From Octopus vulgaris (taxonomy: Eukaryota): a DNA stretch of 64,000 bases. The notes under the pieces were generated by a model that was given only the letters and a program-made list of their open reading frames with translations, was not told the DNA's origin and searched no databases. Location of the stretch: the NCBI GenBank assembly GCA_951406725.2, contig OX597822.1:28892001-28956000 (forward strand). The letters are read 5' to 3'. The position numbers and the translations under genes were made by a program. Positions 1 through 64,000 of the stretch are shown in pieces (positions within the stretch are counted from its first letter, which is position 1; each line of letters opens with the position of its first letter).

Positions 1-382
1 AGTGATGGGGGTATGTTACCAAAAGTCAATTATCCGAGGGAGGTCGTTCACTGAATCTGTTGTGGAATCTCAATTCAGAATGGAATGTAATGGAAAACGG
101 ATGAAACTTAAAGCATAAAATCTGAAAGCTAAAACTTTTTTTTAAAATCTCCTTGCCAATTAGAACGTTGTCACAGATTCAGCAAACAATAGCACTTCTT
201 ATGTCAGGTAACTGGCTTCTTGTACACAATCTTCAGTCTTTTTTTATTTCTGAGGAGACCAAACAATCGTCTCATCGAACGCCAAACATAACAAGAGTCA
301 ATTCGCATAACAGACCCCTTTTCAAGCTAAGAGCGCCGAGTAAATAATAAATATAAACCAAATGTATGTTAACAAATGCTGT

Positions 383-2302
383 TTATTGGATATTTTTTTC
401 AGATGCTGATGGTGATGTACAGTAAAAAGTAGAAATGTTCGAGAAATTCCCAAACTGCAGGCATTTTTTAGCTATTATTCTTGTGGAAAGAAAAGAAAAA
501 CAAACAAATAATCCCAAAAATGAATTACAGATACAGAAAAGGAGAGAAAATTCACTGATTTTTGTGAATGTATACAGGAATCCCAAGATCCATGTTAAAC
601 CCATAACAAGACTGAGCTTGAAGAAAATTTGGAAGTGAATATTATGGTAACTTATTAAATATTTTGCAGAACGCTTCATTTCTAAACGGAGGCCTCTTGA
701 AATAAAAATAAAAGCTAAAATATTAAGTATTAACAGTATTATCACTGGAATTCCAAACACCAATAATAAACACTTTCCATTTGTAATCCAGCATACACCC
801 TTGCCATATGCTGGCGAAATTGCTTTGTTTTCTGGTATATACTCAAGTAGGAGTGACATAGTTACAATTATAAGTGGACTGATCCATGCATATATAGAAT
901 ACGGTAAAAGTTTTTTATTACCCTGATTAGAAATATGAAATTGCATGAATCCTGAGAAAGTGCAGCAGGCATCAAACGATATGACATTCATCCAGAAGAA
1001 CGATGCTAAGAAAGAATAATGCATCAAAACAGCTGTTAAAATACATTGAATAGTATACGGAGGTACATATCTAGAAATAAGAAACAAAACCTCTGCCAAA
1101 AACAGCGATGACAGAAGACTGATTACGAATTTACCTGGTAAAGTACGTAGTTCAGGTATACAGAGATAAGTTACAATTGTTATTAGTAGAGCAGGAACAG
1201 AAATAGTAAGACCTATAAATGTAATATAACTCTCAGATGTAGCATATTTTGATATTGCACCGAAGTCCTTATCTATGCAGATACTTATGCCTTGAGTGTC
1301 CTGGCTGAATTCTGTTCTGTTCAGTAGTCGTTGAGTTTTATTCAAATAAAGCAGACCTTCATCATTGAGGTAATATTCATCATCATTTAGTCTCACTGCA
1401 ATACAATTCATGAGTGAATAGAAGAAAACTGAACGACACTGGTTTTGATAAACATCAAATAATAAATCACTGTTACAGAGAATTGTTTCATGCCTTCCTG
1501 CGCTTCTATTCGTGTCGCCACTCTCTTGAATAGCATTTATGTATTGTAATATATTACTGCTGTGGTCGAATATTATAGTCAATGGATAGGTTCTTTCAAC
1601 CGTTTTGCGACCTGAATTAAAATATGTAGTGTTTAAGGCACTGCATAAAGCACAGTGTCGGTACTTATTTGAAGATGCCAGTGACATAGAATTTGTTTCA
1701 CATAACTCCGATCTATTTTCATGTCGCTCTTTTATAGAACAATTCGAAATATCGTATAAGCATTCATGTAGATTATTAATAAATGTAATATCTGGGACAT
1801 CAAATGAATAAAAGGTACATGTACCATTTGAAAGATACCTTGAAAGTTGCTGATATGTAATATCATTCACATCGCATTCATAAATCGATTTGCCCAAGAT
1901 GTATTCTTGATCGTTGCACAAAGCACAGAATAAGTTCTTGTACAATCTTTTGTCTACTTTCCCGAAAGCTGGTACTTTCAAGATATAATCTTCATCAACA
2001 GAATTTTCACATCTGCTCACATATTCTTTAATAGGGTAACTAGGAAGGCATTTGTCAAGGGCAATGTAATATCCAATTTTCAGTTTCGTACAACTTTGTG
2101 CAGAAATATTTTGACTATGAGAAACATTACGATTAGCTAGGTCTAAACAACAATTCTTAAACAAGTGACATTCAGGTTGACACGAACATTTGTGATATAG
2201 CTCCCATTCTGAGCAAGAAACTGATGTTGCATCATAATACTTACTTTGCAAACATAAATTAGCATTTATAAAAAAGTAGAGGATAAATGAAACCCACTTC
2301 AT
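383..2302 (-). CDS. Intronless family-B (secretin/adhesion/Methuselah-like) GPCR, 639 aa
   Basis: Uninterrupted ORF. Hydrophobic N-terminal signal, Cys-rich ectodomain (somatomedin-B-like CSCQPECHLFKNCCLD; YKNLFCALCN) and seven hydrophobic segments with family-B motifs (LRTLPGK, HYSFLASFFWMN, YAWISP, CWI, KLSLVMGLTWILGF). No GPS motif seen. Confidence 0.9.
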   Translation of the reverse strand: MKWVSFILYFFINANLCLQSKYYDATSVSCSEWELYHKCSCQPECHLFKNCCLDLANRNVSHSQNISAQSCTKLKIGYYIALDKCLPSYPIKEYVSRCENSVDEDYILKVPAFGKVDKRLYKNLFCALCNDQEYILGKSIYECDVNDITYQQLSRYLSNGTCTFYSFDVPDITFINNLHECLYDISNCSIKERHENRSELCETNSMSLASSNKYRHCALCSALNTTYFNSGRKTVERTYPLTIIFDHSSNILQYINAIQESGDTNRSAGRHETILCNSDLLFDVYQNQCRSVFFYSLMNCIAVRLNDDEYYLNDEGLLYLNKTQRLLNRTEFSQDTQGISICIDKDFGAISKYATSESYITFIGLTISVPALLITIVTYLCIPELRTLPGKFVISLLSSLFLAEVLFLISRYVPPYTIQCILTAVLMHYSFLASFFWMNVISFDACCTFSGFMQFHISNQGNKKLLPYSIYAWISPLIIVTMSLLLEYIPENKAISPAYGKGVCWITNGKCLLLVFGIPVIILLILNILAFIFISRGLRLEMKRSAKYLISYHNIHFQIFFKLSLVMGLTWILGFLYTFTKISEFSLLFCICNSFLGLFVCFSFLSTRIIAKKCLQFGNFSNISTFYCTSPSASEKNIQ

Positions 2303-2856
2303 TGTTTATTCTTAAGGATTATTAATTCTGCTTTCTATTATAATAATTTTTTTCGCAACAAAAAAGTAGTATTGTTCAATGATTCCGAATACAATATGAA
2401 TAGTTACTCATTATCAATCTTTAAGTCAACAAACTACGCTACTCTATACTTTCAAATGTTAGCCGATAGGGAACCTTTACGTGGTCGCTCGACCTACCAG
2501 ACATAGCAGCAAAATCACCCTCCCTCAGATCATTTCTTAACCTAAGCACAAGACATTGGATAATTTAGTTTTCTAGATATCTCTAAGAGGATGGGCTGGC
2601 CAAGGCTGGAATACCTTTTATCTCATGTCTACTAGAGCAGCGAATTGGCAGAGTCGTTAGAGCGTCAGAGAGAACACCTTGCTGTATTTGTTTCGATTGT
2701 CTGCGATGTATTTAAATCCTGCGGAGGCCTGCTTTGCTTATCATTCCTTCATAGGCAATAAAGTTACATTCAAGTGATAACTCCTTCTATCACTCTCACT
2801 CTCTCTATCTATCTATCTATCTATTTATTTATATCTATCTCTCCCTCTCTCTCCCT

Positions 2857-2909
<53 letters not shown>

Positions 2910-3600
2910 AAAATGTTACGTTGAAGAACCCAAGAAAAGAAAGTCCATGTCGCAGCCCCACTAATCCTTTTACTACCGCCCAATGAGCGCGATGAGATAA
3001 AAAAAAAGATCTACTCAATCAAGGTTGACTCGATGCTAGACAACTGCAACCACAACAACAGTAATTAATCAAAAGCTCTGATCGGCACTTATACAATCAA
3101 GAAGATATAATTACAATACGATATTTATATTCGTGGTTTCACACTTGAATAAGCTGAGTGTTTAATAGGATTCTTATCAAGAATAAATCGTGTCAATGAC
3201 CTACGGTTGAATTAATAAAGCTTTAGTTCACATTCCTCAAACAGGAATATACTCTGTGGCTACTTCGCAGTTAATATATAACAAAGTGAATGCTTATTGG
3301 CTTCTTGGTAGCAACTTTCACTCACAGTCCAAATTATTATAGAACAAAATACTCCTGCTGCTTTGTGACTTTTCTAATGGAGTTCTCAGTATTTGTCATA
3401 TAAATATCATCCTGGGACATATGGGTTTCAGTTGTGGTTGCCTGGAATAAAATGTTAAGAGATAATTAAATAATCAATATCATAAATAACATACATAATG
3501 TTGAAATATCATTTTATTAAACAAGCATCAATAATGTCAGAAATATATATATCAGAAATAAGCAGAGTTAAGCATGTAATTAAGCATGATGATGATGATG

Positions 3601-3682
<82 letters not shown>

Positions 3683-3684
<2 letters not shown>

Positions 3685-4160
3685 CGAGAAAGCAACCATA
3701 CTCTGGGATATGCCGATACACACAGATAGAGAAATTAAGGCCAACAGACCAGATATAGTTGACAGAGATCATGAAGAAAAAAATGCTTTCTAATTGATGT
3801 ATCAATACCGGCTGATGACAACGTGTCTCTAAAAGAAATGGAGAAACTCTCAAAATACAAAGACCTGGAAATAGAGGTAACTAGAATGTGGAATCTGAAA
3901 ACAGAAACAATTCCTATCATAGTAGGTGCATTAGGCATGATAAAAAAATATTCAGACAAATACATAACAAAAACACCAGGACTTACAAACACATATAACA
4001 TACAGAAAATTGCACTACTAGGCACTGCACACATCCTACGCAGAACACTTTCCATACAATAACTATCAGAGCATCACAACAAATCACAGCACATACCCAA
4101 GGCACACAGAGCTGTGCTCGGTAGTGAAGTGAAAGCACGCTATAAAAATAAAACTACTGA
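3683..4160 (+). mobile_element. 5'-truncated Dong/R4-type LINE (RLE endonuclease end plus 3'UTR) inserted in (TAA)n
   Basis: Translates to TILWDMPIHTDREIKANRPDIV..FLIDVSIP..KLSKYKDLEIEV..IPIIVGALG..QKIALLGTAHILR; (TAA)n on both sides. Confidence 0.85.
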
Positions 4161-4168
4161 ATAATAAC

Positions 4169-4310
<142 letters not shown>

Positions 4311-4331
4311 TTAATAATAATAATAATAATG

Positions 4332-4395
<64 letters not shown>

Positions 4396-4451
4396 TAATA
4401 ATGATAATAATGATAATAATAATAATGATAATAATAATAATAATAATAATA

Positions 4452-5067
4452 GGGATGGGCTACTCAACCTGAAGAAAATTCTAACTGGGCCCCACCTGCA
4501 AGGTCATGTGCTGTTTATCTTGATATGAGATCACCATGTCGCGCACATATGGTTGTGATGCATGTGCCTGGTGTACCTTTATCAGACGGGTAGTCATGAT
4601 GGGTATATTGGGCTTCGTATATTTTACCCCAGTGTCACTTTGATGGCATGAACTGCTCTCTCACTCAATAATAATAATAATAATAATTGTTTTGTCTTGG
4701 TATAAAACCTTAACCAGTTGACCATGTCCCTTAGTGGCTGACGATATGTGCATCTCTGACCACGAGCAGAAGTAGTGGAGGAGCATCATAGCCGTGTGTT
4801 GAAAGGAATTCTTAGAGGTTTGGATAATTCACCTTTGGAAACATGGGTGGTTCGTTCAACATCCTCGACCAGAAGAAAATTCTAACTGGACCTCACCTGC
4901 AAGGTCATGCGCTGTTTATCTTGATATGAGATCACCATATTGCACACATATGGTTGTGATGCATATACCTGGTCTACCCTTATCAGTCGGGTAGTCATGA
5001 TGGGTATACTGGCCTTCGTATATTTTACCCCAGTGTCACTTTGATGGCATGCACTGCTCTTTCATTC

Positions 5068-5142
<75 letters not shown>

Positions 5143-5522
5143 TGTTTTGTCTTGGTATAAAACCTTAACCAGTTGACCATGTCCCTTAGTGGCTGACGAT
5201 ATGTGCATCTCTGACCACGAGCAGAAGTAGTGGAGGAGCATCATAGCCGTGTGTTGAAAGGAATTCTTAGAGGTTTGGATAATTCACCTTTGGAAACATG
5301 GGTGGTTCGTTCAACATCCTCGAGCAGAAGAAAATTCTAACTGAACCTCACCTGCAAGGTCATGCGCTGTTTATCTTGATATGAGATCACCATATCGCAC
5401 ACATATGGTTGTGATGCATATACCTGGTCTACCCTTATCAGTCGGGTAGTCATGATGGGTATACTGGCCTTTGTATATTTTACCCCAGTGTCACTTTGAT
5501 GGCATGCACTGCTCTTTCACTC

Positions 5523-5582
<60 letters not shown>

Positions 5583-5606
5583 TGTTTTGTCTTGGTATAA
5601 AACCTT
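4452..5606. repeat. Local tandem array (~2.5 copies, ~400-455 bp period) of a composite repeat-fragment unit with a variable (TAA)n tract
   Basis: GAAGAAAATTCTAACTG recurs at 4471, 4872 and 5327; TGTTTTGTCTTGGTATAAAACCTTA follows each TAA tract. Confidence 0.85.
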
Positions 5607-5675
5607 ATAATGATGATGATGATGATGATGATGATCAGTTTTTTGGGTTTACTCTGTTCTCATGTCAATTCCGAT

Positions 5676-5810
<135 letters not shown>

Positions 5811-5838
5811 GAGTAATGATGATGATGATGATGATGAT

Positions 5839-6082
5839 GATATCGGAATTGACATGAGAACAGAGTAAGCCCAAAAAACTGCTCTGCTGGGGACTGCTAA
5901 GATTTTGAGATTGGTATTTGAATGTTGAATGTTTCCCACGATAATTAACAACCAAGTATCGAAGCTTATAATGTACAGAAAGATACCCTGTGAGATCTCT
6001 GACATCAGGCTGCTGTCCGCTCACACAGAATCTACCAGAACAAACAAGACCGAGCGATCTGAGAAGTAAAACAATAATAATT
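5839..6082 (+). mobile_element. 3' fragment of a second Dong/R4-like LINE family
   Basis: Encodes GIDMRTE*AQKTALLGTAKILR, followed by a 3'UTR; related to the minus-strand copy at ~37.0-37.46 kb. Confidence 0.65.
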
Positions 6083-6439
6083 GATAACCGCAAAGCTTAC
6101 GACTTGATCCCACATTCTTCGATCATTGAGTGCTTGGATATGTTTGGAATTTCAAGGAAGAGTTTCTGACATTATCAAAATACTATAATTTGGTGGGCAG
6201 GGTTAGTAGTACGATGTAATCTCGAATATAATGCGAATCACCATCGCCACCATCACCCTCGTATACACAACATAGTTTATCTTTAATAAATCGACCCCAG
6301 CGCTTATATATTTCTTAAAGGCTGGTACTTATTCTATCGTTCTCTATTGCTGAATCGCTAAGTTATGCGAGTATCAACAAACCAACACCGGTTATCAAGC
6401 GAGGAGAGGGACAAACATAGACAGAGATACAAACGCCCA

Positions 6440-6506
<67 letters not shown>

Positions 6507-6829
6507 TCGACAGACTTCCACACTGTTTCCGTCTACTAAATCCACTTACAGGCATAGGTCGGCTATAGAAGAAGACTATTGGTGAAGACGCCAAACAAAG
6601 ATTGAAACTGAAACTGAATGGTCGCAAAGCGATCTTCTTAACCACACAGCCATGCCTGCGCCAATAGTTTTTGTTTGTTTGTTTGTGTTTGTTTTTTCAA
6701 GGGATGTTATACAGCTCTAAAATTTAAAACGCATAAAACAAACACTAAAACCAGTCAGCCTGCCACGATTGCTGAGTAACCTCTGTTTAAAGCTTCTGAG
6801 ACAAGACTGTTATTTATGTATGCGCCCTT

Positions 6830-7128
6830 TTCAAGCCTAGCCAGGCTCATGGCCCCGGTTTCTGTGGCGCATGTGTTCCACACACACACACACCCAGCTG
6901 GACGGGACGCCAGTCCATCGCAGCGTTACCCAAGAAACAGGAAGAAAGAGTGAGAGAAAGCTGCGGCGAAAGAGTACAACAGGGCTCGCCACCACCCGCT
7001 TCCAGACCCTCGTGGAGCTTTTAGGTGCTTTCGCTCAATAAGCACACACAACGCCCGGTCTGGGAATCGAAACCGCGGTCCTCCGACCGCGAGTCCGCTG
7101 CCCTAACCACTGGGCCATTGCACCTCTA
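6830..7128 (-). mobile_element. tRNA-derived SINE
   Basis: Minus-strand head TGGCCCAGTGGTTAGGGCAGCGGACTC..GTTTCGATTCCC (A/B boxes); same head at 24.7, 34.07 and 38.8 kb. Confidence 0.8.
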
Positions 7129-7666
7129 CGAGCGAAGACTCTAGCATACGTAAAAATGCTAATTTTGTTTTTTTTTAATGCGTTTATCATTTAAAACCAT
7201 CGTAATCCGATTCCACGCTTCTGGTTCTTCAAATAATTTTCGCTGTTCTTCTAAATTTAGCACTCCATCAGTGTCACTTCCTATCATTTCATCATATTCT
7301 TCATCTATGCTTGCAATGAGGACTGTAGCAACATACTGATCATTCCACAACACTTTATCTTCTGCTCTATCCAATTCGTGTTGATGCCAGTCTTTGAAAA
7401 GCTCATAGAAACCATATGTTCAAGCAAAACATTCCAAGTTACATTAACACCTATTCGGGGATTTGGAGGTTAGGTTGCTATTTAAGATTATCTCCTACAG
7501 ATTTTTCATTTTATTCTGCAATATATAAGATGGCGCCACGGTATCCTGTACTTTAGGTCCTAGTATTGTAAACAATACAAATGAAGTAATTTTTTGTTTA
7601 CTTACATACATTTATTATAACGGTGTATTCTGTTTTTGCTTGCGTGTGTGTTTGAATATGTGGATG

Positions 7667-7747
<81 letters not shown>

Positions 7748-8000
7748 TGTGTGTGTGTGTTTTAGTGTTCTGCTCGCAAGGTTTTTCATGAACAATTCGA
7801 CCCGAGTGCTAATGTATCATTTTTTTTTTGTCTGATAGTTATTCTACCGATCTATTTTGCCGAACCACTAAGTCACAGTGATGAAAGCAAACCAACACCG
7901 ATTGTCAAGCAGTGACGGGGACAAACACGGATAAAAAAACACACAATATATGTGTATGTATATGTATGTATTTATACGTGTGCATATGTATGTATATATA

Positions 8001-8048
<48 letters not shown>

Positions 8049-8052
<4 letters not shown>

Positions 8053-8708
8053 TGTTGGACAAAATAATAGCATCATAGCATCATAATTTTGAAATATCTA
8101 TAAAACCGTCAAAAGCTTTTTTTTTTATTTTTATGTTGTTTTTTTTTTATTATTAGTGTTGCTTAATATGTTTTGCTAAAATTGCTGTTTCTTTTCAGAT
8201 ATCATCAGAAAAAGGTAATTAAAATTCATTAAAATGACAGATCTATCGGACTTTCAAAGAGGTCAAATTGTTGGTGCTCGTATGGCAGGCGCTAGCGCAA
8301 CGAAAACAGCCGAAATCTTTGGTGTATCAAGAAATACAGTCTCAAAAGTAATTACAGCCTTGAGAAAGAGGGGGAAATCTCCTCATCGAAACAAAACTCC
8401 GGAAGAAAACTAAAACTTTCAGATCGGGACCGTCGGACTCTTACGAGAATTGTTAGAAAGGATCACAAAAGTACAGTTTTTAGAAAAACAAGTAAGGAGT
8501 CGATATCCTCCACCATCATCACTACAAGAACTGGAGACTGTTTTAGCTGAATAATGGACAAAAATTCCTTTGGAAACAATTCAAACTTTGTACGAGTCCA
8601 TACCTTGTAGAATTCAAGCTGCAATTACTGCCAAAGGTGGTCCTACCCCATATTAAAATAAATTAGTTTGAAATTTTAAGGTGTTTCCATTATTTTGTCC
8701 AACCCCTG
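8049..8708 (+). mobile_element. Internally deleted Tc1-like DNA transposon in (TA)n
   Basis: TIR cores GTTGGACAAAATAAT / ATTATTTTGTCCAAC, TA flanks; transposase HTH remnant MTDLSDFQRGQIVGARMAGASATKTAEIFGVSRNTVSKV from 8234. Confidence 0.85.
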
Positions 8709-9227
8709 TATATATATATATATATATATATATGATGGGCTTTTACACAGTTTCCATCTGCCAAATTCATTCACAAGGCATTGGTCAACACTTACCCAAG
8801 ATTCTGTGCAATGAGACTAACCGCGAAACCACGTAGTTTCAAAGCGATCTTCTTAACCACACTGTTTTTATTCAGAGGGTTTCTGCATCTAGAACTTCGT
8901 TTGGGAACAGAAATCCAAATAGGAATTTCACTGCTGCCGTTTTGAATCACAATAGATCTTCGCAGTCTCCATCCAAATAAAAGTCGTTTATTCATGTCTG
9001 GGACCACTAACTTGGAATGACCCTAGCTCCATCAAACAAGAGTATAAAGCCATGTGAGGCCAAGCCTAGTGTTGTAAACGGACATAACGCATTTGTTATT
9101 TTCTACCAGAATGTTTATATCTTCATTTCTAAATATAAACAATTCAGACGACACCATATAATTTATTTAACCCTTTGCTTGTATTGTGTATCACATGTCA
9201 CAGACAGGACATATTTCCCTGGCATCT

Positions 9228-9561
9228 GGTGACCCCCTTCGGTCAGACACTGACCATGGGTTTGCACCTAGAGAGTTACCCTCTGAGGCACAAGTCTGGG
9301 CAAGGTTGTTTAATGGAAGACCAGCAGTCGCCCATGCATACCGGCCTCCCCTCTCCATGTCACCGATGTTGTCCAAGGGAAAAGCAAGGGCCGATACAGC
9401 TTGGCACCTGTGACGTCGCAACTCATTTCTACAGCTGAGTGAACTGGAGCAACGTGAAATAAAGTGTCTTGCTCAAGAACACAACACGCAGCCCGGTCCG
9501 GGATTCGAGCTCACAACCTCACGATCGTAAGCTCGACGCTCTAACCACTGAGCCACGCGCC
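9228..9561 (-). mobile_element. tRNA-derived SINE with 13-bp target-site duplication
   Basis: Head GGCGCGTGGCTCAGTGGTTAGAGCG on the minus strand; TSD TTCCCTGGCATCT at 9215-9227 and 9562-9574. Confidence 0.85.
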
Positions 9562-9715
9562 TTCCCTGGCATCTATACATATATGAAACATATTTCCAAT
9601 TTTTTTTAAGATTTATACTACTCATAACGTAAAACCTGAAAACTAACATGGATATTTAGGATAGACTTATGAAAATGCTTTGGACAAGCAAAGGATTAAG
9701 TTTACAGAATATATA

Positions 9716-9942
9716 TTTCTTTACTACCCACAAGGTAGTAAAGAGAGGACAAACAAGGACAGACAAACGGATTAAGTCGATTGCATCGACCCCAGTGCGT
9801 TACTGGTACTTAATTTATCGACCCCGAAAGGATGAAAGGTAAAGTCGACCTCGGCGGTATTTGAACTCAGAACGTAACGGCAGACGAAATACGGCTACGC
9901 ATTTCGCCCGGCGTGCTAACGATACTGCCAGCTCGCCGCCTT
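9716..9942 (-). mobile_element. SINE with Meta-like core (many copies in window)
   Basis: Minus-strand GGCGGCGAGCTGGCAG..GTTCAAAT..GTCGACTTT(A/G)CCTTTCATCCTTTCGGGGTCGATAAATTAAGTACC; also at ~22.7, 26.2, 27.7, 46.0-46.7, 49.5 and 61.5-62.2 kb. Confidence 0.8.
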
Positions 9943-10288
9943 CAAGTTTACAGAATATAATCTGCAGAATGTCTCCGATTTAATTCCTGGATTCTTATTT
10001 TAGAAATCTAATAAACAGGATATTGCAATTACCATGCAGACTCGAGACGTCCATAAATAAATACTGTTAAACATTTATCTGGTAGCCTACATTTTTTGTA
10101 AGTTGACTAATCATTTCATATATGTTGCAACAGCTACTGCTTCTACGGCTGCTGTTGTCCTCGTCTTTGTCTAACCCCAGTTTATCTCTGACCTATGATC
10201 AAAAATAGTCCATCCCAGACGTTCTTGTATTTTATTCAAACGGTATATCTAAGATTACATTATCCAATGCGTACTTCCTGAATGTGAA

Positions 10289-10605
10289 GGCGCGTGGCTC
10301 AGTGGTTAGAGCGTCGAGCTTACGATCGTGAGGTTGTGAGTTCGTGTTGTGTTCTTGAGCAAGACACTTTATTTCACATTGCTCCAGTTAACTCAGCTGT
10401 AGAAATGAGTTGCGACGTCACGGGTGCCAAGCTGTATCGGCTGCTGCCTTTCCCTTAGATAACACTGGTGGCGTGGAGAGGGGAGGCCGGTATGCATGGG
10501 CGACTGCTGGTCTTCCATAAACCACCTTGCCCAGACTTGTGACTAGGAGGGTAACTTTCTAGGTGCAATCCCATGGTCAGTGTCGTGACTGAAGGGGGTC
10601 CCGAT
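10289..10605 (+). mobile_element. tRNA-derived SINE, same family as 9228-9561, opposite orientation
   Basis: Same head and tail sequence; flanking duplication TACTTCCTGAAT. Confidence 0.8.
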
Positions 10606-11033
10606 CGATCTACTTCCTGAATTGTGAGAGATTTGACACATTCTTCTAGAAAACTGAAGTAATGGAGTAAGTTCACATGCGGAAAAAACTTCGTTCGCAT
10701 TTTAAATTTGATATCACGAGCTGACGAAATCTCCAAAACCCTCACACGAGAAAATAACGGTTTAAGTTTTAAGTAAGATACCATTATACCATGTTCTACC
10801 TATTCTTTTTTTTTTCAGTCATTTGAGTGCAGCCATGCTGGAGCACCACCTTTAGCGGAACAAATCGACACCAGGACTTATTCCTTGTAAGCCTAGTACT
10901 TATTTTATCGGTCTCATTTGACGAAATGCTATCTTACAGGGACGTAAACACACCAGCATCGGTTGTCAAGCGATGGTGGGGGGACAAACACAAACGCACA
11001 AACACACACACGCGCACGCACGCACACGCACAT

Positions 11034-11101
<68 letters not shown>

Positions 11102-11624
11102 GTAGGTATAGGTATATGTATAAATACGACGGGCTTCTTTCAGTTTCCGTCTACCAAATCCGCTCACAAGGTTTTGGTCGGTCTGAGGCTATAGTAGAAG
11201 ACACTTGCACAAGGTGCCATCTAGTGGGACTGAACCCGGAACAATGTGCTTGGTAAGCAAACTACTTATCACATAGCCACCCCCTGCACCTATGAATCTG
11301 TAAGAAATATTTACTCAGCACATATTTTTTTTTTTTTGCATGTTTATTATCCACTTGAAATTCACTCTGTAACAAAAATGGTTCCTCGCTACGGAAATAA
11401 AAAAAATTGCCCCACCACTATCATAGACGCTCTTATACTGACTCAAGTTTGCTGCGTTGTCAAGGCGACACTCAAGACTGGGTAAGATAGTTTTGATGTC
11501 ACATGCAGAGAAGGTCGTTGCTATTAAACTAATAGCAGATAAAGCTGCGATTAAAATGATTTAAGAGTAATCGTTTGCATTTAGATTTATAAAAGAATAA
11601 ATTTACATATGTACACGTACGAAT

Positions 11625-11670
<46 letters not shown>

Positions 11671-12148
11671 GACAGAATGCCTTACGATCTTTTTGTTCCG
11701 CTTACCTAAGCTCTAAATTCAAATATCGGTTTCAAACTTTGGCAGGAGGCCAGTAATTTCGGAGGTGGAGCTGTGTTGATTACTTCGACCCCAGTTCTCA
11801 GCTTGTACTTATTTTATCTACCCTGAAAGGATGAAAGGCCAAGTCGACCTTGGAGGAATTTGAACTCTAATAGAAGCTTCTAAATGGAAGTGAAGGTACC
11901 ATGTTCTTTGTCTATCTCCTTAACCTCTTGGAGATTTTAGGTAAAATTATACTAATGTGACCATCTGTTTTAATTTAATTAAATTCTATGTCTTTGTGCT
12001 CTACATTTAAATTGATGTAATGGTTGCATTGTTCAATTAAATGGAGTTGCGTGAAACGATCGTACTGGATATCCTTGTTGCGTATTTTGATTCTAATCAC
12101 CTTATTTTGAAATTCTATGGATAATACCGTACTAATTTCTGGTGCCTC

Positions 12149-12181
<33 letters not shown>

Positions 12182-12186
<5 letters not shown>

Positions 12187-14099
12187 AGGTTTGGAGATGA
12201 TGTACAGATATTATATATTAGAAGAAATGAGGTAATCAGAAGATCAGATGGTTTATATTTACAGATATTTATTTATATATTACTACTAAAAGGCTTCAAA
12301 TTTACACCTACACCCACTCCAAACCTCATAGAACTAAAAACTGATATAGACAACTTCAGCCGCCACCTCCGCCTTATGGAATTCTTTGAAAATAAGGAAA
12401 CAGAAGATAACTCAATCATAAGAAAAAAATCCCATTTCACCCCTTACAAGGGAAGTAACAAACACCTTGACGCATACATAGAGACAATATCCAAATTCCC
12501 TCTCCACACACACAAATGCAAACAGAATCTCCGCAGAGGAGAAAAACAAGCCTTACAAAAACTGAAAAATGACAAGTCAATCATTATAAAAGAAGCTGAC
12601 AAAGGTGGAGCAATAGTAATTATGGATACAGATTACTACAAAGAAAAGATACTCGAGTTACTGAACAACCAGACATACTATAAAGAGGAACCAACACCAC
12701 CGGAGAAAGCAACAATAAGAAAAATTAGAACTTTAGTCAATGAATACCAGGACTCCTTTACAGATAAGGAGAAAGACTATCTATGCAATTCACGAACCAA
12801 AGAAAGCAATTTTTATGGATTACCTAAAATTCATAAAAGCTCTGAAATACAGAGAGCCATAAAGGAACAGAGGAACCACTATATAAGAATACAAAGGCCT
12901 GCAGACCTCACAATGAGACCAATAGTGGCAGGACCCCAGGCACCAACACAACAACTAAGCCACTTCATAGATATACTCCTCAAACCTTTATGCCCACAGA
13001 TACCAAACTACATAAGGGATGACATAGACTTCCTCACACACATTCCAAATACAGTCCCGAAAAACACCATACTTGCAAGCTTTGATGTCACAAATCTATA
13101 CACAAACATACCACACACCCTAGGTCTAGAAGCTATAAAACAATCGATAGAAAATACAGAGAACTTATAGACGAACGCTTCAAGACAAACTTTATCACCC
13201 AAGCCACCCAACTAATACTCGAAAAAAATACATTCTCATTCAACAACAAGACATACCGACAGATAAAAGGCACGGCTATGGGTAAAAAATTCGCACCTTC
13301 ATATGCCAACCTGGTGATGGGTTTCCTGGAGAACAAACTATATGATGAAATAGGGAAAGTCTTCGAACATTACTTCAGATAAGACATCGAAAAAAAGTGG
13401 AAACGCTACCTCGATGACTGCTTCATCTTTTGGAACAGATCAGAAGAATACCGACGAACATTCCACAACATCCTCAATACGTTGCACCCATCTATCAACT
13501 TCACAATAGATACCAGCCACAACGAACTTCCTTTCCTCGACATCAACATCAAAATACACAACTCCATCGTCACAACAGACATTCACTACAAAAAAGTGGT
13601 CAAAGCTAAAATTCTTAGAACCCCCTTGGAGTCAATATTATGGCCTACCTCCCCGCCACCACACACTCAGTGACACTGTGAAGTGGTCAAAGCTGAAATT
13701 CTTAGAAACCCCTTGGAGTCAATATTCTGTCCAGCAGACCAAAAAAATTCTTTCCTTCTTCTTCCCTCTCCCTTCCCCTCTTTCTCTTTAGCACTCACCT
13801 TACAAACACACACACGCACACACACACATACACACACACATGTTCTCTCTCTCACTTTCTCCTCATCCACCTCACCCTCTTGTACTGTCTTATATTCCTC
13901 CCCACCACTACGAAACTCTATAAAATGATTAAAATTTCCCACAAAGGAACTTATTTTGATTTGAAAACCCCACTAGAATAGGAGAAAGCGCTAATGATCT
14001 AAGTGATATGATATATATATAAAAAATGTAATATATAAATAAATATCTGTAAATATAAACCATCCGATATTCTGATTACCTCATTTCTTCTAATATATA
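12182..14099 (+). mobile_element. Penelope-like retroelement relic (frameshifted RT, no endonuclease) with inverted 72-bp ends, in (TA)n
   Basis: RT motifs IIKEADKG, FYGLPKIHK, RPIV, ASFDVTNLYTNIPH, then after a frameshift near 13140 QIKGTAMG..FAPSYAN, WKRYLDDCF, LPFLD. Truncated near 13594. 12212-12283 is the reverse complement of 14028-14099. Confidence 0.9.
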
Positions 14100-14653
14100 T
14101 ATATATATAGTTAATCCAAACAAGAAAGTACAAAATAACACAAGAAGGCGAGGATGTGGAACAAATATAGTATTATTGGACGCTCAGGAAAATATAGTAT
14201 TATTGGAAACTCTTCGTCGGAAACATAGGAGAAGGAAACATCCAGAGAAGGGAAGACAGAGGAATATATGGAGGACCGGCAGTTGCTCTTGGTACAGGCA
14301 AGGCTCCCCATGCCGTGACACAGGCATCACCAAACGGAAAGGCAAGACTGATACAGTGTGACACCAGTAATTTCTTCAGGAAACTGCGTAGCAAAAGATA
14401 TAGCAAAGTGTTCCGTGCGGCGACCAGGGTAGTTGTACTTTGGAAGTAAGAGTGAGGGGGAGTTTGGCTCCAAATGATGAAAGTTGAGATTGACCTCGAC
14501 AGGGTTTGTTCTCACAACACAAAGGGAGGGAACAAATACAGTAAGGCACTGTATCCAATGTCAATATTCTACTACTTCACCTTATTTATGTTTTTGTTAG
14601 TGTGTGTTGTGTATGTGCGCATGTTTGTGTGCGTGTGTGTATGCATGTGTGTT

Positions 14654-14705
<52 letters not shown>

Positions 14706-14717
14706 TACAGGTATAGG

Positions 14718-14767
<50 letters not shown>

Positions 14768-14838
14768 ATCAAATTTAAAATGCGAACGAAGTTTTTGCCG
14801 CATGTGAACTTACTCCATTACTTCAGTTTTCTAGAAGA

Positions 14839-14911
<73 letters not shown>

Positions 14912-16224
14912 CTCCAAACATGAACAAAGAGAAAACACAGCAACGCGAGGACGTGGAACAAGTATAGTGTTATTGGACGCTCAGGAAAGGAAAGAAAGAA
15001 GGAGGATTTAAGGTTTCGAGCGGAACTCTTCGTCAGAAACATAGAAAAAGGAAAGGTCCAAGGAAGGGAAGACGGAGAAAGAAAATCGCCAACGATACAC
15101 ACGCGATCACATATTTTACTGACCGACATATACACACACCCACATATATAAAGAGAGGGAGAGAGAGGGAGAGAGAGGGAAATAGAGAGGGAGAGAGAGG
15201 GAAATAGAGAGGGAGAGAGAGGGAGAGAGAGAGAAGGGGTTCGTATATATATACACACAAACACACATACATACACATACGCACACAAACATGCGCACAT
15301 GCATAACATACAGTATGTATATAGATATATAGATATATTACATACATATAGATATACACATAATTTTATAACATATTTTCAAATATGCTATATACATATC
15401 TATATATACATATAAGATATCTGTATGTGTTGTGTGTGTGTGTGTGTGTACAAAGCTGTTTTTGGAATAAAGATTTATGTTTAGAGATTTATGTTTGATT
15501 GTTTTAAAGAATTATTATAAATGCTATATCCTCAATGGAAATAAAAGGAAAATTAATGTAAATCTTTGAACTTACCTATCACCTCAGTTCTCTCTTACAT
15601 TCGACAAACCGTCCTGGAATGTTGCCAATATGATACCAATATAATAGATCTTTATCAGCTGGGTTTTTTTGTAACCGTATCGTTCTATGAATTTTATATA
15701 TTACGTTAAAAATGCATTAGTTTTAGCATACGCTGTGAACACTCGAGAGAAAAAAAATGAAAGCATTTTGCTAATACATCTTGTATTGTTAGCTGTTAGA
15801 TTAGATGATAAATTAATTAGATTGAGTGATAGATAAGGGTGGGTGGGAGAGAGTGAGCGAGAGACAGAGAGAGGGATGGATGGATGGATGGATTTGTAAA
15901 TGAATGCTTTGAGATAAGAATTTTTTTTTAGGTGTGGCCGGACTGACGGATAGATGGATGAATGGTTGAATGTGATGATACTAAAACGAACGCAGCCTAT
16001 TGTAAATTAGGCATAAAACGTTTATTCATTAAGATAATGTTTTCTGTTAATCTGTTTTATTTTGCTGTCAATATATGATTTCTTGTGGCCAAATCGAAAT
16101 ATAGAGCTTCCAGTTCTGCCAACGATTATTCATAAACAAACACTTTTATGCAATTTTAACGTTAAAAAAATTTTAAGCAGTTTCAGCTATAGTTAGTTCC
16201 TTTTTTGTTTTTGATTCTGATGCA

Positions 16225-16294
<70 letters not shown>

Positions 16295-17849
16295 CATACA
16301 CACACACACACATATACTTTTACTCGTTTCAGTCATTGGACTGCAGCCATTGTGAGACATGACCGTTAAGGGTTTAGTCGATCAAATTGACCGCAGTACT
16401 TATTGTTTCAAGTCTAGAACTTATTGTATTCCTCTCTTTTTCCGATCTAGAAAGTTACGGGGACATAAAGAAATAAACTCTGGTTGTCAAGCGGTAGAAA
16501 GGCAAACACAAAAATATGCATGCATACGTACACACACACACACACACACACACATACACCCCACAACACTCAGACATATACACACACCCACATATATAAA
16601 GAGAGGGAGAGAGAGGGAGAGAGAGAAGGGGTTTACTTCGATGCAAGTTAGAATATAAGAGAATTGATTTGATAACTGAAAATGCACCTGATTTTAAAAC
16701 GAATAGTTGTTTTTAAGATTTTTTACAAAGTTATTAAAATGCCACACCGGTTTCAACTTTTTTCTTACTTTCAGTGGTAAATAAAAACTAGGTAGATGTT
16801 TTAAAGAAAGTGAATATACTGGTATAACATGCTCAAAATATCACATGTTTGTGCAAATTCAATCATTCAAAAAATAATACAGTAATAGGAAATTACAAAA
16901 GTCCGAATGTTCGAAAGATTTCATAACAATAACATTAATACATGATTACCAATAGGTTTCAAAGCAATAAGTTATATTAGCAATTAGATATTACGACGTC
17001 TTCAAACAAAACAAGAATTCTAGGGATTGGGGGGGGGGGTTGTTTTTTTGTTTTGTTTTTTAAAATTTCGGTCGTGATAAATGAAGATGAATTCTTTGTC
17101 GTTTGCTTCACTGGAGGAAACTTGAGCTTTTTCAAGCCGATGTTGCTTTGTGTATACAGGTTTTAAAATATAGCTTTTAAAATACAAACTTAATCACCTC
17201 ATTTGTTTCAATCAACCTGTAGCCTAGAATTCTGGTTGTCTGACTGTCATTTGTTTATCAGTTGTTCTGGTCACATACTTTGGTCCGGTACTAGTCTCGC
17301 GTTCTGGTTGATTGACTGCCTGGTGACGTCATTTGTTTGTCAACTTTTTTGATCGCTTGTTTTTGTCTAATAGTAGTCCATTATTCTATGTACGCCATTT
17401 GTCTTTGTTGTTTATTTTTGTTTTTCAAATGTCTTAGTTACTTGCTTTTGTGTAACAGTCGTCCAGCGTTCCGATTGGCTGATTCTTTTAAAACGTTACT
17501 TGTTTTTCTGGTGCTGAATGTTTAAAAGCATTGTTTCTCAATTTATTTTGTTCCTGGGGATTCTACTTTAACCAAAAACAAAATCCAATTTATTAAACCA
17601 AAGGTGACATCAGCAAATAGTGTTGAAAAGAGCTATAGGTCGTTATACAGTGGTCTGAAATTAAGGTTTCTAATCCCGGAGGAACCCCGTTACCTCAGCT
17701 TTCTATTTTTCTTGTTTTTTTCTAGCCGTTTTTAGTTGGGTTGAATAAACTGTTATTTTTTTCATTTTATTGTATTGTTGCAGAGTATTTAATTTTCGTT
17801 TATATTTCTTAATAAACATATTTCCCCTATTTAATCGGAATTAGACTGC

Positions 17850-18160
17850 AGTGTTCCGGATGCATTGATATAAAGGGAAAATTTAGGTATCTGGCGTGTT
17901 TGATATTGGGGCAAAGATCTAGACGTTTACACGCGGGGATATTTCTAATCCTGAGTCTCGAATCCTGTCCCTCAATGTTAGACCCACTTGTCGTTTGAAG
18001 TCGTCACCACACCTACTGCATCTGATAACATAAATTAAATTTGTGAATGCACAAGTAAAATGGCTTTTTATGGTGATGGTTTTCTTAATCTCAGTTCATA
18101 TATCAAGCTTTATGAAGTTGATGCAGACTCTGCAATAAGGGCAGTTACACAATTGAACTA
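17850..18160 (-). mobile_element. Degraded Penelope-like GIY-YIG endonuclease region
   Basis: Minus-strand translation CNCPYCRVCINFI (Zn linker) and FTCAFTNLIYVIRCSRCGDDFKRQVGLTLRDRIR, resembling the PLE endonuclease signature. Confidence 0.55.
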
Positions 18161-18218
18161 ATAGGATTGTATTTTTGGTGTATAAGTTGTCACTAGTAAG
18201 TAGTGTGTGTATGTGTGT

Positions 18219-18270
<52 letters not shown>

Positions 18271-19308
18271 CAGAATTGCACAGTTTCCTTCTACCAATTC
18301 GCTTACAAATCAGTGGTCAACCCGAATCTACAGTAGAAGACACTTACCCAAGGTGTCGCGCAGTGAGATTGAACCTGAAGTCAGCTGCTTGCAGAACATG
18401 TTTCTTAGTCACGCGACTATGCCTTTACATTATTATCATAAATATTTCTTCGTCAACGAAGTAGGCAAACAAATTGCTCCAGGCTTATAAAAGGTTGCAT
18501 TTTTAATTGTTGGTTTGATTGTCGAAAACAAAGGCAACTACACGCGCGCGGATGCACTCATTATACACATGCACTCACAAAAGCGCACAACCTCATATTA
18601 CACACTCATTAGACACTCACACACACACACACATAGGTATATAAATCACACACATGCATATATACATATAAACACAGGACACATAGAAATACAAGCACAC
18701 ACACACACACACACACACAAACGCATACGCACACGCACACACACACATTAAACACATAGATACACATACACAAACTAAAATGCGCCTTTTACTAAACAAA
18801 CATACGGAATGCATTGTACATGCTATTTATCGAGTAATATAATTCCCGTTGGTGATGGTGACTTTTCATAGTCTAGCAAACGTTTATTAACTTTCAATAT
18901 AATGTTAGTCATGGTTAATTCAATAAATGTTAAATGTACTTGGGAGATTTAACAAAGTAGGCAAACACATCATAATGGAGGAAGATAATCTCGTTCTGAG
19001 GAAACTGTTTGCTATACAAAATGGGCGCGACGCGAACGCCGTTAAAATATCCTAACATAATTAATGGGAAAGCCATGATAATTATTAATATTTATGGTAG
19101 ATATTATGGACGGTGTAGGTATGACTGCATGTTTAAAAAAGCTTTCGCCACAGCTTCACAGTTGCTTGAAGAATATTGAGTTTGATCTTAAATGCAGCCC
19201 TAGGACAAGTTTTTGTTTTTCTTTTGTAACGACGGGCTAGTTTAAGAATGGGATTTCGTAGAAAGAGACTATATGAAAGCTCGTCATGTATAAGTGTGCG
19301 CACGCATG

Positions 19309-19409
<101 letters not shown>

Positions 19410-20077
19410 GAAAATTAACTATAGATAGATGAAGAGAGTTCATGCAAATCAAAAATTATAGTTTTAAAAATAGTATATGAAGTTGGAAAAGACACAGAAG
19501 TATATTTTAGAGAATGTTTAATATTACCGGTTTCGATGTATCCGTCTTGTCAAATATTAGACATATTAGAAAGTATCTTTTGGAGAATCAGAGAGAAGAA
19601 AACATTTTGGGGTGGTGCGGTGGTTAACAATTAGTACCCATTATTGCATTCCTAATCTCAAACATCATATATAGTTAAATATCCAAACTGTTAAACCCAC
19701 CAAAGATCGTGTGTTCTCTCTGACTTTTGTTCTTTTCTGCTCTATTCTGTAATTTTAGTACATGTGTGTGTAACACAAAGTTATTACATGTGTATGTATT
19801 CTTCTAATATTTTCTAATACTTTGGAATAAATTAAACATACTAGAATTTCTACCAGCTGATGTATGTCATTTTTTGTATCCTTTCCATTTTCTTTTTTGC
19901 CGTATAAATTAAAGGTAAACCACTTTTTACCCCGCTCATATATATAACTCTCAATTGCGAGATTGCCAAGCAATAACCAACACTTGAGTATGAATTATTG
20001 GGCACACTACTAGCAGTATATTGAATAAGTACTATCCCTTAGTCGGTTGGTTTCCCAGACTCTAATTCACACGGAAA

Positions 20078-20133
<56 letters not shown>

Positions 20134-21319
20134 CGGTATTACTGTAGGGTTTCAATTGCAATGGTTACTAATCGGTGCAGTTGAAACAGGTGTAGGTCTA
20201 TGTAAAGCTGTATATATAAAAAGGATTAAAGGTAATGCTATGCCACTACGTTATAATCCCTATTACTATTATTGCTGATATATATGATGGTCTCTCCCGT
20301 CGTTAGACGACGTATGAGGGTTCGACAATTTCTTACCGAACAACCACAGAGACGATTTGTTTATAGTGATCAGATGTTTGTGTAGACATAAGCTCACTCC
20401 CACCATCAGATCGACATTACCTGTACAGGTGCAACTGGGTGCCACATGTCAGAAGTCGAAATGATCGCAGAGCAACGCGAAATGAAGTGCTTTGCTCAAG
20501 AACACAATACAACGCCAGGTCTGGGAATCGAACCCACGATCTCGCAATCGTGAGTGCAACACCTTAACCACTAATCCATGCGCCTTCATTGATATATAAT
20601 ATATATATAATATAAATAATATATAATTATATGCATATATACATACATATGTACATACCTACATATAAATGTATATATACATGCATATAGGATATCAAAA
20701 AAACGAAAACATAGAAAACGAACTTTTTTTTTCAAACAACGAACGTTTCGAACGCTTTGAAATTTTTTTTTTTTCGAACAACGAAAAAAACCAACAGAGA
20801 AATGAGACATGCACCATAAAGAACATTCCCTTCATTTGTTGTCCCTGTTTCATCTACTCCGCGTTCGAAGGTAAGGACAATATGCGACTTCATTGAAACA
20901 GTCCTTCCGGCAAAGAAAATTAAATAAAATTTGGGATTTTTTGCTGAGGGTGAAAGTGGTAACAAAAATAGGACATTGAGAACAAGGCAATAAAAACAAA
21001 CAGTGAGGGCTGTGAAGCCAAGACGATGTGGAAAATTATGTGCGATAGAAAGACGAGCTATGAGAAGAGACAGGTAAAAGCACGTCTTGTCTTTACGAAG
21101 GAAGTGGAAGAAAGAAAATAGATCGCCTTTCGTCACGTGTCAGCGACGAGAGAGTCAAGGAGGAAGAGTGAGAGAGAGAGGGGAACGGTGAAGAGGAGAG
21201 GATATATATATGTATATATAAATACATACAATTATGCATACACGTACTCTCAACTATCTCCATATATATGTATGTATACATATATATGTATACATACACA
21301 TGTGTGTGTGCGTGTGTGT

Positions 21320-21363
<44 letters not shown>

Positions 21364-22052
21364 TGTGTTTGTGTGTGTGTGAATTGTCAGGTCACTTTCA
21401 CTGCTACTGCTAACATGTAACCCAGGACAACCTGCCACAAAGTCGTACCGTCTGCTACTAAACTGGAAACCCTACCAAGCCGGCTCGGTAAGTAGGATAC
21501 TTTTCGCTGGACACCCTGCAGGACATAAAACAACAAAGCCTGTCAAAGGCCGGATGAACTCAGAAGAGGCGACGGCCTTCCAACAGCTGGAAGTAAGAAA
21601 CCGCTTGTCTTTATTTAGATCTTTTGCTGGAAGAAAAACTCTGATGTACTACCAGCGACTTCGTCTTAATTCAGTGATGTTGACTAGGTATTCTTTTCGG
21701 GTAAATGCGTGCGTTGTTTAAAGTGTAACTTTGGCCCTGTGCAAGGGCTTTCCTCGCTTAAGAACACTTCATGCACTTGATTTTTGACATCTCTGTTATA
21801 CGCTGCATACAATAGCTGGGCGTGGACGAGATACGTAAAACAACCGATGAAAAATTTTCATGATGGCAATTATCTATCAGCGTAGATGGTAACTCTCTGA
21901 ATACCTCCTGTAAGAGGGGCCGGACCCATCGTTGCCTCATCTGTGCAAAATAGAGTAGGCCCCGATAAGGACTGAAAAAAACCACATTCGCGCTCCTTTA
22001 AGAAAACAGTCAAACCATTTCATTGCTCAAAAAATCAAATTGCTGGCATCAT

Positions 22053-22144
<92 letters not shown>

Positions 22145-22454
22145 GTGAATAAACAGATTTGTTAGGGATTTGTAGAGAATGTCTTGCTATATACCTTTCT
22201 CTCACTCTCTCTCTTTCTCTCTCTCACTATCTCTCCCACTCTCTCTCTCACTATCTCTCCCACTCTCTCTCTCTCTTCCTGTCGCTCTCCCCCTTCTTCT
22301 GGAAGAAATATGCTGTGGACAAACTTGGGGGAGATAATTTCTGTTAGGTTTAAAATGCCCAAGACACACTTGTGGGAAGGGTGTCAGACGGTGACCCTAC
22401 ATATCCATCAGGAATTGATGACTCAAGGCAAAGCAGAGAGAGAGAGAGAGCGGG

Positions 22455-22578
<124 letters not shown>

Positions 22579-22596
22579 TGAGACAGAAAGGAAGAG

Positions 22597-22671
<75 letters not shown>

Positions 22672-22984
22672 GAGAAAGAAAGAGAAGGAGACAATATTAG
22701 TTACAAAGTTTGGCACAAGGCCGACAATTTAGGAAGAGGGGTAAGTCGATTACATCGACCCCAGTGCTCAAAAGGTACTTATTTTATCGACCCTGAGTGG
22801 ACCTCGAAGGAATCTGAAATCAGAACGGACGAAATGCCGCCAAGCATTCGACTAGCTAGCCGCCTCGTAGAAAGATCTAATATTAAAAGTTATTCAGTTC
22901 ACTTTCTTAATTCATGGCAGCACGTCGAAGCTTGTTTAAATTTATGGGTAACTAACAGTTGTCTCCCTTGTCTAATTTAGCAAC

Positions 22985-22999
22985 GTTGTCTATGACAAC
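22985..22999. promoter_or_regulatory. RFX X-box-like palindrome; candidate ANKAR promoter with a non-coding first exon ending at ~23056
   Basis: Perfect dyad GTTGTC-TAT-GACAAC, adjacent half-sites TAGCAAC and GTTGCCAT, splice-donor-like CCG|GTAAGA at 23056/23057, in a non-repetitive patch 5.6 kb upstream of the ANKAR ATG. Confidence 0.5.
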
Positions 23000-23798
23000 G
23001 GCAGTTGCCATTTATAAACAATTTCTATTGTTTTATTCACGTGAATTAATCAACCGGTAAGAAATGACTTCTAGCATAGATAAGTGATTTTTGTTTTGTT
23101 TCTTTTTTATTTTGTTTGCTTGCGTTATTGTTTTTTTTTTATAATTTGATATGCTAAGACTGCGTAAGATTTTTTTCTTTTGCGCTTTTGTAAATAACTA
23201 GTGTGAAAATTTATTTTTTTTACAATACTGTTTAAGATTTTATAATGAAACGTTAGTTTACCTTTTTTATATTATTTCGCTCTAAAGAATGAGGTAAACT
23301 GGCAGAATCGTTAACATGTTGAGTGGCACTGTATCTGGCTCTTTACGATCTGAGTTCAAATCCCACCGAAGTCGATTTTTTTCTTTTCATCCTTTTGGGG
23401 GTGGGGGTCAACAAAATAAAGTACCAGTGAAGTACAGGGATCGACATAATTTACTTCCCCGTCCCCTCAAAATTGCAGGTTTTGTTCCAAAATTAGAAAT
23501 AATTATTCGCTTATACAAAATCTTCAAGTCACTTCATACTAATTAGCATTACTTCCTTTTAAATGAACAAGCTATTGAGAATTGCTTTTTTAAATTGTCT
23601 TTTTATTTTAATATATACAAAATATTTAAGCCTGGAAAGGGTGGGGAGTGGCGAGGGTGGAGGCATGAGGGCTGGCAATGCTTAAAGGAAACTGTCCCCT
23701 CGAGTCACCCCAGCCTAACCCATCAAGTCTATATCTCAAACTAACTTATAAATAATTTTTTTTTTAATTAAGTCTAGCAGCACAGAGAAGTGTCGCTT

Positions 23799-23831
<33 letters not shown>

Positions 23832-23885
23832 GGGGGAGAGGAGGAGGATTTGTAGTGTGAGCACTATCAGCTTTGTGCATCCATA

Positions 23886-23959
<74 letters not shown>

Positions 23960-24121
23960 CAGTATTCATATACATGAGATATTTATGCAATATCATTTCG
24001 GACGTAGAAAACAATATTGAGTCAGTGGAAAAAACCGTGGTGGTGGTGGTGGTGGTGGTGGTGATGATGACGACGATGATCCCGATGATCACGATGACGA
24101 TGAGGATGATGAGGATGATGG

Positions 24122-24164
<43 letters not shown>

Positions 24165-24414
24165 CGTTTGATGCTCAACCAGGCGTCGACTCCTAATTGC
24201 ACAGACCTATGATGGAACTTCACCCATCCGTAACCGTATCATTCAGGACTACTTTATCTAATGTATTCTCTTCTAAGGCGAGAGTGTGGTTTGAGGAAGA
24301 TTATTTTTGATAATTCTACCAAGTCGAGCGACCGTGATAAAAGTGCTCTCCAATAGAGAGCACTAGAGACTGTTGCCGTACCCGTTGTTGTTGTTGTTGT
24401 TGCTGTTGCTGTTG

Positions 24415-24778
24415 AGCGAACAGTCTTCGTCTCAGAGCTCGCAAGATGGGAAAAGTCCGAAACGTGGTCCTTTGCTATTCGTAAGACCCGCAGAAGAGAA
24501 GCAGGTCAACCCCCGACACCGAGAGCATCGACGGATGGATGAATGCGCATCCAGGCTCAGCGGTTGCGTAGGAAGTCGGGGACAAGAAACAGGAAGAAAG
24601 AGTGAGTGAAAGTTGGGGCGAAAGAGTACAACAGGGGGTCGCCACCATCCCCTGCCGGAGCCTCGTGGAGCTTTAGGTGTTTTCGCTCAATAAACACACA
24701 CAACGCCCGGTCTGGGAATCGAAACCGCGATCCTCCGACCGCGTGTCCGCTACCCTAACCACTGGGCCATTGCGCCTC
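24415..24778 (-). mobile_element. tRNA-derived SINE
   Basis: Same A/B-box head as the 34071 copy, embedded in (GTT)n. Confidence 0.75.
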
Positions 24779-24797
24779 CTTCTTCTTCTTCTTCTTC

Positions 24798-24880
<83 letters not shown>

Positions 24881-24882
24881 GC

Positions 24883-24932
<50 letters not shown>

Positions 24933-25065
24933 TTCTTGTTGTTAAATTTTATTTTTACTATTTCTGTTTTTGTTTTGTTTTGAGTTTCTTTTTTCACGAA
25001 AACGATTCTGGGATTTCCTAACTGTTATTAAAAGTGTATATTGGGGCCCTAACTGAGCCCTATGT

Positions 25066-25380
25066 GGAAGCACATGGCCTGGTGGTTAGAGCAGCGGACT
25101 CTCGGTCGAGGGATAGCAGGTTCGAATCTCAGACCGGGCGATGTGTGTGTGTGTTTATGAGCGAAACACCTAAGCTCCGCGCGGCTCCGGCAGAAGGTAA
25201 TGGCGAACTTCTGCTGACTCTTTCGCCACAACTTTCTCTCCCTCTTTCCTCCTGCATCTTGCAGCTCACCTGCGACGGACCGGCGTCCCGTCCAGGTGGG
25301 GAAACTATATGCCAAGGAAACCGGGAAACCGGCCCTTATGAGCCAGGCATGGCTCGAGAAAGAACAAACACAAACAACTG
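25066..25380 (+). mobile_element. tRNA-derived SINE
   Basis: Head TGGCCTGGTGGTTAGAGCAGCGGACTC..GGTTCGAATCTC; (ACAA)n-like tail. Confidence 0.75.
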
Positions 25381-25968
25381 AACCCTATAATGTGATTTTG
25401 TGGCTCCTCGTACATTTCACATCCATAAATCAATGTTATTTCGCGAACAGTAGTTGACCAAATCAACCAATGCAAATCAAGCCGTTGAAATTTCTCATCT
25501 CAAAACGTTTTGCTCTTAAAAGACGGAGGCAAATAAGGATTTTGAAAAGGGTGAGACAATTTTAGATACAAATTCATGAAATATCCATTTATATATCATG
25601 CTTAACATACAAACACCGAAGTAGTTCGGGTTTCATTCACTGTGTTTTTTTAACGTAGTACGTCTATAAGAGATTTTATCTTGAACGAAAACCGCAGTGT
25701 CTTGCCTATCACCGGTGTGTATACGTTAAGTATGATACATAGATGGCTATTTTAATTTTGTACTGCTTCAGTTGCGTGTTCAGATTTTTATACAGCCCGG
25801 AAGATATTAGCAATATCAGCAAATGTAATGTTCACTGTTTTCTTTATCGGAGGTGACAAATCTGGTCTAATCATGCGGCTAGCTGCGAAGACCCGACATT
25901 GAAAAGGCCCAGCATGAATCTGGTGTTTTCACTAACCGCTGCTGGGATGACTTTTCGTCTCTCCGATA

Positions 25969-27174
25969 CAAGTGGCATTCCAGAAGTTTTGAGACTGGTT
26001 TGTGAGAGGCAATTATAACTGTCCTAGATTACTGTAACTTTAGTATATCATTACTAAACATCTAACAAGCTTAAAGTAAAGATTATTTGCCAACATAACA
26101 TGGCAGTCCTGGTTTAGGACGAATGTTGCTGTAATTTAGCCTCAGGAGACATCGTCTCCAGCTGGCTAACGACACGATCTGTGTCCTTATATTTTCGAAA
26201 ATATAAGGCAGCGATCTGGCAGAAACGTTAGCACGCCGGGCGAAATGCTTAGCGGTGTTTCGTCTGCCGTTATGTTCTGAGTTCAAATTCCGCCAAGGTC
26301 GACTTTGCATTTCATCCTTTCGGGGTCGATAAATTAAGTACCAGTTACGCACTGGTGTCGATGTAATCGACTTAGTCCCTTTGTCTGTCTTTGTTTGTCC
26401 CCTCTATGTTTAGTCCCTTGTGGGCAATTAAGAAATAAGAAACATTCGTCCTAAACCAGGATTGCCATGTTATGTTGGCAAATAATCTTTACTCTAGAGT
26501 ACTATTTCTAAATATCTCTCGTTGAGAGATTTACAAATAGTAATTTTCTATCTAACAAGCTGACCTGCCAACTTTATTATTCCAGACTGAAGTCGACGAT
26601 TGTAAGAGCACTTTGAATCTATCCTACTAAACAATGCTTGTCACAGCTGACGAGTATGCATAACGGAGTCAGGACGTGAGGACAATTTAGAAGCTTGCTA
26701 TGTAATAAGGTTTTGTGTTAAACTGAGCAAAAATGAAACAAACTTATGTAATGTTTCCGACTGCTTACGGTTCCCTCTGGCCAAGCAGTCAACAAAGAGC
26801 ACTTTGTGGAGATATGGGAAAAGTTCATCAAAGAAGGCAAAAGCACCAGTCCACAATTCCATTCTGGAAACCAACTGCTTGACAGAGATGGACATCAAAA
26901 CTGCCCCTTGTTCTCTCTACAGTCCAGGCCTTGCTCCCTCTGAATTTTAGTAGTTTCCTAGACTGAAGGAGAACCAACGTTCTGAAGACACTGAAAAGAT
27001 GAAGGAATCTGAGACATATGTCTTGGGCACCTACAGTTTGAAGGACTTCCGTGGGGCCTCCACGAAGTGGCTGGAGAGCTACAAAAAGGACACTGAAGCC
27101 AGACGATCCTACTTTGAAGGCGATTACTTCTTTGAAATTAATGAAAAGTCTCAAGACCTCTGGAATGCACCTTA
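25969..27174 (+). mobile_element. Decayed mariner relic with nested SINE
   Basis: Imperfect TIRs GCATTCCAGAAGTTTTGAGACT / AGTCTCAAGACCTCTGGAATGC; YSPGLAPSEF motif (cf. YSPDLAPSD) near 26915. Confidence 0.65.
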
Positions 27175-28613
27175 TATATATTGCATTTTTTAGAACAGGA
27201 CGTCTATAAGAGATTTTATCGCTTACAGACATCCCGTGCTAAAAACCACAGTATCTTGTCTGTCAATGGTGATATACATTAAATATGATACATATAGGAT
27301 AAAGACCCCCTTCGGTCATGAATGACCATGGATTGCACCTAGAAAGTTATCCTCCGAGGCACAAGTCCGAGCAAGATGCAAGGTTGTTTGTGGAAGACCA
27401 GCAGTCGCCCATACATACCAACCTCCTCTCTCCACGCCACCGATGTTATCCAAGGGAAAAGCAAAGGGGCCAATACAGCTTTGCACCAGTGACATCGCAT
27501 TTCATTTCCAAAACCGAGTGAACTGACTTTCTCTGAATTATATATTCCTCTACGGACGGGACGTCAGTCCATCGCAGGATTGCTCATTTTTACCTGCTGA
27601 GTAACGTGAAATGAAGTGTTTTGCTCAGGAACAAAACACATTGCCCGGTCCAGGAATCGAAACTACAATCTTACGATCGTGAGACTAACACCCTAACCGT
27701 TAGCATGCTGGACGAAATGCTTAGCGGCATTTCGCCCGTCGCTACGTTCTGAGTTCAAATTCCGCCGAGGTCAACTTTGCCTTTCATCCTTTCGGGATCG
27801 ATAAATTAAGTACCACTTACTCTCTGGGGTCTATGTAATCGACCTATCCCCACCCCCAAATTTTCAGGCCTTGTGCCTAAGGTAAAAAAGAAAAATAAAC
27901 CCTAACCATTAAGCCATGCGCCTCCACTATATCCCGCGTGGCCTATCTAGATGGTCCCCAAGTAGTTGACTTAAGTAGTATTAATAAGAATTTAACTATT
28001 GATAAGGATTCAAGTCAACTACCCAAATAGTAAATTCCTTGGGTAGTAGACTTAACCTATCACTCGATTTATCACCACCACTGGCACATATAAAAATTCT
28101 ATACTGAGCAAATTTAACCCTTAGAAAGGCGAAATTTGCCGCTGGAGTAAACTTACCCCAATTTGGGAATACCTGCTCTATGAGTATCTGTATCAAGATT
28201 AGAAACACTTTATTATATCTAGTTATATATTCTATGGCGTGTTACATAATTTTCTTGAAACAGGGATAAATATAGCTAAGTTAAGGCATGAAGGAAATCG
28301 ATATTACTGCTAATAATGGCATTCTCGGTTTACCGGAGACCGTTGGTTACCTGTAATGATCGTTATAATACACTATAGTGCATTAAATTATATCCCTCTG
28401 TAATACATTAATCCATGTTAATATAGTCTGTTTGTTATTTTATAGATAAAATTAAACATGCCGCCGTTTTAATTCCGGGTGATATCAGCTAAGTGACAGA
28501 ATAAAACACAATTTATGGAAAGAAAGTTGCTACAGAGAAATAAAGCAATGACGTTTTGTGTTGACTGAGAGGTTTTCTTTATTTCATTGAGTTTATTTGT
28601 CGAAGTGATTAAA

Positions 28614-28901
28614 ATGAGTTCACCTCCAAAAACGCCCGTTTCGGGTTCTACTGACCTGCAAAAAGACTCTTTGAAGGGAATACTTCCAAAAAGTATTCAG
28701 TGCATTAAGGAACTGCAAGAATACGACATGGAGCGGTTATTCAGTAGTGCTTCCACTAACTGGATGCTATCGACCGAAGAATACCGTCTCACCACTTCAG
28801 CCCCTCTTGGACTCATTGGTGGTTCGTCTCTCCTAGACTACAGGTATTGTGTCCTACTGCTGGAAGAAGATAGCACTATAAAACCTCTTGACTACAGAGA
28901 A
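28614..28901 (+). CDS. ANKAR: ANKAR coding exon 1 (MSSPPK..KPLDYRE)
   Basis: ATG at 28614, donor GAA|GTAAGT (phase 0); LDYRE joins IHQMIREL as in vertebrate ANKAR (comparison from memory). Confidence 0.85.
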
Positions 28902-29120
28902 GTAAGTTATTACCGTTATCTTTTACTTGTTTCAGTCATGAGACTCCGGCCATGCTGGGGCTCCGGCTTGAACTTTCTGGTCGAATGAATCAACCCCAGT
29001 ACTTATTCTATAAGCCTGGTATTTTTTCCATCGGTCCGTTTTGCCGAACTGCTACGTTACGGAGATGCAAGCACACCAACACCGATTGTCAAGCAGTGGT
29101 GGCGGGACAAACGCAGACAG

Positions 29121-29251
<131 letters not shown>

Positions 29252-30530
29252 GACGAGCTGCTTTCAGTATCCGTCAACCAAATCCTTTCACAAGGTTTTG
29301 GTCAGCCGGAAGCTATAGTGGAAAACACTCAAGGTCCCACTGCGTGGGACTAAACTCGGAATTATGTGGTTGGGAAGCAAGTTTCTTACCACACAGCCAC
29401 ATCTGCGCCCATAAAAGTTTCTGTCAGCAGTGGGGGTTTGGGGTTTTTTTTGGGGGGAGGGGGGTGCTACAAGATATTAATTTCAAATTTTTGGCATAAA
29501 GCCAACAAGTTCGGGGTGGAGTAAGTACGGTGCTTATCCCAAAAGGTTGAAAGGCAAACTTGACCTCGGCGGAACATGAAGACGGACGAAATACCGCTAA
29601 GCATTTTGCCCGCTGTGCTAACGATTCTGCCAGCTCACCGGCCTTTTATTACAAAATATTAATATGTAACTGCAGATCACCAGATCAATATAATACCAAA
29701 CAAGTAAAACAGTCGATTATGATTCGTATTCTTTCACGGGTACTGTGTTATGTCACTCAACACTTAACACTCAAACGGTACGAGCCATCCTGTATAAAAT
29801 GGCTACTACATGATCAGAACACTGTAGACAGCGGTAACACTGAAATTGACAAGTGTTTCGCTTTCTTTAGTTCTGAGTTCAAATATCTTGCCTTGCCTTG
29901 GGCTTTACTTTAAGAGTCCAACTCTTGATGGATTTTGTAGATGCGCCGTCATGACATTCCAACTCTTGTAGATGCGCCGTCATGGCATTCCACGTACCTT
30001 AGGTATTTTTTAAAACTTGTCAAAGACCATCTCTCTTCAGATTTATGCAAAACCAATTTCTTCCAGAAAAAGAGAGGGAGAATCAATCCATTAAGATATC
30101 AATCCCCACCATATACACACAGTCGAGACTTGTGAAAACTCTTCCAGTCTCAACAACGAAGGAATTGATCCTGACGGAGTGTCGTCTATCGCACTTAAAT
30201 AATGCGCTCAAAAGTTAGGTTCTACGTTCGTTAAACATTTTATTCTATTAAAGCTTCTTTTCATTTGAAGTTATATATATACAAACAATTTAATATTACG
30301 TGAAATATTACTCAATCCTTTTCTAGTACTGTATCTATTCATTAATTTTTACAAGGAAAAGGTTGACACTGGCTTTGAAGTTTCCGCTGATTGTGTCTGT
30401 TTATTTAATGTTATTGTCCTAAGTAAATTTTAATAATAGCAATAGAACGCTTAAGGGAGATTCGGTGGTAAACGTAGGGTCAAATTCCTTAGGAATAAGT
30501 CGCAGGCGAAACTTAATGTCCAGCCAAAAC

Positions 30531-30856
30531 GAGTGGCTGCGTGGTAAGAAGCTTGCTTCCCAACCACGTGGTTCCAGGTTCACTCCCACTACGTGGCATC
30601 TTGGGCAAGTGTCTTCTGCTGCGCCCCGAGCTGACCAACGCCTTGTGAGTGGATTTGATAGACGGAATCTGAAAGTAGCCTGTCGTGGGGGGGGGAGGTA
30701 CAGGCGTGGCTGTGTGGTAAGAAGCTTGCTTCTCAACCACGTGATTCTGGCTTCAGTTCGACTGCGTGGTACCTTGGGCAAGTGTCTTCAACTATAACAC
30801 CAGGCCAACCAAAGCCTTGTGAGTGGGATTGGTAGACGGAAACTGAAAGAAGCCCG

Positions 30857-30860
<4 letters not shown>
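30531..30860 (+). mobile_element. Two tandem copies of a CORE-like SINE head
   Basis: GTGGCTG(C/T)GTGGTAAGAAGCTTGCTT..CTTGGGCAAGTGTCTTC..GTAGACGGAAACTGAAAGAAGCCCGTCG; family also at ~11.1, 29.2, 38.8 and 62.6 kb. Confidence 0.7.
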
Positions 30861-30925
<65 letters not shown>

Positions 30926-31051
30926 CGACAAGGGTAACGATAGAATAAGTACCAGGCTTTAAAAAATATACTGGGGTCGATTTGTTCTACAAAAAACTCT
31001 TCAAGGCGGTGCCCCAGCTTGGTTTGCAGTCCAATGACGGAAGCAAATAAA

Positions 31052-31094
<43 letters not shown>

Positions 31095-31162
31095 CATACA
31101 TACATACATACATACATACATACACACATGCATACATACATGCATACATGCATGCATACATT

Positions 31163-31563
31163 ATGATTATGGCTGCCTCCTCGTTATCGAGTATGGCCAT
31201 TGCACGAAGCTTAACTGTTCCTGGTGCTGTGATCGAATGTGACTTTTTAGCCCAGCTAAATATCTACAATGTCTTGTACAAAATTGGCAACTAAAACCTT
31301 TACTGGTAATAGCCGGCTGTAGTCGTAACTGGGCTTCATGTACCTTTGCATGTCGTTTAAGTCCTCCTGCCGAATTACACTCTCTTCCACATGCCCGACA
31401 GATATGATCAGTATAGTGTGTTACACCACCACCAGTGGCCAGGTTGTCACTCATCTGTCTCGTTTTATGACTCCGAAGATGACTCATGAGTCCAGCTTTA
31501 CTGAGGCAGGGTCTTGCACAGACATTGCATGTCAGAATCAAAGGAAGACCCTTTCCTTCTGGA
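31163..31563 (-). mobile_element. 3' end of an RTE-type LINE with three C2H2-like zinc fingers
   Basis: [64 protein letters not shown], then a short tail GGCCATACTCGATAACGAGGAGGCAGCCATAATCATAAT; embedded in (CATA)n. Confidence 0.65.
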
Positions 31564-31681
31564 ATACATACATACATACATACATACATACATACATACA
31601 TACATACATACATACATACATACATACATACATACATGCATGCATGCATAATTCATTGCCTATCTACACTTTCATTTATAG

Positions 31682-31988
31682 ATCCATCAAATGATCCGTG
31701 AACTGACAAACGGAATTTATGCTTTGAACCAAACACCTTCAGTGTCTTTGGAACCAAACTATGACCAAACATCGTCATGCTGTCTTCCTGCAGCCTATGA
31801 CAACACCAAAGTTGGACAACTTTTTATCGAAGTGGACTACATGCTTAAGGCTCTCTGGCATGGTGCCTACCTACCAAAAGATAAAAGATCGAAATTTCTC
31901 GAAAAATGGCGAGCGAACTATAAAGCCAACAGTTTTGGTGTTAAAAACGAAGATAAAAGACTGATTCCGTCAGAATTTACCGGCATAG
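31682..31988 (+). CDS. ANKAR: ANKAR coding exon 2
   Basis: TAG|ATC..ATAG|GTAGAT; IHQMIRELTNGIYALNQTPSVSLEPNYDQTSSCCLPAAY..DYMLKALWHG, the conserved ANKAR N-terminal block. Confidence 0.93.
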
Positions 31989-32320
31989 GTAGATTTATTC
32001 TATAAATTACTTTTATTTATATTTAATAAGAAAATAGATCATTTGTATAAGATTTTTAATAAGTTTGTATTAGAAGTAATTTTGTATTACGTTTTTGTGA
32101 ATTAGACCTAGGCCTGCACTGATGTAGAAGATCAATGCGTGAAAGATAATCCAGTCTTGACCATCTCGTCTGTTTTCCGAAAATAGTACAGCTGGGGCAG
32201 CATTTCCAGTATTTTCTTTTTTTTTAATGCTACAGAGTGATTCAAAGATATTGACTATTATTTCTAGCATCCGAGTGACAACAGAGAGGATTTCTCGAAG
32301 AGCCATTTTGTGGTCATAGG

Positions 32321-32358
<38 letters not shown>

Positions 32359-32821
32359 ATATATACATAGATGTATAAATAATATCACCATTACAAGAAT
32401 CTTTGCCATATTTTGCAGAGAAATATGGATTAATCTATCAACAAAGAATAATAACCCAAAATAATCTATGAACAAAGAAATCCTTACACTAACATTCCTA
32501 ATCAACTGCCACTCCATAATATCTGTCAGGTGTTCTACATCTCTTTCCATGAACCATCTCTGTTTTGCCCCAAGGGTCCTCAATTCTTAGATTTCCTGAC
32601 TTTGTGTAAAAGAAAATAGAGGAGGATCGGTTAATTATGATTTTATTCAACATATTCGCTTCTCAGATACACATATTTATTGCAGCGGTCCCTCAGTTTT
32701 TCTAAGCCGTGTAAAAGAACTCGGAAGGTTAGACCTCCAACCAGGCCTTTCGTGATACTCTTAAAGCAAGGAACTTTTCAGTACCTCTTCGTATATACTC
32801 ACACACACACACACACACAAA

Positions 32822-33909
32822 GAGGAGAGAGTGCTGAAAAGTTCCTGGCTTTAACCCCTTAATGGATCAATTATTTTGACATGGCGTTTCATTTCAGAGC
32901 ACAATTTTTTATTTCCTTTTTTAATTATATACACTGTGTTAATCACAAAAAAAAAGATTTTTATCTTGTTTCTTTTATTTCTTATTATAGAAATTAAAAT
33001 GTACTTTTACTCATTTGGATTTAAACGAGTTAACTCGGACATTGAAAAAATACATATAACTTAACTATCTTTTATAAGATGTATTGCTTTTAAATCAAAG
33101 GAATTTTTTTTTAAATGAGATGGACAGTTTATTTAGAATGATAATTTTTAAAACAAGGAGTTACACACAAAGTTATCTTGCAAACATCACACATGTATCT
33201 GCTTTCTCTTCGAATCTTCTTTCCTTTAGCGTCTCTCTTCTCTGCGCATTTTGCACAGTCTTGTGGGGTTCTTTTTCTTATTACTTGGTGGTATTTCCAT
33301 TAGAAAGTGACCAGCTGGGGCAAATCTTATTGGATGTGGGATCGACGATGGTCTTCCTGACTTCGTGGGAAGCAATAAGGGCCTATATTTTTCAATAATC
33401 TTGGTGATTATTTGCATTCGAAATTTCAGCGGTTTCATAGCAGAAGCTGAAGTTTCCAAAGATGCTTAATACAAAACATAAGCATTCCAGATAGCCAAAT
33501 CCATCAAATGAAAAAATACTTTTTTATAATATTTTTCCCACGTAATTTTTTTTTCTCCGAGTAAATTCGTGAATTCTCAAAAATGAAACGACACAAAATA
33601 AATAAACTCGTTTGAGTACTAAAATTAAAAGTTAATTTTGACCGAGTATACTCGTCTAGATCTAAAAAGATACATTTGGGATGCACGAATAAACTCGGGA
33701 TAATCTATTAAGGGGTTTTAAGAGTATAGCGAAAGGCTTGGTTGGAGACCCAATCTTCCGAGATCTTTTACAGAGCTTAGAAAAACTGAATAACCGCTGC
33801 AATAAGTGTGTAAAACTGAAAGAGGAATAGGTTGAATAAAATCACAATCAACTTATCCTTTTGTATTTTCTTTTACCTAAAGTCAGGAACTTTTCAGCAT
33901 ACACTCGTA
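32822..33909. mobile_element. Decayed non-autonomous mariner-like element
   Basis: TIRs TGCTGAAAAGTTCCTGGCTTTA / TAAAGTCAGGAACTTTTCAGCA; an extra orphan right end at ~32760-32793. Confidence 0.55.
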
Positions 33910-33977
33910 CATTATCATGGATTGCATCTAGATCTTGCAAAATTTAAGAAACATTCGTCTGCAAATGATGATAATGG

Positions 33978-35044
33978 GGATCTTTACCTTTTGACCGACA
34001 GATTTTTAAAATAATTTTTTGTAACTAAACACTTTCAAACTTCGGACACTGGTAGAATATATCATATAAAGAAGGCGCAATGGCCCAGTGGTTAGGGCAG
34101 CGGACTCGCGGTTTCGATTCCCAGACCGGGCGTTGTGAGTGTTTATTGAGCGAAAACACCTAAAGCTCCACGAGGCTCCGGCAGGGATGGTGGCGATCCC
34201 TGCTGTACTCTTTCACCACAACTTTCTCTCACTCTTACTTCCTGTTTCTGTTTTACCTGTATTTCAAAGTGCCGGCCTTGTCACTCTCTGTGTCACGCTG
34301 AATATCCCCGAGAACTACGTTAAGGGTACACGTGTCTGTGGAGTGCTCAGCCACTTACACGTTAATTTCACGAGCAGGCTGTTCCGTTGATCGGATCAAC
34401 CGGAACCCTCGTCGTCGTAACCGACGGAGTGCTTCCCTCGATATCATATAAAACATCTTTTACTCTTAGCGTTTTTTGAGAAAAGCTTATATTTAGGAAG
34501 TTATTTCACGTTAAAGTTGTATTTCGATAATTTCAACCAATCAATGACGTGTATTCAGCTGAATAAATTTACTGCCGTTGTTTGTCAACAACAACTATCG
34601 GCGGTGTATTTTTCGTTTGTCACTGTTATTTATGACATCGTTCGTGCGTTTGTACTGGTTTTAGCGTTAAGTTTTTAGGGTTACGGTTAAGGTTTTAGGG
34701 TTAGGGTTAGGGTTTTAGGGTTAGGGTTAGGGTTAGGGTTAGAGTTAAGGTTTTAGGGTTAGGGTTGTCATAAATAACAGTGACAAACGAAATATACACC
34801 ACCGGAAGTTCTTGTTGACAAACAACAGCATAATTTTATTCAGCTTAATACATGTCATTGATTGGTTGAAATTATCGAAATACTACAACTTTAACGTGAA
34901 ATAACTTCCTAAATATAAGCTTTTCTCAAAAGCGCTAAGAGTAAAAGATGATTTATATGACACATTCTATCAGTGTCCGGATTTTGAAAGTGTTTAGTTA
35001 CAAAAAAATATTTTTTAAATCTGTCGGTCAAAAGGTAAAGATCC
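33978..35044. mobile_element. Long palindromic MITE with GG termini and a central TTAGGG tract, interrupted by a SINE
   Basis: GGATCTTTACCTTTTGACCGACAGATTT..AAATCTGTCGGTCAAAAGGTAAAGATCC; arms ~290 bp after removing the SINE; 8-bp TSD GATAATGG/GATATTGG. Confidence 0.85.
34071..34440 (+). mobile_element. tRNA-derived SINE nested in the MITE, 12-bp TSD
   Basis: TSD ATATCATATAAA at 34059-34070 and 34441-34452; A/B boxes present. Confidence 0.88.
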
Positions 35045-35581
35045 GATATTGGTTCTAGACAAATATACAAATATCGACTCTTATAGATATAGATACTAAT
35101 GTGAGTGAATATGTGTATGTGTGTGTGTGCGCGCGCATGTGTGTGTAAGTAGGAAACAGCTTGTTTTATTTTGGTTTTTTTTTTTGTTTTTTTCAAGCAT
35201 GTTATTATATTAAAACATATTCAAGTTTGACCATTTTTGTTAAGGATTTTTTTCATATTTTCTTGTTAATCGTTTATATTTGGTCAGCAACAGTGTTCCT
35301 AATCCTAAATCCATCATGGAGACTTCCCAATCTGATTTTAAAATTAAACTGTTTTAACGGAGTACATGTGCGTTCGCGCGTGTGTGTGTGTGCATTGCAT
35401 GATATATATTGCATACATATATATGTCTGCATGTATATATGCATGTATTTACATATGTATTTATATATACAATGTATTATTATACATATGCAAAAACAAG
35501 GGGAGGCGCAGGTAATAACATTAAAAATAAATACCACTTTACCCCTGGTGTCTGTATATATTTACATATTTCTCATCTCAG

Positions 35582-35998
35582 GTATGATCGACCTCATGAA
35601 AGACCCTGAAATTTCTGCAGCTTTTCCGAAATCCACACCCGATACCATCTCCAGCTGTCGTACATTTTCAGTGCTCAGCGACTACTTGAGTATGCAAATG
35701 CTGCTTAGTCAACTGTCAATCATCCATCACGAAGACCTTTTCATGATAAATGCAGCATGGTCGATCAGCAGTAAAGTAGTGTTGAGCAATGACAAAGCCG
35801 ATCCTGAGACTATAGCGTCGTTAAATATCTATCTCCAGCAACAAGTCGAAATCGTCAGCCGAGCGTTAGAAGTAAAGGCAAATATGAGGCGTAGCCTTAT
35901 CATGTTAAAGCTTGTCTCTTTTCTGACTACGCTTTTTGTTGGAATGAGAAAACGTATGAAAATCCCGCATAAAGACCGTTTACTGAAGCCATATCCTG
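35582..35998 (+). CDS. ANKAR: ANKAR coding exon 3
   Basis: CAG|GT..CCTG|GTAAGA (phase 1-1); GMIDLMKDPE..MLKLVSFLTTLFVGMRKRMKIP. Confidence 0.9.
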
Positions 35999-36072
35999 GT
36001 AAGACGATATTTTTTTTCTTTTTTCTTTTTTGTTAAGATTATATAGGACTGAGGTAACTCCACCAGAAGTTA

Positions 36073-36257
36073 TAGAGACATAAATAGAAGAGCGCCATAG
36101 TTATCACGTGAAAGTGGTTGAACGATATTTCGGCATCTAGCGTGCATCTAGCAGAGTGACACGTAATCTTTGAACCTGTGGAAGGCATGCTAGATGCCGA
36201 AATGTCGTTCAACCAATTTCACATGATAACTATGGCACTCTTCTATTTATGTCTCTA
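36073..36257. mobile_element. Short hairpin MITE (TA-flanked, ~73-bp arms)
   Basis: TAGAGACATAAATAGAAGAG..GGCATCTAGC versus GCTAGATGCC..CTCTTCTATTTATGTCTCTA. Confidence 0.8.
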
Positions 36258-36625
36258 CTAGCAGTATCGCCCGGCGTTGCTCGGGTTTGTAAGGGAAATA
36301 ACTATAAAGTATTTTTAGAGAGTTATAGCCAAAAAATGGAAAAGAAATGATGGTAAATTTTTTAGTTAAAAAGGTCGAGTTGCGTCCCTTAGACAGTCTG
36401 TGGTTTGTGTTTCTGATTCTCGACCCCATGTCGAATTTATCGATTTTTTTCAGAACTGGGGGAACTTTTCAAAATTTTCGCTGCGTTAGTTTTGAATTAT
36501 GACATTGGGCTATGTGTGTGTCAAGTTTCATCAGAATCGGTTGAAAGCCGTGGTCAGGGTGAGGGTACAACCTAACAGACACACAGAAACACACACAGAC
36601 AAACTGCCGTTTATATATAGAGAGA
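36258..36625 (-). mobile_element. Non-autonomous Helitron
   Basis: Minus strand starts A|TCTCTCTATATATAAAC and ends with a CCCG..CGGG hairpin followed by CTAG|T. Confidence 0.75.
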
Positions 36626-36697
36626 TTATTATTATTAATATTATTATTGTTGTTGTTGTTGTTGTTGTTGTTGTTATTGCTGTTATTATTATCATTA

Positions 36698-36743
<46 letters not shown>

Positions 36744-36755
36744 TATTATTATTAC

Positions 36756-36808
<53 letters not shown>

Positions 36809-36906
36809 GTTTGACTTTTGCTTTACATTTGTACAAGTTGGCTCCAAGTCTCACCCAGAGGCCTCAAGAGACAACAAGTTGGAAGTTCTATTGTTATTAC
36901 TATTAC

Positions 36907-36966
<60 letters not shown>

Positions 36967-36997
36967 TAATGTGGGAACATGTCGTAAGCTTTGCGGT

Positions 36998-37460
36998 AAT
37001 CAATTATTATTGTTTTACTTCTCAGATCGCTCGGTCTTGTTTGTTCTGGTAGATTCTGTGTGAGCGGACAGCAGCCTGCTGTCAGAGGTTTCACAGGGTC
37101 TCTTTCCGCACATTACAAGCTTTGATACTTGGTTGTTAATTATCGTGGGACACATTCAACATCCAAATACCAATCTCAAAATCTTATGGTAGTAGAATAG
37201 TGTTTTGGGCTTGCTCTGCTCTCGTGTGAATTCCGATTTCTCTGACATATTTCTCGAACTTGGCTATTAGTTCTCCGAGTGGCCCTACAACTGCTGGGAT
37301 GACAGACATTCTCTTCATAGCCCAGATTCTTGCAATTTCGCCTTTTACTAGTCTATACTTTTCAATCTTATCAAATTCTTTGTCACTCGTGCGTGCATCC
37401 CCAAGTATTGCAATATCTATAATCTTGGTTTCCTTTTTTCCTTTATCTACCACAACAATA
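36998..37460 (-). mobile_element. Dong/R4-like LINE 3' fragment
   Basis: IIDIAILGDARTSDKEFDKIEKYR..VIPAVVGPLG..AQNTILL (RLE domain) plus 3'UTR, next to (TAA)n. Confidence 0.75.
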
Positions 37461-37594
37461 TATGTTCATATCAATATAAACTGTTGACACTTCGTTGTAT
37501 AAGCTCAGTTATCAGCTCCGTCAGTTGTAGTACTTAATAAATTATTGAGGCAATTATTATTCATATATATCAATATATATTGTTCTCACTGTAG

Positions 37595-37699
37595 TTGATG
37601 AATGTCGAACGGAAACAGATTTACCTCCCCTCATGCTGCCACCCGAGTGCACATTTTCGTTCTTCAAAAATGAGGGACCTTATTTCCACCTTCACGGAG
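37595..37699 (+). CDS. ANKAR: ANKAR coding exon 4
   Basis: TAG|TT..GAG|GTAAGT; VDECRTETDLPPL..PYFHLHG. Not shown in this frame by the ORF track. Confidence 0.88.
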
Positions 37700-37833
37700 G
37701 TAAGTAGCCGCCATGACACTGATTTAGTGATGAATTTTCTCATAAAATCTGTTCTCTCTCTCTCTCCCAGTCTCTCTCTCTCTCCCTACCTCTCTCTCTC
37801 TTTCTCATTTATTTCTCCTTGTCGTTTAATTAG

Positions 37834-38008
37834 GAATTTCCATCGATTTTGACACACCGTCGGTTACTGAGACAGACCATTCGATAAAAGATGCTTATAA
37901 CACAGTGAAGAGTTCGGCGTTGGATCATTTAGATGAACTACTGAATAAAGAGCCGCCTTTGTTTGATCATCAGTTCAGTGTTCCGCTGCAGAAAATTGGA
38001 AATAAAAG
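37834..38008 (+). CDS. ANKAR: ANKAR coding exon 5 (inferred GC donor)
   Basis: TAG|GA; GISIDFDTPS..FSVPLQKIGNK; the phase-2 donor AAG|GCAGGT is needed to join exon 6. Confidence 0.8.
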
Positions 38009-38352
38009 GCAGGTTTTCTTTTGTTTTTGTTTTTGTTTTGTCTTTTTTTGTCTTGATAAATATATAACGAGTGAAGAATTCAGTTATCCTTTATCTTTTA
38101 CTTGTTTCATGCGGTCATGCTGGGGCACTGCCTTCAAGAACTTTTAGTCGAATGAATCAACTCCAGCAGTCTTTTTCTTTTTTTTTTCTTTTTTTTTTTC
38201 TTTTTTTTTCTTTTTTTTTTTCTTAAGCCTGGTACTTATTCTATCGGTCTCTATTGCCGAACCGCTGAATTACGGAGTTGTAAACACACCAACACCGGTT
38301 GTCAAGCGGTGGTGACGGAAAAAAAGAGACAAACACAAACACACACACACAC

Positions 38353-38400
<48 letters not shown>

Positions 38401-38457
38401 GCACGCACGCATATATGTAGAGCAGGAGTGGCTGTGCGTTAAGTAGCTTCCTTGGAT

Positions 38458-38838
38458 GGAAGCACTCCGTTGGTTACGACGACGAGGGTTCCGGTTGATC
38501 CGATCAACGGAACAGCCTGCTCGTGAAATTAACGTGTAAGTGGCTGAGCACTCCACAGACACGTGTACCCTTAACGTAGTTCTCGGGGATATTCAGCGTG
38601 ACACAGAGAGTGACAAGGCCGGCCCTTTGAAATACAGGTACAACAGAAACAGGAAGTAAGAGTGAGAGAAAGTTGTGGTGAAAGAGTACAGCAGGGATCA
38701 CCACCATCCCCTGCCGGAGCCTTGTGGAGCTTTAGGTGTTTTCGCTCAATAAACACTCACAACGCCCGGTCTGGGAATCGAAACCGCGATCCTACGACCG
38801 CAAGTCTGCTGCCCTAACCACTGGGCCATTGCGCCTCC
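38458..38838 (-). mobile_element. tRNA-derived SINE nearly identical to 34071-34440, nested in a CORE-like SINE
   Basis: Reverse complement matches the 34071 copy apart from a few substitutions and a short indel; host SINE halves lie on either side. Confidence 0.88.
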
Positions 38839-38967
38839 ATACCAACTACATGGTTCGAGGTTCAGTCCCACTGCTTGGCATCATGGGCAAGTGTCTTCTA
38901 CTATAACCTCAGGCCGACCAAAGCCTTGTGAGTGGATCTGGTAGACGGAAACTGAAAGAAGCCCGTC

Positions 38968-39017
<50 letters not shown>

Positions 39018-39218
39018 ATGTTTGTGAGTCGGTGTTTGTTCCCCACCATCACTTGACAACCGATGCTGATGTGTTTACGTCCTCGTAACTTAGCGGTTCG
39101 GCAAAAGAGACCGATAGAATAAGTACTAGGCTTACAAAGAATAAGTCCTGGAATCGACTTGTTCGACTAAAGACGATGCTCCAGCACGGCCGCAGTCAAA
39201 TGACTGAGGCAAGTAAAA

Positions 39219-39267
<49 letters not shown>

Positions 39268-39358
39268 ATAATAATATGAGGGAATATTATTGCAAACTTA
39301 CAGATGGTATAATTTAATTTTTCACAATTGAATTGATAGAAGGTGGGGTTTTTTTATG

Positions 39359-39418
<60 letters not shown>

Positions 39419-40266
39419 GACAGATTTCTTTCAGTTTCCGTCTACCAAATCCACTGGCAAGACCTCATAGTGGGACTGAACCCGGAAACATGTGGTTGGA
39501 AACCAAGCTTCTTACCACACAGTCACGCCTGCGTCTATAGCTGTTGGAATTACATTTATTCATCAATAACGTATGGCTGACAAATCATATAATATGAATG
39601 AAAACATGGCAGAGAGCAATGATACTGCCATATCGATTTGTATAATGATTGACCCACAGTCATTTAGTCATAACGCTTTTGAACAAATAAATACCATTCA
39701 CAGAGTTGATGAGTATAATTATAAAAGAACATCCGGATGACCTGGAGAGAGGTAATGAATTGTCCAGCAAGTGGGGAGTTGCTGTTAGAAATGTCAAAAG
39801 TAAGATATAAATTGACAGTTTAATTGTGTTTCTTGACAATATCATTACACACACACACACACACACATACATATATACATATATGATCAATAATAATAAA
39901 TGGTAAAATTAATTAATAACCTTACCAAGTAGGGTATGCTAAAAGAACCATTATTGATAAACTTATACAAAAATTATTATAATTAGAAACAATTATAATT
40001 AGGGCTTAGCAAAATTGCTTCACAACATACCGAAAATTAGAAATAGCAGTTAAATACTATTCTACTACCATAAGATATCTCCCAGACAGCAATACTCTCA
40101 ACACACAGGCAAAGAGAAAAAATAACGAATCCACTCGGCTTTGATTAACTATATACGCGTTTCTGGATTAAAGATATGTAAAGGGAGATATCTTATGGTA
40201 GTAGAATAGAATTTAAAGGCTATTTCTAAATTTCGGTATATGTGGTGAAGCAATTTTATATACATA

Positions 40267-40324
<58 letters not shown>

Positions 40325-40510
40325 CTTTCAGTTAGTTATTTGTTTATCTACTATAATAATACTCTTGTATTTTTCTCCGTCACAACATATGGATGAGAAA
40401 GGAAGGGGTGAAAGATGAATAAGGAAGGAAGGGGTGATGGCAAACTGTTAGTGGGAGCGTTTCAACTTTGAGTGAGTATATGTGTGTGTATGTAACAGGA
40501 AGGTGTGTGA

Positions 40511-40550
<40 letters not shown>

Positions 40551-40808
40551 TGTAAGGGAGATGGCGAGCATTCAACGCTGAAAAGAAAAATCAAACAGCG
40601 TTTCAACTCTGTGTGAGTATATGTGCGTATGTACGTGTGTATGTACGTGTACAAGGGAAGTATGTGAACGTTTGTATGTGCGAACTAGCCTTCTTTCAGT
40701 AACAAGCGATGATCGATGTCACATCTCAAACGACAACCAATAGATAACATTAAGAACTGTATTAATTTGATTTACCATCCATATTTTGTTTTCTTCAAAA
40801 TAATTATT

Positions 40809-42352
40809 ACCTCGGAACTTCCCAGAAACATTTCGACGAAATTTCCCGGAAGTTAGATTATCCTTGGACCATCCCATACAGTTATCGACGAAATTTTCCG
40901 GAAGTCAGAAATCCTCGGAACTTCCCAGGCAGTTTTCGACGTAATTTCCCAGAAGTTACAAAATCCTCGGAACTTCCCATGCAGTTTCCGATCAAATTTC
41001 CCGTGAGCTACAATATCCTCGGAACTTCCCATGCAGTTTTAGACCAAATTTCCCGTGGTGTTTACAGCGAAATTTCCCGAAAGTTAGAAAATCCTCGGAA
41101 TTTTCCCGGAAAGTTTTGACCAATTTTCCCGGAAGTTAGAAATTCCTCGGAACTTCCCGTGCGGTTTTCAGCGAAATTTGCCGGAAGTCAGAAAATCCTC
41201 GGAACTTCCCATGCAGTTTTCGACGAAATTTCCCGACAGCTAGAAAATCCTCCATGGAGTTTACAACGAAATTTCCAGGAAGTTATAATAATCCTCGGAA
41301 CTTCACATGCAGTGTTCGACCAAATTTCCCGGAAGTTAGAAAATCCTCGGAATTTGGAATGGAGTTTTCAACGAAATTTCCCGGAAGTTAGAATGTCCTC
41401 GGAACTTCCTTTGCAGTTTTCGACCAAATTTCCAGGAAGTTAGAAATCCTCGGAACTTCCCATGCATTTTTCGATGAAATTTCCCATAGGTTAGAAAATC
41501 ATCTGAACTTTCCGGAACATTTCGACCAAATTTCCCGGAAGTTAGAAAATGCGCGGAACTTTCCATGCAATTTTCCGTAAGTTAGAATTACTTCGGAACT
41601 TCCCATGCAGTTTTCGACGAAATTTCTTTCAATTCCTCGGAACTTTACGACCAAATTTCCCGGAATTTCGAAAATCCTCGGAACTTCCCATGCAGTTTTC
41701 GACGAACTTTCCAGGAAGTTAGAATATCCTCGGAACTCCCCCATATAGTTTATAACGAAATATCCGGAATTTATCACATCCTCGGAACTTCCCATGCAGT
41801 TTTCGACGAAATTTCCCGGAAGTTAGAACATCCTCCGAAATTTACCATGGAGTTTTCAACAAAGTTAGAATATCCTTGGAAGTTCCCATGCAGTTTTCTA
41901 TGAAATTTCCAGTAAGTTAGAAAACCCTCGGAACTTCCCATGCCGTTTTCGACGAAATATCCCGGGAGTTCGGAAATCCTCGGAACTGCCCATGGAGTTT
42001 ACAACGAAATTTCCCGGAAGTTAGAATAAACTCGGAACTTTCCATGAAGTTTTCAACGAAGTTACCCAGAAGTTAGAAAAATCCTCGGAACTTTCCAGGA
42101 ACTTTTCACTAAATTTCCCTGAAGTTAGGATGTCCTCGGAACTTCCCATGTAGTTTTCTATGCAATATCCCGGAAGTTAGAAAATCCTCGGACTTTCCTA
42201 TGCAGTTTTCGATGAATTTTCCCGGAAGTTAGAAAATCCTCGGACTTTCCCAGAAGTTATCGACGAAATTTCTCTGGAGTTAGAAAATCCTCGGAACCTC
42301 CCAGGGAGTCTTCGACCACATTTCCAGGAAGTCAGAGTGTCCTTTCCAGGAA
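40809..42352. repeat. Tandem array, ~52-bp unit, roughly 30 diverged copies
   Basis: Consensus CCTCGGAACTTCCCATGCAGTTTTCGACGAAATTTCCCGGAAGTTAGAAAAT. Confidence 0.93.
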
Positions 42353-42356
42353 GCTT

Positions 42357-43717
42357 TGGTCATTTGGCGAACAGCTAGGTCATTTTATCGAATTCGTTTA
42401 GCGAACCGCCAAGTCATTTTATCGATCTCGTTTGGCGAAACGCTACGTCATTTTATCGATTTCATTTGGCGAACCGCGACGTCATTTTATCGATCTCGTT
42501 TCGCGAACCGCTACGTCATTTTATCGTCTCGTTTGTCGAAGCGCTACGTCATTTCATCGATCTCCTTTAGCGAACGGCGACGTCGTTTTATCGATCTCGT
42601 TTGGCGAAACGCTACGTCATTTTATCGACCTTTTTTGTCGAACCGCTAGGTTATTTTATCGATCTCGTGTGGCGAACCGCTAATTCATTTTATCGATCTT
42701 GTTTGTCGAACGGTTAAGTCATTTTATCGATCTCGTTTGTCGAATTCTATGTCATTTTATCGATCTCGTTTGGCGAACCGCTAGGTCATTTTATCGATCT
42801 CGATTGGGGAAACGCTATGTCATTTTATCGATCTCGTTTGCGAACCGCTACATCATTTTATCGATCTCGTTTGGCGAACCGCTAAGGCATTTTATCGATC
42901 TCGTTTGTCGAACCGCTAAGTCATTTTATCGAACTCGTTTGTCGAACGGCTAAGTCATTTTATCGATCTCGTTTGGCGAACCGCTACTTCATGTTATCGA
43001 TCTCGTTGACGACCCGCGAAGTCATTTTATCGATCTCCTTTGGCTAAACGCTACGTCATTTTATCGATTTTTTGGGCGAACCGCTATGTCATTTTATCGA
43101 TCTCGTTTGTCGAACCGCTAAGTCATTTTATCGATCTCGATTGGGGAACCACTAATACTTTTATCGATCACGTTGGTCGAACCGCTAGGTAATTTTATCG
43201 ATCTCGTTTGTCGAACCGCTAAGTCATTTTATCGATCTCGTTTGTTGAACCGCTAAGTCATTTTATCGATCTCGATTGGGGAACCGCTACCTCATTTTAT
43301 CGATCTTATTTGGCGAAACGCTGTCATTTTATCGACCTCGTTTGTCGAGCCGCTACGTCATTTTATCGATCTCGTTTGGTGAACCGCTAAGTCATTTTAT
43401 CGATCACGTTTGTCGAACCGCTACATCATTTTATCGATCTCGTTTGTCGAACCGCTAAGTCATTTTATCGATATCGTTTGGCGAACCGCTAAGTCATTTT
43501 ATCGATCTCGTTTGTCCAACCGCTAAGTCATTTTATCGATATCGTTTGGCGAACCGCTAAGTCGTTTTATCGATCTCGTTTGTCGAACCGCTACGTCATT
43601 TTATCGATCTCGTTGGTCGAACGGCTACGTCATTTTATCGATCTCGTTTGTCGAACCGCTAAGTCATTTTATCGATCTTGTTTGTCGAACGACTAAGTCA
43701 TTTTTTCGATCTCGTTT
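42357..43717. repeat. Tandem array, 34-bp unit, roughly 40 copies
   Basis: Consensus GTCATTTTATCGATCTCGTTTG(T/G)CGAACCGCTA(A/C). Confidence 0.95.
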
Positions 43718-44057
43718 ACCGGTGAGTGTCTTACATTATAAGACACAAAAAGAAAATGACTCTCCCCAGACACAACAAAATAAAAGAATTATTAGGCCAA
43801 ATACTTGGTTTTCTGCCTTATTTATATATAAAATACTACACTTACCCGTCATTTTTGACGGCACGAGGCCAGCTAGTATTATTATATTATTTTATACTAT
43901 TTTGTCACAGTGCTGTGAAAAACACTTGTATAAGAACACCGACCTTAATACTTTAGTACCCAGTACTTATATTTATAGATGGACAGATGGATGGATGGAT
44001 CTATATGATTAGGTATATCTATGTATTTAACAATCCTTTATGCAAACGTTTTTGCAG

Positions 44058-44241
44058 ATACTACACTATCGTGATAGAGTTTGAAACTTACTACCCTCAG
44101 ATTCCTCAAGAACCATTATGGATCCGAGCTTACCTAGAAGAATTGACCAAACTGAAGACTAAACGAGCAACAAATATAGAAAACAGCATATTTGAAGTAT
44201 TCAAAAAACATTTCGGTCTGAAGCGAGCACTTAAGAGCAAG
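44058..44241 (+). CDS. ANKAR: ANKAR coding exon 6
   Basis: TGCAG|A..AAG|GTGTTG; YYTIVIEFETYY..FKKHFGLKRALKSK. Confidence 0.9.
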
Positions 44242-44839
44242 GTGTTGTTATGTATTTACGTTTTCCTATTTTTCCATCTTTCAATTTATTTCCTCTCAGA
44301 ATAATACGCTGGTCTGTATGATTGCACTCTCTTGTTGTAAATAACTGATGAAGGTTCTGCAATTTCTTTCTGGAGGAGGCACATGACCTAGTGGTTAGAG
44401 CAGCAGACTCGCGATCGAATCTCAGACCGGGCGATGTGTGTGTTTATGAGCGAAAACACCTAAGCTCCACGCGGCTCCGGCAGAAGGGGTCAGCAAAAGA
44501 AATGCATCACCTCATACCGAAGTTCAGAAATAGCAGCCAAAATCTAAGTCATTTCTTCTACTTAAAAGAAGGGTCTACCAGATATATCAATAATAATAAA
44601 GAGTAAAATTAATTAATTAATTAATAATTAATAATTCCACCAAGTAGTACTTGGCATGTTAAAAGGACCATTTACGGTAAACTTAAACAATATTTTTTAT
44701 AATTATGAATATAATTAAAATTAGGTTCGGTATGTGGTTAAGCAAATTTTTTTGCCAAACCCTAATTATAATTATATTCATAATTATAAATATATATAAA
44801 TATATATATGTGTGTGTGTGTATATATATGAATATATAT

Positions 44840-44941
<102 letters not shown>

Positions 44942-45716
44942 CTGGCTCCTGCAGTTTCCGTTGCTTCAATCTTCTCGGCTAAAAATTTGTACCAGTAACA
45001 ACTGGGAGGGTAAACCGGTATCTCGTTCAAGGAATTGGCTTGTTTCATCACAAAAAAAAGACAGAGATAAGCTGCAGACTAATTGGGCTTGAGGCTAGAG
45101 ATAGAAATTTAGACGAAGAGGACAGTCGATTAGATCAAGTACATGACTGCTACTTTATTTTATCTACCTCAAAAAATATGAAAGATAAAGGTGAAGTCGG
45201 AGAGATTTGGTATAAAGGATATAAAGGATCGGAATAAATATTGCAAGGCATAATGCATGACACTCAAACGATTCTGCTGATCTACTAACCTTGAATCGTC
45301 TAATAATTTAATAAAGGCAAAAATGTGGGAAAAACCCTGATGGAGTGACTCTTAAAAAGTAATACTTTACTTTCAATGACCAGAAGCACACAAATATATT
45401 TTTTTTTATATATAACGCTGGTCTACTGCAGGTAACATTCTCAGAGAACCTGACACTTATACCCGAAGTGAAACGTTGCGAAGTAAATTTCCATGGAAAT
45501 TAAGCAAATTTGATCTTATGATTCATTAATAATACTTTCATCTGTTATTCAGTCCAGCATTTCGCTAACAGAATTATTTTATAGTTTCACAGATTCGAGT
45601 TATCAGCAGTGTGGTGTGTGCTTTGTAAAAGTATACATCACACTGCACTTCCATCACGTGACTACCTTTGTCGGCCGCTTACAGCTACGCTTTATATGTT
45701 TTATATGTATTTACAG

Positions 45717-45939
45717 AATCATTCTTATGCATTACGACTATCAGCCCAGAAAGGACTTCTTCCCGCCTTCCAGTATTTCTGCCGCAAAATTCCGTCCAAT
45801 CGAAGTGTGAGCAAACAAGATGACTCGGGATATTGTCTTCTGCATCATGCTGCAATGAACAATCGGCCCTCTGTCATTGTTCTTTTGTTGCAGCAAGGTT
45901 TAGATATTAATGTGAGACGCCATAACTTAACTTCTGTCG
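45717..45939 (+). CDS. ANKAR: ANKAR coding exon 7 (first ankyrin repeat)
   Basis: CAG|AAT..GTCG|GTAAGG; DDSGYCLLHHAAMNNRPSVIVLLLQQGLDIN. Confidence 0.92.
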
Positions 45940-46239
45940 GTAAGGATTTCAGAGAAATCATACTTCTAAATAAATAAATGACTCGTTGTATGTTTAAAAA
46001 TTTATCATAAAAATAATAATAATCCTTTCTACTAAAGGCACAAGGCCTGAAATTTGGTGGGAGAAGGACTAGTCACTTACATTGCGCCCCAGTGTTCCAC
46101 TGGTACTTATTTTATCGACCCCGAAAAGATGAAAGGTAAAGTCGACCTCGGTGGAATTTGAACTCAGAACGAAGTGACGGGCGAAATGCTGCTAAGCATT
46201 TTTCCTGACGTGTTAACGATTTTGCCAGCTCACCGCCTA

Positions 46240-46284
<45 letters not shown>

Positions 46285-46497
46285 CCTTTCTACTGTAGGT
46301 ACAAGGCCTGAAATTTTGTGGGAAGGGGACTAATCAATTTCATCGACCCCAGTGTTTCACTGGTATTTAATTATTGACTTCAAAAGTAAGGAAAGGCAAA
46401 GTCGACCTCGGCGAAATTTGGACTCAGAATGTCAAGACGGATGAAATGCCACTAAGCATTTTGACCGGCGTTATAACGAATCTGTCAGCTCACCGCC

Positions 46498-46553
<56 letters not shown>

Positions 46554-46903
46554 TATAATTATAATTATACTCGACCCTAGTGTTTCACTCGTACTTAATT
46601 TATCGACCCCGAAAGGATGAAGGCAAAGTCTACCTCGGCAGTATATGAAATCAGAACGTAAGGCCGGACGAAATCTCGTTAAGCATTTCGCCCGGCGTGT
46701 TAGATTCATGATTGTAAGATAGTGGTTTCGATTCCTGAACCGGGCGGTGCGTAGTGTTCTTAAGCAAAACATTTCATTTCAAGTTACTCCAGTCTACTCA
46801 GCAGATAAAAATGAATAACCCTGCAACGAACCGGTGTCCCGTCCAGGGAGGAACATATGCGTAAGAGAAATAGGGAAATAGTAACGTGGACAAACCATAT
46901 TTA

Positions 46904-46939
<36 letters not shown>

Positions 46940-47035
46940 TGTATATATATATTTATATGTATACACACACATATATATATATGTATATATATATGTATAT
47001 ATACACAAGAAAAAAGCAACAAGAATGGATTAGTT

Positions 47036-47126
47036 TTTCAGTACAATTGTTTCATACGAAGAACAGCTTTATTAAAAGCTGCAAATATTGCAGCAAATAC
47101 AAGTGTCCCGTACTCATCAGCCAAAA
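47036..47126 (-). ncRNA. Type I hammerhead ribozyme motif (predicted)
   Basis: Minus strand UUUUGG-CUGAUGA-GUACG..CGUAU-GAAAC-AAUU-GUA-CUGAAA: complete core, stems I-III pairable by eye, palindromic stem III. Confidence 0.65.
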
Positions 47127-47174
47127 CACATACGAGTTCTCAAAGCATCCTAGGGGATGAGGCAACACTCTGAA

Positions 47175-47330
<156 letters not shown>

Positions 47331-47505
47331 TATATATATATACATATATATATGTGTGTGTATACATATAAATATATACATACATACATACATACATACA
47401 TACATACATACATACATACATACATGCATGCATACATATATATATATATATATAAGGGGTCTTTGTGTGAGTATGTAAACAAGAACTGGTTACACGACAC
47501 TCTGT

Positions 47506-47506
<1 letters not shown>

Positions 47507-47584
<78 letters not shown>

Positions 47585-47879
47585 ATATAAATCGGAATTG
47601 TAAACAGTAAATATGAGAGTTAATTAAGCCAAGGGCGGATAAACCAAAAGAAAATATGAATCATTAATGATAATTATGAGCTGTACGAGTTTTAAAAGCT
47701 GCTGATTTCTACGCACTTTTACAACGGTAGGATAATGTGTTTTAGTTATTATTGATGGCCTTGGTAAACAGACAACGCTATGGTGATAATAATATTGTCT
47801 GTTGACGAGTTGAACGTATGTTGGTGGGCGGAAACTATAGAGGGAAATTTAGGCTCATTGTCCCCTACAAAGGAGAGGA

Positions 47880-47959
<80 letters not shown>

Positions 47960-48084
47960 AGGAAGGAAGGAAGGAAGGAAGGAAAGAAAGAAAGAAAGAA
48001 ATATGGACGGAAGGAATGAAAGAAAAAAAGAAAGCAGGAAGGAAGGATAGAAAGAAAGAAAAAAGAAGGAAGGAATGAAAGAAA

Positions 48085-48152
<68 letters not shown>

Positions 48153-48232
48153 GAAGGAAGGAAGGAAAAAGAAAGAAGAAAGGAAAGAAGGAAGGAAGGA
48201 AGGAAAGAAAGAAAGAAAGATGGACGGAAGGA

Positions 48233-48308
<76 letters not shown>

Positions 48309-48320
48309 AAAAAGGAATGA
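47507..48320. repeat. (GAAA)n/(GGAA)n polypurine microsatellite tracts
   Basis: Read directly; a similar tract lies at 22435-22690. Confidence 0.9.
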
Positions 48321-48397
48321 AAGACTTTTTACGAAAATTTTTTACGGAGTTAAAATATATGATGTTGTTCTATACACACGCGCTCACATACGCACGC

Positions 48398-49032
48398 TAA
48401 GAGTGGCCGTTCTTTTTTCAACTTTATAAAAGTTTAGCTCCCACCCACCTGGTCCAGACATAGCGTTTTTCAAAAGATTTAAAGAATCCTAGACGATACT
48501 CAACAAGATTTACATAACTGGTGGCAATTAAATGCCTGGGGATGTCCGTTCTACCATTCTTGGATTTCTTGAATACCACCTTTCTATGCAGAAACAACAG
48601 CGAAATGATCACCGAGAATTGTTGAAGTTAACCATGATCTTTCTTGGAGGCATTCTGAAGAACGAGATATCATGTCATACACCAGGAACTGTAAGTCATG
48701 CTAGTAATTTGTGCATTCAAGATATACCTGTTTCAAGATCAATTTTAGTTATTTCCTGGGGAGAACTCTTTAAGAAGAATATGCATTTTTCTTGCTCGAG
48801 TTTATGTTCGCGCCTGGTTTCTTTCATTAGAAGCAATTAATGCACCTTTTCCTGATTTCCTATTCATGTGTCAACTGATAAATTATCAGGATATTGATCC
48901 AGAAATCAGCAAGGCTGCAGCGAAAACATTTTCCATCTATTTCTGGTACTTAACTCCCAAAACTGTAGCTCTATCCATATCTGATGACAATGTTCCAACA
49001 GGAGTGAAGGCAAATATTGCTCAAGTTGTGTT
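48398..49032 (+). mobile_element. Degraded DNA transposase relic, tentatively hATm-like
   Basis: QQRNDHRELLKLTMIFLGG..PGTVSHA and FWYLTPKTVALSISDD resemble the recalled RDDYxELL / HxARW / LWYL motifs; frameshifted and broken by (GAA)n. Confidence 0.45.
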
Positions 49033-49190
49033 AGAAGAAGAAGAAGAAGAAGAAGAAGAAGAAGAAGAAGAAGAAGAAGAAGAAGAAGAAGAAGAAAAAG
49101 AAGAAGAAGAAGAAAAAGAAGAAGAAGAAGAAGAAGGAGGAGGAGGAGGAGGAGGAGAAGAAGAAGAAGAAGAAGAAGAAGAAGAAGAAG

Positions 49191-49221
<31 letters not shown>

Positions 49222-49786
49222 ATAGTAATAATATATATATATAGAGAGAGAGGGAGATAGAAACAGAGAGAGACAGACAGACAGACAGACAGAATATATA
49301 AGGTGTATTCGTCATCTGAGTTAAAGTAATTGGTATGTACTAATTGTGTTCTGTTTGGTTTATCACTAAAACTCCGGTTTGAACTGCAACTGAACGTGTG
49401 ATGTTGAGACTGCGTATCAGAAGCGGCTAGAGGTGGTTTTTCTTTGAGCATCTATCTATGATGTTATGTATAAAGATTTGATATTACTTTCTAAATATTC
49501 TACATGTATAACTGTGAATATATGTTTGTGTGTATATATATATATATATTTCTTTACTGCCCACAAGGGGCTAAACATAGAGGGGACAAACAAGGACAGT
49601 CAAAGGGATTAAGCCGATTACATCGACCCCAGTGCGAAACTGGTACTTTATTTATCGACCCCGAAAGGATGAAAGGCAAAGTCGACCTCGGCGGAATTTG
49701 AACTCAGAACGTTACGGCAGACGAAATACCGCAAAGCATTTCGCCCGGCGTGCTAACGTTTCTGCCAGCTCGCCGCCTTTTAATAT

Positions 49787-50094
<308 letters not shown>

Positions 50095-50141
50095 TATGTA
50101 TGTATGTATGTATGTATGTATGTATGTATGTATGTATGTAT

Positions 50142-50176
<35 letters not shown>

Positions 50177-50219
50177 TGATAAACAGGTAAATCTGTGTAC
50201 ATTGATTAATCAATCCGTC

Positions 50220-50270
<51 letters not shown>

Positions 50271-50391
50271 GCACATGCATATACACACCCACACACATAC
50301 CTACATACATACCTACATACATACATACATACATACATACATACATACATACATACATACATACATACATACATACATACATACACACATA

Positions 50392-51648
50392 CAAGGTCTT
50401 GCAGGTAAATTGAGACCAATTTTAAGTAGTTGACTTAGTAGGTTTAACATTTCATTTTTTGACAAAACCTTGCTTGCTTAAAAATCTAATCCTCCTCTTT
50501 ATTTTTCAGGTAAATAGCGAACTTATTCGACAATTGAAAGTCATGGAACAACAGAATCGTTCCGCCATTGTTATTTTGGCGCGCGCCGAGCACACAGCCA
50601 ATAAAATTACTAAGTTGACGAAACTCCCAAAAGTAACAGTTTATCGTGTTTATAAACAATTTAAAGAAGGAAATATTAATAGAAAAGAATACAAGAGTCA
50701 AAGTGATTCCAAGCGCGATCCAAAGTTTCTTGCTGGCCTCAAACGCTCGGTTGGAGCCAACCCATCCACACCCATAACAGCTCTTGAAAAGAAACGCAGT
50801 GTGTCCCTTTCCACAGTGTCCAGAGCTATGAACAGGAACATTGGCATGAGTAGCTATGTTCGACGACGCTGTCACCTCCTAAAAGCCAACGCTGAAGCAA
50901 TCAGAGCCGAGAGATGCCCAAAGCTTCTGTTATTCACCAAGCATCAAGATGCAGGAAGAACTCTCGTGTTTGTGGACGGGAGTTCACTGTGGACGCTGAG
51001 GCTAATCGCAAAAATTCTCGAGTGATTGCATACAACCCTTCTCACGCCGCCCTCCACAACCACACCCGTGTTTGAGACTAAGAATCCTACGTCTGTGATG
51101 CTATTTGGAGCCGTGACGAGTGATGGAAGTGTCATGGATTCACACTTCATTGAGTCTGGCTTCACTGAGTCGGCATAAAGGAGTACCTGGACATTCTGAA
51201 TAACTCTTTCTTACCTTGGATGGAGCAGAAATTTGGGTTTGACAATGTGGTGCTTATCCAGAATTCTGTACCATCCCATGGGTCAAAAGTAACACAGGCC
51301 TTCCTTGGTGAGGAGTTGCTATTTTTTGTGAAGGCCAATATCTGGCCCAGTAGTAGCCCAGATTTCAACCTTCTCGATTACTTTCTATGGGATGTACTTC
51401 AAGCAACGACCAATGCTTCATCACACTGGAGTGTCAACAGTTTGTAGACTTGCATCGTGCGTGCGACACGCAAAATCAAAAAGGCGGAGCTTGCGGCAGC
51501 TGCAAAAACAAAATTCGTTCACGTGTGGAGGCAGTAATGGGCGGCCATATTGAGTGATAAATGTTTTTGTTGTAATAAATGCTACATTAGAAAATTTAAC
51601 CAGTTTTATGTATCGTAAAAATTGTCTCAATTTATCTACAAGATTCTG
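50392..51648 (+). mobile_element. Full-length but defective Tc1/mariner element, DD37D (maT) spacing
   Basis: TA-flanked TIRs CAAGGTCTTGCAGGTAAATTGAGAC / GTCTCAATTTATCTACAAGATTCTG; HTH, LVFVD, VMLFGAV, QNSVPSH (D to N), WPSSSPDFNLLDY with 37 residues between the second and third catalytic positions; frameshifts. Confidence 0.88.
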
Positions 51649-52767
51649 TACATATTATACACACATTTTATTTTATCAATAAACAAAGCAGACAAATTTT
51701 CGGAATAACAATTGCCGGTGAGGGATGTGTGTGTGCGTGTGTGTGCATGCGCGCTTGTGTATTTGTGTATATGCTTTTCCTCCACCACTGTTGGTCAATC
51801 GGTGTTGGTTTGTTTACGTCCTCATAATTTAGCAGTTCGGCAAAAACCGATAGAATATGTATGTACCAGGCTTCAGCAAGTAATAACAAAAGTTGATTTG
51901 TTCGGCTAAACCCTTCAAGATAGTGCTACAGCATTGCCATAGGCCAAAAACTGAAACAAGTAAAAGATAAAAGATATACATATATTCATATTTGTATGTG
52001 TGTGAGAGAAGAGAGAGAGAGATTTTCCGGCGTTAAAATGTGTCAGCCTTTAAGAAGCAAATGCGATGTTACATACGAGCTAGTGCAAGGGAGGCTACTC
52101 TAACTGACAAGGGAAGTAACCCATACTTATGTTTATAAAATAAACCGAAAATCTTTTAATAACAATATTCAAAATGTTTTGTTTTTGATGTTTTTGTACT
52201 TAATTTTGCTCGGCGACAGCTTCAGCGTGTTTTCATATATAAAAATGAAGTTCATTCAAAAGCAGTAAGGAGTGTTTATATTATATTATAGCTTTTTCAG
52301 GCTACCTTTTTCTTCTCTAACTAAACATACAACACAGTCTTTGCATCTCTTTTGATATTTCTTTTTCATATGTAAGAAAAAGAACAAAGAACTTGAAAAG
52401 TTGCACTGAGGATTTTATGCCGCTAAAATACACAGTAACAATAACTTTCACTTGTATAAGGTAACTGAGTGTGACGTTCAAGTCTTTAAAAATTGTGATT
52501 TAATTGTTACTGCTTCCATTTTCTGGACAGGGTGACAAGGGAAATAACTCTTAGCAGCCTTTCGTCCGTCTTTACATTCTGCGTTCAAATTCCGCTGAGA
52601 TCAGCTCCACCTTTCATGCTTTTAGGATCGATAAAATAAATATCAGTTGAGCACTGGGGTCGATGTAATTGACTAACTCCTTCCCTTGTACCTTAAATTT
52701 GAAATAAATTTTGTTTACTATCACAGTTTGTGCACAATAGCGTCGAAACAATAAGGAAACCTTCGTG

Positions 52768-53066
52768 GGTACTACTTAAAATGAGTGGTCCCGGTGCGCG
52801 CACTCGCGTACTCGCGCATCTGTACTAGCTAGTCGTGACTAGTCGATACTTATTTTCTTCGTATAAAAAAATTATTTACTTTGTGTTTTTGTGTTTTATT
52901 TACTTTATTTTTTTTTAATTATTTATTTTGTGTAAAAAAATTATTTATTTTGTCTTTTATTTACTTTGCTAGGTAGTCGTTATTGGATCGACTAGTCACG
53001 ACTAGCTAGCGCAGCTGCGCGTGTACGCGAGTGCGCGCACCGGGACCACTCTTCTTAAGTAGTACC
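52768..53066. mobile_element. MITE with GG termini and CpG-rich ~80-bp TIRs
   Basis: GGTACTACTTAA..GTGGTCCCGGTGCGCGCACTCGCG / CGCGAGTGCGCGCACCGGGACCAC..TTAAGTAGTACC; flanks ACCTTCGTG / GCCTTCGTG. Confidence 0.85.
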
Positions 53067-54000
53067 GCCTTCGTGTTAGTGTTTTTTGTTGCTTTTATTA
53101 ATGTAATTTAAAGCGTTAGATAGTCCATTCAGATTCTGAATTGTCGAGAAGTATGAGTTATCCTTGATTTTGAAAGAGATGACGGGTCACAGAATTCTGT
53201 TCAGGAGAGAATCGAAACAACAACGCGCTCAATCATTTTCAAATGAACCACCGTATTTTTCAGGCATACAAGTCCAATTTTTCAAACCAAAATTTACAAC
53301 CAAAAAAAGGAAGATGTATTTAAACACGCAGGCGACTTTGGAGGACTAAATATTACAGCAGGATCTGGAAAGATTATGACGATGATTGAATGTTTACACA
53401 TGTTTAGGCGGAATTCCATATAACCCCCTCGTAACTGTTTTTTTTTTTTATTTTGGGAAATTTTCAGATTCACACACGGATCTCACACGATTATGAATTT
53501 TTTTTTTAACCTTCCACTACCACCACTACCATAAATCCTAAAAGTGTTGCCCTTTTTCAATTTTTTAAAATCATAGTTTAAAATAAGGACAGAATGTTTT
53601 GCTAAAATCCGATCAACAGATCACCCTTGGGTGCATCATGGGATAAAAATACTGAAAGCCATAAATACATATCAAAGTGACAAAGAAACGAGGAAGGTAT
53701 CAGGTGGTCGAGCTATGTGCTAAAAACAACCGCTAAATCACCCTTAAATCACAAGCAATTTTTTTTATCTTGCATAATCGTATGAATTCCCGCGTGTAGA
53801 ACACAAATTCGCAAGAATTTTCTAAAAATTCCAAACACTGAAATTTGTTATGCGGGGTTATATAGGGAACTTAAACCAGAATTAAGTCGATTTCCGTGTC
53901 AGAGAATAAGCATTTATTTCCTAAGTTAAAATTCGAAAAATTAAACTACGTTAAACAAACAAATTACAATTTTCTCAAGAAAGCCAAGAGAAAAAAAATG

Positions 54001-54416
54001 GGCGATCTTTCGTCTCTAGTAGACCTTTCCGTCGATTTCCGTTAAAAAATTTATTTTTTTTTACATATGGGTTTGCGGGAACTTTTGAAGTAATATACAT
54101 ACATATACACATACACCGTGTAAAAAATTTCAGTTATCTCTTTCTTTCACACATTACTCTGTCTCTTCACACATACTAACAGAAGCACTTCACTTACACA
54201 ACATACTGTCTGTCTCTCACACCCCATCAAACACACACACACACACACATGTACATCAATGCGGTAACTTCAAAAGAACTTCCCTCGTCATACAATCGCT
54301 TTCTCTTAGTCTCTTTCGCTCTCATTACTTCAAAAGTTCCCGCAAGCCCATATGTAAAAAAAAAATTTTTTTTTACGGAAATCGACGGAAAGGTCTACTA
54401 GAGACGAAAGATTGCC
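54001..54416. mobile_element. MITE with GG termini (~95-bp TIRs), nested in a decayed GGATC-family MITE
   Basis: GGCGATCTTTCGTCTCTAGTAGACCTTTCC / GGAAAGGTCTACTAGAGACGAAAGATTGCC; flanks AAAAAATG / AAAAACTG. Confidence 0.85.
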
Positions 54417-54558
54417 AAAAACTGTTTTATTTTGACACATTTTTACCAGTATACGAAGTTTTAAAGTGTTTAGTTAACTAGAAATTGTCTGCCGTTCAAA
54501 AGAAAAAGATCCTACGTAACATCCCTTTGAAGTAATCGTTGGTCTTATCGTTTAACAG

Positions 54559-54760
54559 GTCCATCAGCTCTACACCTGGCGGTTCAGTGCGGGGCTTTTG
54601 ATGCTGTTGTGTGCCTCGTTTGCAATTTTGCCCAACTCAATGCAATTGATAATAATGGCTGGACGCCAATTCACTGTGCAGCTTTCTACAACCAGGCGTC
54701 TATTCTTGAAGTGTTCCTGCGACAGGATACGGAATTTACCGAAATCCAAACTCAAGATAA
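54559..54760 (+). CDS. ANKAR: ANKAR coding exon 8 (ankyrin repeats)
   Basis: CAG|GT..TAA|GTAAGG; GPSALHLAVQCGAFDAVVCL..NNGWTPIHCAAFYNQ. Frame missed by the ORF track. Confidence 0.92.
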
Positions 54761-54872
54761 GTAAGGAATTATATGCACATAAATCTTCGCCCATATGTGT
54801 GTGTGTGTGGTGCGTATATGTGTATACAACATGTACATATGTACTCACAAAATGCATATATATATACTTAAA

Positions 54873-54904
<32 letters not shown>

Positions 54905-55949
54905 CATGTGTGTGCGTGTATGTATGTATGTGTAAATATATACACTCATAGATGTATAAACACACACACACATATATATATACATACACACACACACACA
55001 CATATATATACATACACACACACACACACACACTATACATAGATATTCACGGATGTGTGTGCACATATATATCATTGTTATTATGCAAGTGTTGTGAGTC
55101 CAAAACGTTGCTTTTTTAGAAATCGAAAAAGTAGTTCCACCATTTCATTTCTTTTAATATTAGCAACAGCTTCAGCTTAACAATAATACTTTGTTGGGTG
55201 CACAAAATCGTAACTCCATGCATGTATGATATTTTCAGTGAGAAATGTTTTTGCAAAAACTGTCGTATGTGGGGCTCACTACACTTTTGGAAAATGCCAA
55301 ACCATTGTACTACACTTTGACAATTTTCATCTGAAGCAGCTGGAGATACAATACTTTTACCAAAAGAACCGGTTATTGCAAGCAAAATCAAATATTGAAA
55401 AAAAAAATGCATTTGGCCAAATTTGCACATACAACAGTTTAACATAATACCAACGATATGTACATATGCATTTATAGCGTGGTTTGGCGGAGGGCTAGGA
55501 GTCTGTCCGCCCTGGGTGACGCTTTTATAGGAAGGCAATTTTGTGTCTACTGTATAAGTCTGTATAGGTTTGGGGGGCCGCGAGACAGCAAACTCAAAGG
55601 CTGCCCTAGGCGGCACACTCTAGCCACGCTAGAGGGCTTATACCCTTGGTTGTCAGGGTGATCCTGGATCTGATAGAGTCCCTTGATTGAATCTAGATGA
55701 AGATTTTCCTGCATGAGGCAGACTGCATCATAGATGTGCTCACATATTTTGTATAGTACGTATATGTAGTGAATCCTTCGATAAATAGCATAATATAAGG
55801 GATGAGAGCTGCACCCCTCCAGGGTTACAAACCTTTCATCCTGTTACATATACAAATATCACATTTCCCCCTCTCCCTTTCTCCTTACCTTTTTTTGTAA
55901 ACTTCTACATTATTTGTAAACTTACCTTCTAATATACCGCTTGTCTGCT

Positions 55950-56530
55950 GCACTTATGTCAAGGAGATATGTCGAGTAGCTGCGATCATGTGTAGGACGG
56001 ATCCAGCTATCAGCCTAGTCCATCGTGAAGATCGCCCCAGCACCTTATTTTGGTCAGGAAGGGCAGGCAGTTTTCCTCTGTCGGTGGCTATGTCATAAGA
56101 GGTTGTGTAATGGACAAGACTAAAAAGACTAAAAACAAACACTTTCCTTCATCGACTTTTTTAAAACCCCATTGAAAAAGGAAGGTGAGGGTTGAGAGGA
56201 ACGTGTTGTTCCCTGGTAAATTTGTTGAATGGTGGGTAAAAGCGGCGGGAATGGACCGAGTGAGTGAGCCAGCTTTAAGCTGGTGCCTGTAGGCTAAGGA
56301 GTACGGAGAGGAGCACTTGCCATGACACTCTGATGTGTAGGGTGACTCAGTATCTGTGGGTTCTTTGATTGCCTGGGGGGGGGGGGGTGCCCCCCTCACA
56401 TTAGATTCTTTTTGCAAATTTTTGGTTTTATTGTTTACACGTTTCTTTGTAAATTTCCACTGTCCTTTGTCTTTGCTTTGTCCTAAATGTTTTTTAGACC
56501 CTTGTGGCCAATAAAAAATGAATTATTATT
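55950..56530 (+). mobile_element. Probable L1/Tx1-like LINE 3' fragment
   Basis: Decayed ORF end KRKVRVERNVL..FVEWW, 3'UTR with AATAAA and an (ATT)n tail; family assignment from recall only. Confidence 0.4.
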
Positions 56531-56531
56531 A

Positions 56532-57969
56532 TTAGGTTGTCCGGAAAGTCTGAGCGTATTTTTAATATGCAAAAAGGGATATAAATAATTGACCTTTTAA
56601 TAAATTTTATTCAATGAAATAATTTCCATGACTTTTGCCAATCTAGCAGGCAATTTAAATATTCCATCAACATAAAATTTTACTGGTTTTTAAAAAGAGA
56701 ATGTTATCTAGATGCATTTAGACTCCGTCTAAGTCGTTAAATATTTTTCCTTGCAATGAGTTCTGTAGAGACAAAAACAAGTGGTAGTCGGATGGTGCAA
56801 TATCAAGAGAATATGGTGGATGGAGTAAGGGATACCAGCCAAGTTCATGTAACTTTGCTCGGGTAGCCAAAGACACATGTGATCGGGCATTTTCTTGTTG
56901 GAACACTACCCCTTTCCTGGTGGCAATCTCCGGCCTCAATTCTTTGATCTTTTGGTTCAAATTAGCTAGCTGACGACAGTTCACATCTGAATTAATGGTC
57001 TGGTTTTGTGGGAGAAGCTCATAATAAGTAACCATAATAATGCCTTTATGATCCCATCAAACACAAAGCGTAGCTTTTTTGGCATGAATATTCGTCTTTG
57101 GTTGCTGTTTTGGGAGATCCTTCCGCAAACTCCAGGATCTTTTTCGCATTACGTTTTCGTACACAATCCATTTTTCATCTCCAGTCACAAGTTGTTTCAA
57201 AAATGACATGCGTTCATTCCGTTTCATAAGCATCATCATTTCATTTCATTTTCATTTGACTTTGAGTCCATGCTCAGGCCAAGTCGAAGACTCCACCCTC
57301 AGAGTCTGGTGTGGTTGCCAGGTTGTATTCTCTGTTTAATTTTGACATGTGTAGGAGCAAGTTTGAGTCAGTTTGTGCTCGTTGTGTATATCCTGGGAGA
57401 TGGGGTTCATCTCTAATGGTGCTTAAGTATCTATCCAGCTGCAATTTGAATGATTCCACACTGCATCCTGATAGATTTCTGACATGTACCGGAATGGAGT
57501 TGAATAGTTGTGCTCCTCGAACCAACAGACTTGACTCTCGCAGGGTTTTTGCTGCCTGGCCAGCCTTTTTGTTGATTGGTGGTAGCTGGCAGCGTCTTCC
57601 GTGGCGCAGTGAGTGGTAGGTTTTGATACCAAAGTTTGGCACCTTTTGCTCTATCATTTTCCAAATGTATATAATTCGGTATCGCTAAACTTCACAAATG
57701 TTTTTGCAAGTCTTTGCAACATTCTCTCCTTTAAAAAAAAAAAAGAAAGGCATTGCAATGCGAATATGAAATTTTTGGTTATCCATTACAAATGTCAATA
57801 AAGGGTAACCGGAATGAAAGATAAATCTACTTTTAGTCAAGAACAAAGAAGAGATGCACTACTACTTCAAGCAACGCAAAAGTTTTAACCGTGTTACGTT
57901 TCAGGTGTGTTCAATGAAGATTTAAAAGATTTAGCTTAAAAACGCTCAGAACTTTCCGGACAACTTCTA
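56532..57969 (-). mobile_element. Defective mariner element interrupted by a LINE fragment
   Basis: TIRs GTTGTCCGGAAAGT(T)CTGAGCGT at both ends; LVTGDEKWIVY, FQQENARSH, HPPYSLDIAPSDYHLF. Confidence 0.88.
57236..57664 (-). mobile_element. CR1-like LINE 3' fragment with (AAATG)n tail
   Basis: RGAQLFNSIPVHVRNL..ESFKLQLDRYLSTIRDEP; tail at 57236-57258. Confidence 0.65.
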
Positions 57970-58030
57970 TTATTATTATCATCATCATCGTCATTTTCAA
58001 CATCACCATTATATACTTCATATTCAACAG

Positions 58031-58239
58031 CCTAAAGTCTACCCCTCTCTTATTGGCGGCCACTTCTGGATGTCTGCCAACTATCACGACATTACTGAGA
58101 TACAATGCCGATGTTACTGGCTGTAACCTTCGAGGCCACAACGTGATTCACACCGCTGTTATACATGGACACACTCGTATTGTTCAGTACTTCATCCGAT
58201 TGGATATGAAGCTCTTACCCGTCTGGAATATACTTGTAG
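58031..58239 (+). CDS. ANKAR: ANKAR coding exon 9 (ankyrin repeats)
   Basis: CAG|C..GTAG|GTCAGT; STPLLLAATSGCL..GHNVIHTAV..LPVWNILV. Confidence 0.93.
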
Positions 58240-58361
58240 GTCAGTATCAAAGGGAAAGAAAACAAAAATCTTACATTAAAATTTAACAGTTACTGTCATT
58301 AATTGTGTCAACAGCAGCACCTGCACCGGCGGCGGCAGCAGCAGCAGTAGTAGTAGTAGTT

Positions 58362-58392
<31 letters not shown>

Positions 58393-58836
58393 GGATCTTT
58401 TCAGTTTGAATGGCAGTGTTTCTAGCGGTGTCATATGAAATTGTCACCCATAATTATGACCCTAGTATCGATCTATTGCATTTCAATCTGTTTTAGGGCT
58501 AGGGTTAGAGTTAGGGTTAGTTAGGGTTGGTTAGGGTTAGGGGTAGGGGAAGGGTATCTTTTTTTCTTCAGAAATGTAAATAAACCCAATCTGTTTCTTA
58601 AACGAGGGACATTTTCATACGGCACGAAATGTTTTCACCTCAATAGACATCATTGATTGGTTGAAATTGCAGAAATTGAAGAAAACAACAAATATCTTAC
58701 AAGCTATAGGATTTTCTCAATAAAGCCAAGAGAAAAAGATGTTTTATAAACACATTCTACCAGTATATGAAGTTTAAAAGTGTTTAGTTATGTGGAAATT
58801 ATTTTTAAAAAACTGCCATTCAAACCGAAAAGATCC
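58393..58836. mobile_element. GGATC-ended MITE with TTAGGG-like tract, inserted in (TAG)n
   Basis: GGATCTTTTCAGTTTGAATGGCAG / CTGCCATTCAAACCGAAAAGATCC; related to 33978-35044. Confidence 0.8.
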
Positions 58837-58880
<44 letters not shown>

Positions 58881-60216
58881 ATCTTTTATTCTTTTAGTTC
58901 AGTTATTTGACTGCGACCATGCTGGAGCACCGCCTTAAAGGGATTTTAGTCAAAGAAATCAACCCCAGGACTTATTCTTTGTGAGCCTGGTACTTATTCA
59001 AACGGTTTCTTTTGCCGGGTCTAGTCTTTCTCATTCGCAAAATGAGCCCCGCTTAATTTTGCTCAGATTGCTTTCAATACAAATATATGTGAAAGTGAAA
59101 GTGGTAGGACGAAACAACTGCTTCGTTGTTGAGTGACCATAGTTATCTCTCTGTACCTTTTCATTCAGAGACGGCGTTTCGTTTAGCCGGTCAGCCAATC
59201 TGTAAATAATAATAAATACGCCTTTTTAAAGCCTAGCCAGGCTCATGGGCCCAGTTTCCCAGTTTCTATGGCGTATGTGTTCCCCAGTTGGACGGGACGC
59301 CAGTCCATCGCAGCATTACTCATTTTTGCCAGCTGAGTGGACTGGAACAACGTGAAATGAAGTGTTTTGCTCAAGAACACAATGCGTCATCCGGTCCAGG
59401 AATCGAAACCACAATCTTACGATCATGATGCTGACACCCTAACCACTAAGTCACGCGCCTCCACTCTTGTATCTGTAACTATACAAAACTAATTAGAAAG
59501 AGAGACATGTTGCTAAGAACAATAGATATTCTTTGGGGGCACCTGTTATCTCAATTCTAACTTTTCATGGCCTAGAAGAGGTTGGAAGGGTTAAGTAGCA
59601 AAGAAATAAATCGGTTTAGCAAAGCCATGTGTTAAATGTAACTTGCTGTCACTATTGTTTTTCTGTGAGAAAAGTACTGTTGAAATATTATGGGGAATTT
59701 GCCGGTTCAGGTTGGAATCTACTCTATGCCTAAATGAAGTCACTACACTTACTATAACATCCTTTTGTACTATAGGCACAAAGCCTGAAATTTGGTGGGA
59801 GGGGCCTAATCGATTACATTGACCCTAGTGCTCAACTGGTATTTATTTTATCAACCCGAAAGGCAAGCTCAACCTCGGCAGTATTTGAACTCAGAATGTA
59901 AAGGTGGACGAATTGCTGCTCAGGGTTTTGTCCGGGTTGCTAACGACTCAGCCAGCTCGTTGCCTTTTACTGCCTTAATAATAATTATTTTTGATATTTT
60001 GCATAAGGCCAGCAGTTTTGAGGAGAGGAAGCAAGTCGATTACATTGACCCCTAGTATTTAAGTACTTGACCGGTACTTATCAACCCCAAAAGAATGAAA
60101 GGCAAGGTCTCCTACATTTTGTTTACTCATTTATGTTTTTTTTTTTTCGAGTTTGACCGAGGAGAAGAACAGGTATAGTGTTTCTTAAAAATAACATCTT
60201 GCTTTGAATTCTTCAG

Positions 60217-60321
60217 ATATGCTTAAGTTTGAAGACATTCTAGCACAAGAAAGTGCCGTTCGCTGCATGGAGGAACTTATTTTAACAAATTCAGAATGTT
60301 GGATAAACATTTACAATTCAG
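60217..60321 (+). CDS. ANKAR: ANKAR coding exon 10 (start of armadillo repeats)
   Basis: CAG|AT..CAG|GTATTT; DMLKFEDILAQESAVRCMEELIL..CWINIYNS. Confidence 0.88.
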
Positions 60322-61044
60322 GTATTTAATTCCATTTACCTTAATAGGTTTTATTTAAACTAAATGCACAAGGTTCTGTATTAACAACTTTATGAATCAA
60401 TCATTTATGAAGCATTAAAATCATCAAATTCAGATAGGTAAGTCTATTTAGCTAAACAGATTTTACTTAAACTAAATACATGCGCATGATTCTGTAATAA
60501 CAGTTTGTGAGCTAATCATTTCTAAAGCGCGAAAATCACACTAAAATCGCTAAATTCAGATTGGTAAACCCATTTACCTTCTTTTGAAAGTTCTCTAATT
60601 TTTAGCTGTAGGTATGCACAGAAATTTGCATGTGTGCAAATTTTTTCTCCCTTTACAAAGCATCTGTGCATCTATGAGAGTAACCGTCTTCATCCACTCG
60701 GCATCTAATGATATTCGCCATTGACTCAATAAGTTCGTTTGCCGAAATAGTTCGCATCCCCAACGCTGCATCCCAAGATTTCAACATACCCTGGCTTGGG
60801 TGGTCACATGCTATTTAACCCATACTTGGGACGCTTACAGATGCTCCCACTCTGGGTTAGAGTAGACCTGGGAACAATAGTGGCTAACAGGTGATTCCAC
60901 ATTCCTCAAAACCCTGAAAAAATTGAACCAGGGTTTCACTTTTAAATACAAAGATGTATAGTTATCAAGGCATATTTAACATACAGATCATACAATATCT
61001 ATACAAGTAACTGGATAATATATTCTGTTTAATTTTACATCAAG

Positions 61045-61461
61045 GTGGAGTAACAGCTCTGGCAAATCTTTTCGATTCAACAAGCAAAGAAGTGGTGGCA
61101 CTAACCTCGTCCGTACTTTGTAACATGACCGAAAATGTAGAAGTTCAGAAGTTGCTGACAGACATGAATCTTGGTCCAAATCTTGTACATTTGTTGTCGT
61201 CTCCTGTCGGTGACATACAAGCGCGGGTCTCGATCATTATATCAGACCTAGTGTCAAACATCGAATCGAATCAGAAGATATTTGCAAGACAAGGCATCAT
61301 TCCTGCGCTTATCCAACTTCTGGATTCCGATATGGAAGATGTCCTGCTGAACGCAATCAATGCTATACGAGTAATGTGTCTGAGCAGCCCTAGCAACCAA
61401 ACTGAAGTCACCGAGTGTAATGGTGTAGAACCGCTCGTAGACCTTTTGAGTATCAACTCAG
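61045..61461 (+). CDS. ANKAR: ANKAR coding exon 11 (armadillo repeats)
   Basis: AAG|GT..CAG|GTGAGT; GIIPALIQLL, NAINAIRVMC, NGVEPLVDLL. Confidence 0.93.
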
Positions 61462-61554
61462 GTGAGTTTAGTTTATTATATGTAGTTTTTAACATAATCT
61501 ACAAGAAAAGATGGTGGAGAAAATGTAATGTTCATGCTTTTTTCCCGCAGATAT

Positions 61555-62158
61555 TCTTTTCTACTCTAGGCACAAGGCCCGAAATTTTGGTGGAAGGGGC
61601 CAGTCGATTAGATCGACCCCAGTACGCAACTGATACTTAATTTATCGACCCCCGAAAGGATGAAAGGCAAAGTCGACCTCGGCGGAATTTGAACTCAGAA
61701 TGTAACGGCAGACGAAATACCGCTAAGATTTCGCCCGGCGTGCTAATATTTCTTATTTCTTTATTGCCTACACGGGGCTAAAAATAGAGGGGCCAAACAA
61801 GGACAGACAAGGGGATTAAATCAATTACATCGACCCCAGTGCATAACTGGTACTTATTTATCAACCCCGAAAGGATGAAAGGTAAAGTCGACCTCGGCGG
61901 AATTTGAACGTAACGGCAGACGAAATACCTATTTCTTTGCTACCCACAAGGGGCTAAACACAGAGAGGACAAATAAGGACAGACAAACGGATTAAGTCGA
62001 TTACATCGATCCCAGTGCGTAACTGGTACTTATTTAATCGACCCCGAAAGGATGAAAGGCAAAGTCAACTTCGGCGGAATTTGAACTCAGAACGTAACGG
62101 CAGACGAAATACCGCTAAATATTTCGCCCAGCGTGCTAACGTTTCTGCCAGCTCGCCG
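61555..62158 (-). mobile_element. Three stacked Meta-like SINE copies
   Basis: CCCCGAAAGGATGAAAGG(C/T)AAAGTC recurs at ~61650, ~61865 and ~62042. Confidence 0.8.
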
Positions 62159-62411
62159 CATTTTTTTCCCACAGATATTAACAACGGAAATGATGAGGCC
62201 TGAAGTGAAATAGTTACAAATAGCTAAGATGATACGTGGTAATATGAAGTAAATTTGATTGCTATTCATTACAGTTCAAACTGCTGAGTAGAGGCTTTCT
62301 CTTTGACTCACGTTATTGTTTTTGATGTACTTATTGTTTTAGTTTTTTCTTCTTGTTGAACTTATTTTTTAAATTTTATTTTTTTGTTTCTTTTTTCTTC
62401 CATTAATTCAG

Positions 62412-62511
62412 ACAATAATTTCCTTGAATCTGCTGCTGCCGCTACACTAGCAGCAATTTCATTGGGTCATTTTGAGAATCAAAACTTCATAGTTGCGGCC
62501 GGTGCAGCGGA
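62412..62511 (+). CDS. ANKAR: ANKAR coding exon 12
   Basis: CAG|AC..GGA|GTAAGT; FLESAAAATLAAISLGHFENQNFIVAAGA. Confidence 0.88.
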
Positions 62512-62814
62512 GTAAGTAAGCTCAAATATTCTACATTATGTTATTAACAGTCGTTTCTGAACAGCATGTGGGGTGGGGGTGAACCTTGCTTCCCAACCAT
62601 GTTGTTTCAGGTTCAATCCCACTGTGTGACATAGAATCTTCAGCAAGTGTCTTCTACTATAGCCTCAAGACGATCAAAGCTTTGTGAGGCGGGTATTTGG
62701 TAGACGGAAGCTGAAAGAAGCCATTGACATCATTTGATGTTGTAAACGAACGGCATTCATTTCCAGTCATCCGTCAAAACCATGTCTGGCCATGGGAAAA
62801 TATTACCTTGATAT

Positions 62815-63185
62815 GATAATGATGATAATATGATAAAGACAGCATTCACCCGGGCTGGGTTGAGCTGACTTCATTCATCCTCAATGCTGCATCTCTCACA
62901 AACGCCGACCAGGCCTGGCGATTTGAGGCTAACGACCGCGTGATCTCCAACCACTCCTTATTCCAGCGGCGAACGCCATAGATATGGGGGCCTAAGTTGG
63001 GTTCCAGATCAGCCTTGACTGTCATCGGCCAGGGTTTTTCGTTGTCCACCACATCGCTTTCGCCAACCCTGAAGGGGAGCTGGGGCAATTGCTTCGTAGA
63101 TGAATTCTCCTGGTTGACGACGGAGGGCATGACCCAGCCAACGCAGACGTTTTGTTAGGATGACTTGTTGGAGGGAGGTGATTTT
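62815..63185 (-). mobile_element. RTE-type LINE 3' fragment
   Basis: RLRWLGHALRR..WRKRCGGQRK and (frameshifted) TVKADLE..LASNRQAWSAFVRD; (ATC)n-like tail. Confidence 0.75.
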
Positions 63186-63404
63186 GCACTGGTGTCGCAC
63201 CGAATTGTTGGAGACAAAGTGATGCCATCGGACACGGATGATGCGGCGTAGGCAGATATGGGTTGGCAACAGGAAAGGCATCTGGCTGTAGAAGATCTGC
63301 CTGAAATAATTCTTACTGACCAACGCAAACATAGAGAAGTAGAAATTGAAACGATGATTTTGTGAGTGTGTGTGTGTGTGTGTGTTCAAAACATTTACAC
63401 AAAC

Positions 63405-63500
63405 AGGCAGCTCACCCGTGAGGGTACTTGGCTTTTCCAGCAGCTTAGCCTCGCTGTCATCCATGGTAATGCTGCAAGCGTGCTGGCTTGCTTCCATGGG
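63405..63500 (+). mobile_element. Small RLE-type (CRE-like) LINE C-terminal fragment
   Basis: EGTWLFQQLSLAVIHGNAASVL resembles the recalled FLxQRLSxAxQRGNA motif. Confidence 0.45.
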
Positions 63501-63792
63501 TTGCCTTGTGGTGTGCGACTAATTGAAGCATTTGGTGCTGTATTGGTGCTTTTCTTTTTCTCCTTCTCCCTTTTTTTGGTTTCTTTTTCCTTGTTTTTCT
63601 TTTGTTAAATAAATTCCTGTTCATTATTTTGAATAAAAGATAATTGCTGAAAAAAAAAATGAACAATTTCCAGCGGAGAATTTTTTAAAATGGTGGTGGT
63701 GGTAATGTTGTTGCTATTGCTGTTGTTGTTGTTGTTGTTCTGGCTGTACTTTCATTTAATTCACATATTAAATACTCTTTAAAAATTAACAG

Positions 63793-63940
63793 ACCACTGG
63801 TGAATCTTACTCGAAGTCGGAACGTCGTGCTACAAGTGAAAGGAGCCAGAGCAATCGAAGCTCTTGCCGAGAAGAACCCGAATAACCAAAGTGTGTTTCT
63901 TAAACTGGGTGCAGCAGAAGCACTTGCTCAACTTCTTAAG
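63793..63940 (+). CDS. ANKAR: ANKAR coding exon 13; gene continues beyond the window
   Basis: CAG|A..AAG|GTGAAT; PLVNLTRSRNVVLQVKGARAIEALAEKNPNNQSVFL. Confidence 0.9.
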
Positions 63941-64000
63941 GTGAATTTCAATAAACCTGTTTCCCACTTTTCTAGAAATTTTTCATTTTCTTTATATCTT

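Follow-up and report, generated by a model that had tools for sequence, protein, structure and literature searches.

A short Helitron in an octopus ANKAR intron encloses two joined satellite arrays that it probably did not disperse

The stretch of DNA analysed here (the window, 64,000 nucleotides of the Octopus vulgaris genome) contains the gene ANKAR. Its exon matches ANKAR proteins, the best being an Argonauta protein at 74%; from this match, and from the placement of exons by tblastn, we consider the genome to be octopus-type. Using the Argonauta homologue P0001 as a tblastn query, one exon was placed at 37833-38009 (+; residues 376-434, bounds approximate) and the next at ~44056/44058-44241 (+; residues 434-495), with its acceptor AG at 44056-44057. 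The P0001 residues encoded by these two exons are consecutive, and the Helitron that concerns us lies between them. An open frame at 39570-39740 was rejected as an ANKAR exon, because it has a stop at 39740 and does not match P0001 or P0005; the region 39570-39799 reads as a 56-codon open frame and is followed by GTAAG at 39800. The ANKAR introns also hold several decayed transposon coding fragments that resemble, by eye, a piggyBac-type cysteine-rich transposon end (33129-33469, -), a Tc1/mariner transposase (50426-51447, +), a zinc-finger-bearing LINE end (31167-31652, -) and another LINE end (37184-37465, -). Short interstitial TTAGGG-like runs are found in the window at 34661-34766 and 58493-58548.

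The Helitron starts with TCTACTATAATAATAC at 40347, preceded by A, and finishes with the hairpin CCGTCATTTTTGACGG at 43846-43861, an 11-nt spacer and CTAG at 43873-43876, followed by T. These ends and the two abutting arrays between them are all located where the preliminary description had placed them. The hairpin comprises a 6-bp stem and a 4-nt loop (z -2.4; equalled by 4 of 200 shuffles). Sequence of this short, non-autonomous element is present as a 5' part at 40347-40810 (+), with family copies matching up to 40810, and as a 3' part at 43779-43876 (+), defined by its end anatomy and by comparison with the family.

Genome searches yielded at least 1514 first-look candidates for the 5' end and at least 1345 for the 3' end, from each of which the best 40 were scored (89-94% for the 5' end, excluding the window itself) and 30 loci were returned. 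After dropping the window and two loci of another repeat, these top-scoring lists defined 56 family loci out of more than 1300 Helitron candidates. The two termini do co-occur elsewhere, since both were present at 41 of the 56 loci, 295-1399 bp apart (median 518); the family is high-copy and made up of elements of about 0.5 kb. Most of the 51 aligned family rows start with TC after an A, end with CT(A/G)(A/G) before a T and are surrounded by unrelated flanks; in many independent flanks the element has inserted between A and T and left no duplication. The family thus has the 5' TC and 3' CTRR of canonical Helitrons, together with their GC-rich hairpin some 11 nt upstream of the 3' terminus; this hairpin is conserved among its copies. 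Three longer copies retain a helicase-end remnant, GIYLPAPVFSHGQLY or close variants, which we take to be the C-terminal motif of Pif1/RepHel, and the family probably descends from a RepHel element. The window copy is typical, differing from the family majority at 21 of 327 positions (6%). The family ends and the flanking ANKAR exons uphold the earlier identification of a non-autonomous Helitron inside an ANKAR intron. Other copies of the same short Helitron are nested or arranged head to tail (L020, L022 and L024), one of them beginning at the 3' end of another. At the ANKAR insertion site we observed neither an empty state nor a Helitron devoid of arrays; the contigs of three organism C runs extend from 44011 or 44023 to 44350, at ~96%, and contain nothing at 43904-43998.

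The interior of the element is occupied by a 52-bp satellite array at ~40811-42357 (+), with about 30 degenerate units at 84% to the pooled majority unit, and by a 34-bp satellite array at ~42358-43717 (+), with 40 units at 90% to theirs. CpG observed/expected ratios are 1.29 and 2.59, respectively, as compared with 0.85-0.90 in the flanks; we discarded CpG richness as a special feature, because CpG positions in the units are roughly as well conserved as the others and the flanks are barely depleted. All four common variants of the 52-mer retain TTC-N3/4-GAA and [CA]GGAA words, a pattern that the inverted structure of this unit could also produce, and a 29% variant of the 34-mer disrupts TTTGGCG. 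We presume these words to resemble STAT, ETS, kB and E2F motifs.

The two arrays meet in a 52-to-34 junction (42346-42385, +) that also occurs at three other sites, all of them 52-34-52 sandwiches without Helitron ends. The pattern for this junction was built from three of its four sites and produced four matches genome-wide (0 in the control); the fourth site, at 62.07 Mb of C9, was outside the design and has in common with the window a private first-unit variant. The 34-to-52 junction was found at five sites, four of which were used in pattern design, and the outer flanks of the sites with either junction are unrelated. Its recurrence at three other sites indicates that the 52-to-34 junction is not a chimera and bears out the preliminary view of the arrays as a joined cassette. 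The cassette is real, its junction is inherited, and it is older than the insertion into ANKAR. The two satellites were joined more than once, because a mosaic of ~45 kb on C6 (122441000-122487000; L189-L194), in which 52-bp and 34-bp blocks alternate, contains a different 34-to-52 junction of its own, repeated four times; this repetition points to segmental duplication within the region.

A third, very abundant repeat, which is neither Helitron nor array and was absent from the earlier reading, follows the 34-bp array. It spans 43715-43782 (+; 68 bp) and is the short-arm remnant of a two-armed, retro-type fold-back repeat, presumably Penelope-like, that ends at the natural arm end of its family. 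Two-armed copies, with arms placed head to head, are bordered by 11-12-bp target-site duplications. Of 22 short arms, 8 stop 8-10 nt past the core motif and 14 at no more than 10 nt, the value for the window arm being 9. Additionally, many contigs stop at 43777-43785 with unrelated, mixed flanks. The natural arm end of the remnant and these contig ends suggest that a fold-back element inserted into the Helitron; since its other end was removed by the satellite block, the block would have arrived last. The same extremely abundant repeat, with a fixed long-arm end and a preferred short-arm end, was seen at L023, L030 and L177-L188. An Rfam search of six fold-back loci produced 71 matches, all below the gathering score and to hairpins only, with no hammerhead family among them.

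Contigs from several sequencing runs cover some of these junctions. Those from X1, X18 and X19, which bear three organism labels and come from two studies, begin at 43756 and continue across the 3' part of the Helitron, showing 0-1 differences; they traverse the boundary between fold-back remnant and Helitron with 23-27 letters on the fold-back side, which is below our 31-letter rule, and the X1 contig fully spans the boundary between Helitron and flank. A contig from X20, of depth 3.6, crosses from the 34-bp array into the fold-back remnant with 25 letters on the array side. Over 351 letters of the exon region, X20 departs from the window at 7, a hint that the composite is older than the split between X20 and the window. 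One of the runs X1, X18, X19 or X20 may be the assembly's own sample.

The satellites are widespread. First-look candidates in the genome numbered at least 235 for the 34-bp array and at least 177 for the 52-bp array; from these some 400 candidates, the top-scoring lists gave 60 ten-kb stretches, representing 50 sites, and 33-bp matches to the 34-mer at many loci were excluded from the counts as too short. Neither Helitron terminus was found near the arrays in any of the 60 stretches, that is, at none of the 50 other sites, and two of the stretches contained only short internal Helitron matches, at least 1.9 kb from the array. Likewise, none of the 56 other Helitron family loci from the top-scoring lists showed a match to the 52-bp or 34-bp array. 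At the outer junctions of the satellite block, a 25-mer and a 24-mer each matched the window alone at up to two mismatches, and BLAST with both junctions retrieved no other spanning match among the best 40 of 621 and the best 40 of 925. As far as detectable, the loaded element would thus be single-copy: a family of such elements is excluded, and one stray sibling is possible at 6% divergence, because the window copy is itself 6% off the family majority and a pattern allowing two mismatches could miss one or two diverged siblings. A satellite vehicle is expected to recur in loaded form, with identical inner junctions at more than one site, and our junction searches returned no such pair. Together, the absence of termini from 50 array sites, the absence of arrays from 56 Helitron loci and the single-copy outer junctions refute the proposal that this Helitron is a rolling-circle vehicle that moves satellite cargo; rather than lying mostly between these termini, the arrays occur genome-wide and independently of them.

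The surroundings of the arrays are varied. They end at varying phases in unrelated flanks and abut other satellites, with units of 13, 22, 25, 63 and 73 bp. Direct abutment of 13, 22/23, 25, 50-63 and 73-bp satellites was noted at L121, L126, L127, L139, L142, L144, L153, L158 and L212, and units of 73, 47 and 21 bp look derived from the 52-mer. Large fold-back satellite palindromes were seen at C9:114029000-114041100 (L202-L203) and C5:138027100-138038200 (L197-L198), in the orders 34-22-22-34 and 52-34-34-52. Left and right flanks of an array could be paired for measuring a deletion only at L129 and in the hAT-like group described below. At L129 (4257-6331) a 34+52 block separates the arms of a palindromic repeat, where the copy at L125 has ~510 bp; with L125 as the one comparator, arrays have here likewise taken the place of ~510 bp of host-repeat sequence. 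Helitrons and arrays may have some affinity, since the 34-bp array adjoins another Helitron-type family. At L130 (3336-5690) it is bordered by a TC-starting element on one side and by a 3' end of Helitron type on the other, and L128 (5210-5460) and L140 (5304-5750) share a junction between the 34-bp array and the Helitron-type family of L130. A scan for a hairpin and CTRR before T within 500 bp outside array blocks gave 1 hit in 40, as compared with 8 in 200 single-side controls, indicating no enrichment under a required 6-bp stem, which the 5-bp-stem end visible by eye at L130 escaped.

A different element does carry the 52-bp array. Five of the 20 fetched 52-bp sites have flanks in common, which extend to ends of the form CAGTGGCCC...GGGCCCTTG. 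Three complete copies show target duplications, with identity at 8 of 8 positions at L154 and 7 of 8 at L146 and L157, whereas the copy at L229 lies inside (TA)n, where the duplication is uninformative. These short terminal inverted repeats and the 8-bp target duplication are the features by which we assume the element to be hAT-like. Its non-autonomous copies extend over L154:4086-7161, L146:4205-8643, L157:1027-8206 and L229:848-2692, and others occur at L141 and L159. The pattern for a junction between a LINE and the 52-bp array gave 22 matches, of which 16 had an array, one a stub and five were plain LINE copies; the 17 sites with this junction in common are on 8 contigs, and six of them show the hAT-like 5' end within 1.5 kb. 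These results show that a hAT-like terminal-repeat element is a vehicle of the 52-bp array, which it carries inside LINE fragments. Tetris is reportedly a terminal-inverted-repeat (TIR) element with internal tandem repeats, and Tetris-like elements resemble the octopus one in having an array between terminal repeats. However, the octopus array, found in this setting at loci outside the window, appears to have been captured with LINE fragments and not to derive from the element's own ends.

Given the Helitron family, the independent arrays, the inherited 52-to-34 junction, the outer junctions matched only in the window and the truncation of the fold-back arm, we consider it likely that a common short Helitron, represented by this copy in the ANKAR intron, had its interior overwritten after insertion by a piece of a pre-joined 52/34 block. 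The Helitron would first have been pasted between A and T, with a RepHel partner acting in trans, and a retro-type fold-back element would then have inserted near its 3' end, at ~43779. A break inside the element would later have been repaired by copying in a 52-34 compound satellite stretch from an ectopic locus or a circle, a capture of the filler-DNA type in which what was left of the Helitron interior would have been lost, along with the greater part of the fold-back element. Afterwards, the arrays may have drifted or changed length locally. In the parts of the sources available to us, such copy-in repair matches the filler-DNA model for Helitrons (PMC6544945) and the repair routes considered for hybrid satellites of Drosophila (PMC7403614). 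The microhomology at the block ends, 1 nt at the Helitron 5' part and 3 nt at the fold-back remnant, is a weak repair signature and counts against this history, as do the lack of an observed intermediate state at the ANKAR site, the contact of the 34-bp array with another Helitron-type family and the bias of the 56 Helitron loci and 50 array sites towards the best matches. A chance landing is plausible, given that ~0.8 Mb of family sequence and ~400 array candidates yield ~0.1 expected events, both figures being lower bounds and other repeat families remaining uncounted.

Alternatively, the Helitron could have captured the block elsewhere and jumped once, loaded, into the ANKAR intron, its source being lost or too diverged. 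Both termini are intact, insect Helitrons are described as having captured internal DNA in steps and transposed afterwards (PMC6544945, in the part available), and one diverged sibling could lie beyond the reach of the junction searches. Yet neither BLAST nor junction-word searches of the two outer junctions found a second copy of the loaded Helitron, and an extra event plus an extra loss would be required, making this course unlikely. It is less probable still that a short seed with the 52-to-34 junction entered the Helitron and that the arrays then expanded there through unequal exchange or slippage. Beyond the first unit, no in-register likeness of the arrays was found across the junction shared by the window and the three sandwich sites (34-bp side, 0.82-0.84 in register and 0.80-0.86 out of register), as growth from a seed would predict. 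However, in-register likeness is also slight or absent when the sandwich sites are compared among themselves, which age alone can explain, and the window units, at 10-16% from their majority, carry changes that are scattered, like those of other sites. Growth from a seed would alter only the last two steps of the overwriting history and would leave the verdict on the vehicle unchanged. That the Helitron family amplified and dispersed both arrays as a rolling-circle vehicle can hardly be maintained: the window copy does have the anatomy of the oyster Cg_HINE elements (PMC7492417, in the part available), but the Helitron and array surveys and the unique outer junctions speak against it, as do the 17 sites at which another element carries the 52-bp array. 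An assembly chimera of unrelated repeats is equally hard to credit, for although the contig comparisons concern the junctions on the 3' side of the block, the 52-to-34 junction has its three homologues, contigs of three runs cross from fold-back remnant into Helitron, one spans Helitron and flank fully, and one shallow contig crosses from the 34-bp array into the remnant.

Both the Helitron and the arrays belong to known kinds. Helentron, HINE and DINE-1 elements are distinguished by subterminal inverted repeats and a T-rich (TT) target. Compared by end sequences alone, the octopus element lacks the TT target and has the canonical Helitron ends, TC...CTAG between A and T, not those of a Helentron. 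According to the portions available of the sources cited in this paragraph, oyster Cg_HINE Helentrons contain one and, exceptionally, two consecutive satellite-like arrays (PMC7492417), and 9 of 11 oyster satellites are associated with elements (PMC8268682). As in octopus, a rolling-circle element surrounds satellite-like arrays, exceptionally two in a row; however, arrays are regular parts of the Cg_HINE family, whereas none of the other 56 octopus Helitron loci has them. The insect Helitrons Sfru_Hel1Aa-c, for which filler-DNA capture is described (PMC6544945), resemble the octopus element in their TC...hairpin-CTRR ends, their site between A and T, their intronic location and foreign DNA joined at short homologies, but their loaded forms were amplified as subfamilies, whereas we found one loaded copy in octopus. 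In Drosophila, the unrelated 1.688 and Rsp-like satellites are joined, with the same junction in distant clusters and variable outer ends, and the mixed clusters move as a unit, for which microhomology-mediated repair or eccDNA has been proposed (PMC7403614). The octopus 52/34 blocks likewise show the same junction at distant sites (52-to-34 at four, 34-to-52 at five) and variable outer ends; however, new clusters in Drosophila settle within 1.688 arrays already present on the X, whereas in octopus the blocks have entered unrelated repeats, on many chromosomes, and make up fold-back palindromes.

Searches of the open-access literature returned neither a paper dealing with satellites of octopus or other cephalopods nor any description of these two; in the main text of a 2026 Octopus repeat annotation (PMC13282606), as far as available, no word begins with 'satellite', and its supplements or repeat library may contain such families. 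The preliminary description knew of no dual-array cassette in cephalopods; two-array Helentrons are already published for oyster (PMC7492417, in part).

The ANKAR locus records a layered history of Helitron, retro insertion and satellite capture, and cautions that an element may enclose satellite arrays between perfect Helitron ends without being their vehicle. More speculatively, and with considerable doubt, the arrays may belong to a genome-wide set of unrelated satellites, each containing transcription-factor words, which combine into blocks of mosaic or fold-back structure. These would invade introns and elements by transposase-free copying into breaks, with secondary hitching on mobile elements (shown for the hAT-like element, potential for the Helitron), and protein binding, rather than a transposon, would drive their spread. 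The finding thus raises the wider question of how short-unit satellite mosaics spread through octopus genomes.
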